Assembly (NCBI GenBank): GCA_003220335.1
Contig: QHSB01000233.1
Location: 5,397 to 69,396, forward strand
DNA: 64,000 bases
Direction: 5' to 3'
From: Candidatus Rokuibacteriota bacterium
Lineage (GTDB): Bacteria > Methylomirabilota > Methylomirabilia > Rokubacteriales > CSP1-6
Below, piece by piece: positions 1 through 64,000 of the stretch. Position numbers and translations under genes: made by a program. Within the stretch, counting starts at the first letter, position 1. Each line of letters starts with the position of its first letter. Under the pieces are notes generated by a model. The model made no database searches and was not told where the DNA came from. It saw only the letters and a list, made by a program, of their open reading frames with translations.

Positions 1-133
1 ATTGTCAGGCCCTCGAGAGGACGCTGTGGGGGAGCGGTCATGGCGGAGGGTCGCCGAAACTCTATCGTGGGCGGCCAGCCCGCCGCCGAGTTACTCCCCG
101 CACACCTCGGCCATCGGGGTATGATGGCCACCA

Positions 134-511
134 ATGCCCGCGAGTGAGTCGCCCCGGCGAAGGATCCTCGTGGTCGATCACGAGCAGGACATCATCGACA
201 TTCTTCAGGAACACCTGGCGACGACCTATGACGTCACGTCGGCCCGCGACGGCAGGCGGGCGCTCGAGTTGGTCCGCGCCACGCATCCCGATCTCATCTT
301 CCTCGATATCGCCATGCCGGGCATCAACGGGATGGACGTCCTGAAGGCGATGAAGCAGCTCGACCCGACCGTCCCGGTCATCGCGATCACCGCGAAGGCC
401 AATACCTCCCTCGCGGCGGAGGCCATCAAGTGCGGGGCTTTCAGCTATTTTCCGAAGCCTTTCGATCTCAGATACCTGGAGCATCTTGCCGCGTCGGCAT
501 TGAGCCGCTGA
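134..511 (+). CDS. CheY-like response regulator, receiver domain only
   Basis: 125-aa ORF. RILVVDHE...DLIFLDIAMPGINGMDVL...AITAKA...PKPFD matches the REC acidic pocket, phospho-Asp, Thr and Lys pattern. Paralogue of 2658..3071. Confidence 0.9.
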   Translation: MPASESPRRRILVVDHEQDIIDILQEHLATTYDVTSARDGRRALELVRATHPDLIFLDIAMPGINGMDVLKAMKQLDPTVPVIAITAKANTSLAAEAIKCGAFSYFPKPFDLRYLEHLAASALSR

Positions 512-558
512 TCGATCGGCGCCGCCGCGCGGATGACTCCCATGAGGTCGGTGGACGC

Positions 559-972
559 TCAGCGCCGGCGCAGCGCCAAGGCGAGTGACCGCAGTCGCAA
601 CATTATCGAGGTCCTGTCGCCGTTGCTCGCCGGCGGCGATGCGGCCGTCGTATCGGTCACCGTCTCCCTGAGCGACGGCACGAGCACCGCCGGCAGGGGT
701 TCGGTGATGATCAGCCCGATGCCATGCTCGCTGACGTGACGAACTTCGGCCTGCCGGACGAACCTTGCTTCGCTGTGCGGGACGTGAACCTCGACAGCGC
801 AGCTCTCGCCGTGACGAATCGCGCCAGAGGCAAGAGCGTCCTCGCCCAGAGCGAGTCGCAGTCCGTGGAGGCTGGCGTCCATCGCCTTGGCGGCGATCGC
901 TTTCCCGCCGCCGATCAACAGCCGTGCTGACCAAGCGACCTGCCGGCGCGGCCAACGACGGCGTTCTATCAC
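559..972 (-). CDS. PilZ domain protein (putative c-di-GMP receptor)
   Basis: 137-aa ORF. N-terminal RRRWPR (RxxxR) followed by DASLHG (D/NxSxxG), the two PilZ signature motifs. Confidence 0.7.
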   Translation of the reverse strand: MIERRRWPRRQVAWSARLLIGGGKAIAAKAMDASLHGLRLALGEDALASGAIRHGESCAVEVHVPHSEARFVRQAEVRHVSEHGIGLIITEPLPAVLVPSLRETVTDTTAASPPASNGDRTSIMLRLRSLALALRRR

Positions 973-1160
973 GCAGCGCCTCCGGTTGAGAGGACCTCGG
1001 GAATGGATGCTGCCGTGGGGTCTGCAGCAAAGGCCGCGCCACGGCGCACGAGCAGCAAAGTCGGCGGGTTAGTCGACGAGGCTGGGCTCGGGTATGTGCC
1101 GAGTGGTCACCACGGTGACGTAAAACGACAGCCCGGCGCCCTGTCCTTCCAGGCGAGCGC

Positions 1161-1691
1161 CTACTGCGCCATGATTCCGCCGTCGACCGTCAGGATCGCC
1201 CCGGTCGTCCACGCAGCCTCATCCGACGCGAGATGGAGCACGGCCTGGGCGATCTCGTCCGGCCTGCCGAGCCGACCGAGCGGTACTCGACCCTCCATCG
1301 CCTTTCGCACCGCGGGGTCCGTCAGCCGTTGCAGCGGATGCCGTCCTTCGCGTAATGCACGGCGATCGTCTTCGTGAGCATCGCCACGCCGGCCTTCGCC
1401 ACGGCGTACGGGTGGACCGGAAACGCGAGGGCGGCCTTCAGGCCGAGGACCGAACCGATGCTGACGATCGAGCCGCCGCCCTGGCGCTGCATGTGAGGAA
1501 TGACCGCCCGTGACCACGCCCACGAGCACCGCCCCGGCGCCAACGACGGAGCCGATCGCTTCGACGCCGCGTCCTTGCATCGCCTCCAGGTGCGCGCCAC
1601 GCGCGACGAACGAGACGTCGTGCCCCGCTTTCGCGAGAAGCGCGCCGTAATATCCGCCGATCCCGCCCGATCCGAGCACGGCGATTCGCAT
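1161..1691 (-). pseudogene. Chimeric remnant: ketopantoate-reductase-like N-terminus joined to a frameshifted short-chain dehydrogenase C-terminal half
   Basis: The ORF begins MRIAVLGSGGIGGYYGALLAKAGHDVSFVARGAHLE (PanE/ApbA Rossmann N-terminus). It ends GRLGRPDEIAQAVLHLASDEAAWTTGAILTVDGG (SDR C-terminus). The SDR catalytic segment SIGSV...YAVAKAG...GIRCN lies in a different frame (ORF 1322..1600) and stops at about 1322. Confidence 0.6.
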
Positions 1692-1692
1692 G

Positions 1693-1936
1693 CTAGGCGG
1701 CTCGTGCGTTCACGACGTCCTGCACCAGCGCCCTGGGTACCGCACCGACGATCCGGTCGACGATTCCGAGGCTTCGGCGATCTGCTCGAGGACCGGCGCG
1801 ATCGCCCGGCACGGACCGCACCAGGCCGCCCAGAAGTCGACCATCACGAGACCCGGGCTGCGGCCAGCGCCTCATCGAAGTTCTGCTCGGTCAGGTGGAT
1901 CGTCTCGGCCACTTCGTGATCCCGGCTCGGACTCAT
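1693..1936 (-). pseudogene. trxA: Thioredoxin remnant spread over three reading frames with an internal deletion
   Basis: Frame 1: [27 protein letters not shown] then stop. Frame 2 (my translation): [29 protein letters not shown]. Frame 3: [19 protein letters not shown] then stop. The segment normally lying between the active-site helix and the C-terminal strand is missing. Confidence 0.65.
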
Positions 1937-2066
1937 GTTGCGGCTCCTCCTGCGCAGTGGGATGGCGGTCGGACCCCGAGAGATTCGCAAACTCCATGCA
2001 GGCGCATGCGTCGTCCATCGGCGTCCACGGGTGCTCGGCGAGGTACGGACCGGTGAAGCGTGCCGC

Positions 2067-2504
2067 TCAGTGCGGCAGCGGCACCTGGCCGTAGGAGTAC
2101 ACGAGGTAGGCGCGCGCAACGATACCGAGAGCATAGAGCGACATCGGCAGCCATGATGGGCTCGTCGTGTACATGCCGTAGATGAAGGCCCCCGCGACCA
2201 CCGGCGTCGACAGCCACATCGGAACCCGCAGGGGAACGAAGACGGCCTCGAGCGCTTTCACCAACAGCACGAGGATGACCAGCAGGAGGCAGAGCGCGAT
2301 GGGCGTCAAGAGCGAGAACGAGATGAGTGTGGTCAGCGCATCGCTTCGGCCACTCTCCGGATGTTGAAACGCCGTCGTCACGCCCGGCTGGTTCGCGAGC
2401 CAGGCGATCCACCCCTCCAGTCCCAGGATGTCGCCGACATACCAGGCGAGGAGCAACGCGGGCAGGAGGATGATGAACAATAGGCGTGATCGAGTCGTTC
2501 GCAT
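2067..2504 (-). CDS. Hypothetical integral membrane protein
   Basis: ATG at 2504 gives MRTTRSRLLFIILLPALLLAWY... with about 4 hydrophobic spans. The ORF stays open to a TTG at 2642, so the start is uncertain. Confidence 0.55.
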   Translation of the reverse strand: MRTTRSRLLFIILLPALLLAWYVGDILGLEGWIAWLANQPGVTTAFQHPESGRSDALTTLISFSLLTPIALCLLLVILVLLVKALEAVFVPLRVPMWLSTPVVAGAFIYGMYTTSPSWLPMSLYALGIVARAYLVYSYGQVPLPH

Positions 2505-2657
2505 GCCGCGCCATCGGAGCAAGGCCGATACCACTCTCGAACGGCGAGGCCAAGTGTCGACAAAGAATACGAACCGCCGAGCGTCTCCCCAACCCTCCCG
2601 AGACCAAATCGGCACGCGGATGACGGGAAACGTCATCGGCAAAGACGGCTCGAGACG

Positions 2658-3071
2658 TTACACCGACCCCTTCCCGTGAGCGGTGTTGTCATCACCCGTG
2701 GGACGGTTGAGGATGGCGGTGAGGGTGTGGTCGAGGAAGCGGAAGTCGAATGGCTTTGGCACGTAACCGAAGGCGCCGCTCTTGAGCGCTTCGGCGGCGA
2801 GCGCCACTTGCTCGTTGGCGGTGACCATGATCACGGCGATCGAATCGTCGAGTTGCTTGATGGCCTTCAGCACCTCGACGCCGCTCATGCCGGGCATCTT
2901 GACGTCGAGGAGGACCACATCGGGTCGCTGGCGACGGACCGCGTTGAGCGCATCGACACCGTTGAGCGCGATCTCCACGTCGTAGTCGATCTCGAAGTGC
3001 TCGCTGAGAATCTCCAACACCAACGGTTCATCGTCCACGATGAGCACTCGCCGGCGCGCCGAGTCGACCAT
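2658..3071 (-). CDS. CheY-like response regulator, receiver domain only
   Basis: 137-aa ORF with RVLIVDDEP...DVVLLDVKMPGMSGVEVL...VTANE...PKPFD. Paralogue of 134..511. Confidence 0.9.
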   Translation of the reverse strand: MVDSARRRVLIVDDEPLVLEILSEHFEIDYDVEIALNGVDALNAVRRQRPDVVLLDVKMPGMSGVEVLKAIKQLDDSIAVIMVTANEQVALAAEALKSGAFGYVPKPFDFRFLDHTLTAILNRPTGDDNTAHGKGSV

Positions 3072-3079
3072 CCGTCTGA

Positions 3080-3085
3080 ATTATA
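3080..3085 (-). promoter_or_regulatory. Candidate -10 box (TATAAT) 8 nt upstream of the ATG at 3071; possible leaderless transcript
   Basis: The minus strand reads TTATAAT-tcagacgg-ATG. There is no Shine-Dalgarno sequence in the 8-nt gap and no convincing -35. Confidence 0.35.
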
Positions 3086-3136
3086 ACGGATTACCGGCGA
3101 GCAATACCTGAACAACGACTGGCTGTCCTCAGCGGA

Positions 3137-3853
3137 TCAGAACCCGGGCCACGTTCCCCAGAAGCCCCACACGATGGGCTGCTGCTGGATTGCGATCAAC
3201 TGGTCGGTCTCGAGACTCTTCTGAAGCGCCCGCTGGTACTGTGCGGAGGTTCCGACGTACAGGCACTCGCAGAGATCCGGGTCAGCATAGATGTAGTACA
3301 CGCGGTCGTCCTGCGCCTGTGGGATGAGTGTCCTCCGCGGCGTCAGGGTCCGCAGATTGGCGAGCTTCTCTGGCGTATCGGCGAGCTTCATCTGGAAGCC
3401 GACAGCCGCCAGGAGCTGCTCCGTCGTCCTCGTCGCCCATGGATCATCCATGAGGCCGAACGACTCGACGGCCACCCGGTACGACGGGCTCGCGCCCGGC
3501 ATCTCGAGGTCGAAGGAGGCCCGGCTCAGCGCCGGAACGGGATCTCCCATCGGCTTGATCACGCTCCTGATGGTGCGGCCCGAGGCGTCGAGCTCGCTGA
3601 TCCGAAGCCGAACATTCACCGCATCCTGCCGGGAGTCGTTGTAGACGTACCCGACGATCCGAGACTCCGTCTGGCCACTGCCCCCCGCCGTCCACTCCAC
3701 GCGGAAGAGGCGATCGGCAAGTCGGGGCCCGGACTCCTGATTCGCGACCGGCGGCTCGCCCTCGGCCGCGACAGATCGGGCTGGCCACGGTGTCACGAGG
3801 GCCGCGCCGAGTAACACTGCTCCCGCAAAGACCGGCGATCTCCATCGATTCAT
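3137..3853 (-). CDS. Secreted two-module protein (module A beta-sandwich-like, module B CxC/Trp-rich), function unknown
   Basis: 238 aa. Signal peptide MNRWRSPVFAGAVLLGAALV. Its N-terminal half is homologous to 3887..4258 and its C-terminal half to 4255..4596. Confidence 0.8.
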   Translation of the reverse strand: MNRWRSPVFAGAVLLGAALVTPWPARSVAAEGEPPVANQESGPRLADRLFRVEWTAGGSGQTESRIVGYVYNDSRQDAVNVRLRISELDASGRTIRSVIKPMGDPVPALSRASFDLEMPGASPSYRVAVESFGLMDDPWATRTTEQLLAAVGFQMKLADTPEKLANLRTLTPRRTLIPQAQDDRVYYIYADPDLCECLYVGTSAQYQRALQKSLETDQLIAIQQQPIVWGFWGTWPGF

Positions 3854-3886
3854 CGGTGTCTCACCTATCTCCTGAGGTGTCCTGCT

Positions 3887-4258
3887 TCAGCGAGCTTCGA
3901 GAGGCATCGGCCCTGACACGACATCGTACGAGACGACAGTGATTTGATAAGTCACGGCGCCCGGCACCGCCTCGATAACGAAGGACGTGTCTTCGCCGGG
4001 CGCGATGTCACCGAACGCCCACGCGAATGTCCGGCCTACCGGGCGGCTGCCGGCGTCGAGGCCGTCCACCTGCAGTCGCACGTCGGTGACCCGGAACCGC
4101 GAGTCGTTATGGACCCGCCCCTCGATCCGCGGGCTCACGGGGTCCGTCTCCTGCTGCCAGCGCACGCGAAACGCCTCGGGCGCCGGTGGCCGCTGATCCT
4201 GGCCCGACGCCCCGGTGGCCATCAGCATCAGCGCGAGTCCGAACCCGAGGACTTTCAT
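3887..4258 (-). CDS. Secreted protein carrying module A only
   Basis: ATG at 4258 gives MKVLGFGLALMLMATGASG (signal peptide). FRVRW...RIEGRVHNDSRFRVTDVRLQVDGLDAGSRPVG aligns with FRVEW...RIVGYVYNDSRQDAVNVRLRISELDASGRTI of 3137..3853. The start overlaps the upstream stop as ATGA. Confidence 0.75.
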   Translation of the reverse strand: MKVLGFGLALMLMATGASGQDQRPPAPEAFRVRWQQETDPVSPRIEGRVHNDSRFRVTDVRLQVDGLDAGSRPVGRTFAWAFGDIAPGEDTSFVIEAVPGAVTYQITVVSYDVVSGPMPLEAR

Positions 4259-4596
4259 CGCCAGTACCACGGGTCCCACAGGCCCCAGTTCATCCTGTCC
4301 TCCTCGGCCCAGAGCCGCTCCTGCGCGATCTGCTGCTCCGTCACCAGGCGCTGATAGGCCAGGTACTCCTTGGATCCGCCGACGTAGAGGCAGCGGCACT
4401 TGTACGGGTCCGCGAACGTGTACCTGACGTCGTTGTCCTGGTTTCGCGCGACGATCTTGAGCGGTGGCATGACGGCGAGGTCGTGGACCCGCTCGGGATT
4501 GTCGGCGGGTCGCGTCTGGAATCCCGCCGCGGCCAGCAACTGTTCGGTGCTGCCGGCCTCATGCCGGCGAATGGCGGGAAGCCCGTCGAACACCAC
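4255..4596 (-). CDS. Protein carrying module B only, with no evident signal peptide
   Basis: 113 aa. STEQLLAAAGFQ...DVRYTFADPYKCRCLYVGGSKEY...WGLWDPWYWR aligns with TTEQLLAAVGFQ...RVYYIYADPDLCECLYVGTSAQY...WGFWGTWPGF of 3137..3853. Confidence 0.7.
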   Translation of the reverse strand: MVFDGLPAIRRHEAGSTEQLLAAAGFQTRPADNPERVHDLAVMPPLKIVARNQDNDVRYTFADPYKCRCLYVGGSKEYLAYQRLVTEQQIAQERLWAEEDRMNWGLWDPWYWR

Positions 4597-4633
4597 GAGC
4601 AGGTTGATCAGTAGTACCCGTCGCGCCGTGGGC

Positions 4634-4978
4634 TCAGTGAGCGGCGCGCTCGAGCCGTTCCTGACACGCCACGCACGTGGTCACGTCGGGAATGGCACCG
4701 AGCCGCGCCGACGCGATCGACGCCCCGCACTCCGCGCAGATGCCGTATTCGCCATCGGAGACGCGGCTCAGCGCGATTTGCAGGCGCTTCGCCCGCTCAC
4801 TGAGGCGGGACGCGCTGAGGCGCGCCAGCTCCTGCTGTTCGAGGCCCTGGGCGAGGTCGAGGAAGTCGCCGCCCGCCAGACTGGCGCTCGGCACCCTGGC
4901 CTCGGCCTGCAGTCGCTCGCCGATCGCGGCGAGCTCGGCCTCCAGCAGGAGCTTCGCACGACGCTTCGAGTTGTCCAT
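4634..4978 (-). CDS. DksA/TraR-family C4 zinc-finger protein
   Basis: ATG at 4978 gives 114 aa. A coiled-coil-like N-terminus precedes CAECGASIASARLGAIPDVTTCVAC (CxxC-N17-CxxC). The rest of ORF 4634..5647 is a non-coding extension. Confidence 0.8.
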   Translation of the reverse strand: MDNSKRRAKLLLEAELAAIGERLQAEARVPSASLAGGDFLDLAQGLEQQELARLSASRLSERAKRLQIALSRVSDGEYGICAECGASIASARLGAIPDVTTCVACQERLERAAH

Positions 4979-5116
4979 GCCCTTCAGACGACGGCGCCGG
5001 CACTTTGGTTCCCGGGCCCGACTTTGGTCGGGTGGGCGAACCGAGCGCAACCCTTGCCCCCACGTCGACGTCTCAAATGCGAGGGTTAGATGTGCGATCG
5101 GAGGGCGGCGAGACTG

Positions 5117-6151
5117 ATGGAGCAGAAGGTGATGGAGCGGAAGTTGATACGGGGCGTTGGGGTGGCGAGCTCGCGCATCGGGCTCGGCACGTGGTCGATC
5201 GGGGGCTGGATGTGGGGTGGCAGTGACGACGCCGAGGCCGTCAAGACGATCCGGACGGCGCTCGATCGAGGCATCACGCTGATCGACACCGCGCCGGCGT
5301 ATGGCTTCGGGAGATCTGAGGAGCTCGTCGGGCAGGCCGTCGCCGAGCAGGGCGGGCGCGAGCGCGTGCTGATCGCGACCAAGGCCGGTCTCGGGTGGCA
5401 CGCAGGGGCGGTCTACCGCGACGCCTCTGCGGTACGGATCCGCACCGAGATCGAGGACTCCTTGCGACGGCTGGGAACGAGTTACATCGACATCTATCAG
5501 GTGCACTGGCCCGATCCGCTCGTTCCCGTGGAAGAGACGGCAGCGCAGCTGGGCCGACTCTTCGAGCGCGGGACGATCCGAGCCATCGGCGTGAGCAACT
5601 TCTCGCCCGAGCAGATGGAGACCTTCCGGGCGGTCGCCCCGTTGCACGTCGTGCAGTCACCGTACAACCTGTTCGAGCGGGCGATCGAGACCGGCGTCCT
5701 GCCGTACGCTTGGCGGCGCGGTCTCACCGTGCTCGCGTACGGCGCGCTGTGCCGCGGGCTGCTGTCGGGCCGTATGCGGCGCGACACCAGATTTCTCGGC
5801 GACGACCTTCGCCAGACCGACCCGAAGTTCCAGCCCCGCCGCTACGGGCAATATCTCGCGGCCGTCGCCGCGCTCGATCGGCTCGCCCATGAGCGTTACG
5901 GCAAGAGCGTGCTTGCCCTCGCCATCCGCTTCATCCTCGACCAGGGGCCCACCATCGCGCTGTGGGGCGCACGCCGCCCGGATCAGCTCGCGCCGATCGA
6001 CGACGTGCTCGGCTGGCGCCTGGACGACGAGACACGCGCGACGATCGATCGCCTCCTGGCGGAGCTCGTCACCGATCCCGTCGGCCCCGAGTTCATGGCT
6101 CCGCCGGCGCGCGAGACGGCCGATCGCGGCCCGGTCGCTCTTCGGTCATGA
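5117..6151 (+). CDS. Aldo/keto reductase
   Basis: IGLGTWSIGG...ALDRGITLIDTAPAYGFGRSEELVG...IDIYQVHWPD...GVSNF are AKR family motifs. GGAGGG lies 11 nt before the ATG at 5117; an alternative ATG is at 5132. Confidence 0.9.
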   Translation: MEQKVMERKLIRGVGVASSRIGLGTWSIGGWMWGGSDDAEAVKTIRTALDRGITLIDTAPAYGFGRSEELVGQAVAEQGGRERVLIATKAGLGWHAGAVYRDASAVRIRTEIEDSLRRLGTSYIDIYQVHWPDPLVPVEETAAQLGRLFERGTIRAIGVSNFSPEQMETFRAVAPLHVVQSPYNLFERAIETGVLPYAWRRGLTVLAYGALCRGLLSGRMRRDTRFLGDDLRQTDPKFQPRRYGQYLAAVAALDRLAHERYGKSVLALAIRFILDQGPTIALWGARRPDQLAPIDDVLGWRLDDETRATIDRLLAELVTDPVGPEFMAPPARETADRGPVALRS

Positions 6152-6456
6152 GCCGGCGCACATTCGGCAAGGCGCTCGCAGCGGCGGTCGTCGCCGCCGC
6201 CTGCATGCTCGCGCTCCGCGTCGACGTCGGCTCCGCCCAAGTGGGTGTGGTCATCGCGGGACGCGTGCTGTGGGTGGCCGGGCAGACGATGGTCGTCGCC
6301 CCATACGCGAGCGGCACCGCCCCCGTCAGGATCGACCTCTCGCAGGCGAGCCAGGACGAGTACATGCGGCTGACGACGGGCGACTCGGTGACCGTCATGG
6401 GAATCATCCCGGCTGAGGGAGATCGCGTCATGGCCACCTCGATACGAGACGACTGA
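6148..6456 (+). CDS. Small secreted hypothetical protein
   Basis: ATG at 6148 overlaps the AKR stop as ATGA. MSRRTFGKALAAAVVAAACMLAL is a signal peptide. 102 aa. Confidence 0.6.
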   Translation: MSRRTFGKALAAAVVAAACMLALRVDVGSAQVGVVIAGRVLWVAGQTMVVAPYASGTAPVRIDLSQASQDEYMRLTTGDSVTVMGIIPAEGDRVMATSIRDD

Positions 6457-6475
6457 TCATGAAGAGGCGACCGAT

Positions 6476-6787
6476 ATGAAAAGCCTGCTGACGGTGCTGA
6501 TCGGCCTGGGGCTCGCGGCATGGGCGACGCCTGCGAGCGCGTACGTCGCGCAAATCACCACGTCGATCCCGGCGGCGAGCGCCGGCGACGACACGCAGCT
6601 CGAGGACGCGCTGAATGCCGCCGTCCACGACGTCCTTCAGCACGCGATCGCGTTCGCCCCGACTCTGGTGGCGGTGCGGGATGCGCGCGTCGTCGGGGAT
6701 CGCGTGTACATCTTGCTGCTGGTCGCGGATGGCGAGGGCGAAGAGACCATCAAGGACCTCGTCAACGCCGATCAGACGGATCTCTGA
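6476..6787 (+). CDS. Small secreted hypothetical protein
   Basis: 103 aa. MKSLLTVLIGLGLAAWATPASA is a signal peptide with an ASA cleavage motif. Confidence 0.65.
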   Translation: MKSLLTVLIGLGLAAWATPASAYVAQITTSIPAASAGDDTQLEDALNAAVHDVLQHAIAFAPTLVAVRDARVVGDRVYILLLVADGEGEETIKDLVNADQTDL

Positions 6788-6793
6788 GCGGCC

Positions 6794-6991
6794 ATGAGCC
6801 TGTGCGTCCAGTGCGGCTACCCCACGTCGGGCGCCGGCGACATGTGTGCCCACCACGTCGACAGCCGCGCGGACGACTGGGCGATCGGCAACCGGATCAT
6901 GTGCGACTTCCTCCATCGCGGGGTCGTGTCGCTGCCGTCCGAACGTCGCGCGCCGACGCGGACCATCTTCACCAGGCATGACGAATCATGA
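6794..6991 (+). CDS. Small Cys/His-containing hypothetical protein
   Basis: 65 aa. CVQCG...CAHH suggests a metal-binding knuckle. It starts 7 nt after the previous stop. Confidence 0.4.
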   Translation: MSLCVQCGYPTSGAGDMCAHHVDSRADDWAIGNRIMCDFLHRGVVSLPSERRAPTRTIFTRHDES

Positions 6992-7168
6992 GCAAGACGT
7001 ACCCGAGTTGACGCCACCAACGACCTGCCGATACGCGACGTGATCCGGACCAACGAGAGGCAGATCTGGTTCGTCGGTGAGCATCTCGTGGGCACACCGT
7101 TGATCGCCAACGAGCACGAGCCGGCCTGAGGCTCGAGGAACGCTCACCGCTCGCAACCGGAGGGGCCG

Positions 7169-8578
7169 ATGCATCGAGGATGGAAGGTTGTCGTCGCAGT
7201 CGCTGCGCTGGTAGTGATGGGCATGACGGCCGGCGTTCTCGGCATGCAAGTCCAGGGCGCGAAGGCCGATCCGCCCGCGTCCAGCTATCTGTCGGTCAAC
7301 GAGGACGACTTTCGAACCATCTTTTCAAAGATGAGCGGAGCGAAGGCGCAAGTCATGAAGCGCCAGATGGAGCTGCTCGGCGCGCGTTACGACCTTGGCG
7401 ATCGTCCCGCCGCCGGCGTCACGATGAGTCGGGGAAAGCCGATCCAGGACGGCGTCCGCGTCAAGCTGCCGGCCGGCGCCACGTGGGAGGCGCTGGAGAA
7501 GATGAGTCCCGCCGAGATCCGCGAGAAGGGACTCTTCCCGAGCGGCTTCCTGCCGTTGCCGCATCCGAACCATCCCGAAGGCGGCATGGTCTTTCCCCGC
7601 TTCCTCATCGACGAGGTCAAGAAGCAGACGGGCAGGGACCTGACCCGCTTCGACCTGGACTTCGACATCCCCGACCGGTTCCTCCCGGAGTTTCCGGCGC
7701 CCATCTACCTGACGACTCGCCCCGACCTCGGGGACGTCTCGCGGGGCCGGCTGGTGACCACCGACAACTACTACGAGCTGTTCAACGGCATCCTGAACCC
7801 GAAGCAGCTCGAGGGACTGCGACTGCTGCTCACGCCGTTTGCCCAGCAGCAGTTCAACCTGACGGCGGATCGCCGCAGCGAGCGTCCGAGCCTCGGCGTC
7901 GCGTGCTTCGACTGTCATCAGAACGGCAGTACCAACGGGGCGGCTCACCTGGTCGGCGACATTCGTCCGCAGGAGTTTCGCCATCGGATCGAGACGCCGA
8001 CCCTGCGCGGTGTGAACATTCAGCGGCTCTTCGGGTCACAGCGGGCGCTGAAGACGGTCGAGGACTTCACCGAGTTCGAGCAGCGGGCCGCCTACTTCGA
8101 CGGCGACCCCGTGATCGCCACAAAGAAAGGCGTCAACATGCTCGAGCGGGGAAGTCAGGTCCACGACATGGGCGAATTCCAGGAGATCCTTGATTTCCCG
8201 CCGGCGCCGAAGCTCGACGTCTTCGGGAAGCTCGACCCGCCGAAGGGTACGCCGGCAGAGCTACGCGGGCAAGCGCTGTTCTTCGGCAAGGCGCAGTGCG
8301 CGACGTGCCACGCGCCGCCGTACTACACCGACAATTCGATGCACGATCTCAAGGCCGAGCGTTTCTACCGACCCCAGCTGGTCAATGGGATGATGGCCTC
8401 CGCGGACGGACCCATCAAGACGTTCCCCCTTCGCGGGATCAAGGACACGCCGCCCTATCTTCATGACGGACGGCTCTTGACCCTCGACGACACGGTGGAG
8501 TTCTTCAACCTGGTGCTCGGCACCCGGCTGACACCCGAGGAAAAGAAGGACCTCGTCGTCTTTCTGCGGGCGCTCTAG
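7169..8578 (+). CDS. Di-haem cytochrome c peroxidase / MauG-family protein
   Basis: 469 aa. N-terminal hydrophobic anchor and two CxxCH haem motifs (CFDCH, CATCH), followed by PPYLHDG, which is typical of the CCP family. Confidence 0.7.
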   Translation: MHRGWKVVVAVAALVVMGMTAGVLGMQVQGAKADPPASSYLSVNEDDFRTIFSKMSGAKAQVMKRQMELLGARYDLGDRPAAGVTMSRGKPIQDGVRVKLPAGATWEALEKMSPAEIREKGLFPSGFLPLPHPNHPEGGMVFPRFLIDEVKKQTGRDLTRFDLDFDIPDRFLPEFPAPIYLTTRPDLGDVSRGRLVTTDNYYELFNGILNPKQLEGLRLLLTPFAQQQFNLTADRRSERPSLGVACFDCHQNGSTNGAAHLVGDIRPQEFRHRIETPTLRGVNIQRLFGSQRALKTVEDFTEFEQRAAYFDGDPVIATKKGVNMLERGSQVHDMGEFQEILDFPPAPKLDVFGKLDPPKGTPAELRGQALFFGKAQCATCHAPPYYTDNSMHDLKAERFYRPQLVNGMMASADGPIKTFPLRGIKDTPPYLHDGRLLTLDDTVEFFNLVLGTRLTPEEKKDLVVFLRAL

Positions 8579-8628
8579 GCGCGGCCCGCCGCCCGCCACC
8601 GCGCCCTCGGCGTCCTCGTCGTCGCCCA

Positions 8629-8664
8629 CGCGATCCAGGAGATCGCTGGCGATCACGGATCGCG
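8629..8664. promoter_or_regulatory. 36-bp nested palindrome carrying four GATC sites, next to a TATATT box upstream of asnB
   Basis: CGCGATCC-agga-GATCGC-tg-GCGATC-ac-GGATCGCG. TATATT lies at 8667..8672, 9 nt before the ATG at 8682. Confidence 0.4.
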
Positions 8665-8681
8665 CGTATATTCTGTGGGTC

Positions 8682-10586
8682 ATGTGCGGGATAACCGGGT
8701 TCTTCGTCAATGGACCACGCGCCGGGTGCAGCGAGGTCCTCCGGCGAATGACGGCCTCGCTGCGACATCGCGGTCCCGACGACGAAGGCGCCTACATCGA
8801 CAGCCACATGGCGCTCGGCGTGCGCAGGCTGAGCGTGATCGATCTCGAGACGGGCCGCCAGCCGATCTCCAACGAAGACCACACGGTGCATGTGGTGCTC
8901 AACGGGGAGATCTACAATTTCACCGAGCTGCGCAAGCGCCTCGAGGGTCGAGGTCACACGTTTCGGACGCACTCGGATGCCGAGGTCATCGTCCACGCCT
9001 ACGAGGAGGCAGGCGACGCCGTCGTCACCGAATTGGACGGGATGTTCGCGTTCGCGCTGTGGGATGCACCCCGGCGCCGTCTGCTCCTCGCACGCGATCG
9101 GATGGGCGAAAAGCCGCTCTACTATCACGCCGGGCCGGCCGCGTTCGTCTTCGGCTCGGAGCTGCGCGCACTCCTCGAGTGCCCCGACGTGCCCCGAGCG
9201 CTCAGCCTCGAGAGCCTCTCCCGCTATCTGCTGTTCGAGTGCATCCCGGCGCCGCACTCGATGCTGGCCGACGTCGCGAAAGTCCCGCCGGGGCACTTCT
9301 TGACGGTGTCCCCTGGGGGCAAGCCCCGGCTCGAGCGGTACTGGACGGCCCGCTTTGCGCCCGACCACTCGCTGACGGAATCGGACTGGGTCGAGAGGCT
9401 CCGGGCGCAACTCGACGCCTCGGTCCAGAGCCGACTCGTGAGCGACGTGCCGCTCGGCGCGTTTCTGAGCGGCGGGATCGACTCGGGGACGGTGGTCGCC
9501 CTCGCCGCCGCCGCGAGCTCGCCGCGGCCGTTTCGGACGTTCAGCGTCGGCTTCGAGGCGCCCGGTTACGACGAGCGTCCGTTTGCCAACCGCGTCGCGG
9601 AGCACTGCGGCACGGTCCACGAGGCGATCCTCTTCTCGGTCCGTGATGCGCTCGCACTGATGGATCAGGTGGGCGGGTTGCTCGACGAACCGCTGGTGGA
9701 CGCCTCCTTCCTGCCGCGCTACGCGCTGGCGCGAACGGTCCGGCGCAGCGTCACCGTCGCGTTGAGCGGCGACGGCGGCGACGAGCTCTTCTGCGGCTAT
9801 CCGACGTTCCTCGCCGATCGACCGGCCCGGTGGCTGCAGCGATGGCTGCCCTCGGCCGGGCTCCGCGGTCTGGGCGCTCTGGTCAATGGGCTGCCGAGCT
9901 CTTCGCACTACGGCAGCGTCGATTTTCTGCTGAAGCAATTCGTCCGCGCCCTGCCGTACGCACCGGCGGTGCGCACCCAGCTCCTGCTCGGCGGGCTGGT
10001 GCCGGCCGATCAGGCGGACCTGCTCACTCCGGCCGCTCGGCAGGCGCTCGCGCCATTCGATGCCTACGAGGAGCTCGCGGGTACGATCGAGCAGACGGGG
10101 CTCAGGGACCCGATGGAGCGCCTCATCTACCAGCATGCGCGCTTCTATCTCGGGGATCAGACGCTCGTCGCCGCCGATCGGGCGACGATGGCGGCCGGCC
10201 TCGAGGTCCGGGCGCCGCTGCTCGACCACAGGCTCGTGGAGCTGGCGGGCCGCATGCCGACACGGTTGAAGCTGCGCGGGTGGACGACCAAGCACATCCT
10301 CAAGCGCGCCGCCGCGGGCCTGCTGCCGGCAACGACCATCACGCGCCGCAAGCAGGGCCTCGGCGTGCCCATCGCGAGCTGGCTGCGCGGTCCCCTCCGG
10401 CCGGTGCTCGACGAGCGCCTCGCGCCCGCGCGTCTCGCGTCGCGCGGGCTGTTCGAGCCGGCCACGGTCGCGCGGCTCATCACCGAGCATGTGGGCGGCC
10501 ATCGGAATCACCGCAAGATTCTCTGGGCGCTGCTGATGTTCGACGCCTGGTGCGACCACTATCTGCCGCACGCGCGCTGGGCCTGA
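8682..10586 (+). CDS. asnB: Asparagine synthase (glutamine-hydrolysing)
   Basis: 634 aa. N-terminal MCGI nucleophile and SGGIDS pyrophosphatase loop. Full-length AsnB architecture. Confidence 0.9.
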   Translation: MCGITGFFVNGPRAGCSEVLRRMTASLRHRGPDDEGAYIDSHMALGVRRLSVIDLETGRQPISNEDHTVHVVLNGEIYNFTELRKRLEGRGHTFRTHSDAEVIVHAYEEAGDAVVTELDGMFAFALWDAPRRRLLLARDRMGEKPLYYHAGPAAFVFGSELRALLECPDVPRALSLESLSRYLLFECIPAPHSMLADVAKVPPGHFLTVSPGGKPRLERYWTARFAPDHSLTESDWVERLRAQLDASVQSRLVSDVPLGAFLSGGIDSGTVVALAAAASSPRPFRTFSVGFEAPGYDERPFANRVAEHCGTVHEAILFSVRDALALMDQVGGLLDEPLVDASFLPRYALARTVRRSVTVALSGDGGDELFCGYPTFLADRPARWLQRWLPSAGLRGLGALVNGLPSSSHYGSVDFLLKQFVRALPYAPAVRTQLLLGGLVPADQADLLTPAARQALAPFDAYEELAGTIEQTGLRDPMERLIYQHARFYLGDQTLVAADRATMAAGLEVRAPLLDHRLVELAGRMPTRLKLRGWTTKHILKRAAAGLLPATTITRRKQGLGVPIASWLRGPLRPVLDERLAPARLASRGLFEPATVARLITEHVGGHRNHRKILWALLMFDAWCDHYLPHARWA

Positions 10587-10590
10587 AGCG

Positions 10591-13017
10591 GTGAGCGAGG
10601 CGCCGGTGCGCGCGCGGCCGTCCTTCTCGATCGTGCTCCCCGTGCACGACGAGGCGGACAGCCTGGCGGTGCTCTGGGAGGAATTGCTGGCGGTCCTCCC
10701 GCGGTTGGGCGCGACGGTCGAGGTCATCTTCGTCGACGACGGCTCGACGGACGCCAGCGCGGATATCCTCCGCGGCCTCGTCAAGCGCGACGCGCGGGTG
10801 CGCTTGCTGCGCTTCGAGCGGCAGACCGGCTTGACGGCGGCCTTCGTCGCGGGACTCCGTGCCGCGCGTGGCGAGATCCTGGCGACCATGGACAGCGACC
10901 TGCAGAACGATCCCGCCGATCTCGAGGTCCTGCTGCAGCACCTGGACGGCGCCGACGCCGCCGTCGGCGCGCGGCTGATTCGCCACGACTCGTGGCTCAA
11001 GCGCGTCTCCTCGGGCGTGGCGAATGCCATCCGCAATCGGGTCACGCACGAGGACGTCGTCGATAGCGCCTGCAGCCTGCGGGTCATGCGCCGCGCGTGT
11101 CTCGAGGCCTGGCCTCCCTACGAAGGCATGCATCGCTTCGTGCCGACGCTGTTGCGCCTCGCCGGGCATCCGGTTGTCGTGGTGCCGGTCCACCACCGCC
11201 CGCGCCGGTTCGGCCGGTCCAAGTTCACCGTCCGCAACCGCGCGTTCGCCGCCTTCCTCGACTTGCTGGCCGTCGCGTGGATGGGGCGGCGGCGCCTCCG
11301 CTACCACGTCGTCGAGGACGTCGGCGGCGTCGGTGTCGAGCCTCGCGAGCCTGCACCGGATCGCGAGCCGGTGGTGACGGCCCCCCGCGCGGCCTCGGGC
11401 TGGCCCGGCGTCGCGGTCTCGTTGCTCTTGCCGCTGCTGCTGGCCGCCGCGCTGTTCCTGCCGGCGATCGGTCAGCGATCGATCTACCATCCCGACGAGG
11501 CCCGGTACGCCGTCCTGGCCAAGACGATGCTGGAAACCGGCCAGTGGCTCGTGCCCCAGATCGCCGACGAGGTGCACCTCGAAAAACCGCCGCTCTTCGT
11601 CTGGGCGATCGCGCTCGTCTCGCTCCTGACCGGAAGCGTCAACACGTTCAGTGCGACGCTGCCGGCGGCGCTCAGCGCGATGGCCGGGGTGCTGGGCACG
11701 GCCCTGCTGGGCCGCCGGCTCTTCGGTGCCCGCACCGGCCTGATGGCCGGCGTGGTGCTGGCGACGACGCCGGGTTATTTCTGGCACGCGCGCCTCGCCC
11801 TCGCGGACATGATGGTGGCCGCCTTCATCGTCTGGAGCGCCTGGGCCTTCTGGCGCGCCCTCGACGATCCCGCGCGACAGCGTGGCTGGATCGCGCTCTT
11901 CTACGTCTTTCTGGGGTTAGCGGTCTCCGCGAAAGGGCCGGCGGGTTTGATGCCGCTGGTGACGTGTGGCGCCTTCGTGCTCGCCGATCAGGGGGTGCGG
12001 GGCCTGCGCATGCTCCGACCCGTGATGGGAGTCGCGATTCTTGTCGTCATGTGGGCTCCGTGGGGGTTCGCCTTCGCCGCGCAGGGGGGAGGCACGTTCG
12101 TGCAGCGCGTGGTCATCGAGGACTATGCGCTGCATCTGGCCCGTTGGGAGCGCTTCTCGGAGGTCTTCTTCGCGCTCGGCCCGCTCGGAGTCGCGGCGCT
12201 TCCATGGAGTCTCTTCGTCCCGATCGCGGCGCTGAGCGGCCTGCGATCGGCCGACGAGCCGACGCGGCGGAAGTTCCGGTTCCTCGGCGCCTGGGTCCTC
12301 GCGTACGTCGTCGTCATGACCCTGATGGCGCACAAGCGGGACCGTTATCTTCTCCCCGCGTATCCGGCGCTTGCGCTCATGGTCGGATGGCTGTGGAGTC
12401 GGTGGGGACCGGCGACGCTGACCGCCGCGCTCCGGCGCCATGGCGGGCTGGTCGTCGCGTTCGCCGCGGTCGCGGCGACCGTGATCCTGCTCCCGGTGCG
12501 CCAGCGAGGAGAGTTCGCGGTGTGGATCCCGGCCACGCTCGGGCGCGCGCTGCCGGTCGTCGCCGTGCTCCTCGTCGCGGGTGCCCTCGGGTACCTCGCA
12601 TGCCGTGCCGTCCGCCCGCGGGCAGCCTTTACCGTGCTGGCGACGGCGATGACGCTGGTCCTCGCGTACGAGACACGCATCTTCGTGCGGCAGTACAACA
12701 TGACCTACGACGTCAGGGGATTCACGGAGCGACTGGCGCAGCGGGTCAACGCCACCGACGCGCTCCTGGCCTTCCGGCACGGCCGGCTCGTCTACGACTT
12801 CTACCTGGGGCGCCCGATTCCGCAGATCCGGGACACGCGCGAGTTACAACCGCTCCTGGACACGCCGCACCCTCTCTACGTTCTGACCGACGAGCGGGGT
12901 TGGCGGACCCTGACGACGGGTTCGGCCGGCACGTGGTCGGTGGTCGACCGGACCGAGATCGCCGGGCGTGCGGTGATGCTGCTGCGGCACGCGCCGGGAC
13001 GGCCGGATGGTCAATAG
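10591..13017 (+). CDS. Fusion protein: GT2 polyprenyl-phosphate glycosyltransferase joined to an ArnT/PMT-like (GT39/GT83) membrane glycosyltransferase
   Basis: 808 aa with a GTG start. The N-terminus has SIVLPVHDE...FVDDGSTD...MDSDLQNDP (GT2). From about residue 270 it has many TM spans with YHPDEARYA...EKPPLF, typical of ArnT-like enzymes. Confidence 0.8.
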   Translation: MSEAPVRARPSFSIVLPVHDEADSLAVLWEELLAVLPRLGATVEVIFVDDGSTDASADILRGLVKRDARVRLLRFERQTGLTAAFVAGLRAARGEILATMDSDLQNDPADLEVLLQHLDGADAAVGARLIRHDSWLKRVSSGVANAIRNRVTHEDVVDSACSLRVMRRACLEAWPPYEGMHRFVPTLLRLAGHPVVVVPVHHRPRRFGRSKFTVRNRAFAAFLDLLAVAWMGRRRLRYHVVEDVGGVGVEPREPAPDREPVVTAPRAASGWPGVAVSLLLPLLLAAALFLPAIGQRSIYHPDEARYAVLAKTMLETGQWLVPQIADEVHLEKPPLFVWAIALVSLLTGSVNTFSATLPAALSAMAGVLGTALLGRRLFGARTGLMAGVVLATTPGYFWHARLALADMMVAAFIVWSAWAFWRALDDPARQRGWIALFYVFLGLAVSAKGPAGLMPLVTCGAFVLADQGVRGLRMLRPVMGVAILVVMWAPWGFAFAAQGGGTFVQRVVIEDYALHLARWERFSEVFFALGPLGVAALPWSLFVPIAALSGLRSADEPTRRKFRFLGAWVLAYVVVMTLMAHKRDRYLLPAYPALALMVGWLWSRWGPATLTAALRRHGGLVVAFAAVAATVILLPVRQRGEFAVWIPATLGRALPVVAVLLVAGALGYLACRAVRPRAAFTVLATAMTLVLAYETRIFVRQYNMTYDVRGFTERLAQRVNATDALLAFRHGRLVYDFYLGRPIPQIRDTRELQPLLDTPHPLYVLTDERGWRTLTTGSAGTWSVVDRTEIAGRAVMLLRHAPGRPDGQ

Positions 13018-13111
13018 AAGCGCGGGCTCGAGTGAGCCATTGGACCTTGGTCCACTATCGCCACAGATGGAGGCGGGGTTCCATAGGACCGTGCGCGCAA
13101 AGGAGACTCCT

Positions 13112-13504
13112 ATGGCCGAATACACAGGGCTCACCCGGATGGATGTCATCAAGCGGACGACGGGCCCCGAGACGACGAACGGAAGTCAGTGGGAAGTGCA
13201 GCTCAGCGTCGCGCCACCGCCCGAGTGGCTGGAGTTCTTCAAGCAATCAGGCGAGGCGTCCGCCTCCGCCACGTCGCCACGGCCGCAGCGCGTGGTCTTC
13301 GACCGTGCCTCCGTCGTGTTCAAGAGCGACGAGGATCATGTCGAACAGTGGATCGAGGCGATCGACAAATGGATCGCATCGGCGGAAGCCCGATACGTCA
13401 TGAGCCTCGACGAGGCGAGCCGCAAGCGGTCCCTGCGCCTGGATGACGAGGCGAGGCAGCGCTCACGCATCCAGCAGCTGAACGACCGGTTCAAGAACCT
13501 CTGA
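13112..13504 (+). CDS. Hypothetical protein
   Basis: AAGGAGA lies 6 nt before the ATG at 13112. 130 aa, with a coiled-coil-like C-terminus. No recognisable domain. Confidence 0.55.
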   Translation: MAEYTGLTRMDVIKRTTGPETTNGSQWEVQLSVAPPPEWLEFFKQSGEASASATSPRPQRVVFDRASVVFKSDEDHVEQWIEAIDKWIASAEARYVMSLDEASRKRSLRLDDEARQRSRIQQLNDRFKNL

Positions 13505-13515
13505 GCCGCCAGGTA

Positions 13516-13540
13516 CCGAGCTCGCCGCCGGCGAGCTCGG
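13516..13540. terminator. Hairpin between convergent genes (candidate bidirectional terminator)
   Basis: CCGAGCTCGCCG-CC-GGCGAGCTCGG, an 11-12 bp GC-rich stem. No clear U-tract. Confidence 0.45.
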
Positions 13541-13555
13541 TCCTGATGACTCCGG

Positions 13556-16604
<3,049 letters not shown>

Positions 16605-16862
16605 ATGCCGTTCCTCATCATCCTGAGCGCCGTTCTTCTGGTCGTCGTGGTCTTCGCCCTTCAGAACAGCCAGGCGGTGACCGTTCGATTCCTGTACTGG
16701 CAGGTCCAGTCCTCGCTGGCCATCGTCATCATCGCCGCCACCGCGGCCGGCGTGCTGATCGCCGGACTGTTCGGGTCGGCGAGTCGTCTGTGGCGCTGGA
16801 AGCGCGGGCGGGCTGCGAAGGCCGAGGCGCGCTCCGGCCCACCCGGTCGGGACGGCGCTTGA
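16605..16862 (+). CDS. LapA/DUF1049-like small membrane protein
   Basis: 85 aa. FALQNSQAVTVRFLYWQ lies between two TM helices. The ATG directly abuts the preceding TGA. Confidence 0.65.
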   Translation: MPFLIILSAVLLVVVVFALQNSQAVTVRFLYWQVQSSLAIVIIAATAAGVLIAGLFGSASRLWRWKRGRAAKAEARSGPPGRDGA

Positions 16863-16974
16863 CGAATAGACGACGGTCCAATTGGTACTTGGGACGCCGG
16901 CCACACTTGCGGGCGGCGGAGCACCATCCGGTGAGCCGTGAACGACGCAGGCACGCTGCCATCAGGAGCGTCCG

Positions 16975-17796
16975 ATGATCCCGGCCGGCACCGTTCGTCG
17001 CGTCCCTGACCGCCCCGGGCCGTCGCCGGTCCACGTCATCGTGCCGCGGGTCTCGCCTCCGGCCCGTCGCTCTGGCGCCTGGATGGGTATGCTGGCCGGC
17101 TTTGCCGCCGGTGGGCTGATCGCCGGTTCGCTCTTCGGCGGTTTCGGCCACGCCCTGGGCGACGGGGACGTCGGCCTCGGCCTTCTCGACCTGTTGATCG
17201 CTGGCGGTGGCATCGTCGTGCTGGTGATGTTTGTTCGCCGTCTGCACGCCGCGCGCGCGCAGCCGACCCGCGCGGCGGCGAGGATTTCGAGCCGCGTCGA
17301 TGCACCCTCCGACCAAACCACGCCCGCGGACCATCCGGGCGGAGACTCGAGCTTCGATCGGGGAGTCCGGGACATCCGCCGAACGGACCCCGGGTTCGAT
17401 CCGGCCCGATTCGTCGGCTATGCGGCGATGATGTTCCGTGACGCGCAGGGCGCGTGGATGACTCGGGACATCGTTTCCCTCCGTGCTCGCGTGACGCCGG
17501 AGATGTATGGCGAGCTGCAGGCGCAGTGCGACAGGTTGCGCGCCACCGGACACACGAACCGCGTCGAACGGATCGAGATCACGGCCGAGATCACGGAGGC
17601 GTGGCAGGACAGCGATCGTGACTACGTGACGGCGTCCATTGGGGGGTCGATCATCGATTACACCGTTGACCAGGTGAATGACAGCCTGGTGCACGGCTCG
17701 AGAACGATCGCCAGGAACGTCGAAGAATTCTGGACGTTCACGCGCCCAGCCGGCCTCAATTTCTGGATGCTGTCAGCCATCCAGAGCGGAAGATGA
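16975..17796 (+). CDS. Tim44-like domain membrane protein
   Basis: AGGAG lies 6 nt upstream. A Gly-rich TM region precedes FDPARFVGYAAMMFRDAQGAW...EIT..WQD...YVT, which resembles the Tim44-like C-terminal fold. Confidence 0.65.
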   Translation: MIPAGTVRRVPDRPGPSPVHVIVPRVSPPARRSGAWMGMLAGFAAGGLIAGSLFGGFGHALGDGDVGLGLLDLLIAGGGIVVLVMFVRRLHAARAQPTRAAARISSRVDAPSDQTTPADHPGGDSSFDRGVRDIRRTDPGFDPARFVGYAAMMFRDAQGAWMTRDIVSLRARVTPEMYGELQAQCDRLRATGHTNRVERIEITAEITEAWQDSDRDYVTASIGGSIIDYTVDQVNDSLVHGSRTIARNVEEFWTFTRPAGLNFWMLSAIQSGR

Positions 17797-18114
17797 CGCC
17801 GCACGAGCGCGGTTCGTGCATCCCCGACCCAGTTCTGCGGCGCCAATAGGCATCCCCCTCGGCGACGACTAGATTCATCACGTGGGAGGGTCCCACGTCG
17901 CTCGGCAGGTGCACGACAAATCCTCCCGCGACGAGACCGGTGCCCGTCGAAGCCAGGGGCCGGGCCGATCACTGTCGAATCACGAGTGGGCGCGACGACG
18001 AAAGTGTTGTTGCCTTTCCGCGCAGGATTCCCATATGCTCATGAAATCAGCGAACTATCGTTCTCGGCGACATCCGCCGACGACCGCCGAAGCACACAGG
18101 GATCCAGACAGAGC

Positions 18115-20117
<2,003 letters not shown>

Positions 20118-20136
<19 letters not shown>

Positions 20137-21704
20137 CCACCGCGCGGATCCTGATCGTCGACGATCAGCCGAGCAACGTCCGTCTGCTCGAGCGGGTGCT
20201 CGTGACCGCCGGGTATCAGGACCTGATGAGCACGCTGGACCCGCGCGAGGTCCTCGAGCGGTACCGTACGTTCCAGCCCGACCTGATCCTGCTCGATCTG
20301 CTCATGCCGTACCTCGACGGCGTGGCCGTCCTCGAGCAGCTGGCGACCGAGCTCCCCGCGGGCGCCTTCGTGCCGGTGATCGTCCTCACCGCGGACGTGA
20401 CGTCCGACGCCAGAAGTCGCGCCCTCACCGCGGGCGCCCACGACTTCCTCACCAAGCCCTTCGAGCAGCTGGAGGTCGTGCTGCGCATCCGAAATCTCCT
20501 CAATACACGCCGCCTGTACCTGACGCTCGAGCGCCAGAACCGCTCGCTCGACGAGACGGTGCGGGAGCGGACGGAGCGGCTGCTGCAGAGCGAGAAGGTG
20601 GCGACCATGGGCTCGCTGCTGGCCGGCGTCGCCCACGAGCTGAACAACCCGCTGGCCGTGCTCTCGGGACAGGCGCAGCTGCTGCGCGAGACCGTGACCG
20701 AGGCCGCGCTCATCCGGCGCGCGGGAAAGATCGGCGACGCGGCCGAGCGGTGTGTTCGGATCGTCCGCAACTTCCTGGCGCTCGCGCGCCAGCGCCCGCC
20801 GGAGCGAACGGAGGTGGCGATCCCCCAGGTCGTCCAGAGCGCCGTCGGGCTGCTCGCCTACGAGCTTCGGACGGAGGGGATCGAGGTCGCGCTCGAGGTC
20901 GCGGCCGGACTGCCGGCCCTCTCGGCCGATCCGCACCAGCTGCATCAAGTGCTCGTCAACCTCATCGCGAACGCCCAGCAGGCGATGCGCCGGAGCCCCC
21001 AGCCGCGTCGCCTCGCCATCAGCGCGTCCCACGATGCCGCCCGAGGCCTGCTCTGTCTGACCGTGGCCGACACGGGCCCGGGTATCCCGGCGGAGATCCG
21101 CGCCCGCGTCTTCGAGGCGTTCTTCACGACCAAGCCTCCGGGCGAGGGCACGGGGCTGGGGCTGTCGCTGTGCCGGAGCATCATCGAGGAGCACGGCGGG
21201 ACGATCGACGTCGACAGCGAGCCGGGCCGGGGCACGCGCTTCACGATCGAGCTGCCGGTCGCAGTGCAGCCTGTCGCGCACGCCGGCGCCGCCTCGGCCG
21301 CGCCGCCGCCGCCGATCGGTCCGAAGACGATGCTCGTCGTTGACGACGAGCCGGAGATCGCCGCGGTCATCGCCGAGGCGCTGGAGCGCGACGGACACAA
21401 GGCCGACGTCGCGACGAACGGCGCCCTCGCCCTGACGATGCTCGGCATGCGCTCGTACGATCTCGTGCTCTCCGACACGAAGATGCCCGTGATGGACGGC
21501 GAGGCGTTCTTCGCCGAGCTCGTGCGACGTGACCCGACGTTCCGACGGCGGGTGATCTTCCTGACGGGCGACGTGCTGAGTCGCGAGAAGCGCGAGTTCC
21601 TGGAAGGCACCGGCGCGCCGTTCCTGACGAAGCCCTGCGATCTGGGCGACGTCCGGCGTCTCGTGCAACAGGTCGTCGCGCAGAACGCCGGCCCGAGTCC
21701 CTAG
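20118..21704 (+). CDS. REC-HisKA-HATPase_c-REC hybrid kinase/response regulator
   Basis: 528 aa. N-terminal RILIVDDQP...[11 protein letters not shown]; AHELNNPL H-box; GTGLGLS G2 box; C-terminal REC. Overlaps the upstream gene by 19 nt. Confidence 0.85.
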
Positions 21705-22045
21705 GACGCCTCCTCGGTCGAGCGAGCGAACTCGGCGTCGAGCGTTCGCTTCACCATGGAGAGTCGGACCGCGATGAGGGCGACGGAGGCGTCGAAGCCC
21801 ACCGGTTCGATGAGTCGCAGCGTGTCGGAGGCGAGAAATTGCTCCTTCGCCATCTGAAGCAGGGCGTTGAAGTTCAACGCCAACCCGCCGGGGCCGATCA
21901 CGCGCGTGTGCGGTGGACGAACGAGCGTGACGGCGTCGAGCATTCGCTGGATCGCGCGAGCGACCTCGACCTTCGTCGGCACCGCCTGGCGTACGCGCTG
22001 CGGGAATGAATCGGAGGAAATGCTGAGGTCCGAGACGGTCCACAT
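21701..22045 (-). CDS. Hypothetical 114-aa protein preceded by a c-di-GMP-I riboswitch
   Basis: GGAGG lies 8 nt before the ATG at 22045. It is the only substantial ORF downstream of the riboswitch. No signal peptide, TM helix or recognisable domain. Confidence 0.65.
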   Translation of the reverse strand: MWTVSDLSISSDSFPQRVRQAVPTKVEVARAIQRMLDAVTLVRPPHTRVIGPGGLALNFNALLQMAKEQFLASDTLRLIEPVGFDASVALIAVRLSMVKRTLDAEFARSTEEAS

Positions 22046-22104
22046 GACAGTCCCCTCCTAAGAGTGGTGACTCTCTCCGGGAGGTGGACTCGAGTCCGGC
22101 CTCT

Positions 22105-22195
22105 CCTTCTTCGGTAACCCGGCTACCTGGGAATCATTCCCAGGCCCGTGGCTTTGCGTCCCAGCCTCACGACTGGTTTGCCTTTATCGGAAAGA
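22105..22195 (-). promoter_or_regulatory. GEMM-I (cyclic-di-GMP-I) riboswitch aptamer
   Basis: The minus-strand RNA is GGCAAACC-AGUC-GUGA-GGCU-GGGACGCAAAGCC-ACGGGCCUGGGAAUGAUUCCCAGGUAGCC-GGGUUACC. It matches the conserved blocks of the V. cholerae Vc2 aptamer, including a GNRA-capped P1b hairpin. Confidence 0.85.
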
Positions 22196-22214
22196 GCGTC
22201 GGTCAGCTAGTAGG

Positions 22215-22229
22215 GCAATCGAGGTGCCA
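22215..22229 (-). promoter_or_regulatory. Sigma-54 (-24/-12) promoter
   Basis: The minus strand reads TGGCAC-CTCGA-TTGC, a perfect match to TGGCAC-N5-TTGC. It is correctly oriented, and its -12 element ends 32 nt upstream of the riboswitch core. Confidence 0.75.
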
Positions 22230-22379
22230 AGCTCACCCATTCTGAAACCCTTGAAAAGACGCGACCCCGCCGGCGGCGGTGGCCGCATCCGAGACGGCGG
22301 CGTGGCACGCGTGGCTAGAAACTGATCAACCCGGCGGCGCCCCTTTCGTTTCATCCGCCCATGCCTCAGTATCCTCGCC

Positions 22380-23066
22380 ATGATCTCGACCCATTCGCTC
22401 GTCCTCGGGCTGGCCGCGGCACTGACGCTGCTCACGGTCTCCGACGCGCCGGCCGGTCCGGCCACGGAGCAGCTCCGCACGTCGGTCGATCAGGTTGTGA
22501 AGATCCTCTCGGACCCGGAGCTCAAGAAAGAGGCGAGGTCGCTGGAGCGTCGCCGGTCGATCCGCGCCATCGCCAACCAGATCTTCGACTTCGGCGAGAT
22601 CTCCCGACGAAGCCTGGCGCTGCACTGGCAGGCGCGCACGCCGGCGGAGCGCGAGGAGTTCACGCGTCTCTTCGGGGACTTGCTCGAGCAGTCGTACATC
22701 TCGAAGATCGAGAATTATTCCGGCGAAAAGATCCAGTACGTCGGCGAGACGGCCGACGGCGACCGCGCCGTGGTCCGGACGCTGATCGTGACGAAGCAGG
22801 GCACGGCGATCCCGGTGGACTACCGCATGTTCCCGCAGAGCGACCGCTGGCGGGCGTACGACGTCACGCTCGAGGGCGTCAGCCTCGTCGCCAACTACCG
22901 CGCGCAGTTCAACGCCATCATCCAGCGCCACGGCTATCCAGACCTCGTCGCGAAGCTGAAGGTGAAGTACGACGAGCGCCCCGGACCGCGCGAGACCGGC
23001 CTTCGTGGCGAGACCGGCGGCCGCGCGGTCACCGCGCCGGTGCCCTCAGAGCGTCAGTCGCCCTAG
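22380..23066 (+). CDS. mlaC: MlaC/Ttg2D-family phospholipid-binding periplasmic protein
   Basis: Signal peptide. IFDFGEISRRSLALHW...ERE.F...F..LLE.SY...YRM....RW.AYDV.LEGVSLV.NYR.QF matches the MlaC family pattern. Confidence 0.8.
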   Translation: MISTHSLVLGLAAALTLLTVSDAPAGPATEQLRTSVDQVVKILSDPELKKEARSLERRRSIRAIANQIFDFGEISRRSLALHWQARTPAEREEFTRLFGDLLEQSYISKIENYSGEKIQYVGETADGDRAVVRTLIVTKQGTAIPVDYRMFPQSDRWRAYDVTLEGVSLVANYRAQFNAIIQRHGYPDLVAKLKVKYDERPGPRETGLRGETGGRAVTAPVPSERQSP

Positions 23067-26000
23067 CCGTTCGGCCCAGAACGTCATCCCGAGCTCCCCG
23101 AACGTCCGCTGCGCGGCGGCGAGATGCTCGGGTGACCCCGTGATCCTGGCCAGCGTCGCATGGCACCAGCCGCCCTCCGGACGCGCGCCGAGCTCACGCG
23201 CGAGGGCGAGCGCCTCCTCCGCGCGGGTGCGCGCCGTCGCCGCGTCGCCGTCGCCGAGCCGCAGCTCCGCTTCCAGGCGCAGCAGCGGGCCGCGGTAGCC
23301 GCGCGCGTCGCGCTCGGTCATGTCGGCGAGGCCGCGCGCGATGATCGGCCGGGCCTTGTCGGGACACCCCGCGGCGAGATAGACCGCGGCCGGCACCGAG
23401 CCGAAACGTGTCCATTGTAGCTGCGCGCCCGCCGGCCGCTCGAGGCCGCGCTCGAGATATTCGAGTCCGCGCGCGCGATCACCGCCGAGGAGCGAGGCCC
23501 AGGCGAGATAGAGTCCGTTGGCGCAGACGCCGTGCATCAGGTCGTGCTCCTCGGCGATGGCGAGCCCGCGCGTGAGAGCGACAACGGCCGCCTCCAGATC
23601 GCCCTGGAGCAGCTTCAGGTAGCCGAGAAACGCGTTCGCGATCGAGAGGCTCGAGGCGTGCCGGATCTCCGTCGCCATCCGGAGCGCCTCGGTGGCGGAG
23701 GCGAGGGCGGCGTCGAAGCGTCCCAGCGCACCCTCGGCCTCCGAGCGCCAGCCGCACAGGCTCACGAAGATCGGATAGACGAGCCCGGGCTCGTGGCCCT
23801 CGCCGGCCGTCGCGAAGAGCTCGACGCCGATGTCGAACTCCTCGACGGCCTCCTCGAAGCGTCCCATGTCGCGGCACGCGATGGCGGCGATGAAGCGCGC
23901 GTAGCTGCGCGTCCGCAGATCGCCGGCATCAGCGCGCGTCGCGGCCTCCCGCGCGCGCTCGAGCGCGCGGTGTAGCGTGCCCGGGATCGCGCCGGCCAGC
24001 GCGATCGCCTGCGCCTGCCGCACCTGCACGCGGGCGAGGCGCGGGCCGTCGTCGAGCGACCGCGCCAGCACCTCCACCTTGTCGCCGAGGGCGCCGAGCC
24101 CATCGACCTGGCCGGTCGAGATCCGCGTCGACCACAGCTCGAGGTATGCGTCCAGCTCGAGGTTGTGATCCGCCGCATCGCCCAGACGTTGGAGCGCGTC
24201 GACGCTGGCCTCGTAGAACGTCACCGCCGTGCCGTAGCGCGCCTCCGCCTGCGCCTTCGCCCCGGCGCGATAGAGATAGGTCGCCGCCGACGTCCACACC
24301 TCGCCGCGGACCGCGTGGTGCGCCAGGACCTCGACGCTCTCGGGCGCGTGGCCGCGTTCCCGTGACTCGAGCGCGGTGAGGACACCCGCGTGGACCAGGC
24401 GTCGACGCTCGCGGAGCAGGCTCTGGTAGGCCACCTCGAGCGTGAGCGCGTGCTTGAAGGTGTATTCGAGCTCGGGAAACAGGCTGGTCTCGTAGAGGAA
24501 CTCGGCGGCCTGCAGCTGCGCGAGGCCGCGCCGCAGCTCCAGCGCTGTCGTCTCTGCCACCGTCTCGAGCAGCGTGAGGGCCACGGTCTTGCCGATGACG
24601 GCGGCCGACTGGAGCAGGTGCTTGATCGACGGCGGCAGCCGGTCGATCCGCGCGGCGAGCACGGCCTGGACGGTGGCCGGCACCTGGATCGTGTCCAGCC
24701 CTTTCGCGAGCCGGAAGGAGCCGCGCTCGCCGGCGACCACGCCCGTCTCGACGAGCGTCCGCACGCTCTCCTCGAGAAAGAACGGATTGCCCTCGGTGCG
24801 GTCGAGGAGCAGGCGCTTGAGCGGCTCCAGCGGACGGCCCGCGCCCAGCAGTGCGTCCAGCAGCGCCGCCGCGCTCTCGGCCGCGAGGGGATCGATCCGG
24901 AGCTGGGTGTAGTAGGTCTTGCCGCCCCAGCCGTGCTGGTACTCGGGGCGATAGTTGACGAGCAGCAGCACGCGCGCCGTCGGCAGACTCTCGACGAGGC
25001 TGTCCAGGAGCGCCTGCGTCTCGCTGTCGATCCAGTGCAGGTCCTCGAAGAGGAGGGCGACCGGCTGCACCCGACTCTCGCGCAGCACGAACCGTTTGAT
25101 GGCGTCGAGGATGCGCTGGCGGCGCTCGGCGGCGCCCAGCGCGTCCCACTGGCGATCGCCCGCCGGCGTCCCGAGCAGCGCGAGCAGGGCCGGCAGCGCG
25201 TCGCGCAGCGTCTCGTCCAGCGTGAGCAGCTTGCCGGTGACCTTCTCGCGTACGACGCGCGGCTCGTCGCGCTCCTCGACCTTGAAATACATCCGCAGCA
25301 GGTCGATCACGGGCAGATACGGCGTCGCCTTGCCGTAGGAGACGGACGCCGACTCGAGGACCAGCCAGCCGTCGGTGAGGTGTGAGCGGCTGAACTCCCA
25401 GTACAGCCGCGACTTGCCGACGCCGGGCTCGCCGACCACGGCGACGAGTTGCCCGGAGCCGGCGCGTGAGCGGTCGCGCGCCAGCGCCAGCTGCTGCAGC
25501 TCGGGATCGCGGCCGACGAAGCGCGTGAGCCCGCGCGCGGCGGCCGCGTGCAGCCGCGAGCGGATCGGCGAGGCGCCGGTGAGCTCGTAGACCTCGAGCG
25601 GCGCGTCGAGGCCCTTCACCGGCCGCGGTCCCAGCGGCCGCGTGAGGACGTAGCCCTCGATCAGGGCCAGCGTCTCCGACGGAATCAGGATCGTGCCCGG
25701 CATGGCCATCTGCTCCATGCGGGCGGCCAGGTGTGTCGTCTGGCCGATCGCCGTGTAGTCCATGTGCAGATCGCTGCCGATGGAGCGCACGACCACCTCG
25801 CCGGAGTTGAGGCCCACGCGGATGTGGACCGGCAGCCCGAGGCTGCGATGCAGCTCCTCCGCGTGCTCCTTCACCCGCTGCTGCATCCGGAGGGCGGCGT
25901 AGCACGCGCGGACGGCGTGATCCTCGTGGGCGATCGGCGCGCCGAAGAGGGCCATGATGCCGTCGCCCATGACCTGGTTCACGGTGCCCTCGTAGTGGTG

Positions 26001-26384
26001 GACGGCCTCGATCATGCGCTCGAGCACGGCGTCGAGCAGCCGGCGGGCGTCCTCGACGTCGCGGTCGGCCAGGAGCTCCATCGAGCCCTTGAGGTCCGCG
26101 AAGAGCACGGTGACGTGCTTGCGCTCGCCCTCGAGGGCGCCGCGCGAGTCGAGGATCTTCTCCGCGATGTGCGTGGGCGTGTACTCGGCCGGTGAGGCGA
26201 AGCGCGTCTCGACGGCGGGGGCGGCGGCGCCCGCGGGCAGCGCGCACTCCGGGCAGAATTTCGCTCCCGGCGGCAGGCGCGTCCCGCAGCGCGCGCAGGC
26301 GGCCGCCGCCGCCAGCGGCGCCGCACACTCGACGCAGAACTTCGCGGCGGGCGGACTCTCGTGCTGGCAGCGGACGCACTTCAT
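23046..26384 (-). CDS. Double zinc-ribbon, class III adenylate/guanylate cyclase, AAA (STAND-like) ATPase and TPR protein
   Basis: MKCVRCQ...FCVEC and CARCG...FCPEC ribbons. VTVLFADLKGS...GDGIMALFG cyclase core. GEPGVGKS Walker A. A long helical repeat C-terminus. Confidence 0.85.
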   Translation of the reverse strand: MKCVRCQHESPPAAKFCVECAAPLAAAAACARCGTRLPPGAKFCPECALPAGAAAPAVETRFASPAEYTPTHIAEKILDSRGALEGERKHVTVLFADLKGSMELLADRDVEDARRLLDAVLERMIEAVHHYEGTVNQVMGDGIMALFGAPIAHEDHAVRACYAALRMQQRVKEHAEELHRSLGLPVHIRVGLNSGEVVVRSIGSDLHMDYTAIGQTTHLAARMEQMAMPGTILIPSETLALIEGYVLTRPLGPRPVKGLDAPLEVYELTGASPIRSRLHAAAARGLTRFVGRDPELQQLALARDRSRAGSGQLVAVVGEPGVGKSRLYWEFSRSHLTDGWLVLESASVSYGKATPYLPVIDLLRMYFKVEERDEPRVVREKVTGKLLTLDETLRDALPALLALLGTPAGDRQWDALGAAERRQRILDAIKRFVLRESRVQPVALLFEDLHWIDSETQALLDSLVESLPTARVLLLVNYRPEYQHGWGGKTYYTQLRIDPLAAESAAALLDALLGAGRPLEPLKRLLLDRTEGNPFFLEESVRTLVETGVVAGERGSFRLAKGLDTIQVPATVQAVLAARIDRLPPSIKHLLQSAAVIGKTVALTLLETVAETTALELRRGLAQLQAAEFLYETSLFPELEYTFKHALTLEVAYQSLLRERRRLVHAGVLTALESRERGHAPESVEVLAHHAVRGEVWTSAATYLYRAGAKAQAEARYGTAVTFYEASVDALQRLGDAADHNLELDAYLELWSTRISTGQVDGLGALGDKVEVLARSLDDGPRLARVQVRQAQAIALAGAIPGTLHRALERAREAATRADAGDLRTRSYARFIAAIACRDMGRFEEAVEEFDIGVELFATAGEGHEPGLVYPIFVSLCGWRSEAEGALGRFDAALASATEALRMATEIRHASSLSIANAFLGYLKLLQGDLEAAVVALTRGLAIAEEHDLMHGVCANGLYLAWASLLGGDRARGLEYLERGLERPAGAQLQWTRFGSVPAAVYLAAGCPDKARPIIARGLADMTERDARGYRGPLLRLEAELRLGDGDAATARTRAEEALALARELGARPEGGWCHATLARITGSPEHLAAAQRTFGELGMTFWAERLGRLTL

Positions 26385-26414
26385 GGCGGGCAACGCTACC
26401 GCGTGACCGGGCGC

Positions 26415-26443
26415 TTGACAACCACGGCCGGCCGCCGCAGAGT
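26415..26443 (+). promoter_or_regulatory. Candidate sigma-70 promoter for the VOC gene
   Basis: TTGACA-N17-CAGAGT, about 28 nt upstream of the ATG at 26471. Confidence 0.35.
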
Positions 26444-26470
26444 CGAGGCCGCCCGACGAAGGAGACCAGC

Positions 26471-26878
26471 ATGGCCAACCAGATCGCCGCGCAGGGTGTT
26501 CACCATTTCCGACTCACCGTCAGCAACGTCGATCGGGCCGTGAAGTTCTACACGGAGGTCCTCGGCTTCACGAAGCTCATGGACCTGAACCCGGGCGCGT
26601 TTCTGAGCAACGGCAGCGTGGGCCTCGGCATCGGGCCCCATCCCTTTCCGGACCGCGCGATCAAGAACGATCGCTTCGACGAGAACCGGATCGGCCTCGA
26701 CCACATGAGCTTCGCGGTGCCCTCACGGGCGGCGCTGGACGACGCGGTCCGCGTCCTCGACAAGCACGGGGTCGCGCACAGCGAGATCCGCGATCTCGGC
26801 GAGGCGTTCGGGATCTCCATCGTCGTGTTTCGCGATCCCGACAACGTGCAGCTGGAGGTCAGCGGGCCCCGGAAGTAG
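26471..26878 (+). CDS. VOC/glyoxalase-family protein
   Basis: AAGGAGA RBS. VHHFRLTVSNVDRAVKFYTEVLGF...GLDHMSFAV...FRDPDNVQLE is the paired beta-alpha-beta-beta-beta module signature. Confidence 0.85.
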   Translation: MANQIAAQGVHHFRLTVSNVDRAVKFYTEVLGFTKLMDLNPGAFLSNGSVGLGIGPHPFPDRAIKNDRFDENRIGLDHMSFAVPSRAALDDAVRVLDKHGVAHSEIRDLGEAFGISIVVFRDPDNVQLEVSGPRK

Positions 26879-27043
26879 CGTCGTCGGCCCGCGCACGGCC
26901 CGCAGCGACGACGCGGGGTCATCGGCACGGCGCACGGCGCGGACGAGGAGTCGGGCGCCGTGCACCGCGGCCCACCCGCCGCCGATGGCGAGCAGCGCGA
27001 CGACGACGTACTCCATCACGCCTCCCGCAGTGGCCGCAGTCAT
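26723..27043 (-). CDS. Possible small membrane protein; 3' end doubtful
   Basis: AGGAGG lies 6 nt before the ATG at 27043. MTAATAGGVMEYVVVALLAIGGGWAAV is one TM helix. The frame stays open antisense into the VOC gene, so the true stop is unclear. Confidence 0.3.
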   Translation of the reverse strand: MTAATAGGVMEYVVVALLAIGGGWAAVHGARLLVRAVRRADDPASSLRAVRGPTTLLPGPADLQLHVVGIAKHDDGDPERLAEIADLAVRDPVLVEDADRVVQRRP

Positions 27044-27157
27044 GTCGTCCTCCTCTCGAAGTTCGATGCCGAGCATCGTCACGCGGGGAGGGCGACGTCT
27101 CAATTACGCGCGAGGTACAGTACACTCGCCGAACAACTCACGGTCAGGGAGATCGCC

Positions 27158-27940
27158 ATGGCATTGCTCGACGGAAAAGTTGCCATCATCACGGGAGCGT
27201 CGAAGGGCATCGGGCGCGCGCTGAGCCTGAGGTTCGCGCAGGAGAAGGCCGCCGTCGTCTGCGCGGCGCGCTCGGCCGATCTCGTGCGCGAGACGGCCGA
27301 GCTGGTCGGCAAGGCGGGCGGCCGCGCCATCGCGGTCACGTGCGACGCCGCCAAGGAGGACGACGTCAGGCGGATGATCGCGGCGGGCCTCGAGGCGTTC
27401 GGCAAGATCACCACGCTGATCAACAACGCCGGCGACGGCGGGCCGACGAAGCCGGTGCAGGACTACACGATGGACGACTGGATGTACACGATCCATTCGT
27501 GCCTCACCAGCTCCTACGTATGCACGCGCTTCGCGGTGCCGGAGATGATCAAGGCAGGCGGCGGCTCCATCGTCAACATCTCCTCCGGCGCCGGCCGGCG
27601 CGGCTTGGCCTATCGCATCGGGTACTGCTCGGCGAAGGCCGGGCAGGTGGGCATGGCCTACGGGCTGGCGCTCGAGCTCGGGCCGCACGGGATCCGCGTG
27701 AACGTCGTGGCGCCGGGCGCCGTCGAGGGCGACCGCATCGACCGCGTGATCGCCGGTCAGGCGCAGGTGCGCGGCGTGAGCGAGGAGGCGATGCGCAAAG
27801 CGATGATCGAGCGCTCACCGCTCAAGCGGATGACCACGGCCGGCGACATCGTGGAGGCGACGCTGTTCTTCGCGAGCGATCTCGCGAAGAACATCTCGGG
27901 GCAGGTGCTCGCGGTGAACGCCGGCGAGCCGGCGGGCTAG
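27158..27940 (+). CDS. Short-chain dehydrogenase/reductase
   Basis: TGASKGIG cofactor motif, NNAG, and S...YCSAKAG catalytic triad. 260 aa. Confidence 0.9.
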   Translation: MALLDGKVAIITGASKGIGRALSLRFAQEKAAVVCAARSADLVRETAELVGKAGGRAIAVTCDAAKEDDVRRMIAAGLEAFGKITTLINNAGDGGPTKPVQDYTMDDWMYTIHSCLTSSYVCTRFAVPEMIKAGGGSIVNISSGAGRRGLAYRIGYCSAKAGQVGMAYGLALELGPHGIRVNVVAPGAVEGDRIDRVIAGQAQVRGVSEEAMRKAMIERSPLKRMTTAGDIVEATLFFASDLAKNISGQVLAVNAGEPAG

Positions 27941-27958
27941 CGGCCGCTCGTCAGGCGG

Positions 27959-28693
27959 CTACCAGCGCGCGCCGAGACCGACGAGGCCGGTATGACTGTC
28001 GAGGTCGGTGCGCAGCGTCGCCTTCAAGGCGTTGATGTCGCGGATCGCGAAATCGTGCGCGACGTGGGTGAAGCGGTACTCGCCGAACACCACGAGGTTC
28101 TTGTACACGGAGAGGGCCAGGCCGGCGCCGCCCTTGTAGCCGAAGGCGACGTCGGTGTCGTCGTCGAAGTTGCGAAACAGACGCGTGTTGCGCGGCGACA
28201 GCGTCGTGATGAACACCGAAGGGCCGCCGAGGAGGTAGGGCGTGACCCGTCCCCACGGCGCGGCTTCCGTCTTCAGCAGCGGCAGGCGCAGGAAGATGTC
28301 GAAGGAGAGCGCCTGGCTGGTGAGATCGTACGAGCCGAAGCCGATTTTGTTCGTCCCGCAGCTGTCGCGCGAGATCGGACAGCCGTCCACGCGGACCGAC
28401 TGGGGCCCGATGTTCGGCATGAAGTTGAAATAGTCCACGCCGAAGCCGAGGAAGGGGACCGAGTCGAGGTAGCGGCCGAAGCGCAGGCCGTACGCCAGGG
28501 CGGTGTCGAACTCGACGTCGCGGTACGTCGCGAGCCCCGCGGCCCTGTCGTGCACCGTGACGTCGTGCTTGTCGGTCAGGCTCGCGCCGACGTAGACATC
28601 GCCGAACCACTCCGCCGAGCAGGGCTTCGTTCCCAGGACCAGGCAGGCGATGCCGAGCAGCGCCGCCGTCCCGAGCTTCGTCACTGTCGTCAT
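27959..28693 (-). CDS. Outer-membrane beta-barrel protein (OmpW/OmpA-like barrel)
   Basis: Signal peptide. Alternating amphipathic strands and a C-terminal aromatic residue (...GLVGLGARW). Confidence 0.75.
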   Translation of the reverse strand: MTTVTKLGTAALLGIACLVLGTKPCSAEWFGDVYVGASLTDKHDVTVHDRAAGLATYRDVEFDTALAYGLRFGRYLDSVPFLGFGVDYFNFMPNIGPQSVRVDGCPISRDSCGTNKIGFGSYDLTSQALSFDIFLRLPLLKTEAAPWGRVTPYLLGGPSVFITTLSPRNTRLFRNFDDDTDVAFGYKGGAGLALSVYKNLVVFGEYRFTHVAHDFAIRDINALKATLRTDLDSHTGLVGLGARW

Positions 28694-28757
28694 CTCGTTC
28701 CTCCGGAGGCCCAGTGTAGCCGAGTCCCGCGATCCTCAGTATTTTTTGTGTCCGGGC

Positions 28758-29078
28758 CTAGCGGGGCCAGTACATGACGACCGCGACCCCGACCAGACAG
28801 AGCGCGCCGCCCAGCAGATCGAAGCGGTCGGGCGCGACGCGGTCGACGGCCCAGCCCCAGACAATCGCGAGCACGATGAACATGCCGCCGTACGCCGCGT
28901 AGACGCGGCCGAAATGCTGCGGCTGGTACGTCGGTACGAACCCATAGAGGACGAGGACGGCGGCGCCCAGCGCCCCGACGAGCGGCGGCGCGCCCTGGCG
29001 CCACCACTGCCAGACGAGGTAGCCGCCGCCGATCTCGCAGAGCCCGGCGAGGACGAAGAGCGCCAGCGACCGGATCAC
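28758..29078 (-). CDS. ynfA: YnfA-family (UPF0060) small membrane protein
   Basis: GTG at 29078. [16 protein letters not shown]...YAAYGG.FI...WGW is characteristic of YnfA. 106 aa. Confidence 0.8.
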
Positions 29079-29124
29079 GCGATCAGCCTCGCCGCGGTCA
29101 CGGCGCGATCGTATCATCGCCGCC

Positions 29125-30141
29125 ATGCAGAAGATCGACGTGTTCCCCCACATCCTGCCGCGCCGCTATTTCGAGCGGATGCTGGCCGTCGCCCCCGCCG
29201 GCATGGCGCTCCAGAAGCGGATGTCCGGCATCCCGGTGCTCGTGGACGTCGATCGGCGCTTTCGGATCATGGACCGCTACGAGGGCTACGTGCAGGTGCT
29301 CACGCTGGCGAGTCCGCCCCTCGAGGTCGTCGGCGGCCCCGACGTCAGCCCCGACCTCGCGCGGCTCGCCAACGACGAGATGGCCGCGCTGGTCGAGCGG
29401 CACCCGGACCGCTTTCCCGCCTTCGTCGCCTCGCTGCCGATGAACAACCCCGAGGCCGCCCTGCGCGAGATCGATCGCGCGCTCGACACCCTCGGCGCCA
29501 CGGGTGTGCAGATGTTCTCGAACGTCGCGGGCCGACCGCTCGATCGGCCCGAGTACCGCCCGCTCTTCGCGTGCATGGCCGCGCGCGACCTGCCGATCTG
29601 GCTGCACCCGGCCCGGCCGGCCACGGTTGCCGATTACGCCGGTGAGGCGCGGAGCCAGTACGACCTCTGGTGGGCATTCGGCTGGCCGTACGAGACGAGC
29701 GTGGCCATGGGCCGCCTGGTCTTCTCCGGGCTTTTCGACCGGCACCCGAACATCAAGATCATCACGCATCACATGGGGGCGATGATCCCGTTCTGCGCCG
29801 GCCGCGTCGGCGGCGGGCTCGAGCAGCTCGGCACCCGCAGCGACGATCCCGATGATGCGGCCGCGCTCGGCCGCCTGGCGCGTCGGCCCATCGACTACTT
29901 CCGGCTCTTCTACGGGGACACCGCGCTCTTCGGCGCCTGGCACGCGATGGAATCGGGCCTCGCGTTCTTCGGCGCCGAGCGGATCCTGTTCGGCACCGAC
30001 ATGCCGTTCGACCCCGAGCAAGGCATCGGCTTCATTCGCGACACGATCGCCGCCATGGAGAAGATGCGCGCGAGCGACGCCGAGCGCGCCGCGATCTACG
30101 AGGGCAACGCCCGCCGCCTGCTCCGTCTCGAGCCCCGGTGA
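29125..30141 (+). CDS. Amidohydrolase-2 family protein (ACMSD-like metal-dependent hydrolase/decarboxylase)
   Basis: 338 aa. IDVFPHILP...; HHMG...; LFGTDMPFD matches the PF04909-type pattern. Confidence 0.8.
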
Positions 30142-30150
30142 TGAGCACGC

Positions 30151-30307
30151 GGGTAATCGAGGAGCGCGCATCGGGGGGTGTGGGACCTTGTTGCGACTCT
30201 GGTCGCGCGCGAAGACGCGCGAAATACGCGAAATAGAGGAGCGCCACGGGTTCCCCGGGGCGCTCCGAACGCTGGGGGGGTGTGGGGGGCCATCTCGGGG
30301 CCCCCCA
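30151..30307 (+). repeat. G-rich hairpin repeat family, locus A (partial upstream unit plus full terminal module)
   Basis: 30234..30307 is TAGAGGAGCGCCACGGGTTCCCCGGGGCGCTCCGAACGCTGGGGGGGTGTGGGGGGCCATCTCGGGGCCCCCCA. It differs from 57956..58028 at about ten positions. 30151..30187 resembles the 46-bp unit of locus B. Confidence 0.85.
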
Positions 30308-31049
30308 CGTCTACGACACGATCGGCCGCGGCTACGACGCCCATCGGCGGCCCGACCCCCGCATTGCCGCCGCCATCGCGGACGCGCTCGGCGCGGCAGC
30401 GAGCGTCGTGAACGTCGGCGCCGGCGCCGGCTCGTACGAGCCGGCGGATCGTCCGGTGGTGGCCGTCGAGCCGTCACCCGCGATGCTCCGCCAGCGCCGG
30501 CCGGGCGCGGCGCCGGCCGTGCAGGCCTCCGCCACCGATCTGCCGTTCCGCGATGCGGCATTCGGCGCCGCCCTCGCCGTGCTCACCGTGCACCACTGGC
30601 CCGATCGCGCGCGCGGGCTCGGCGAGCTGGCGCGCGTCACGCGCGAGCGCGTGGTGATCCTCACGTGGGACCCGGCGGCGGTGTCCCGGTTCTGGCTGAT
30701 CGACGATTACTTCCCGGAGCTGATGACGCTCGATCGCGACATCTTCCCGACGCTCGAGGAGCTGCGGCGGGCGCTCGGCCGCATCGAGGTGCGGCCGGTC
30801 CTCGTGCCCCACGACTGCGTCGACGGGTTTCTCGGCGCGTACTGGCGGCGGCCGCAGGCGTATCTCGACGCCGGCGTGCGCGGCGCGATCTCGACGTTCA
30901 CCAAGCTCGCCGACGCGGAGCCCGGGCTGGCGCGTCTGCGCGCCGATCTCGCCGACGGCACGTGGGAGCGGCGCCACGGTCACCTGCGCGCGCGCGATGC
31001 CATCGATCTCGGCTATCGCCTCGTCGTCGCCGAGCACCTCGGCGCGTGA
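30282..31049 (+). CDS. Class I SAM-dependent methyltransferase
   Basis: VVNVGAGAGSYE is motif I. 255 aa. The only in-frame start is the GTG at 30282, which lies inside the repeat module. Confidence 0.75.
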   Translation: MGGHLGAPHVYDTIGRGYDAHRRPDPRIAAAIADALGAAASVVNVGAGAGSYEPADRPVVAVEPSPAMLRQRRPGAAPAVQASATDLPFRDAAFGAALAVLTVHHWPDRARGLGELARVTRERVVILTWDPAAVSRFWLIDDYFPELMTLDRDIFPTLEELRRALGRIEVRPVLVPHDCVDGFLGAYWRRPQAYLDAGVRGAISTFTKLADAEPGLARLRADLADGTWERRHGHLRARDAIDLGYRLVVAEHLGA

Positions 31050-31924
31050 CGGCGCCGCTACACTGGGCCGTGGGCGATGCCACGCGAATCCAGTGGACGC
31101 GATATCGCAGCGCGGGGACCGAAGTCGGCACGCCCGACCCCGAGCGCTGGGCGCCGCTGGGCTTTCCGGCGCCGCCGCCCGACCGGCCCTGGATCTTCGG
31201 TGTGGTCGTGGTCTCCGCCAACGGCGTGGTGGCGTGGCGCCGGCGCGACGCGCGCGACGACCCGGTGCGCGAGATCCTCGGCGACGAGACGCGGCTGGAC
31301 CGTCGCGCCGACCGGCGGCTCATGCGCTATCTGCGCACCATCGGCGACGTCGGCATCGGCGCCCAGACGGTGCGCGAGCAGCCGACCCTCATCCTCAGCC
31401 CCCAAGAACCGGGCGACGAGCGCGCGCCCGAGCTCTACGCGTTTCGCGTCGCGCGCGGGCTGTCCCATCATCCGCGCAACATCATCTATTCGCTCTACGG
31501 CCGCGTGCCGCCGCAGCATCCGATGCTCACCACGCCGGGGCTCTCGACGATCATCCTCACCACGCCGGCGGGACGCGCGGAGCTCGCCCGGCGGGGGATC
31601 CGGGACACGGCCGTGATCGTGGAGCCGTTGCTCGAGTCCGGCGGGCTGGCGCGCGCGCACACGCGGCTGCGCGCCGAGCACGGCGTGCGCTACATCGCCT
31701 GCGAAGGAGGCCAGACGCTCTTCGGCGCCCTCCGCGCGGCGCGGCTGCTCGACGAGGTGTTCCTGACGACGACCGACGTGGTCGTGGACCGCGCCGCCCA
31801 CGAGGGCGTGCTCACGACGTTCGACTTCGCGGCGGAGGGGGCGACGCTGGTGGCGGAGGGACGGCTCGAGCCGGCCGGCGTCTACACGTTCAAGCGCTGG
31901 CGGTTCGGCGGGACGCGGCGCTGA
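31046..31924 (+). CDS. RibD C-terminal (dihydrofolate/pyrimidine reductase-like) domain protein
   Basis: GTG overlaps the upstream stop as GTGA. VVVSANGVVAW......IACEGGQTLFGALRAARLLDEVFLT matches RibD_C family features. Confidence 0.6.
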   Translation: MTAPLHWAVGDATRIQWTRYRSAGTEVGTPDPERWAPLGFPAPPPDRPWIFGVVVVSANGVVAWRRRDARDDPVREILGDETRLDRRADRRLMRYLRTIGDVGIGAQTVREQPTLILSPQEPGDERAPELYAFRVARGLSHHPRNIIYSLYGRVPPQHPMLTTPGLSTIILTTPAGRAELARRGIRDTAVIVEPLLESGGLARAHTRLRAEHGVRYIACEGGQTLFGALRAARLLDEVFLTTTDVVVDRAAHEGVLTTFDFAAEGATLVAEGRLEPAGVYTFKRWRFGGTRR

Positions 31925-31927
31925 CGC

Positions 31928-32218
31928 TCAGTCCCCGCGGCCCGCGAGCTGCAGACCGAGCTCGCTCAGGCGCGCGCACGCCTCGCCGCGCAGGTCGGCC
32001 GGCGTCAGCAGCCGGCCGTCGCTGAGCGCCTCCTTGAGCCGGTACGTGCAGGCGATCTCGCGCCAGAGGCGCGCCTCGTTGCGCTGCTGGTACCCCCAGG
32101 CGAGCGGGAGCACGAGCAGCGCCAGTAGCGCGGCGACGGCGAGCGCCTTCAGGGCCGCCTCGACCCCGGGGCGGAACACCTTGAACCCGGTGACCCGCGC
32201 GTTCGTTTCCTCGAGCAT
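31928..32218 (-). CDS. Small single-TM hypothetical protein
   Basis: ATG at 32218. 96 aa. ALKALAVAALLALLVLPLAW is a TM helix. Confidence 0.45.
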   Translation of the reverse strand: MLEETNARVTGFKVFRPGVEAALKALAVAALLALLVLPLAWGYQQRNEARLWREIACTYRLKEALSDGRLLTPADLRGEACARLSELGLQLAGRGD

Positions 32219-32268
32219 CGACGTGAGATGGAGCAAGGCCGGAATTAAACGCCACCCGGCGACCGGAG

Positions 32269-33903
32269 TCAAGGCCCCGGCCGGCGAAAGCGGCGGATCA
32301 GCGCGTTCGTCGAGGAATCGTGCGTCAGCCGCGGCTCGGCGGGCGCCGTCAGCTCCGGCGTGATGCGGTTGGCCAGCGCCTTGCCGAGCTCCACGCCCCA
32401 CTGGTCGAAGGAGTTGAGGCGCCAGATCGTGCCCTGCACGAAGACCTTGTGCTCGTAGAGCGCGACGAGCGCGCCGAGCACGGCCGGCGTGAGCCGCTGG
32501 GCGAGGATCGTGCTGGAAGGGCGGTTGCCCGGAAACGTTCGGTGCGGCACCTGCAGCGCCGGCACGCCCTCGGCGGCGACCTCCTCCGCCGTCTTGCCGA
32601 AGGCGAGCGCCTCCGTCTGCGCGAAGAGGTTCGCCACGAGCAGGGGATGGTGCTCGCCGACCTCGTCGAGCGGGCGCAGGAAGCCGATGAAGTCGCACGG
32701 GATCAGCTTCGTGCCCTGGTGGATGAGCTGGTAGAAGGCGTGCTGGCCGTTCGTGCCCGGCTGACCCCAGACGATCGGGCCCGTCTGATAGTCGACCGCG
32801 CGCCCCTCGAGGTCGACGCGCTTGCCGTTGGACTCCATGTCGAGCTGCTGCAGATACGCGGAGAAGCGGGCGAGATAGTGGCTGTACGGCAGGATCGCCA
32901 GCGTCTCGGCCCCGAAGAAATCGTCGTACCAGATGCCGAGCAGCGCCAGCAGGACGGGCAGGTTCCGCTCGAACGGCGCGCCGCGGAAGTGCTCGTCCAT
33001 CGCGTGCGCGCCGGCGAGGAGCTCGCGGAACCGCTCGGGGCCGATGGCGACCATCAGCGAGAGCCCGATGGCCGACCAGAGCGAGTAGCGCCCGCCGACC
33101 CAGTCCCAGAACGGGAACATGTTCGCGGGATCGATCCCGAACTTGCGCACCTCGGCCTCGGCCGTGGAGACGGCGACGAAGTGCTTGGTCACCGCGCGCT
33201 CCTCGCCGAGCGCCCGCACGCACCAGCGGCGCGCCGTGTGCGCGTTCGTCAGCGTCTCGAGCGTCGTGAACGTCTTCGAGGCGACGACGAAGAGCGTCTC
33301 GGCCGGATCGAGGTCGCGCGTCGACTCCACGAAGTCCGCGCCGTCCACGTTGGACACGAAGCGCAGCGTGAGCCGCCGGTCCGCGTACCAGCGCAGCGCC
33401 TCGGTGGCCATGGCGGGCCCGAGGTCGGAGCCGCCGATCCCGAGGTTGACGACGTTGCGGATGGCGCGCCCGGTGAAGCCCGTCCACGCGCCGCTGCGCA
33501 CGCGGCCGGCGAAGTCCGCCATGCGATCGAGCACGGCATGGACGCGCGGCACGACGTCCTCGCCGTCCACGACGATGCGCGCGCCGCGGGGGGCGCGCAG
33601 CGCGACGTGCAGGACGGCCCGACCCTCGGTGACGTTGAGCTTCTCGCCGGCGAACATCGCCTCGATGCGCGCGCGCAGGCCGGAGGCTCGGGCCAGGTCG
33701 AGCAACAGCCCGAGCGTCTCGTCGGTGACCCGCTGCTTGGAATAATCGAGATAGAGGCCGGCCGCCTCGGCCACCAGGCGCTCACCACGCCCGGGATCGC
33801 GCGCGAAGAGCTCGCGCAGGTGGACGCCGCGGAGCGACGCGTGATGGGCGCCGAGCGCCTTGAACGCAGGGAGGCTCGTGAGCGGCGTCGTCCCGCCCGT
33901 CAA
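32269..33903 (-). CDS. pgi: Glucose-6-phosphate isomerase
   Basis: Full-length PGI motifs: [28 protein letters not shown]. The likely TTG start at 33903 overlaps the rpiA stop as TTGA. Confidence 0.9.
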
Positions 33904-34498
33904 TTGAGGCCTGTCGGCCGCAGCGTGCGAAGGCGCGCGCCATCCCACACGAGCACCGTCGGATGCATTCCGAGGAACAGCCCGGTGCCCACCAGGCCGG
34001 GGATCGCGCGCAGGGCCGCCTCGAGTCCGGGAGGATCGGCGATCGGCCCCACGCGGCAATCCAGGAGCAGGTTGCCGTTGTCGGTCACCACCGGCCGGCC
34101 CTCGCTGGCGCGGAGCGTGGGGGGATAGCCCAGCGCCTCCACGCGCCGCCGGCACGGCGCGGCGGCGAACCGCGCAGGAGCGCGCCGCCGTAGCCCTTGA
34201 TCAGGTCGGCGCGCGGATCGATCTCGTCCGCACCGTCGACCGCGACGTCGATCGTCTCGACATCGTCGGGCGACAGGAGCTTGATGCCGAGGCCGCGCGC
34301 CAGCGCCGCCGTCGCCTCGGAGGTCGGCACGCCGCGCACGTCGAGGCCGGCCGCGACACGCGCACCGAGCGCGCGAACGAACGCGGTGGCCGCGTGACCC
34401 GTGCCGAGGCCGACGACCTGGCCGCTCGCGACGTGACGCAGGGCCTCGGCGGCCAGCGCCGCGGCGCCGTCGTCGGTGAGGGTGAGGCGCTCGGACAT
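33900..34498 (-). pseudogene. rpiA: Ribose-5-phosphate isomerase A with an internal deletion and frameshift
   Basis: The N-terminal frame is MSERL...VVGLGTGHAATAFV...VDGADEID...[11 protein letters not shown]. The C-terminal frame is [37 protein letters not shown]...[10 protein letters not shown]. The segment that normally joins them is absent and the two parts are out of frame near 34165. Confidence 0.65.
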
Positions 34499-34558
34499 GC
34501 GGCGACAGCATCGCTCAGGCGCGGGCCGCCGTCCAGCGCGCGCGCTAGAATTCGCCGC

Positions 34559-35536
34559 GTGAGCCCGGACGCGCCGGATCCGATCGAGGAGCTCTTCGCG
34601 CGCGGTGTGACCGACGGTCTGCCCGTGGTGCCGCCGACGGCGGAGCGCGTGCGGGCGGCGGTGGCGGCGAGCGGCCGCCGCGGCGACGAGCTGATCGGCC
34701 TCGTGGCGCCGGCCCACGGCCGCGCCACCGTCGAGCGCATCGCCGTGAACGCCGTGATGGCCGGCTGCCGTCCGGAATATCTCCCCGTGGTCATCGCGGC
34801 CGTGAGCGCGATCTGCGATCCCGACTTCGCGCTCGTCGGCGTCTCGGGCACCACCGACGCCGTCACCCCGCTCGTCATCGTCAACGGACCGGTGCGGCGC
34901 GCGCTCGAGGTGAACTGCGCGGCGTCGGTGTTCGGGGCGGGCTTCCGCGCCAACGCCACCATCGGCCGTGCCGTGCGTCTGGTGTGGGTGAACGTCGGCG
35001 GCGCGCGGCCCGGCGTCATCAGCATGTCGACCTTCGGCCAGCCGGGCCGGTATTCCTACTGCATCGGCGAGCACGAGGAGGCGAGCCCCTGGGAGCCACT
35101 CTCCGTCGAGCACGGCTTTGCCGCCGCCGACAGCACGGTGGCGGTCCTGGCCGCCGAGGCGCCGCAGATCGTCGTCAACGCCGCCGGACGCACGGCGCGC
35201 GATATCCTCTCGACCGTGGCGCGCGCGGGCATGGTCATCGCGAGCCCCGACGTGGCGCCGCTCGGCGACACGCTGCTCGTGATCGGGCCCGAGCACGCCA
35301 CGACGATCGCGGCCGATGGCTGGTCGAAGGCGGACGTGCGGCGCTTCGTCTGGGAGCAGTGCCAGGTCACCGTCGAGGGCGCGCGGGCGCCAAAGTTCAA
35401 GGAGCCCGCGCGCCTGCACGTCGTCGTGGCCGGCGGCACCGCGGGCCGCTTCTCGGCGTGGGTGCCGGGCTGGCCGTTCCGCGGCGCGCCCTCGCGTTTG
35501 GTGCTCAGGGGCGTGGCGGTGCCCGGGCTACAATAG
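34559..35536 (+). CDS. Conserved-looking hypothetical protein
   Basis: GTG at 34559. 325 aa with ordinary amino-acid composition (GVTDGLPVVPPT..., AVNAVMAGCRPEYLPV...). I cannot name a family. Confidence 0.55.
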   Translation: MSPDAPDPIEELFARGVTDGLPVVPPTAERVRAAVAASGRRGDELIGLVAPAHGRATVERIAVNAVMAGCRPEYLPVVIAAVSAICDPDFALVGVSGTTDAVTPLVIVNGPVRRALEVNCAASVFGAGFRANATIGRAVRLVWVNVGGARPGVISMSTFGQPGRYSYCIGEHEEASPWEPLSVEHGFAAADSTVAVLAAEAPQIVVNAAGRTARDILSTVARAGMVIASPDVAPLGDTLLVIGPEHATTIAADGWSKADVRRFVWEQCQVTVEGARAPKFKEPARLHVVVAGGTAGRFSAWVPGWPFRGAPSRLVLRGVAVPGLQ

Positions 35537-35541
35537 GTAGC

Positions 35542-37635
35542 GTGACGGCCGCCCGCGATGCCACCTTCCGGCTTCTCTTCGAGCACAACCCGTTGCCGAT
35601 GTGGGTGTACGACATCGCCACCCTGATCTTCCTCGAGGTGAACGCCGCCGCCGTCGAGCACTACGGCTACGCGCGCGACGAATTTCTGACGATGAAGGTC
35701 TCGGACCTCTTCCTGCCCGAGGAGGAGGCGCGCATGCGCGAGGCGGTGGCCCGCATGCCGCAGGCCGCCGCCTCCGCCATCCGGCACTACGACGCGACGT
35801 GGAAGCATCGGTGCAAGAACGGCCGCGTCATCGACGTCGACATCGTCGCGCAGGATCTGTCCTTCGGCGGCCGGCGCGCGGCCCTCGTCGTCGCCCACGA
35901 CGTCACGAGCCTGAAGGCCGCCCAGACCTCGCTGGCCCGGTCCAGCAAGCGCCTGAGCGTGCTGCACGAGATCGACCGCGGCATGATCGCGGCGGAGGCG
36001 CCGGTGGCCATCGCGGAGGCGGCGCTGCGGCCGCTGCGCGACCTGCTCGACGTGCCGCGCGCGATCGTGAACCTCTTCGATCTCGAGGCGGGCGAGGTGG
36101 AGTGGCTGGCCGCCATCGGCCGCCGCCGCGTGCGCCTGGGTCCCGGCGTGCGCTACCCGCTGAAGCTCATGGGCGACCTGGAGGCGCTGCGGCGCGGCGA
36201 GACGCAGGTGGTCGACGTGGACGCGATGGCCGATGGCCCCGAGACGACGGCGCTGCTCACCTCCGGCGTCCACGTGTACATGGTCGTCCCCATGCTTGCG
36301 CGGGGCGAGCTCATCGGCGCGCTCTCCTTCGGCGGCGCGCGCGGGCAGTTCTCCGACGAGCAGGTGGAGATCGCGCGCGAGGCGGCGGCGCAGCTGGCCA
36401 TCGCCATCACGCAGGCCCGGCTCGCCGAGGCCGTGAAGCGGCATTCCGAGCAGCTCGAGCAGCGCGTGCGCGAGCGGACCCACGAGCTGGCGGAGGCCAA
36501 GGCGGAGGCGGACCGCGCCAACCGCGCGAAGAGCGATTTCCTCTCCCGCATGAGCCACGAGCTGCGCACGCCCCTCAACGCGATCCTCGGCTTCGGGCAA
36601 TTGCTCCAGATGCAGGCCGACGGCGGCCACGACCGCGAGAGCGTGGAGCAGATCCTCAAGGGCGGCCGGCACCTCCTGGAGCTGATCAACGAGGTCCTCG
36701 ACATCTCGCGCATCGAGGCGGGGCGGCTGGCGCTCTCGCAGGAGCCGGTGCAGATCGGCGAGGCGGTCACCCGCGTCATCGATCTCGCGCGTCCGCTCGC
36801 CGCCGAGCGGCGCATCCGTGTCCAGATCGTCGGCGCCGCCCTCCACCCCCGATACGTGCTGGCCGACACCCAGCGCCTGCAGCAGGTGCTGCTGAACCTG
36901 GTCTCCAACGGCATCAAGTACAACCGCGACGGCGGACGCCTGGTCGTCGGCTGCCACGAGGCCGCCACCGGCCGGATCCGGCTCACCGTCGCCGACACCG
37001 GCGCGGGCATTCCCGCCGAGCGGCGCGCGCGGCTCTTCACGCCGTTCGATCGTCTCGGCGCCGAGACGAGTCCCGTCGAGGGCACCGGGCTCGGGCTCGC
37101 GCTGTCCCGCCGGCTCGTGGAGGCGATGGGCGGGACGATCGGCCTCGACGACGCCGAGGCCGGCGGCAGTCTCTTCTGGATCGAGCTGGCCGAGACCACG
37201 TCGCCCGACGCGCGCGCCGGCCTCGCCACCGCGCCGCCCCCAGTCGCAGAGGGCCGGCGGCTCCGGGGCACGATCCTCTACGTCGAGGACAACCCCTCGA
37301 ACCTGCGTCTGGTCGAGCGCGTCCTGGCCGAGCAGACGGCGGTCCGTTTCATCCCGGCCATGCAGGGGCGGCTCGGTCTGTCGCTGGCCCGCGAGCATCG
37401 GCCGGACCTGATCCTCGTCGACCTGCACCTGCCCGACATCTCGGGCGAGGACGTGCTGCGCGAGGTCAAGGACGATCCGGTGCTCGCGCGCACGCCCGTC
37501 ATCGTCCTCAGCGCCGACGCCACGCCGGGCCAGGTTCGCCGCCTGGTCGCGGCGGGCGCGCGCGCCTACCTCACCAAGCCGCTCGACGTCCGAGAGCTCC
37601 TCACGCACATCGACGGCGCGCTGCCCGCGCCATGA
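35542..37635 (+). CDS. Hybrid sensor histidine kinase (PAS, GAF, HisKA, HATPase_c, REC), cytoplasmic
   Basis: GTG at 35542. FEHNPLPMWVYD...EVNAAAVEHYGY is PAS-like, followed by a GAF-like segment. [18 protein letters not shown] is the H-box. The C-terminal REC has YVEDNPSNLRL...DLHLPDISG...KPLD. Confidence 0.85.
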   Translation: MTAARDATFRLLFEHNPLPMWVYDIATLIFLEVNAAAVEHYGYARDEFLTMKVSDLFLPEEEARMREAVARMPQAAASAIRHYDATWKHRCKNGRVIDVDIVAQDLSFGGRRAALVVAHDVTSLKAAQTSLARSSKRLSVLHEIDRGMIAAEAPVAIAEAALRPLRDLLDVPRAIVNLFDLEAGEVEWLAAIGRRRVRLGPGVRYPLKLMGDLEALRRGETQVVDVDAMADGPETTALLTSGVHVYMVVPMLARGELIGALSFGGARGQFSDEQVEIAREAAAQLAIAITQARLAEAVKRHSEQLEQRVRERTHELAEAKAEADRANRAKSDFLSRMSHELRTPLNAILGFGQLLQMQADGGHDRESVEQILKGGRHLLELINEVLDISRIEAGRLALSQEPVQIGEAVTRVIDLARPLAAERRIRVQIVGAALHPRYVLADTQRLQQVLLNLVSNGIKYNRDGGRLVVGCHEAATGRIRLTVADTGAGIPAERRARLFTPFDRLGAETSPVEGTGLGLALSRRLVEAMGGTIGLDDAEAGGSLFWIELAETTSPDARAGLATAPPPVAEGRRLRGTILYVEDNPSNLRLVERVLAEQTAVRFIPAMQGRLGLSLAREHRPDLILVDLHLPDISGEDVLREVKDDPVLARTPVIVLSADATPGQVRRLVAAGARAYLTKPLDVRELLTHIDGALPAP

Positions 37636-39206
37636 CGGCGCTCGATTCCGCTGACGCGAAGATCCTGATCGTCGACGACGAGCGGACGAACGTGTTGCTG
37701 CTCGAGCGGCTGCTGCAGCACGCGGGCTACCGGCGGCTGGCCAGCACGACCGACTCGCGGACGGTGCTCGGGCTCTATCGCAGCCTGCAGCCCGATCTGA
37801 TCCTGCTCGACCTCATGATGCCGCACGTCGACGGCCTCGCGGTGCTGGCCCAGCTGCGGGCCGAGATCCCCGAGACCGCCTACGTGCCGGTCCTCGTGCT
37901 CACGGCCGACGTGACGCTCGAGGCGCGGAGGAAGGCGCTCGCCGCGGGCGCCCACGATTTCCTCACCAAGCCGTTCGAGACGTTCGAGGCGCTGCTCCGC
38001 ATCAGCAATCTGCTGGCCACCCGTCGGCTCTACCTCGCCCTCGAGGAGCACAACCGCGCGCTGGAAGAGACGGTCAGGCAGCGGACGGAGCGGCTGCTCC
38101 AGAGCGAGAAGGTCGCGACCATGGGCTCACTGCTGGCCGGCGTCGCCCACGAGCTGAACAATCCGCTCACGGTGCTGAGCGCGCAAGCGCAGCTGCTGGG
38201 CGAGACGCAGGATCCGGCGCTCACGGCCCGCGCGGCGAAGATCCGCCAGGCGGCCGAGCGCTGCGTACGCATCGTCCGCAATTTCCTGGCCTTCGCACGC
38301 CAGCGCGCGCCGGAGCGGAGCCCGACGCTGCTGGGCGACGTCGTACGGGGCACCCTCGAGCTGCTGGCCTACGAGCTGCGGGTGGACGGCGTCGAGGTCA
38401 CCGTCGACCTCGCGCCCGACCTACCGGTGCTGTGGGTCGATCCCCACCAGCTGCACCAGGTGCTGGTCAACCTCGTGGCCAACGCGCACCACGCTCTGCG
38501 CCGCCATCCCCCTCCGCGCCGTGTGGCCGTGGTGGCGCGCCACGACGCCGCGCGCGGGCGCGTGCGCCTGGAGATCGCCGACATCGGGCCCGGCATCCCC
38601 GCCGACGTCCGCGCCAAGATCTTCGAGCCGTTCTTCACGACCAAGCCGGTGGGCGAGGGGACGGGGCTCGGCCTCTCGCTGTGCCGCGACATCGTCACGG
38701 ACCATCACGGCACGATCGAGGTGGACAGCGAGCCCGGCCGCGGCACGAGGTTCGTCATCGAGCTGCCGGTCGAGACGGCGCCGCCCGCACCCGCGACGTC
38801 TGCCGCCGCCGCGCCGCCCGCGGCCCGTCCCGGCCGCGTGCTGATCGTGGACGACGAGCCCGCGGTGGCCGAGGCGCTTTCCGAGGCGATCCGGCGCGAG
38901 GGCCACGAGGTCGACATCGCCGGCAACGGCGCCGAGGCCCTCGACCGCCTCGCCGCGCGGCCCTACGACCTCATCGTGTCCGACACGAAGATGCCGGTGC
39001 TCGACGGCGAGTCGTTCTATCGCGAGCTCGCGAAGCGGCAGCCGGCGCTGCGCGAGCGCATCGTGTTTCTCACCGGCGACGTCCTCGGCCGTGAGAAGCG
39101 CGAGTTCCTCGAGGGGACGGGGGCGCCCTTTCTGACGAAGCCCTGCGATCTCGACGAGCTGCGGCGCGTGATCGCCCGCCTGCTCGCATCGCCTCCGCGC
39201 GCATAG
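37632..39206 (+). CDS. REC-HisKA-HATPase_c-REC hybrid kinase/response regulator (paralogue of 20118..21704)
   Basis: The ATG overlaps the upstream stop as ATGA. It shares [28 protein letters not shown] and [16 protein letters not shown] with 20118..21704. Confidence 0.85.
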
Positions 39207-39227
39207 CCGCGCGTCTCGGAGAGGCTC

Positions 39228-41180
39228 CTACTCCATCAGGCTCGACGGCGGAAGCGTCGCCGGCGGCGTCGCGATGCGCGCTTCCCCGGGGGTGACCGTC
39301 ACGGACGTCGCCGCGGGGGCTGGCCGGCGGCGCTCGTGCCACCAGTCCCACGTCCCGAACGCCAGCACGATGGCGCTGGTGACGAGCGACACCGTCAGGT
39401 GGGGCGAGATCGCCGCCAGCGAGACGGCGGCGAGCAACGCGCGTTGGCCCCAGCCCAGCGGCCTGAACATGTGGCCGGCGAGCGAGGCGCAGAGGGCCGA
39501 GATGCCGATGACGGCGCAGACGAACGTCACGACGATCGTCGGCCAGTCGCCCTTCATCAAGAGCGCCGGCTGGTAGACGAAGAGAAAGGGGGCGAGGAAG
39601 CCGCCGATGCCGATGCGCGTGGCCTGCCATCCCGTGGTCATCGGGTTGGCGTTGGCGATCTGCGCCGCCGCGACGGCGGTGACGGCGACGGGCGGCGTGA
39701 CGTCGGCCAGCACCGCGTAGTAGAAGACGAACAGGTGCGCGGCCACGATGTCCACGTTGAGCTTGGCCAGCGCCGCGCCGCCCACGGTGACGGCGAGAAT
39801 GTAGGACGGCGTGGTGGGGATCCCGGTTCCGAGCACGGAGACGATCGCGAAGATCAGCAGGAGCGCCACGATCAGGTAGCCGCCCGAGAAATTCACGACG
39901 GTGCTCGAGAAGGCCAGGGCGACGCCGGTGCGGCTCATCGCCGCGACGATGAGACCCGAGGCCGCGAGCACGGCCGCGATCATCACGCCCGAGCGCATGG
40001 CCTCCGTCATCGTGGCGAAGATGCGCCGCGGCGTCATGGGCTGATCCCCGGCGACCCACGAGACGACGATGGCCGTCAGCAGGCTGTAGAGGGCGGCCTT
40101 CGACGGCGAGTACCCCGACTCGAGAAAATACAGCACGGCGACGAAGGGCGAGAAGAGCAGGGCGCGTCGCAGCAGGCTCGACAGCGGCGGCATCTCGGCC
40201 TTCATGGTGCCGATGCCGTGCGCGAGCGCCTCCCAGTGCACGGTGGCCATGATCGACAGGTAGTAGAGGATGGCGGGCAGCGCGGCGGCCACGATGATCT
40301 TCTGGTAGGGCACGCCCGTGAGCTCGGCCATGATGAAGGCGCCCGCGCCCATGATCGGCGGCATGAGCGGGCCGCCGCAGGACGCCGTCGCCTCGATGCC
40401 GGCGGCGATCTCCGGCTTGTAGCCGATCTTCTTCATGAGCGGGATCGTGAAGGTTCCCGTCGCGTAGCAATCGGCGACCGAGGAGCCGCTGATCGTCCCG
40501 TAGAGTCCCGACGAGAGCACCGCGACCTTGGCCGGCCCGCCGCGAAAGCGCCCGGCCAGGAGGATGGAGATGTCCATGAAGAACTGGCCGACGCCGGAGT
40601 GCAGCATGAACGCGGCGAACAGGATGAAGATCATCAGGAGGTTGGACGAGATTCCGGTGAGCGAGCCGAGCACGCCCTCGTCGGCGTAAAGGAAGAACAT
40701 CTCGATCAGCTGCGGATAGCTGTACGGCCGCGGCGATTGCAGAAAGCCCGGCATCCACGGCGCGACCACCAGGTACGCCATGAAGAGCAGCGTGGTGACG
40801 AAGAACCAGAAGCCCACCGCGCGGCGCGAGGCTTCGAGCACCGCGACGACCAGGATGGTGCCGAGAATCACCTGGCCGGTGCTGACCGGGTGCACGCCCT
40901 CCCAGCGCTCGGTCAGCTCCTGCGCGTAGCGGATGACGTACAGGCACGGCACCGCGGACAGCGCGACCCCCGCCCAGTCCACGAGCGTGACGCGGTTCTC
41001 GGGCGAGCGCTTGCCGGCGGGGAAGAGCACGAACGCGAGCGGGATCAGGAACAGGAGGTGGATGGCGCGCATCTCGCGCGGCTCCCACGCTCCCGCGTAC
41101 GCCGTCCAGATGTGGAACAGGGCGGCGGCGGCGGCCCAGCCGCCCACCGCCCAGCCCACGACGCCGGAGAGCCTGCGCAT
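39228..41180 (-). CDS. TRAP transporter fused permease (TAXI-type)
   Basis: 650 aa, highly hydrophobic, about 16-18 TM spans. Directly downstream of a TAXI solute receptor. Confidence 0.85.
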   Translation of the reverse strand: MRRLSGVVGWAVGGWAAAAALFHIWTAYAGAWEPREMRAIHLLFLIPLAFVLFPAGKRSPENRVTLVDWAGVALSAVPCLYVIRYAQELTERWEGVHPVSTGQVILGTILVVAVLEASRRAVGFWFFVTTLLFMAYLVVAPWMPGFLQSPRPYSYPQLIEMFFLYADEGVLGSLTGISSNLLMIFILFAAFMLHSGVGQFFMDISILLAGRFRGGPAKVAVLSSGLYGTISGSSVADCYATGTFTIPLMKKIGYKPEIAAGIEATASCGGPLMPPIMGAGAFIMAELTGVPYQKIIVAAALPAILYYLSIMATVHWEALAHGIGTMKAEMPPLSSLLRRALLFSPFVAVLYFLESGYSPSKAALYSLLTAIVVSWVAGDQPMTPRRIFATMTEAMRSGVMIAAVLAASGLIVAAMSRTGVALAFSSTVVNFSGGYLIVALLLIFAIVSVLGTGIPTTPSYILAVTVGGAALAKLNVDIVAAHLFVFYYAVLADVTPPVAVTAVAAAQIANANPMTTGWQATRIGIGGFLAPFLFVYQPALLMKGDWPTIVVTFVCAVIGISALCASLAGHMFRPLGWGQRALLAAVSLAAISPHLTVSLVTSAIVLAFGTWDWWHERRRPAPAATSVTVTPGEARIATPPATLPPSSLME

Positions 41181-41184
41181 GCCG

Positions 41185-42168
41185 CTACTTCAGCAGGCCG
41201 GCTTCCTTGTACGCCTTCTCCGCGCCGGGGTGCAGCGGCACGTTGGCCAGGCGCACGGCGTCCTTGGGTTCGAAGTCCTTGAACGCGGGATGGACCTTCC
41301 GGACGCCGTTGACGTCGGCGAGCAGCACCTTCGTGAACTGGTAAATGACGTCGGCCGGCACTTTCTGGTTCGCCACGATGGTGTTGGCCATGGTGATGGT
41401 CGGGATGTCCTTGTCGTTGTTCACGACGTCCTTGTACGAGCCCCTGGGGATCACGCCGCGCGACAGGCCGTGGCCCTCGAGGAACTTGATGCAGTCGTCG
41501 TCCAGCGGCAGGATCTTCATCTTCCGGGCGAGCGAGGCCTCCTGGATGGCCGCGCCGGGCACGGCGAGGTTGGCGAAGAAGACGTCCATGTTGCGGTCGC
41601 GGTATTGCGTGGTCAGATCGCTATAGGACACGAGGATGACCTTGCCGCCCTTCGCGCGCACGTCGGCATACGTGGTCTTGTAGAACTCGAAGACCTTGCG
41701 CATCACCCACTCGTCGGAGCCGCCGGGAGGCGTGGTGCCGATGGTGATGGGCTTGGTCTTGGCGATCTCGAAGACATCCTTCATGGTATTCGCGGGGTAT
41801 TCGACCGGCACGCCGACCTGGATGTGGACGTAGCCGAGCCCGTTCATCACCAGCCGCATGTCCGGGTGCTTGTCCTTGTAGGGATCCTGGCCGTTGTACG
41901 AGGCCGCGATGAACGGCGGCAGGCCCCACGCGATCTCGGTCTCGCCCTGCTGGAGCTTGGACATGTTCTGGATGCCGGCGCCCGGCACCACCTTGATGTT
42001 GAACGACGGGTCCTTCGACTTGATCAGCTCGACGAAGCCGCCCGCCTGCGAGTACCAGCCGCCGCCGACCTGGCCCGCCGTCCACGTGAGGTTCTTCTGC
42101 TGCGCCGTCGCCGTCAGCGCGGGTACGACCAGCGCCAGCGCCGCCGTGATCACGATCGCTCTCCTCAT
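41185..42168 (-). CDS. TAXI-family TRAP solute-binding protein
   Basis: Signal peptide. TWTAGQVGGGWY...GE.EIAWG... resembles the NMT1/TAXI pattern. 327 aa. Confidence 0.8.
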   Translation of the reverse strand: MRRAIVITAALALVVPALTATAQQKNLTWTAGQVGGGWYSQAGGFVELIKSKDPSFNIKVVPGAGIQNMSKLQQGETEIAWGLPPFIAASYNGQDPYKDKHPDMRLVMNGLGYVHIQVGVPVEYPANTMKDVFEIAKTKPITIGTTPPGGSDEWVMRKVFEFYKTTYADVRAKGGKVILVSYSDLTTQYRDRNMDVFFANLAVPGAAIQEASLARKMKILPLDDDCIKFLEGHGLSRGVIPRGSYKDVVNNDKDIPTITMANTIVANQKVPADVIYQFTKVLLADVNGVRKVHPAFKDFEPKDAVRLANVPLHPGAEKAYKEAGLLK

Positions 42169-42184
42169 GACTCCTCCTCCTTGC

Positions 42185-43321
42185 TCACCGTCGCCGGCAC
42201 TCGTTCAGTGCCGTCTCGTCCACGTCCACGCCGAGCCCGGGGCCGTCCAGCGCGAGGATGGCGCCGTCGGCGTACGAGACCGGCCGGCGCACCACGTCGC
42301 CCTTGAGCAGCAGCGGGCCGAACAGCTCGCAGCCCCACGTCACCGGCGACGCCGCCAGCGCAACGTGCAGGTAGGCGGCGGTGCCGAGCGAGGTCTCGAT
42401 CATGCAGCCGACGTAGCAGCCCATCCCCGCCGCCTGCGCGATCCGCGCGATGGCCATGGTGCCCAGGATGCCGGCCGACTTCGTGAGCTTGAGCGCCAGG
42501 ATCGACACGCCGCCGAGCCGCGCGATGGCGAGCGCGTCGTGCTCGCTGCCGCACGACTCGTCGGCCATGATCGGCGTCGGCGAGCGCCGCGCGAGCTCCG
42601 CCATGCCGTCGAGGTCCCAGCGCGGCAGCGGCTGCTCGATGAAATCGAGGCCGTACGGCTCGAGCGCGCGCACCGCGGCCAGCGCGGTCGGGCGATCCCA
42701 GCCCTGGTTGGCGTCCACGCGCAGCGCAACGCCGGGGCCGACCGTCTCGCGGATGCGTCGCACGCGCTCCACGTCCACGCGCAGGGGATGGGCGGCCGTC
42801 TTGATCTTGAAGATGCGGTGGCCGAGCGCGACTTTCTCGCGCGCCTCTTCGAGCTCGGCCTCGAGGCCGCCGACGGCGAGCGACCACGACAGCGGCACGC
42901 GCTCGCGCACGCGGCCGCCGAGCAGCCGGTGGACGGGCACGCCGAGGGCGCGCCCGTTGAGATCCCAGAGCGCCATCTCCACCGCCGCGCGCGCGAAGGG
43001 GTTGCCCTGCACGCGTCTGGCCATCTCGATCCGCAGCGGCTCGATGCCCGCCGCGTCGCGGCCGACGAGCCAGGGCGCGATGTAGCGCTCGAGCACGACC
43101 TGCACGGACTCCGCCGACTCCTCGCTCCACGTCGGGCCGCCGAGGCACGCCGCCTCGCCCCAGCCGACGAGACCGCCGCGCGTCTCGATCCGCACGAAGG
43201 CGAAGTTGACCGCCTCCAGCGTGGTGAACGACATCTTGTGCGGACGCTTGACGGGGATGTCCGCCAGCCGTACGCGGACGTCCGCGATCGTCAGGTCACT
43301 CGACGCTCGTTCACTCGGCAT
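42185..43321 (-). CDS. Enolase-superfamily enzyme (mandelate racemase / muconate lactonising family)
   Basis: FKIKT, RVDANQGW, IEQP, ADES carry the metal-ligand and catalytic-Lys pattern. 378 aa. Confidence 0.85.
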   Translation of the reverse strand: MPSERASSDLTIADVRVRLADIPVKRPHKMSFTTLEAVNFAFVRIETRGGLVGWGEAACLGGPTWSEESAESVQVVLERYIAPWLVGRDAAGIEPLRIEMARRVQGNPFARAAVEMALWDLNGRALGVPVHRLLGGRVRERVPLSWSLAVGGLEAELEEAREKVALGHRIFKIKTAAHPLRVDVERVRRIRETVGPGVALRVDANQGWDRPTALAAVRALEPYGLDFIEQPLPRWDLDGMAELARRSPTPIMADESCGSEHDALAIARLGGVSILALKLTKSAGILGTMAIARIAQAAGMGCYVGCMIETSLGTAAYLHVALAASPVTWGCELFGPLLLKGDVVRRPVSYADGAILALDGPGLGVDVDETALNECRRR

Positions 43322-44474
43322 CGGGCCCCTGGTCGTGCGCCTTCGCGCGGCCCTGCGCGAAGCGGCCGGGGTCGAAGAGCGAGAGATCCATCGACGGCGT
43401 GCCGTTCACGATCCAGTCCGCGACGTGTCGCCCGGTGGCGGGCGAGTGCTGGAAACCGTGGCCGCCGAAGCCCACGGCGAGGAAGAAGCCCTGCACGCCG
43501 GGCGCCCAGCCGATGATGGCGTGGTCGTCGGGCGTGAGCGGGCGCAGGCCCGCCCAGCCGCCGGCGATCGTCGCCTGCTCGAGGACGGGCACGCGAGCGA
43601 CGGCCTTCGTGACCGCCTCCTCGATCTTGGCCCGGTCGACCGGCACCTCGAAGTCGGTGCCGATGTCCTCGACGTCGCCCGGGCTCAGCAGCACCTGCTC
43701 CAGCTCCTTGCGGAAGTAGAAGCCGCTCGCGCGGTCCGTGGTGAGCGGGATCGGTCCGGGGATCTCGGGGAAGGGCTCGGTGTAGAAGATATGGCGTCGG
43801 CGCGGATGCACGGCGATCTCGACGCCCGCGAGGCGGCCGACGCTCGCCGCGACCGGTCCCGCCGCGTTGATCACGAGCGGTGCCGACATCGCGCCGTCGG
43901 TGGTCGTGACGCCACTGACGCGATCACCCGCGCGCTCGATCGCGGTGACGCGCACGCCCTCGGCGATCGTCACACCGCGCTGGCGCGCGCGCTTCGCGAA
44001 GCCGTTGGTGACCTCCGCCGGGCCCGCGAGGCCGTCGCCCGGTCCCCACACGGCGGCGATCAGATCGTCGACGCGCAGCGCGGGCACGAGCTTCTTGGCG
44101 TCGGCGGGCGCGATCACGCGCACGTCGACGCCGAGCCGTCGCTGCAGGGCGATCCGCGGCTCGAAGCCGCGCAGGTCGTCGGGATCGGAGACGAGGAAGA
44201 GGTAGCCGATCTTCTTGTAGCCGGGATCGACGCCGAACTCCTCCTCGAACCGCTCGAAGACCTCGATGGCCTCCAGCGAGAAGCGGATCTCCGTCTCCGT
44301 CGGGAACTGCGCGCGGATACCGCCGGCGGCCTTCGAGGTGGTGCCGCTGCCCACCGTCTCGCGCTCGATGACCACAACGTCGCGCACGCCGCGCCCAGCG
44401 AGGTGATAGGCGATGGAGCAGCCGACCACGCCGCCTCCGATGATCACGATGCTGGCCGTGCGGGGAAGGCTCAC
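43311..44474 (-). CDS. FAD-dependent oxidoreductase (DAO / sarcosine-oxidase-beta-like)
   Basis: The N-terminal IVIIGGGVVGCSIAYHLA is a dinucleotide fold with a DAO-family layout. GTG start. The 3' end overlaps the next gene by 11 nt. Confidence 0.85.
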   Translation of the reverse strand: MSLPRTASIVIIGGGVVGCSIAYHLAGRGVRDVVVIERETVGSGTTSKAAGGIRAQFPTETEIRFSLEAIEVFERFEEEFGVDPGYKKIGYLFLVSDPDDLRGFEPRIALQRRLGVDVRVIAPADAKKLVPALRVDDLIAAVWGPGDGLAGPAEVTNGFAKRARQRGVTIAEGVRVTAIERAGDRVSGVTTTDGAMSAPLVINAAGPVAASVGRLAGVEIAVHPRRRHIFYTEPFPEIPGPIPLTTDRASGFYFRKELEQVLLSPGDVEDIGTDFEVPVDRAKIEEAVTKAVARVPVLEQATIAGGWAGLRPLTPDDHAIIGWAPGVQGFFLAVGFGGHGFQHSPATGRHVADWIVNGTPSMDLSLFDPGRFAQGRAKAHDQGPDAE

Positions 44475-44598
44475 AGCGGCCGGATGTTACCAGATCGCCA
44501 CGGGAGCGTCGCCGGCGCCACATCATGGTGACACGGTTGACGTCTAGGCTGCCCCCGTCGGTCGTCGTCATTCCTTCAACCAGACAGACGGAGGACGC

Positions 44599-46242
44599 AT
44601 GAGACACGTACTGCTCTGCCGCATGCTGTTCGCCGCAGCCGTGCTGCTGCCGCCCGCGCACGCGCTCGCCGCCGATCCCACCCACGTTCCGAGCGCCCAC
44701 CCGAAGTCGCCGGGCGTGGTCGCGCCCACCGTGCTCTCGCCCGAGCTGGCGGAGGTGATCCGGGCCCAGGGTGCGATGCGGCTGGAGAATCCCGTGTCAC
44801 CGGCGAAGTACTACGGTTACAACGACGACAAGCCGAACCACGTGCCGATCCCGCCGCTATTCAACAGCGAGGCCCACAAGACGGAGCCCGACAAGAACAC
44901 CTACCTCCGTCTCTCGGGCCAGCGAGGCGCCGATCCCAACTACGACTACGGCCACGACTTCCTCTTCCAGGGCCACGAGTCCGGCGTCGACGGCCAGGGT
45001 TACATCACCCGGATCAACCTCGCCGCCGACGGCGGGCACCGGGTGACGCTCATGGCCACCAAGGACGTCACCGGCAAGTCGCTGCCGGTGTTCGACGGCT
45101 CCACGTGGTATCCGTGGGCCCAGCGCCTGCTGTTCACCTTCGAGGGCGGCAACGCGGGCGGCGTGTGGCAGGCGACCCTCGATGTCCCGTCGAAGGTCGA
45201 GGACATCTCGGGCGCGCTCGGCCGCGGCGGCTACGAGGGCATCCAGGCGGATCTGGACGGCAATCTGTGGATCGTCGAGGACGTCGGCGGCGCGACGGGC
45301 GCGGTCAACAGCCACGCGCGGCGGCCGAACAGCTTCGTGTTCCGTTTCAAGCCGTACGACCCCAAGGACCTGCTCGGCGGGGGCGGCAAGCTGCAGGTGC
45401 TGGCCGTGTATTCGCTGCAGCCTGCGGGCGGGATCATCCTCTTCAACAGCGCCACCGCTGACGCGGACATTCTGTCGGCCGACGTCATGGACCTGCATAC
45501 CTATGGCAAGGTGTTCAAGACGAAGTGGGTGACGATCCACGACACCGCGACGAACGGCAAGGATCCGTTCGATGCCAACAAGCTGGCGAAGGGCAAGGGC
45601 ACGCCGTTCAAGCGCCCGGAGAACGGCGTCTTCCGTCCCGGCACGCACTTCCGCGAGTTCTTCTTCACCGAGACCGGCGACACGAATGCGCTCACGGAGG
45701 CCGCAAGCGCCTTCGGCGGCTTCGGCGGCCTCTTCAAGCTCTCGCAGCGGCACCCGTCGGACGACGACGGCTCGCTGACGCTCTTCTTCCGCGGAGACGT
45801 CGCCCACACCGGTTTCGACAACATCCAGTTCTGGTCCAAGGACAAGCTCGTGTCCGTGGAGGACGGGGGTGACACGCTGCACACCCAGCGGAATGCCCTC
45901 GACTCGGCGTACATGTTCGACGTGCGGAAGGATTACAGCGACCCGGCCAACCAGCCGATCCGCATCCTGGCCCAGGGTCGCGATCCGTCCGCGACGATCG
46001 ACGCCGGCGCGCCCGGACTCGGGAACGACGGCGACAACGAGATCACCGGGTTCCACGTCTCGAACGGCGATCCGAGCGTCGGCGGCATCCTCGGGGCCAA
46101 GAACCCGCGGCCGTTCGAGGACGGTTGGCGCGTCTTCTACACCCAGCAGCACGGCGACAACGTGACGTGGGAGATCATTCCGAATCCGTGGACGGACGGG
46201 GGCGAGCGCATGCTCGACCGCGACGACGACGACCGCGACTAG
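44599..46242 (+). CDS. Secreted beta-propeller-like protein, possibly PhoX/DUF839-related
   Basis: GGAGG RBS. Signal peptide ending AHALA. EGIQADLDGNLWIVED and a C-terminal ...FYTQQHGDN resemble PhoX-type propellers. The family assignment is tentative. Confidence 0.5.
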   Translation: MRHVLLCRMLFAAAVLLPPAHALAADPTHVPSAHPKSPGVVAPTVLSPELAEVIRAQGAMRLENPVSPAKYYGYNDDKPNHVPIPPLFNSEAHKTEPDKNTYLRLSGQRGADPNYDYGHDFLFQGHESGVDGQGYITRINLAADGGHRVTLMATKDVTGKSLPVFDGSTWYPWAQRLLFTFEGGNAGGVWQATLDVPSKVEDISGALGRGGYEGIQADLDGNLWIVEDVGGATGAVNSHARRPNSFVFRFKPYDPKDLLGGGGKLQVLAVYSLQPAGGIILFNSATADADILSADVMDLHTYGKVFKTKWVTIHDTATNGKDPFDANKLAKGKGTPFKRPENGVFRPGTHFREFFFTETGDTNALTEAASAFGGFGGLFKLSQRHPSDDDGSLTLFFRGDVAHTGFDNIQFWSKDKLVSVEDGGDTLHTQRNALDSAYMFDVRKDYSDPANQPIRILAQGRDPSATIDAGAPGLGNDGDNEITGFHVSNGDPSVGGILGAKNPRPFEDGWRVFYTQQHGDNVTWEIIPNPWTDGGERMLDRDDDDRD

Positions 46243-46258
46243 CGCCTGAGCGGCAAGA

Positions 46259-46286
46259 CGGCGGCGGCGCGCCCGCGCCGCCGCCG
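46259..46286 (+). terminator. GC-rich hairpin downstream of 44599..46242
   Basis: CGGCGGCGGCGCG-cc-CGCGCCGCCGCCG, 13-bp arms, 17 nt after the stop. No U-tract. Confidence 0.45.
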
Positions 46287-46342
46287 GCCCCTCAGCGGCC
46301 AGCGGTCAATGCTATCATCCTGCTAGCAGAGAGGAGGTAGCC

Positions 46343-46576
46343 ATGGCCGACGTCCTCGTCCGGGGGTTGGCCCCGAAGGTCCTCGCCCGACTCAAGTCTC
46401 AGGCGAAGCGCAAAGGTCGCTCGCTGCAGGCCGAGATGAAGGACGCTCTCGAGCGCGCCGCGGCGGCTCCCGACGAGTCCGACATCCCCGAAGGCATCAG
46501 ACGCGTACGCGCCATGCTGCGCGGCAAGCGCTTCAGCGACAGCACGCTGCTGATTCGAGAAGACCGCGAGCGGTGA
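46343..46576 (+). CDS. vapB: Ribbon-helix-helix antitoxin (FitA/VapB-like)
   Basis: 77 aa. MADVLVRGLAPKVLARLKSQAKRKGRSLQAEMKDAL is the Arc/MetJ-type N-terminus. GAGGAGG RBS. Overlaps the PIN gene. Confidence 0.8.
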   Translation: MADVLVRGLAPKVLARLKSQAKRKGRSLQAEMKDALERAAAAPDESDIPEGIRRVRAMLRGKRFSDSTLLIREDRER

Positions 46577-46995
46577 GCGCGTTCGTCGTCGACGCCAGTG
46601 TTGCCGTGAAATGGTTCTTTCCCGAGGCGCACGAGGCGGACGCGCTGCGTCTCGTCCGCGGTCGACACGACCTGCTTGTGCCCGATGTCTTCTTCTCCGA
46701 GTTCGGCAACACGCTCTGGAAACGCCTCAGACGGCGTGAGACGACTCCGGCCGTCGCGACGAGGGCGATCGACGAGCTGAGCCGTCTGTTCTTCCAGGTT
46801 CATCCATCGCAAGCGCTCGTTCCGCTCGCGCTCGATCTCGCGACGCGATTTGACCGCAGTGTCTATGACAGCATGTACCTCGCGGTGGCCGTCCTTCGGC
46901 ATTGTCCCGTCGTCACCGCAGACCGTCGACTCCACGACGCGCTCGCGGAGGGCCCGCTGCGTTCCCACATTCTCTGGGTCGCCGACGTTCCCTGA
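46573..46995 (+). CDS. vapC: PIN-domain toxin
   Basis: 140 aa. A GTG start overlaps the vapB stop. VVDASV...E...D..Y.A.A......VVTAD carries the acidic PIN residues. Confidence 0.85.
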   Translation: MSAFVVDASVAVKWFFPEAHEADALRLVRGRHDLLVPDVFFSEFGNTLWKRLRRRETTPAVATRAIDELSRLFFQVHPSQALVPLALDLATRFDRSVYDSMYLAVAVLRHCPVVTADRRLHDALAEGPLRSHILWVADVP

Positions 46996-47014
46996 CCCCG
47001 CGTATACTTCCTGC

Positions 47015-48667
47015 ATGCTCGATCCGGTCACCATCTCGGTCCTGACGCATCGCTTCTCCGCCATCGTCGAGGAGATGGGCGAGGCGATGCTGCGCACGGC
47101 GTACTCGCAGATCCTCAACTCCAGCCGTGACTTCTCCACCGCGATCTGCGACGGCCAGGCGCGGCTCGTCGCCCAGGCCGAGCACGTGCCGATTCACGTG
47201 GGCGCCATCCCGTGGGCGGTGGAGTCCGTGCGTGACTTCTTCGGCGCGCGCGTGCGGCCGGGCGACGTCTTCCTGCTGAACGATCCGTACCACGGCAACA
47301 ACCACCTGCCGGACCTCACCGCCTTCGTGCCGGTCTTCGTGGACGGGCAGGTGGCCTTCTGGTCGATCAACCGCGCCCATCAGTCGGACATCGGCGGCTC
47401 CACGCACGGCGCCTACAACCCGGGCGCGACCGAGATCTGGCAGGAGGGGCTCCGGATCACGCCGCTCAAGCTCTACGACGCCGGCGAGCTGCGCGACGAC
47501 GTGCTGAAGATGATCACGACCAACGTGCGCCACCCGCACGACTTCATGGGCGATCTGCGGGCGATGATCGGCTCGGCGCGCGTGGGCGAGCGCCGTCTGC
47601 TCGCGCTGGTCGAGGACTATGGCAGCAAGACGGTCGTGGAGGCGGTGGACGAGATCCTCGACGGCGCCGAGCGCCAGGCGCGGGCGACCATCCGCGGCTG
47701 GAAGGACGGCACGTACCGCGGCGAGGCGATTCTCGACGACGACGGCCACGGGATCGAGAACATCGCGATCCGCGCGACGGTGACGAAGAAGGGCGACGGC
47801 CTCATCGTGGACCTGAGCGCCTCCGATCCCCAGGTGAAGGGTTTCGTGAACTCGTCCTTCCCCAACACGATGTCCTCCGTGCACATGGCGCTCGCGTTCC
47901 TCATCGACCCGCGCACCCCGAAGAACTCCGGCACCTTCCGCCCGGTGAAGGTGATCACGCGCGAGGGCACGATCGTGCATCCGCGGCCGCCCGCGCCGGT
48001 CACGCTGGCGACCAACCATTGCGCGCAGGAGATCGCCGAGGCCGTCATCAAGGCGCTCGCGCGCGCGTGCCCCGACCGCGCCATCGCCGGCTGGTCGCGC
48101 CGCTTCCGCATCGCGATCAAGGGCGTGAATCCGCGCACGAAGCGGCCGTTCATCTGGCACATGTTCCACGCGCGCGGCGGCGGCGGCGCCTCGCCCGCGG
48201 GCGACGGCTGGGAGACCGCGGGCGAAGGCCAGGCGGTCGGCGGGATCAAGTTCGGCTCGGTGGAGGTGGCCGAGGTGCGCTTCCCGCTGACCTTCGAGCG
48301 GCACGAGTTCCGTCCCGACTCGGCCGGCGACGGCCAGCACCGCGGCGGCGTGGGCTCCGTGCTGCGCCTGCGCGTGGACACGACGGAGGACGGCGTGGCC
48401 AACACCGCCGGCGACGGCACGCGCCACCCTTCCTACGGCATCCTCGGCGGCCGGGACGGCCTGCCGCACCGCTACCGCCTGCTCTCGCGGGGCCGCGCCC
48501 CACGCGTGCTGAAGACGAAGGAAGTCGGCATCCCGGTGCGGCCGGGCGACGTGTTCTTCGTCGAGTCGGCGGGCGGCGGCGGCTGGGGCCCCTCGGCCAA
48601 GCGCCGCCGTGACGCGCGCGCCGCCGACGCGGCGAACGGCTTCGTCCGACGCCGCGCGCGTGGCTGA
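47015..48667 (+). CDS. hyuB: Hydantoinase B / oxoprolinase-family protein
   Basis: ATG at 47015. MLDPVTISVLTHRFSAIVEEMGEAMLRTAYSQILNSSRDFSTAICD is the canonical HyuB N-terminus. 550 aa. Confidence 0.9.
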   Translation: MLDPVTISVLTHRFSAIVEEMGEAMLRTAYSQILNSSRDFSTAICDGQARLVAQAEHVPIHVGAIPWAVESVRDFFGARVRPGDVFLLNDPYHGNNHLPDLTAFVPVFVDGQVAFWSINRAHQSDIGGSTHGAYNPGATEIWQEGLRITPLKLYDAGELRDDVLKMITTNVRHPHDFMGDLRAMIGSARVGERRLLALVEDYGSKTVVEAVDEILDGAERQARATIRGWKDGTYRGEAILDDDGHGIENIAIRATVTKKGDGLIVDLSASDPQVKGFVNSSFPNTMSSVHMALAFLIDPRTPKNSGTFRPVKVITREGTIVHPRPPAPVTLATNHCAQEIAEAVIKALARACPDRAIAGWSRRFRIAIKGVNPRTKRPFIWHMFHARGGGGASPAGDGWETAGEGQAVGGIKFGSVEVAEVRFPLTFERHEFRPDSAGDGQHRGGVGSVLRLRVDTTEDGVANTAGDGTRHPSYGILGGRDGLPHRYRLLSRGRAPRVLKTKEVGIPVRPGDVFFVESAGGGGWGPSAKRRRDARAADAANGFVRRRARG

Positions 48668-49088
48668 CGACCTGCTCGCCGTCGCGCGCGACCGCGCGCG
48701 CAGCAATCGCTTCTGGCAGCACCTCGGCATCGACGTCGTCGACGTGCGTGAGGCGTGGGCAAAGCTGCGCGTCAAGGTGAGCGACGAGCTGCGCAACGCG
48801 CCCGGCGCCCCCGTGCACGGCGGTGTCTACGCAGCGCTGGTCGACGCGGCGATCGGCTGCGCCCTGGCCACGGTGAATCCCGAGTCCGCCGGCGGTGTGG
48901 GACAGACGACGCTGGACCTGAACGTCACTTATATCGCCGCGGCGCGCGGCCCCACGATCTTCGCGGAGGGCACGCTGCTGCGGCGCGGCCGCACCGTTGC
49001 CTTCGGCGAGGTACGGGTGACCGACGACACCGGCGCCCTCGTCGCGGTCGGCCGCGCGACCTACCTCATTCTGCCTGCCCGCGGCTAA
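48660..49088 (+). CDS. PaaI/hotdog-fold thioesterase
   Basis: NAPGAPVHGGVYAALVDAAIG.A...TLDLNV.Y......A.G....GRT.A.....V.D. The start is either GTG 48660 or ATG 48609; both overlap the end of hyuB. Confidence 0.8.
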   Translation: MADDLLAVARDRARSNRFWQHLGIDVVDVREAWAKLRVKVSDELRNAPGAPVHGGVYAALVDAAIGCALATVNPESAGGVGQTTLDLNVTYIAAARGPTIFAEGTLLRRGRTVAFGEVRVTDDTGALVAVGRATYLILPARG

Positions 49089-49089
49089 C

Positions 49090-49349
49090 GGGAATCGAGG
49101 GGCGTCACGGCTCCGCCGGGGCCGCCCCGCACGTAGAGAATCGAGGGGCGTCACAGCTTTGCCGGGGCCGCCCCGCACGTAGGGAATCGAGGGGCGTCAC
49201 GGCTTTGCCGGGGCCGCCCCGTACGTAGGGAATCGAGGGGCGTCACGGCTTTGCCGGGGCCGCCCCGCACGTAGGGAATCGAGGGGCGTCACGGCTTTGC
49301 CGGGGCGCCCCGAGCGTTGGGGGGGTATGGGGGGCCATGTCGGGGCCCG
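49090..49349 (+). repeat. G-rich hairpin repeat family, locus B: four and a partial 46-bp tandem units plus terminal module
   Basis: Units occupy 49090-49135, 49136-49181, 49182-49227 and 49228-49273 (GGGAATCGAGGGGCGTCACGGCTTTGCCGGGGCCGCCCCGCACGTA, with a few substitutions between units). The fifth unit runs into CCGGGGCGCCCCGAGCGTTGGGGGGGTATGGGGGGCCATGTCGGGGCC. Confidence 0.9.
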
Positions 49350-50637
49350 TAAGGCGGCGGTCATCACGGGCGGCACGGCGGCGGGGCTCGGCGTCCTCAA
49401 CACGATGGCGCACGCGCAAGGGCCGAAGCTGCGCGTGTGGCTCTTCAAGAGCTACGTCACGGCCGGCAACGACATCCTGGCGCGGCAGGTCGAGGACTGG
49501 GCCAAGGAGCGCAAGGTCCAGATCGAGTTCGACTGGGCGACGTTCGGCGATCGCGAGCAGAAGTTCGTGGCCGCCATCGAGGCCGGCAACCCGCCCGACA
49601 TCGCGGAGATGAACTACCAGGGGCCGATGCGCTATCGCCCCGCGCTGCGCGACGTCACCAAGCTGGCCAAGGATCTCGCCGCCGCCCGCGGGGGCCTGCT
49701 GCCGTTCGCCGAGCGCGTCGTCCAGACCGGCGGCCAGTATTTCGGCATCGCGCGCCTCGTCTTCGGCGGCGGCCTGCACGTCCGCAAGGATCTGATCGCC
49801 GAGAAGGGCCTCAAGATGCCGAAGGTGTACGACCCCGACGTGATCGAGGTCGCGAAGAAGACGCAGGATCCGTCGAAGGACCTGTGGGGCTTCGGCCAGA
49901 CGCTCAACCGCTCCGACGACGGCAACGGCTTTCTGCAGAACATCCTCTGGGACTGGGGCGGAGGCACGTGGGACAAGGAGGGCAAGCCGGCCCTCGCCAC
50001 GAGCTACCTGAAGGAGAACACGGCGGCGCTGCAGTTCGCCGTCGACACGATCCAGAAGCACAAGATCCAGCCGCCGGGCGTGATGGGGTGGACGGACGTC
50101 CACAACAACGAGGCGTTCATGGCCGGCAAGCTGGTCATGACCAACAACGGCGCGAGCCTCTACTACGCGATGGGCGCCAAGAAGCACCCGCTGTTCGACA
50201 AGACGCAGGTGATCCTCACGCCCGGCGGGCCGGCCGGGTCGTTCGTGGCCTCGAACCCCTACAACTGGGGCCTCTTCAAGGCGAGCAAGTACGCCGAGCT
50301 CACCGACGACCTCGTGCGCTGGGTCGAGGACGAGAAGCATTTCGAGGAGTACATGAAGGCGTGCAGCGGCCAGGCGGGGCCCGTCTACAAGCTGCGCGCC
50401 GAGCATCCGTACTGGAAGACGGATCCCAACTTCCAGGGCATGCTGCAGAACATCCTGCGCGGCGTGTGGATCGGCTATCCCGGACCGAGCACGCCGGCGG
50501 CCATCGAGGTGCAGGCGCAGTACATCCTCTGCGACATGGCCGGCCGCGTGGTGACCGCCGGCCTGTCGATCGACGCGGCGCTGAAGGAAGCGCACAAGCG
50601 CGTGGAGGACATCGTCCGCATCCGCAGCCGGAGCTGA
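49327..50637 (+). CDS. ABC transporter extracellular solute-binding protein (family 1, CUT1-like)
   Basis: MGGHVGARKAAVITGGTAAGLGVLNTMAHA is a signal peptide, followed by a typical SBP_bac_1 body. The ATG lies inside the repeat terminal module. Confidence 0.85.
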   Translation: MGGHVGARKAAVITGGTAAGLGVLNTMAHAQGPKLRVWLFKSYVTAGNDILARQVEDWAKERKVQIEFDWATFGDREQKFVAAIEAGNPPDIAEMNYQGPMRYRPALRDVTKLAKDLAAARGGLLPFAERVVQTGGQYFGIARLVFGGGLHVRKDLIAEKGLKMPKVYDPDVIEVAKKTQDPSKDLWGFGQTLNRSDDGNGFLQNILWDWGGGTWDKEGKPALATSYLKENTAALQFAVDTIQKHKIQPPGVMGWTDVHNNEAFMAGKLVMTNNGASLYYAMGAKKHPLFDKTQVILTPGGPAGSFVASNPYNWGLFKASKYAELTDDLVRWVEDEKHFEEYMKACSGQAGPVYKLRAEHPYWKTDPNFQGMLQNILRGVWIGYPGPSTPAAIEVQAQYILCDMAGRVVTAGLSIDAALKEAHKRVEDIVRIRSRS

Positions 50638-50647
50638 GAGGCGCACC

Positions 50648-51595
50648 GTGGCAGTCCCGGCGGCCCACGTCGGCACCAAGGCGACGGTGCATGGCAGTCT
50701 GTCGGTCGGGCTCAGGCGCCTGCTCGGGCCCGACTACCGGATGGGCTACCTGTTCATCACGCCCATCTTCTGCTTCGTCCTCTCCCTCGTGGCCTATCCG
50801 TTCGGCTACGCGATCTACCTGTCCATGACCCACAAGCTGGTGGGGCTGCCGCCGGTCTTCGTCGGCTTCGAGAATTACATCCGGCTGACGTGGGACGGCT
50901 TCTTCCAGCGCGCCGTCGTCAACTCGTTCATCTTCACGTTCGGCTCGGTCGGCTTCAAGCTCGTGCTCGGCGTGGTGATGGCGCTGGTGCTGACCTCGCC
51001 GATCCGCTGGCGCTCCTTCTGGACCGGCGTGCTCCTGATCCCGTGGGTGGCGCCCACGGTCGTCTCGGCCCTGAACTTCCTGTGGATCTTCGACGGCAGC
51101 CTGGGCGTGCTGAACTATCTGCTCGTGCGCGTGTTCCATGTCCTGCCGCAGGGCGTGGGCTGGCTGTCCGAGCCGGGCACGGCCATGGCGTCGGTGATCG
51201 CCGTGAACATCTGGCGCGGCTTTCCCTTCTTCGGCATCTCGTTCCTCGCCGGCATGAAGGCGATCCCCGCCGAGCTGTACGAGGCGGCCGCCGTGGACGG
51301 CGCCAGCACGCTGCAACGCTTCCGGCACGTCACGCTGCCCGGCCTCCGTACCATCATGATCATCGTCGTCCTGCTTTCGACGATCTGGACGTTCAACGAC
51401 TTCCAGATCGTCTACATCCTGACCAAGGGCGGTCCGGGCGGCACCACGATGGTGATGCCGGTGCTCACCTACGAGACGGCGTTCGGCGCCCAGCGCCTCG
51501 GCGAGGCCATCGCGGTGGCGCTCTACCTGCTGCCCGCGCTCGCGGTGACGATCATGGTGCTCGCGCGCTACATGCGGAAGGGGCGCAAGCGGTGA
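50648..51595 (+). CDS. ABC transporter permease (MalF/UgpA-like)
   Basis: 315 aa, 6 TM. EAA loop: ELYEAAAVDGASTLQRFRHVTLPGL. Confidence 0.9.
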   Translation: MAVPAAHVGTKATVHGSLSVGLRRLLGPDYRMGYLFITPIFCFVLSLVAYPFGYAIYLSMTHKLVGLPPVFVGFENYIRLTWDGFFQRAVVNSFIFTFGSVGFKLVLGVVMALVLTSPIRWRSFWTGVLLIPWVAPTVVSALNFLWIFDGSLGVLNYLLVRVFHVLPQGVGWLSEPGTAMASVIAVNIWRGFPFFGISFLAGMKAIPAELYEAAAVDGASTLQRFRHVTLPGLRTIMIIVVLLSTIWTFNDFQIVYILTKGGPGGTTMVMPVLTYETAFGAQRLGEAIAVALYLLPALAVTIMVLARYMRKGRKR

Positions 51596-52425
51596 GGGCC
51601 ACGAGCGGCGCCCAGACGACCTTCGCGTACACCGTGCTCGTGATCCTCGCCGTGCTCGTGCTGTTTCCGTTCTACTGGATGACCATCACCTCGTTCAAGA
51701 ACGAGGACCAGATGCGCAGCCTGGTCTCGATGTTCTGGCCGCGGCCGCTCGTCACGGAGAACTACGAGCAGCTGCTCGGCAAGACGGACTTCGTGGCGTG
51801 GTATCGCAACAGCGCCACGGTGGCGATCTCGAGCACGCTCCTGGCGACGGCGGTGGGCACCATCGGCGCCTACGCGCTGGCGCGGCTGCGCTTCTTCGGA
51901 CGCGGGTTCATGGCCAGCGCCACCCTCATCACGTATCTGGTGCCGCCGTCGATCCTCTTCATCCCGCTCTACGCCCAGATGCGCAACCTCGGCCTCGCCA
52001 ACAGTCTCGCCGGCCTGATCGCGGCATACCCGTCGTTCACGGTGCCGTTCGTCACGTGGCTGCTCATGGGCTACTTCGAGTCGATCCCCGAGGAGCTCGA
52101 AGAGGCGGCGATGATCGACGGCGCCACGCGCTTCGGCGCCTTCTGGCGGGTGGTGCTGCCGCTCTCCGCGCCCGGCGTGCTGGCGGCGGGGCTCTACGCC
52201 TTCACGCAGGCGTGGAACGAGTTCCTGTACGCGCTCGTGTTCATCACCGATGGGCGCCTGCGCACGCTGCCCGTCGGCCTCGCCAGCTTCATCACCGGCG
52301 ACGTGTACGGCTGGGGTTACCTGATGGCGGGGGCCGTGCTCACCACGCTGCCCGTGATCGCCGCCTACATCTATCTGCAGAAGTACATGGTGGAGGGCCT
52401 CACCGCGGGCGGCGTGAAGGGATGA
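51592..52425 (+). CDS. ABC transporter permease (MalG/UgpE-like)
   Basis: GTG overlaps the upstream stop as GTGA. EAA loop: ELEEAAMIDGATRFGAFWRVVLPL. Confidence 0.9.
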   Translation: MRATSGAQTTFAYTVLVILAVLVLFPFYWMTITSFKNEDQMRSLVSMFWPRPLVTENYEQLLGKTDFVAWYRNSATVAISSTLLATAVGTIGAYALARLRFFGRGFMASATLITYLVPPSILFIPLYAQMRNLGLANSLAGLIAAYPSFTVPFVTWLLMGYFESIPEELEEAAMIDGATRFGAFWRVVLPLSAPGVLAAGLYAFTQAWNEFLYALVFITDGRLRTLPVGLASFITGDVYGWGYLMAGAVLTTLPVIAAYIYLQKYMVEGLTAGGVKG

Positions 52426-53636
52426 GGCGTGTCGCGCTCGTGCTGATCGGGCTGCTGGCGCCGGCCACGGCCCACGCCGAGATGCGGCTGCCGCCCGGCT
52501 TCACGGTGGAGGTCTACGTCACCGGCCGTGGCGAGGCGCCCGACGGCCGCGCCGCCGTCGGCATTCCCTCGACCACCTCGCTGGCCTTCGACGCCGCCGG
52601 CGCGCTCTACACCACGCGCAGCGGGCGCCGTTACCGCGACGGCGAGATCGAGGACCTGTGGCCGCTGTCGCGCTTTCCGCTCGGCGGCGCGCGGCTCGGC
52701 GGCGACCTCGCGCGCTACGCCTACGGTCCGCCGCTGCTCAACCTCCAGCTCGGCGCCGCGCGGGGGCAGGAGATGCTGGTCACGACGTTCGATCGCGATC
52801 GCGGACTCGGCGTGCTCTATCGCATCGTGGACGGGCGCGCCGAGCTCCTGGCCGGCGGCACGCCGCCGGCGGGGGAGCCACCGCTCTTCAAGCAGCCCGA
52901 GGGCGTCGCGCTCGACGCCGCCGGTAACATCTACGTGGCCGACCGCCAGCGGGGCGCCATCGTGAAGCTCGACCCGGGCGGGCGCGTGCTCGACCCGCGC
53001 TGGCTCGCCCTGTCACGTCCGCGCCTGGTGGCCGCGCGCGGCGAGCGCGTCTGGATCGCCGCGGACGGTGACACCGAGGCGCCGTGGCTGAGCGGAACCG
53101 GCGAGATCTGGAGCGTCGGCGCCGAGGGCCGGCGGTTGGCGCTGCGCGGACCCATCGTCGTCGGCATGGACGTGAGCCCGGGCGGTCACCTGTTCGCCGC
53201 CGATCGCCAGGGCGGGCGCGTGCTCGCCGTGGGCGCCGACGGCGCCTCGGTCGAGGTCGTCACGTTCACCGACGGCGACGCGCCGCGCACGCTCGGCTGG
53301 GCGCCGGTGACCGACGCCACCCGACGCGGCGGTATTGCCGGCGACCTCTTCGTTTTCTTTTCCGCCCCGGCGGCTCTGCTATCGTGCCCACGACAGGAGG
53401 GGCCATGGCCGAGAGAGGAACGGCGCAGAGCCGGCAGCAGGGGCTGCAGCAAGCGGCCTCCGTCATCTTCGCGCTGGTCGGCATCGTGCCGCTGCTCGTC
53501 TTCGCCTTCACGCTCTGGCAGCTCGGGGCGATCCACCACACGCTCGGGCAGGCGACCCTCCTCCTCACGCTGGTCCTCATGCTGCTGGGCTTCTGGTTGT
53601 TCCGCTCGATGCTCGCGCAGATGTCGGAGGTCGTGA
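52422..53636 (+). CDS. Secreted NHL/SMP-30-like beta-propeller protein; 3' end doubtful
   Basis: ATGA overlap with the permease. Signal peptide MRRVALVLIGLLAPATAHA. PEGVALDAAGNIYVADRQRGAIVKLD is an NHL-type blade. The last roughly 75 codons are low-complexity (Ser/Arg/Cys-rich) and overlap the next gene. Confidence 0.6.
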   Translation: MRRVALVLIGLLAPATAHAEMRLPPGFTVEVYVTGRGEAPDGRAAVGIPSTTSLAFDAAGALYTTRSGRRYRDGEIEDLWPLSRFPLGGARLGGDLARYAYGPPLLNLQLGAARGQEMLVTTFDRDRGLGVLYRIVDGRAELLAGGTPPAGEPPLFKQPEGVALDAAGNIYVADRQRGAIVKLDPGGRVLDPRWLALSRPRLVAARGERVWIAADGDTEAPWLSGTGEIWSVGAEGRRLALRGPIVVGMDVSPGGHLFAADRQGGRVLAVGADGASVEVVTFTDGDAPRTLGWAPVTDATRRGGIAGDLFVFFSAPAALLSCPRQEGPWPREERRRAGSRGCSKRPPSSSRWSASCRCSSSPSRSGSSGRSTTRSGRRPSSSRWSSCCWASGCSARCSRRCRRS

Positions 53637-54013
53637 GAGACGTCGTCCGCGTCGCGGCCCAGACCGCGCGCGCGGACGGCAGCGACCCCACCGCGGCGTC
53701 GATGACGGCCTATCGCGCGAGCGCGGCACCGGCGGCGCCGGGCGCCGGGCCGACGCCGGTGCGCCAGGTGGCGGGCCTCGGCTCCATCTGGGAGCTCGGC
53801 GAGATGGCGCGCACGATGGATCTGCTCTGGCAGCGCGAGGCGCGCGCGCACGTCGGCCATCAGGTCCAGATCACGGTGGCGAACTCTCAGGACCTGGCGG
53901 GACGCCTGGTCGAGGCGACCGAGGAGGGGCTGCTGCTGGAGGCGTCGGGGGGCGGCACCGTCGCCATCACGTACCGGCGGGTGCAGGGGATCGAGCCGCT
54001 GAGCAGCGGCTGA
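53405..54013 (+). CDS. Hypothetical two-TM membrane protein
   Basis: GGAGG RBS. 202 aa. Two hydrophobic helices, then a soluble C-terminal region. Confidence 0.6.
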   Translation: MAERGTAQSRQQGLQQAASVIFALVGIVPLLVFAFTLWQLGAIHHTLGQATLLLTLVLMLLGFWLFRSMLAQMSEVVRDVVRVAAQTARADGSDPTAASMTAYRASAAPAAPGAGPTPVRQVAGLGSIWELGEMARTMDLLWQREARAHVGHQVQITVANSQDLAGRLVEATEEGLLLEASGGGTVAITYRRVQGIEPLSSG

Positions 54014-54023
54014 GCGAATCGAG

Positions 54024-54049
54024 CGGCGGCGCCGGTAGCGGCGCCGCCG
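54024..54049. terminator. Hairpin between convergent genes
   Basis: CGGCGGCGCC-ggtagc-GGCGCCGCCG, a 10-bp stem. Confidence 0.45.
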
Positions 54050-54061
54050 CCCCGCATCAGG

Positions 54062-54142
54062 TTAGCGGCCGACGCCCAGCAGGAACAGCAGAATGATCAG
54101 GCTGAGCGGAACGCCCAGGAGCCAGAGCAGTATGAGCACCAT
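54062..54142 (-). CDS. 26-aa hydrophobic micro-protein (below the ORF-track cut-off)
   Basis: The minus strand reads GGAAGGAGAcccatc-ATG. It encodes MVLILLWLLGVPLSLIILLFLLGVGR then TAA, 15 nt downstream of the preceding membrane-protein gene. Confidence 0.5.
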   Translation of the reverse strand: MVLILLWLLGVPLSLIILLFLLGVGR

Positions 54143-54157
54143 GATGGGTCTCCTTCC

Positions 54158-54739
54158 TCAAGCCACGCGGCGCGGCCGCTCGAGCGGGTCGAGCGTCCGT
54201 CGGCGGTAATAGGTCAGGCTCATCGGCTCGCCCGAGGCCAGCCAGCCTCCGAGCACGGCGCCGACGAGACCGAGCAGCAGCGCGGTGACGGTCACCAGCG
54301 CGGTGTTGCGAAACGCACGAGCGGCTTCCGGGTCAACCGGCGGCACGGCCGTCGCCCACGCGGGCGAGCCGGCGAGCCCCGCGTACCAGCCTCCCCAGTG
54401 CCCCGTCGCGCCGAGCGCCGCCAGGACCAGCAGCATCGGGACGGTCAACAGCCAGACGACGCCGCCGTGCAGCATCGCGGGCTCCGCGCGTCGCAGCCCG
54501 GCGATCCGCGCGGCGACCCAGCCGCCGACGACGAAGGCGAAGAACGAGCCGCCGATGTTGAAGATGGTCGTGATGATCCGCACGTTCTTCCAGGTGGTGA
54601 AGCGCGGCGCCGTCAGCCCGTGGGCGCCGACCGCGAAGCCGATCAGCCCGATGATGAGACCGACGGCGACCGCCGCCAGAGCGCCGATCCACACGGCGCT
54701 CCAGATCGGCCAGGGACGCCAGTTTTCGTAGTCCGCCAT
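54158..54739 (-). CDS. Hypothetical integral membrane protein
   Basis: GGAGGAGG RBS. The ATG at 54739 gives MADYENWRPWPIW... 193 aa, about 4-5 TM. Confidence 0.65.
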   Translation of the reverse strand: MADYENWRPWPIWSAVWIGALAAVAVGLIIGLIGFAVGAHGLTAPRFTTWKNVRIITTIFNIGGSFFAFVVGGWVAARIAGLRRAEPAMLHGGVVWLLTVPMLLVLAALGATGHWGGWYAGLAGSPAWATAVPPVDPEAARAFRNTALVTVTALLLGLVGAVLGGWLASGEPMSLTYYRRRTLDPLERPRRVA

Positions 54740-54803
54740 AGGGAAGTTCCTCCTCCGCCACGGGTGACATTGCATCGGCCGTGCCGACGACGTCGAGACC
54801 TCG

Positions 54804-54832
54804 TTGATTTGTGGTGCAAGTTCGCCTACTTT
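54804..54832 (+). promoter_or_regulatory. Candidate sigma-70 promoter for the acyl-CoA synthetase gene
   Basis: TTGATT-N17-TACTTT, ending 17 nt upstream of the ATG at 54850. Confidence 0.4.
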
Positions 54833-54849
54833 GAGCACCCGGAGACCTC

Positions 54850-56754
54850 ATGAAGAGCGTGTACGAGGAGACCTACGTCCGATCGCTCGCCGATCCGGCC
54901 GGCTTCTGGGCGGCCGCCGCCGAAGATCTGCACTGGGATCGCCGCTGGGACCGCGTCTTCGACGACTCCCGCCCGCCGTACTACCGCTGGTTCACGGGCG
55001 GCATGCTCAACACCTGCTACAACGCGCTCGACCTGCACGTGGACCGCGGCCGCGGCAAGCAGCGCGCGCTCGTCTACGACAGCCCGGTGACCGACACCAT
55101 CCGCGTGTTCACATACACCGAGCTGCGCGACGCCGTCGCGCGGATGGCCGGCGCGCTGCGGCGGCAGGGCATCACCAGAGGCGACCGCGTGATCATCTAC
55201 ATGCCCATGGTGCCCGAGGCGGTCATGGCCATGCTGGCGTGCGCGCGGATCGGCGCCGTGCACTCCGTGGTCTTCGGCGGCTTCGCGCCCAACGAGCTGG
55301 CCAAGCGCATCGACGACGCCCGGCCCACGCTCATCCTGTCCGCGTCGTGCGGCATCGAGCCCGGCCGCGTCGTCGCGTACAAGCCGCTCCTCGACGGCGC
55401 CATCGAGCTCTCGTCCCACAAGCCGGCGCGCTGTGTGATCCTGCAGCGGCCCCAGGCCGCCGCGGCGCTGGCGAAAGGGCGCGATCTCGACTGGGACGAT
55501 TTCATGGCGGGCGCCGAGCCCGTCGAGTGCGTGCCGGTGGCGGCGACGGATCCGCTGTACGTGCTCTACACGTCCGGCACCACCGGCATTCCCAAGGGCG
55601 TGGTGCGCGACAACGGCGGCCACGCCGTCGCGCTCAAGTGGTCGATGAACGGCGTGTACGGGATGGGCGCCGGCGAGACGTTCTGGGCGGCCTCGGACAT
55701 CGGCTGGGTCGTCGGCCACAGCTACATCGTCTACGCGCCGCTGCTGAAGGGGTGCACGACGATCCTCTATGAAGGCAAGCCGGTCGGCACGCCCGACCCC
55801 GGCGCTTTCTGGCGGCTCATCGCCCAGCACGGCGTGAACGCGCTGTTCACGGCGCCGACGGCGTTCCGCGCGATCAAGAAGGAAGATCCATCGGGCGCGC
55901 ACATGGCCAAGCACGACCTCCGGAACTTCCGCACGCTGTTCCTCGCCGGCGAGCGCTGCGATCCCGACACGCTGCTGTGGGCCCGCGACCGCCTGCAAGT
56001 GCCGGTGATCGACCACTGGTGGCAGACGGAGACGGGCTGGGCGATCGCCGCCAACTGCGTGGGTCTCGGGATGCTGCCGGTGAAGCCCGGCTCGCCGACG
56101 AAGCCCACGCCGGGCTACGACGTGCGCGTGCTCGACGAGGCCAATCGCGAGGTGGCGCCCGGCACGATCGGCTCGATCGCCATCCGCCTGCCGATGCCGC
56201 CGGGCTGCCTGCCCACGCTCTGGAACAACGACGCGGGCTACGAGGCGTCGTACCTCACCAAGCACCCGGGCTTCTATCTGACCGGCGACGCGGGCTATCG
56301 CGACGAGGACGGCTACCTCTACATCATGAGTCGCATCGACGACATCATCAACGTCGCCGGCCACCGGCTCTCCACCGGCGCCATGGAGGAAGTTCTCGCC
56401 GCGCACCCGGACGTGGCGGAGTGCGCGGTGGTCGGCGTGGCCGACGAGATCAAGGGCGAGGTGCCGGTGGGCTTCGTCGTCACCAAGGCCGGCGTCACGC
56501 GCGGCGAGGCCGAGATCGTCCGTGAGCTCGTCGAGAAAGTCCGCGCCACCATCGGCCCCGTGGCCGCCTTCAAGTCGGCCGCGGTGGTCAAGCGCCTGCC
56601 GAAGACGCGCTCGGGCAAGATTCTGCGAGGCACCATGAAGAAGATCGCCGAGGGAGCGGCGTACACGCTGCCCGCGACGATCGACGATCCGGCGATCCTG
56701 ACCGAGATCACGGAGTCGCTCAAAACCCTCGGCTATCCGCGGAGGTCCCCATGA
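54850..56754 (+). CDS. prpE: Propionate--CoA ligase / acetyl-CoA-synthetase-family enzyme
   Basis: 634 aa. DPAGFWAAAAEDLHW...WF.GG.LN.CYNALD.H; YTSGTTG.PKG AMP-binding motif; C-terminal SGKILR. Confidence 0.75.
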   Translation: MKSVYEETYVRSLADPAGFWAAAAEDLHWDRRWDRVFDDSRPPYYRWFTGGMLNTCYNALDLHVDRGRGKQRALVYDSPVTDTIRVFTYTELRDAVARMAGALRRQGITRGDRVIIYMPMVPEAVMAMLACARIGAVHSVVFGGFAPNELAKRIDDARPTLILSASCGIEPGRVVAYKPLLDGAIELSSHKPARCVILQRPQAAAALAKGRDLDWDDFMAGAEPVECVPVAATDPLYVLYTSGTTGIPKGVVRDNGGHAVALKWSMNGVYGMGAGETFWAASDIGWVVGHSYIVYAPLLKGCTTILYEGKPVGTPDPGAFWRLIAQHGVNALFTAPTAFRAIKKEDPSGAHMAKHDLRNFRTLFLAGERCDPDTLLWARDRLQVPVIDHWWQTETGWAIAANCVGLGMLPVKPGSPTKPTPGYDVRVLDEANREVAPGTIGSIAIRLPMPPGCLPTLWNNDAGYEASYLTKHPGFYLTGDAGYRDEDGYLYIMSRIDDIINVAGHRLSTGAMEEVLAAHPDVAECAVVGVADEIKGEVPVGFVVTKAGVTRGEAEIVRELVEKVRATIGPVAAFKSAAVVKRLPKTRSGKILRGTMKKIAEGAAYTLPATIDDPAILTEITESLKTLGYPRRSP

Positions 56755-57878
56755 CGTATCCGCTGCCGTCGTCGACGCCCGCGCAGCTCGGCCTCGATCC
56801 CGCCGCCCTCGAGCGCCTGATGGAGCTCGTGACCCGCCACGTGGCCGAGCGCCGTTATCCCGGCGCGCAGCTGGCCATCGCGCGCCACGGCAAGCTGGCG
56901 CTGGCCCGCACGCTGGGCGACGCGCGGCTCGATCCCGCGCGCGTGGCCGCCACGGACGACACGCTCTGGCTGCTCTACTCGAACACCAAGGTGCTGACGG
57001 CGTGCGCGGTGTGGCTGCTCGCCGACCGCGGCGCGCTGTCGTTCACGGACACCGTGGCCGCGCACGTGCCAGGCTTCGAGGCCCACGGCAAGGGCGAGAT
57101 CACGATCATCCAGCTGCTCACCCACCAGGCGGGCTTTCCGTCGGCCGAGGTGCCCTCGCAGGTGTGGGACGATCACGAGCTGCTGCGCAAGACCGTCTGC
57201 GAGTTCCCGCTCGAGTGGGCGCCCGGCAGCAAGGTGCACTACCACCGGCTGGCCGCCCACTGGACGGCGGCGGTGCTGATCGAGGCCGTCACGAAGGCCG
57301 ACTACCGCACCTTCATCCGCGAGCAGGTGATCGTGCCGCTCGGGCTCGGCGACGACCTGTTCGTCGGCCTGCCGGACACGGAAGCGGAACGCGCCGCCGA
57401 CATGCACGAGCCCGGGCCCGACGGGCGCCCCGCGAAGCGCGCGGAGGAGAACCACGCGGCGTTTCGCCGCGCCGGCACGCCGGGCGGCGGCGGCTATGGC
57501 ACGGCGCGCGGGATGGCCGCCTTCTACCAGATGCTGCTCGCCGGCGGCGCGCTCGGGGCGCGCCGGCTCGTCTCGCCGCGCACGGTCGCGTACGTGCTGC
57601 GCAACTACACGGGCGACCGACCCGACGGCTACATGGGGATGCCGATGCACCGCGGCCTCGGCCCGCACCTGCGCGGCACGACCGACACCATCCGCGGCCT
57701 CGGCTCGCTGGCGTCGCCGCGCACCTTCGGCCACGGCGGCGTCGGCTCCTCGTATTGCTGGGCGGACCCCGACTCCGGCGTGTCGTTCGCGTACGTGACC
57801 AACAACCGCGTGCCGGATCCATGGCACAGCCAGCGGATGGATCTCGTCAGCAACGCGATGCACGCCGCGATCGACTAG
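56751..57878 (+). CDS. Serine hydrolase (beta-lactamase class C / esterase family)
   Basis: 375 aa. SNTK (SxxK) nucleophile motif; later HGG.GSS. Overlaps the upstream stop by 4 nt. Confidence 0.8.
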   Translation: MTYPLPSSTPAQLGLDPAALERLMELVTRHVAERRYPGAQLAIARHGKLALARTLGDARLDPARVAATDDTLWLLYSNTKVLTACAVWLLADRGALSFTDTVAAHVPGFEAHGKGEITIIQLLTHQAGFPSAEVPSQVWDDHELLRKTVCEFPLEWAPGSKVHYHRLAAHWTAAVLIEAVTKADYRTFIREQVIVPLGLGDDLFVGLPDTEAERAADMHEPGPDGRPAKRAEENHAAFRRAGTPGGGGYGTARGMAAFYQMLLAGGALGARRLVSPRTVAYVLRNYTGDRPDGYMGMPMHRGLGPHLRGTTDTIRGLGSLASPRTFGHGGVGSSYCWADPDSGVSFAYVTNNRVPDPWHSQRMDLVSNAMHAAID

Positions 57879-57881
57879 GTG

Positions 57882-58028
57882 TAGAAGAGCGACCCGGCTG
57901 TGCCGGGGCGCTCGGAACGTTGGGGGGTGCCGGGCCGCTCCGAACGTTGGGGGGTTAGAGGAGCGACCCGGCTGTGCCGGGGCGCTCCGAACGTTGGGGG
58001 GTTTGGGGGGCCATTTCGGGGCCCCCCA
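57882..58028 (+). repeat. G-rich hairpin repeat family, locus C (one full, one partial and one full unit plus terminal module)
   Basis: TAGAAGAGCGACCCGGCTGTGCCGGGGCGCTCGGAACGTTGGGGGG / TGCCGGGCCGCTCCGAACGTTGGGGGG / TTAGAGGAGCGACCCGGCTGTGCCGGGGCGCTCCGAACGTTGGGGGG / TTTGGGGGGCCATTTCGGGGCCCCCCA. Confidence 0.9.
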
Positions 58029-58048
58029 TATCTGAGAGGAGGAGCTCG

Positions 58049-58672
58049 ATGTTCCGTGACGTGGTGACCGACGAGAAGGACCTTCGCGCGCTGCTCGGGA
58101 CCCCGAGCGAGGTCGCGCTGAAGAAGCAGATCGCGGCGCTCGACGGCCACTGTCGCGCGCTCATCGCGCACGCGCCGTTCATGCTCCTGGCCACCGCGGG
58201 CGCCGACGGACGCTGCGACGTGTCGCCCAAGGGCGACCCTGCAGGCTTCGTGCGCGTGCTCGACGACACCCAGCTCGTCATTCCCGACCGCCCCGGCAAC
58301 AAGCGGCTGGACGGCATGCGCAACATCCTCGCCAACCCGCACGTGGGGCTGCTCTTCCTCGTGCCGGCGCGCGGCGAGACGCTGCGTGTGAACGGCCGCG
58401 CCTGCATCACGCGCGACCCCGACCTGCTCGCCACCCTCGCCGTGGACGGCAAGGTTCCCGGCCTCGCCATCGGCGTCGAGGTCGAGGAGGTCTTCCTGCA
58501 TTGCGCCAAGGCCTTCAAGCGGTCGGGACTCTGGGAGCCCGCGCGCTGGCCCGATCTCACGAGCCTGACCTCATCCGCCAGGATGTTCCACGACCAGGTC
58601 GCCATCCCGGGCATGAGCGTCGAGGACTTCGCGCGCCGGCTGGAGACCGGCTACCGCACGGGACTCTACTAG
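58049..58672 (+). CDS. PPOX-class FMN-dependent flavoprotein (pyridoxamine 5'-phosphate oxidase family)
   Basis: GAGGAGGAG RBS. CDVSPKGDPAGFVRVLDD..L.IPDRPGN.R.D...NI..NP.VGLLFLVP...ETLRVNGRA. Confidence 0.85.
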   Translation: MFRDVVTDEKDLRALLGTPSEVALKKQIAALDGHCRALIAHAPFMLLATAGADGRCDVSPKGDPAGFVRVLDDTQLVIPDRPGNKRLDGMRNILANPHVGLLFLVPARGETLRVNGRACITRDPDLLATLAVDGKVPGLAIGVEVEEVFLHCAKAFKRSGLWEPARWPDLTSLTSSARMFHDQVAIPGMSVEDFARRLETGYRTGLY

Positions 58673-58675
58673 CAC

Positions 58676-60733
58676 ATGTGGCGGATCGGGATCGACGTCG
58701 GCGGCACCTTCACCGACCTCGCGGCCGTGGACGAAACGGGGCGGGTGGTCATCGCCAAGTGCGCGTCCACCCCGCGTGATCAGTCGGAAGGTCTCATGGA
58801 GGGCCTCGGCCTGCTCGCCGTGGAGTGCGGCACCGACCTCGTCGGGCTGCTCAAGAGCACCGAGCGCATCGTGCACGGCACCACCGTCGCCACCAACGCG
58901 CTGCTCGAGCGCAAGGGGGCGAAGGTGGGCCTGCTCACGACCGAGGGCCATCGTGACGTCATCGAGATGCGCGAGGGGCTCAAGGACGACCGCTACAACG
59001 TGCGCATGCCGCCGCCCGTACCGCTCGTGCCGCGGGCGCGCCGGCTCGGCGTGCGCGAGCGCGTGGCCGCCGACGGCCGCGTGACTGTGCCGCTCGCGCC
59101 CCAGTCGCTGGCCGCCGCGCTGAGCACGCTCGCGCGCGTCAAGGTCGACGCCGTCGCCGTCTGCTACCTGCACGCCTATCGCAACCCGCGCCACGAGCGG
59201 CTCACCGCGCAGGCGCTGGCGCGCCGGCTGCGCGGCGTCTACGTCTCGCTGTCCTCGCTGGTGCTGCCGCAGATCAAGGAGTACGAGCGCGTCTGGACGA
59301 CGGTGGTGAACGCCTACGTCGGACCGGCGCTGGCGCGCTACCTCAACGCCCTCCGGACGCGCCTGGCCGCGCGTGGATACCGGGGTGACGTGCTGATCAT
59401 GCAGTCGCACGGCGGCGTGGCGCCGATCCGCGAGTCCGCGCGTCTGGCCGCCGGCGCCGTGCTCTCGGGGCCCGCGGGCGGCATCGCCGCCGGCCGCTAC
59501 GCCGCGCGTCTGCTGGAGACCCCACCAGGGGCAGGACAAGCTGGCGACCTCATCACCTTCGACATGGGCGGCACCAGCACCGACATCGCGCTGCTCCAGC
59601 GCGGCGAGCCCGCGCTCACCGGCGAAAAGACGGTGGGCATCGCCAAGGTCGCGCTGCCGAGCCTCGACATCCACACGCTGGGCGCCGGCGGCGGCTCGAT
59701 CGCGCGGGTCGATGCGGGCGGAATCCTGCACGTCGGGCCCGAGAGCGCCGGCGCCGATCCCGGCCCCGCCTGCTACGGCAAAGGCGGCGACCGCGCGACG
59801 GTGACCGACGCCAACGTCGTCCTCGGCTTTCTCGATCCCGGCAACTTCCTCGGCGGCCGCATCGCCCTCGACCGACGCGCCGCAGAGGTGGCGGTGGACC
59901 GTGTCGCGCGCGCGCTCGGCACCGAGCGCCTCGCCGCCGCCGAAGGCATCGCCAAGGTCGTCGACACGAACATGGCCGAGGGGATCAAGATCGTCTCCGT
60001 CCGCCGCGGCGTGGACCCGCGCAAGTTCACGCTCGTCGCCTTCGGCGGCGCCGCCGGCCTGCAGGTCACGGAGGTGGCGCGGCTGCTCGAGATCCGCCGC
60101 GTCGTGATCCCCAACGTGGCCGCCGTGCTCTCGGCCTGGGGCATGCTGGCCACCGATCTGCGCTACGAGCTCGTGCGCACGCACGTGAGCGAGGTCGCGC
60201 GGCTGGCGCCGGCCACGCTGCGCCGGCTCTTCGCGGCGATGGAGGCCGACGGCCGCAAGCGACTCGGGGTGTTCGACGGGCCGGTGAGCGTGAGGCGTTC
60301 GCTCGACATGCGCTACGGCGAGCAGATCTTCGAGATCCCCGTGAGCCTCGACGGCGTCGACCTCGAGGCGGCGGACTTGCTCGACGAGATCGTCGCGCGC
60401 TTCCACCGCCGCCACGAGGAACTGTACGCGTACAGCGCCGCGGGGCAGGAGGTCGTCGTCGTCAACGCGCGCGTCGCCGTCGTCGGCGAGCTGCCGCCGC
60501 TCGCCACCGGCCGGGACGAGGCCGTGCGGCGCGAGGCCCCGAAGGCCGCGCGCCGCCGGGTCTGGCTCGGCGACTGGGTCGAGGTTCCGGTCTTTCGTCT
60601 CGACGATCTGCCCGCCGGCTGGGAGACGAAGGGCCCCGCGCTGTTCGAGTCGCCGACGACGACCGTGCTCGCCCGCGCGGGCGAGCGCGTGAGCGTCACC
60701 CCGCACGGCTGGCTCGACCTGCGCCTCGTCTAG
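58676..60733 (+). CDS. hyuA: Hydantoinase A / oxoprolinase-family protein
   Basis: MWRIGIDVGGTFTDL is the N-terminus. DMGGTSTD is the second ATPase motif. 685 aa. Confidence 0.9.
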   Translation: MWRIGIDVGGTFTDLAAVDETGRVVIAKCASTPRDQSEGLMEGLGLLAVECGTDLVGLLKSTERIVHGTTVATNALLERKGAKVGLLTTEGHRDVIEMREGLKDDRYNVRMPPPVPLVPRARRLGVRERVAADGRVTVPLAPQSLAAALSTLARVKVDAVAVCYLHAYRNPRHERLTAQALARRLRGVYVSLSSLVLPQIKEYERVWTTVVNAYVGPALARYLNALRTRLAARGYRGDVLIMQSHGGVAPIRESARLAAGAVLSGPAGGIAAGRYAARLLETPPGAGQAGDLITFDMGGTSTDIALLQRGEPALTGEKTVGIAKVALPSLDIHTLGAGGGSIARVDAGGILHVGPESAGADPGPACYGKGGDRATVTDANVVLGFLDPGNFLGGRIALDRRAAEVAVDRVARALGTERLAAAEGIAKVVDTNMAEGIKIVSVRRGVDPRKFTLVAFGGAAGLQVTEVARLLEIRRVVIPNVAAVLSAWGMLATDLRYELVRTHVSEVARLAPATLRRLFAAMEADGRKRLGVFDGPVSVRRSLDMRYGEQIFEIPVSLDGVDLEAADLLDEIVARFHRRHEELYAYSAAGQEVVVVNARVAVVGELPPLATGRDEAVRREAPKAARRRVWLGDWVEVPVFRLDDLPAGWETKGPALFESPTTTVLARAGERVSVTPHGWLDLRLV

Positions 60734-61359
60734 GACGCCGTCGCCATGAAGGCCGCCAGCCTCTTGCGCAGAAACAACCGCGCGCGGTGAAGGCGCGTCT
60801 TGGCGCTGGCGACGCTGATGCCCAGCGAGGTTGCCGCCTCGGCCATCGCGAGACCTTCCACGTCACGCAAGACGACGACGGCGCGGTACTCAGGCGACAG
60901 CTCGTCGATCGCGGCGCTCAGTGCGGCGCGTAAGTCGCTCCGGAGGGTGGGATCGTCGAGACGCTCCGACCAGTCCTCGAGGACCGGATCGTCCTCGTGG
61001 AACGCCGGCACCACCTCCTCCAGGGAGATCTCGGCCCGCCGGTGAGCGGTCCGCCGGAGCTTCTGGCACGCGGCGTTGGTGACGATCCGATAGAGCCACG
61101 ATCCGAGGGCGGCATCGCCGCGGAACGTGTGAATCTTGCGGACCACGCTCCAGATGGCGTCCTGCACGACCTCCTCGGCGTCCGCAGCGCTGCGCGTGAT
61201 CGCGATGGCCAGGCGATATGCGCGCGCGCCATACCGGCCCACGAGCTCCTCCGCGGCCGCCGGATCCCCGCGCCGCAATCCCGCGAGGAGCCGGCCGTCG
61301 CCATCCACTCCGGCGGCCGGCCCGTCCATCGCGACGACCGCCACGTCCGTCTGACTCAT
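60730..61359 (-). CDS. ECF-type RNA polymerase sigma factor
   Basis: ATG at 61359. Region 2: EEVVQDAIWSVVRKIHTFRGDAALGSWLYRIVTNAA. Region 4: VVVLRDVEGLAMAEAATSLGISVASAKTRLHRAR. Confidence 0.9.
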   Translation of the reverse strand: MSQTDVAVVAMDGPAAGVDGDGRLLAGLRRGDPAAAEELVGRYGARAYRLAIAITRSAADAEEVVQDAIWSVVRKIHTFRGDAALGSWLYRIVTNAACQKLRRTAHRRAEISLEEVVPAFHEDDPVLEDWSERLDDPTLRSDLRAALSAAIDELSPEYRAVVVLRDVEGLAMAEAATSLGISVASAKTRLHRARLFLRKRLAAFMATAS

Positions 61360-61562
61360 CGCGATGTCTTCGCCGGCGCGCGGAGACACACCCTCGCCAC
61401 GCCCGCGCCGTCCGCGCCTCGTGCGTCGGGCGCCGCGCGTGTCGTCGCGACCGTCGCCTCCGTGGGCGCGGTGGCGACGTCGATCGTGGACCGGAGGTCC
61501 TCCATGCGATCCCGGACGACGATGTCCATGACGAAACACTCGTGCGCGTCCAACCAGCTCAT
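61356..61562 (-). CDS. 68-aa hypothetical protein, translationally coupled on both sides
   Basis: Its ATG overlaps the upstream stop as ATGA, and its TGA overlaps the sigma-factor ATG as ATGA. No recognisable motif. Confidence 0.5.
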   Translation of the reverse strand: MSWLDAHECFVMDIVVRDRMEDLRSTIDVATAPTEATVATTRAAPDARGADGAGVARVCLRAPAKTSR

Positions 61563-61774
61563 GACCCGTGCCTCCTTGTTTCGATCCGATCCTGGCCGCG
61601 CGGCGTCTGGATATCCTGGCCGCGCGGCGCCTGGATCTCGTCCTGATCACGCGGCGCCTGCACCTCCTGACCGCGAGGCGCCTGCACCTCCTCGCGGTCA
61701 GGTCGGCCGGCGTGGGCGGCGGTCGTCATCAGCATGGTGACAAGACCGATCGCGACTGCGTGTGTACGCTTCAT
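61559..61774 (-). CDS. Small secreted protein with tandem octapeptide repeats
   Basis: AAGGAG RBS. MKRTHAVAIGLVTMLMTTAAHA is a signal peptide. It is followed by EVQAPRGQ / EVQAPRDQ / DEIQAPRGQ / DIQTPRGQ. 71 aa. Confidence 0.65.
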   Translation of the reverse strand: MKRTHAVAIGLVTMLMTTAAHAGRPDREEVQAPRGQEVQAPRDQDEIQAPRGQDIQTPRGQDRIETRRHGS

Positions 61775-61806
61775 GGGCTTGTGCTCCTTTTCCGCGCTCG
61801 TACAGA

Positions 61807-61821
61807 GCAGCCGGCGTGCCA
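61807..61821 (-). promoter_or_regulatory. Sigma-54 (-24/-12) promoter
   Basis: The minus strand reads TGGCAC-GCCGG-CTGC, with the GG and GC correctly spaced. Its -12 element ends 32 nt upstream of the ATG at 61774. Confidence 0.7.
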
Positions 61822-61877
61822 AACGCGAAATCGCGCGAAATGGTTGACGTGGCCGCGCGCCCGCGACGACGGCGCCG

Positions 61878-61979
61878 GTTTCAGCACGGAACGATGGGTT
61901 CACGATGAAACGCGCGAGCGCTCCGCGGTGGCGATGCTCACGCGGTGTTTCAGATTGAAACGGCGTTCCGCGATGAAAC
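61878..61979. promoter_or_regulatory. Cluster of GTT(T)CA-N3-4-TGAAAC inverted repeats (candidate enhancer/UAS for a bacterial enhancer-binding protein)
   Basis: GTTCAcgaTGAAAC at 61898-61911, GTTTCAgatTGAAAC at 61947-61961, GTTCCgcgaTGAAAC at 61965-61979, plus a GTTTCA half-site at 61878-61883. They lie about 77-158 bp upstream of the -24 element. Confidence 0.55.
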
Positions 61980-62066
61980 ACGGGCATGCCGGCAAGCGCC
62001 GAATTGTGCTCGACAGTGATGCGGCACGCGATTTGCCGGCGTACACTCGTTGAGTCGGAGGATGCG

Positions 62067-63398
62067 ATGCCGGTGCCGCTGTTACTGACGTTCGTCTCGA
62101 CGGTCGCGTTCGCGATCCAGCTCCTGATCTTCGCGTATCTGTACTCGTCGCACCGCGTGCGGTTCTTCCAGTACCTGCTCCTCGCGTGGGGTGCGTACAC
62201 GCTGTCCAAGGGGCTCAAGCTCGTCGACATGGTCGTCTTCGACCTCGAGCAGCCCGGCGTGGTGACCGGGGTGGCCACCGTGGCCGCCGTCGGCTTCATG
62301 CTGGCGGCCGCGTTCGCGTATCGCTGGGACTATCGGCTCCGCGCCCGTGATCTCCTTATCGGAGGTGCCGTCGCGCTCCTGCTCTCGCTCGCGAACGACG
62401 TGGGCGGCGCCGACGAAGGGCTGCGCCTCGTCGGCGTCGGACTCGGCGCCCTCCAGATGGTGGCCGGCGCACTGTTCTGGCCCCCGCGCAGTCGCGTCGC
62501 CGGCCTGCGCGTCCGGGGCGAGCGGCTGCTGGCCGGTCTGCTCACGCTGTGGGGCATCCATCGCATCGCGACGCAGTTCGTGGCCGCGCCCACGGGGTCG
62601 GCGGCCTACCTGGCGGTGCACGCGGTATTCATCACGCTCTATTTCCTGTCGACGTTCGCGGTCATCATCATGGTGCTCGAGCGCGCGCGCAGCGAAAGCG
62701 AGCGGCTCCACGCGCGCCTGAGCGAGGCCGAGCGCCTGGCGACGACGGGTGAGCTGGCCGCCGGCATGGCGCACGAGATCCGAAACCCGCTCGCGGCGAT
62801 CGTCAATGCCACCGCGCTCCTCACCGACGAGGCCGGCCTCACGTCCGAGGAGCGCGCGGTGACGGTCGGCGCCATCCGCACCGAGGCCCGCCGGCTCAAC
62901 CGCATCCTCTCCGACTTCCTGCAGTTCGCGCGGCCGCAGCAGGTCCGGCGCACCTCCGGTGACATTCGCGAGGTCGTTCAGCACGTGAGCGCGCTGATTC
63001 GCGACGATCGTTCGCGCGCGCCGCGCGTGGACGTGAAGGTGGCCGTGGATCCGGCGGTGCCGCGCTTCGCGTTCGACCGCGACCAGGTGACCCAGGTGCT
63101 GTGGAACGTCGCCCTCAACGGCGTCCAGGCCATGAATGGCCGCGGTCGGCTCTCTCTCGAGGTCGCGCGCGAGCACGGGCATGTCGCGCTCGCCGTCAGC
63201 GACACCGGCCCCGGCATCCCGCACGAGGTTCTCCCGCGGGTCTTCGAGCCCTTCTACTCGGGCAAGCCGAACGGCAGCGGGCTGGGACTGACGATCGCCG
63301 AGCGTATCGTCGCCGCGCACGGCGGTCGCATCGAGATCGACACGGCGCCGGGCAACGGGACGCGCGTCACGCTGCGGTTTCCCATCGAGGCCGTGTGA
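62067..63398 (+). CDS. Sensor histidine kinase with a polytopic membrane input domain (NtrB/AtoS-like core)
   Basis: GGAGG lies 5 nt before the ATG at 62067. About 6 TM spans. AHEIRNPLAAI is the H-box; GSGLGLTIAERIV is the G2 box. Confidence 0.85.
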   Translation: MPVPLLLTFVSTVAFAIQLLIFAYLYSSHRVRFFQYLLLAWGAYTLSKGLKLVDMVVFDLEQPGVVTGVATVAAVGFMLAAAFAYRWDYRLRARDLLIGGAVALLLSLANDVGGADEGLRLVGVGLGALQMVAGALFWPPRSRVAGLRVRGERLLAGLLTLWGIHRIATQFVAAPTGSAAYLAVHAVFITLYFLSTFAVIIMVLERARSESERLHARLSEAERLATTGELAAGMAHEIRNPLAAIVNATALLTDEAGLTSEERAVTVGAIRTEARRLNRILSDFLQFARPQQVRRTSGDIREVVQHVSALIRDDRSRAPRVDVKVAVDPAVPRFAFDRDQVTQVLWNVALNGVQAMNGRGRLSLEVAREHGHVALAVSDTGPGIPHEVLPRVFEPFYSGKPNGSGLGLTIAERIVAAHGGRIEIDTAPGNGTRVTLRFPIEAV

Positions 63399-63400
63399 CG

Positions 63401-64000
63401 ATGGCCCATCTGCTGGTCGTCGACGACGAGCCTTCGGCTCGCACGACGCTCGCTCTCCTGCTCCGCCGGCGCGGCCATCGCGTGGCCGAGGCCGAGGACG
63501 TCGCCGGCGCGACGAAGCGACTCTCGGAAGAGGTGTTCGACCTCGTCGTGACGGATCTGCGGATGCCGGACGGCGACGGCCTCGACGTGTTGCAGGCGGC
63601 ACGAGCGCAGGCCGACGCGCCCGAGGTCATCCTCTTGACCGCCTACGCCGAATGGAAGTCGGCCAAGGAAGCGATCCGTCTCGGCGCGCTCGACTACTTC
63701 GAGAAGGGCCAGGAGCCGGACGAGCTCTATCACCGGATCGACAAGGCGCTGGCCGGACGCGCGCTGCGTCGCGAGAACGAGAACCTGCGCGCCCAGCTCC
63801 GCGAGCGCTACGCCCTGCCGGGAGTGGTCGCGCAGTCATCGGCCATGCAGACCGTTCTCGACCTCGTCGCGCGCGTGGCGCCGACCGACGCCACCGTGCT
63901 GATCCAGGGGGAATCCGGAACGGGCAAGGAAGTGATCGCGAAGGCCGTGCATCACGCGAGCGCGCGCGCGGCGCGGCCCTTCGTGGCCGTGAACTGCGGC
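63401..64000 (+). CDS. NtrC-family sigma-54-dependent response regulator (5' part; runs off the window)
   Basis: My translation: MAHLLVVDDEPSAR...VVTDLRMPDGDG (REC), then GVVAQSSAMQ...VLIQGESGTGKEVIAKAVH...FVAVNCG, the AAA+ sigma-54 interaction domain Walker A. Not in the ORF track because there is no stop within the window. Confidence 0.85.
   Translation, partial: MAHLLVVDDEPSARTTLALLLRRRGHRVAEAEDVAGATKRLSEEVFDLVVTDLRMPDGDGLDVLQAARAQADAPEVILLTAYAEWKSAKEAIRLGALDYFEKGQEPDELYHRIDKALAGRALRRENENLRAQLRERYALPGVVAQSSAMQTVLDLVARVAPTDATVLIQGESGTGKEVIAKAVHHASARAARPFVAVNCG

Follow-up and report, generated by a model that had tools for sequence, protein, structure and literature searches.

The locus and its features

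The DNA considered here, referred to as the window, is a stretch of 64,000 nt from an uncultured soil bacterium (Rokubacteria/Methylomirabilota). Within it, the start codon of a minus-strand gene for a 114-aa protein is separated from the start of a plus-strand MlaC gene by an intergenic gap that holds, on the strand of the small gene and in the direction of its transcription, a conserved upstream element, a T-rich element, a sigma-54-type promoter, an aptamer of the c-di-GMP-I clan and a series of purine and pyrimidine tracts that ends at the Shine-Dalgarno sequence (Table 1). A first-pass annotation, made from the sequence alone, had described part of this arrangement, and all of its sequence strings and coordinates, the 334-nt length of the gap included, proved correct when checked against the sequence. 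The 114-aa gene is real and conserved. When the loci of relatives are compared, the neighbouring genes around the cassette vary from locus to locus, and the promoter cassette therefore travels with the 114-aa gene.

Table 1. Features of the intergenic gap and associated genes (positions in the window)
Feature	Positions	Strand	Basis or remark
Intergenic gap	22046..22379 (334 nt)		from ATG 22045 (-) to MlaC start 22380 (+)
Upstream element, candidate upstream activating sequence GATCAGTTTCTAGCCACGCGTGCCA	22303..22327	-	conserved motif in orthologous upstream regions
T-rich element TCTTTTCAAGGGTTTC	22244..22259	-	between upstream element and promoter; conserved in alignment A2
Sigma-54-type -24/-12 promoter TGGCAC-CTCGA-TTGC (TGGCACCTCGATTGC)	22215..22229	-	exact match and conservation
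5' pyrimidine tract a CGCUCUUUCCG	22188..22198	-	overlaps P1 5' strand; complementary to both purine tracts
c-di-GMP-I clan aptamer	22109..22191	-	Rfam covariance model (CM) match
Aptamer core string GGCAAACC...GGGUUACC	22182..22113	-	read from sequence
GUGA tetraloop of aptamer	22170..22167	-	positions counted on sequence ruler
Ligand-contact equivalents	G20 = 22182, A47 = 22155, C92 = 22114	-	CM alignment
Purine tract b GAAGAAGGAGAGG	22100..22112	-	abuts P1 3' strand
Purine string AAGGAGAGG	22108..22100	-	read directly in sequence
GC hairpin GGAC-UCGA-GUCC, then tract c CCUCCC	22079..22097; c = 22084..22079	-	predicted fold
Purine tract d CGGAGAGAG	22071..22079	-	invariant in long leaders
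Tract e ACUCUU	22065..22060	-	local partner of tract d
Shine-Dalgarno AGGAGGGG	22059..22052; GGAGG 22058..22054	-	sequence; GGAGG 8 nt 5' of ATG
114-aa gene, helical-bundle protein	21701..22045	-	homologues; PilZ fusion partner in relatives
Standalone PilZ gene	559..972	-	match to PilZ half of fusions

A conserved sigma-54-type promoter cassette

The perfect TGGCAC-N5-TTGC pointed out by the first-pass annotation is unique, with one exact match on both strands of the 64 kb. Shuffled windows contained 0.09 matches on average, in line with the roughly 0.1 chance occurrences that had been expected from base composition, and at least one match appeared in 9 of 100 shuffles. The match statistic alone is therefore only suggestive, and it is the comparative data that make the case convincing. 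Specifically, (i) TGGCA and TTGC do not vary among the 46 distinct orthologous sequences of alignment A2, and the 5-nt spacer between them does, (ii) the distance from promoter to aptamer is held at about 45 nt, or at 60 nt where a 5' hairpin has been inserted, and (iii) this fixed spacing persists in relatives whose proteins are down to 43% identical. The promoter is probably sigma-54 dependent, as judged from these sequence elements, and transcription is predicted to start near 22203.

The elements flanking the promoter are conserved as well. A 25-nt element that begins 99 nt 5' of the -24 GG, at roughly -110 to -135 relative to the predicted start, is a candidate upstream activating sequence. 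Its pattern, G[GA]TCA-N7-G[GA]YCA-N4-5-TG[CT]CA, which was derived post hoc from sequences already seen, is present in 24 of 38 distinct upstream regions, at 87-111 nt 5' of the -24 GG, with near variants in the others, and it has a single match in the whole window, both strands included. Closer to the promoter, TTTYC-N6-8-TT lies some 28 nt 5' of the -24 GG; it is nearly invariant in A2 and, judging from its position, may be a site for IHF or for DNA bending. The same T-rich element was considered as a terminator and rejected, its stem being inconsistent between loci.

A scan of 21400..22700 that covered the usual kinds of sigma-70 promoter returned no sigma-70-like site. Pattern searches in the six-frame translations of the window and of the relatives' loci (an RpoN box for rpoN, GAFTGA/ESELFGH for enhancer-binding proteins) returned neither, and a pattern search for the GGDEF motif in the window and loci was likewise negative. 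A second conserved sigma-54-type promoter precedes the standalone PilZ gene. In one relative (L078) the same promoter, together with its upstream and T-rich elements, lies ahead of a fusion gene and is not followed by a riboswitch. The 'two-key arrangement' that had been proposed for the locus is therefore upheld in that promoter and riboswitch both stand, but the two keys are separable.

The aptamer and its ligand pocket

The element downstream of the promoter is a member of the c-di-GMP-I clan (CL00126). In an Rfam cmscan, RF03167 (c-di-GMP-I-GGC) was the top model, matched over its full length (positions 1-80 of 80) with 73.3 bits (E 1.8e-15) against a gathering score of 59 bits, and, with gathering thresholds applied, the aptamer was the only Rfam match in the 64 kb. 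The scan gives the best match per clan, and two lower-scoring matches of the same clan, presumably including RF01051, lie beneath RF03167 at the gathering threshold. The earlier recognition of a c-di-GMP-I aptamer is borne out at the level of the clan, with the difference that the best model is RF03167 and not RF01051, the one that had been named. All 20 relatives scanned also match, again with RF03167 best (68-76 bits). The structure itself is well kept: across 46 sequences, 98.1% of the cells are paired, compared with 28-56% in slid controls, and compensatory double changes are seen at 3 pairs (28 cells).

That the top Rfam model belongs to a variant family is a counterpoint to the explanation preferred below, and directs attention to the ligand pocket, whose contacts G20, A47 and C92 (Vc2 numbering) are assigned their roles following PMC4744006 and PMC6140456. 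The equivalents of all three are invariant across the 46 relatives in A2; the by-eye call of G at the G20 position agrees with the CM alignment. In this class the two hairpins are linked by a Watson-Crick C:G pair described as universally conserved (PMC4744006). The window has the corresponding C, in GGGAC, and the corresponding G, in the unpaired AG of GGUAGCC; both are invariant in A2, and the pair probably forms here too.

At model position 37, the equivalent of A47, the RF03167 consensus has G, and the window and 46 of 46 relatives have A. It is thus by overall similarity that the window matches RF03167, and the variant signature is lacking; going by the model consensus and by the way such families are named, 'GGC' would denote G20/G47/C92. 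Immediately before the C92 equivalent the window has A, and the RF03167 model and many relatives have G (UUGCC). The GEMM-Ib signature, an A at the Vc2 G20 equivalent, is absent, this position being G in the window and invariant in the 46 sequences. Because the G20/A47/C92 pocket is canonical, c-di-GMP is the likely ligand, as far as the sequence can indicate.

The expression platform

Between the aptamer and the start codon lies a set of tracts able to pair in alternative ways. Tract a is nearly invariant in A2; the minimum-free-energy fold predicted for the window leader has it paired with CGGAGAGAGU over 10 bp and also pairs tract d with it. Tract b, which is conserved in A2, is a further possible partner of tract a, with two registers in which 93.5% and 95.3% of the cells are paired. 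Tract c, in turn, is able to pair with b or with the true Shine-Dalgarno: folding predicts a b:c helix above the small hairpin and, in relatives of the L001 type, a c:SD helix instead. Tract d shows no variation across the 26 distinct long leaders and is kept even where its ACUCUU partner has been lost (L003, L018, L038, L051), and in L049, where tract a has changed to GCGGUC, a complement to it, GACCGU, has arisen over the GUG start. The competition among CCUCC, GGAGG and AAGGAGAGG put forward by the first-pass annotation does appear in the predicted folds; tracts a and d, CGCUCUUUCCG and CGGAGAGAG, which are conserved as well, had escaped that annotation. A scan of the leader found no intrinsic terminator.

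The purine and pyrimidine tracts of the platform pair in many registers. No covariation was found in the platform helices, both a:b registers included, and slid controls were still 64-75% paired. Thermodynamic modelling puts the energy needed to open the ribosome-binding site of the window leader at 10-12 kcal/mol. In constrained folding of 40 distinct leaders, the unpaired probability of this site was about equal in both states, and enforcing P1 raised the opening energy by only 1-2 kcal/mol in 29 of the 40, with the opposite effect in 10. On this modelling the direction of the switch leans weakly towards OFF, through an effect too small to commit to. As the prediction buries the ribosome-binding site in either modelled state, the model may miss an open state. 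The lack of a terminator in the leader scan, the overlap of tract a with the 5' strand of P1 and the purine and Shine-Dalgarno tracts downstream nevertheless make translational control the best reading; the mechanism would be translational, with control of translation initiation as the most likely output.

Leader types among relatives

Across the relatives, one and the same promoter cassette is followed by three types of leader, with no riboswitch, with a short riboswitch or with a long riboswitch that includes the relay. In the short-leader set (L004, L005, L010, L034, L039, L044 and L060-L069), tract b is the Shine-Dalgarno sequence and the start codon follows 6-9 nt later. The relay is absent in L010, whose protein is 99% identical. 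Conceivably, the three leaders are interchangeable and were gained by one sigma-54 cassette in a single lineage, and the relay, about 50 nt long, may change or invert the sign of the c-di-GMP response; we regard this as unlikely. If true, close relatives (L010 among them) would wire the same two-input gate differently, and the target of the gate would be a helical partner of PilZ receptors that had so far gone unrecognised.

The 114-aa protein and its PilZ connection

Homologues of the 114-aa protein form 26 clusters at 53-94% identity, and with 29 clusters only among 1.84 billion representatives the family is tiny. The protein has no Pfam, NCBIfam or PDB sequence match. Its AF2 model is helical (pLDDT 77). 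A function was also sought from the fold, where the best PDB match was the proteasome activator Bpa (E 0.23, TM 0.57); this is a generic helical-bundle match and was therefore rejected as evidence of function.

In distant relatives the 114-aa homologue is the N-terminal half of a fusion protein. Two such fusions of 225-226 aa (L005 and L064) have an N-terminal half with 63% identity to the window protein over 52 aa (E 5e-19) and a PilZ domain scoring 24.6-27.7 bits (gathering score 22.5); P0039, P0040 and P0092 are further PilZ fusions. The two halves are separate genes in the window, about 21 kb apart. The description of a 'tiny unknown gene' therefore holds for the small family without a Pfam match, but the gene is not wholly anonymous, being a fusion partner of PilZ in relatives. 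We infer that the small helical domain works with a PilZ c-di-GMP receptor.

Proposed mechanism

The reading that we consider probable, as a whole, combines a sigma-54-type cassette, a c-di-GMP riboswitch with translational output and a PilZ-partner protein into a self-contained regulatory cassette of this uncultured bacterium. The small gene would be transcribed from the enhancer-dependent sigma-54-type promoter, and the 5' end of the RNA would open nearly straight into the aptamer. On binding its ligand, most likely c-di-GMP, the aptamer would form P1. Because tract a is common to the 5' strand of P1 and to the alternative helices with the purine tracts 3' of the aptamer, P1 formation would re-partition the competing helices a:b, a:d, b:c and c:SD, a chain that would terminate at the Shine-Dalgarno and so control translation initiation. 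The product would act with a PilZ receptor, as one polypeptide in relatives and as two genes here.

Alternative explanations

Each part of this model has a competitor. For the promoter, it could be argued that TGGCAC-N5-TTGC is a chance match, or some other site or RNA element, and that transcription starts elsewhere. Such a view can draw on the frequency of exact matches in the shuffles, on the lack of rpoN and enhancer-binding protein hits in the window, and on the unusual sigma-70 promoters that lie outside the coverage of the promoter scan. It sits poorly with an invariant GG and TTGC around a freely varying spacer in 46 sequences, with the fixed spacing to the RNA element, with conserved upstream and T-rich elements at classical positions, and with the recurrence of the element in L078, where no riboswitch follows, and of a like element before the PilZ gene; we hold it to be very unlikely. 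Somewhat less remote, yet still quite unlikely in our judgement, is that elongation or stability, rather than ribosome binding, is the main point of action of the riboswitch, for example through RNase access or Rho-dependent termination. Secondary coupling to Rho is frequent in translational riboswitches, the platform helices lack proof from covariation, and the modelled accessibility of the ribosome-binding site is nearly the same in both states. On the other hand, the tracts that compete with P1 are Shine-Dalgarno or anti-Shine-Dalgarno sequences, the Shine-Dalgarno directly abuts P1 in the short-leader relatives, and there is no intrinsic terminator.

As regards the ligand, the rank of RF03167 as top clan model in the window and in 20 of 20 relatives scanned, and the G 5' of the C92 equivalent that many relatives share with that model, would fit a specificity variant sensing something other than c-di-GMP. 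This, too, appears highly improbable, given the A in place of the RF03167 G at the A47 equivalent (window and 46 relatives), the canonical G20 and C92 equivalents, the canonical A before C92 in the window and the link of the gene product to PilZ, a c-di-GMP receptor. The fold is also that of 3'3'-cGAMP riboswitches, and natural GEMM members that bind both ligands exist (PMC6140456). Sensing of cGAMP in the manner of GEMM-Ib is nonetheless extremely improbable here, because the Vc2 G20 equivalent is an invariant G, not A, and wild-type Vc2, with its G20, needs about 10 uM cGAMP for binding but only picomolar c-di-GMP (PMC6140456).

Comparison with known systems

The preferred model, a c-di-GMP riboswitch with translational output behind a sigma-54-type promoter, is assembled from parts with known counterparts. 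With the Vibrio cholerae Vc2 riboswitch (RF01051, CL00126) the aptamer shares two hairpins closed by P1, the GGCAAACC and GGGACGCAAAGCC blocks, a GNRA tetraloop, the G20/A47/C92 contacts, the interhelical C:G and a position in the 5' leader on the strand of the gene. It differs in its best model (the sister RF03167), its Rokubacteria host, its sigma-54-type promoter and a platform that is a relay of purine and pyrimidine tracts and not a terminator. With RF03167 it shares the flanking consensus AAAGGCAAACC, GCCACGG, AGCCGGG and CCGAAG, but it has A for the model G in CGC-G-AAg and again before the C92 equivalent; with A at both positions, the binding-site signature is that of the parent class.

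Geobacter-type hosts of GEMM-Ib riboswitches are rich in sigma-54 promoters, and GEMM-Ib members mostly use terminators. The c-AMP-GMP (GEMM-Ib) riboswitches of Geobacter have the same fold and clan as the present aptamer; they carry A at the G20 position (PMC6140456), whereas here this position is G and there is no terminator. In the literature searched, no description of a sigma-54 promoter feeding a GEMM riboswitch was found.

Classical sigma-54 promoters (glnAp2, nifH, Pu) consist of an upstream activator site, an IHF site and a -24/-12 element. The present cassette resembles them in its TGGCAC-N5-TTGC, an element about 100 nt upstream and a T-rich element between the two; unlike them, it feeds directly into a riboswitch. 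In Salmonella, mgtA combines a PhoP-dependent promoter with a Mg2+-sensing leader, giving two-level control of one gene; the serial layout of regulated promoter and ligand-sensing leader is the same, with a different sigma factor and ligand here. YcgR is a PilZ receptor with an N-terminal partner domain, and in relatives the small protein is likewise the N-terminal domain of a PilZ protein, but this domain is a helical bundle without a Pfam match and the genes are separate in this genome. The parts, in short, are all known in kind, and their combination is a tidy new example and not a new system.

Implications

The locus extends c-di-GMP riboswitches to the uncultured Rokubacteria, and offers a clean and comparatively supported case of an enhancer-dependent promoter leading directly into a second-messenger riboswitch. 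The PilZ fusion offers the first clue to the function of this tiny orphan family, and predicts a physical partner in the same window, namely the product of the standalone PilZ gene. The series of leaders without, with a short and with a long riboswitch on one promoter provides ready constructs for studying the evolution of expression platforms. For the bacterium itself, the arrangement would amount to a natural two-input gate, in which the signal of an activator would be read at transcription and c-di-GMP at translation.

Locus layout and neighbourhood

The gap 22046..22379 lies between the ATG of a 114-codon minus-strand open reading frame and the divergent MlaC gene (start 22380). For this gap the first-pass annotation had proposed a sigma-54 promoter, a c-di-GMP-I riboswitch and a helix sequestering the Shine-Dalgarno (SD) sequence, and a check against the window sequence recovered all of its strings at their coordinates. 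Signalling genes are plentiful around the locus (window 17986..26393).

Coordinates of features in the window and of related features at relatives' loci (handles beginning with L)
Feature	Position or loci	Strand	Remark
Aptamer string GGCAAACC...GGGUUACC	22182..22113	-	sequence read-out
Promoter TGGCACCTCGATTGC	22229..22215	-	sequence read-out
AAGGAGAGG	22108..22100	-	sequence read-out
CCUCCC	22084..22079	-	sequence read-out
GGAGG	22058..22054	-	8 nt before ATG
MASE4 hybrid histidine kinase	17986..20136	+	neighbourhood of small gene
Receiver/HisKA/HATPase/receiver hybrid kinase	20118..21704	+	convergent; 4-nt overlap with end of small gene
Zinc-ribbon/class III nucleotidyl cyclase/AAA/TPR protein	23046..26393	-	neighbourhood of small gene
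Standalone PilZ gene, 137 aa	559..972	-	homologous to C-terminal half of fusions
PilZ-gene promoter TGGCGC-GGCCT-TTGCT	1027..1041	-	55 nt before GTG start
MFS transporter gene	L001 6465..7826		equivalents in L023, L027, L040, L044, L048, L053
Short leaders	L004, L005, L010, L034, L039, L044, L049, L053, L060-L069
Long leaders	window and most other loci		about 50 extra nt

Aptamer class and ligand

At gathering thresholds the whole window contains a single Rfam match (22191..22109, minus strand), which spans the model in full (positions 1-80 of 80); its score of 73.3 bits (E 1.8e-15) exceeds the gathering score of 59. The best-scoring family is RF03167 (c-di-GMP-I-GGC, clan CL00126); the scan scored the best match per clan and left two overlapping weaker CL00126 matches without scores, so no figure is quoted for RF01051. 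The earlier call therefore holds at the level of the clan, with a full-length match above the gathering score and RF03167 as best model. All 20 representative relatives scanned also match RF03167 (68-76 bits), and in an alignment of 46 distinct promoter and leader sequences 98.1% of the aptamer structure is paired vs 28-56% in slid controls, with compensatory changes at three pairs, all in the second hairpin.

The ligand contacts of the Vc2 aptamer are G20, A47 and C92 (PMC4744006; PMC6140456). In the covariance-model alignment their equivalents in the window are G (the junction nucleotide before the G-C/C-G pairs, in agreement with the by-eye reading), A (the nucleotide after ...GGGACGC) and C (5′ of the P1 3′ strand). 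Position 20 is A in cGAMP riboswitches (PMC6140456), so a cGAMP riboswitch is rejected and cGAMP is unlikely as the ligand. The family name raises a further candidate, a true GGC variant: the RF03167 consensus carries G at two places, the A47 equivalent (conserved; CGC-G-AAg) and the position before C92, and the window reads A in each. We infer from this consensus and from the family name that 'GGC' denotes G20/G47/C92, in which case the window RNA has the parent-class pocket, the GGC variant is rejected by its signature position, and RF03167 would score best only through resemblance of the remaining sequence to that sub-lineage. By score, structure and predicted pocket, the RNA is assigned to the c-di-GMP-I clan.

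Across the alignment, the nucleotide 5′ of the C92 equivalent (window 22115) switches between A (UUACC or CUACC; window group, L004, L005, L024, L046, L060-L069) and G (UUGCC; L001-L003, L022-L028, L034, L038-L044, as in the RF03167 consensus). The A47 equivalent stays A in every sequence with either form.

A conserved promoter cassette

The exact promoter pattern occurs once in the window (0.09 expected from shuffles), and a looser TGGC-N7-YTGC scan returns 19 sites, only two of which lie between genes and in the proper position ahead of one. The loci sampled comprise six from GTDB genomes (all Candidatus Rokuibacteriota or Methylomirabilota MAGs) and 63 from soil metagenome contigs; GGCA[CT]-N5-TTGC and GGCAAACC are both present in nearly every one with upstream sequence retained, at a separation of about 45 nt that grows to 60 nt wherever a 5′ hairpin has been inserted. 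This 15-nt insertion, seen in L004 and L053, forms the hairpin GUGCCGguagcagCGGCAC at the predicted transcript start. The leader alignment shows little or no variation in the promoter motifs TGGCA and TTGC, in the three ligand-contact nucleotides and the interhelical C and G, or in the 5′ block CGCTCTTTCCGA and the 3′ block CCGAAGAAGGAGAGG; the promoter spacer varies freely. Such conservation, with GG and TTGC invariant, the spacer unconstrained and the distance to the RNA fixed, is consistent with a sigma-54 -24/-12 element, and by sequence and conservation the site qualifies as a putative sigma-54 promoter. Transcription is predicted to start near 22203, with the conserved CGCUCUUUCCG at the extreme 5′ end of the transcript.

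Further upstream, a T-rich TTTYC-N6-8-TT is conserved about 28 nt before the GG, and a 25-nt element, GATCAGTTTCTAGCCACGCGTGCCA (window 22327..22303), lies 87-111 nt before it across loci. A strict pattern for this element, defined post hoc from sequences already seen, matches 24 of 38 distinct upstream regions (the remainder being near variants) and only once in the entire window. The flanking genes vary by locus (MlaC in the window; a luciferase-like monooxygenase, an NMT1-type binding protein or an MFS transporter elsewhere), so the cassette belongs to the small gene and not to its neighbours. The arrangement of conserved elements would correspond to the classical sigma-54 layout of activator site, bend and -24/-12 element; pattern searches of the window and the loci found no activator or rpoN gene.

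The promoter is separable from the riboswitch. Contig L078 encodes P0092 (227 aa), in which the same N-terminal domain is joined to PilZ, and its region 242..398 carries the upstream element, a CTTTTC element and TTGGCACCTCGATTGCC, with -24, spacer and -12 identical to those of the window. The contig has no Rfam riboswitch match, and only about 26 nt separate TTGC from ATG. What stays constant is therefore the promoter cassette; the riboswitch was either inserted or lost.

Leader types and expression platform

Riboswitch leaders fall into a short and a long type. In short leaders the purine tract that follows P1 serves as the SD, with the start codon 6-9 nt further on. In long leaders a small GC hairpin comes next, followed by CCUCC(C) and another purine tract, CGGAGAGAG; the SD proper, AGGAGGGG, lies beyond these and is usually preceded by ACUCUU. 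The L010 protein is 99% identical to that of the window, yet its leader lacks exactly the long-leader insert. At L010 ~2981..3010, vs window 22097..22054, a module of roughly 42 nt is missing and the sequence reads GGAGAGGCCGG followed directly by GGACUGUCAUG; the absence reflects a natural deletion or else an artefact of assembly. L019 (~824) and L055 (~1600) have the leader joined straight to about codon 31, just before an IQRML/IHRML motif; the gene endpoint is the same and the leader endpoints differ (after the aptamer in L019, inside the second hairpin in L055). Deletions, pseudogenes and chimeric assemblies are all possible explanations of these junctions.

At minimum free energy (-76.3 kcal/mol, z = -2.8) the window leader is predicted to fold with both aptamer hairpins but without P1; CGCUCUUUCCG pairs with CGGAGAGAGU over 10 bp, and GAGG of the first purine tract pairs with CCUC. 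The competition between CCUCC, GGAGG and AAGGAGAGG suggested earlier thus appears in fold models, but only as part of a longer chain of competing helices that starts at the P1 5′ strand. CGGAGAGAG is invariant even where ACUCUU is lost (L003, L018, L038, L051), which argues that it would pair with the 5′ tract, itself just as invariant. That 5′ tract has become GCGGUC in L049, where the GUG start is covered by a newly arisen complement, GACCGU.

No intrinsic terminator was found in 21400..22700, and the riboswitch output is probably translational control. Its sign was modelled in 40 leaders from the energy needed to open the ribosome-binding site with vs without aptamer and P1 enforced. Enforcement raised this energy from 8.6 to 10.3 kcal/mol in short leaders (n=13) and from 12.5 to 13.8 kcal/mol in long ones (n=27), with an increase in 29/40 leaders and a decrease in 10/40. 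Unpaired probabilities of the site hardly shift between states, and tract pairing shows no covariation in either register, slid controls still being 64-75% paired. Because the energy shifts are small, the probabilities static and covariation absent, the models lean only weakly towards an OFF switch.

The small protein and its PilZ connection

The 114-aa protein has no match in Pfam, NCBIfam or PDB sequences, and a profile search of 1.84 billion representative proteins returned only 29 clusters; the 26 homologous clusters aligned (53-94% identity) include none that is annotated. Its AF2 model (pLDDT 77, pTM 0.67) is a long-helix bundle with a disordered N-terminus. Bpa, the top PDB fold match, was rejected as a fold relative (E 0.23, not significant). 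In many long-leader relatives an MFS transporter gene, absent from the window, lies about 100-120 nt downstream on the same strand and is possibly co-transcribed with the small gene.

At L005 and L060-L069 the homologue makes up the N-terminal half of a longer protein (225-226 aa) whose C-terminal half is a PilZ domain (24.6-27.7 bits vs a gathering score of 22.5); P0039 and P0040 are further fusions. The N-terminal half is 63% identical to the window protein (52 aa, E 5e-19), and the C-terminal half 57% identical to the window's standalone PilZ protein (103 aa, E 2e-36). Given these fusions and the PilZ homologue in the window, the riboswitch-controlled protein most likely has a PilZ c-di-GMP receptor as its working partner, and such a partnership fits c-di-GMP as the ligand.

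Homologues of the standalone PilZ gene (L070-L077) retain TGGC[GC]C-N5-TTGCT at 67-75 nt before the start codon, in most cases along with an upstream inverted repeat, CGTCACC-N3-GTGACCAC; the upstream region of the gene contains no riboswitch. A single-domain response regulator gene adjoins it, convergent in the window (134..511, plus strand); in L070, a 70%-identical relative, it lies upstream of the PilZ gene on the same strand (993..1334).

Significance

A regulated promoter in series with a riboswitch is a known design, as in mgtA, and no paper pairing a GEMM riboswitch with an RpoN promoter was found in the literature searched. The arrangement noticed in the first-pass annotation is real and was well read; its kind is already known, and the locus adds one more instance. 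What is gained is a useful clue to the function of an orphan protein, together with a set of naturally varying leaders that merit testing.
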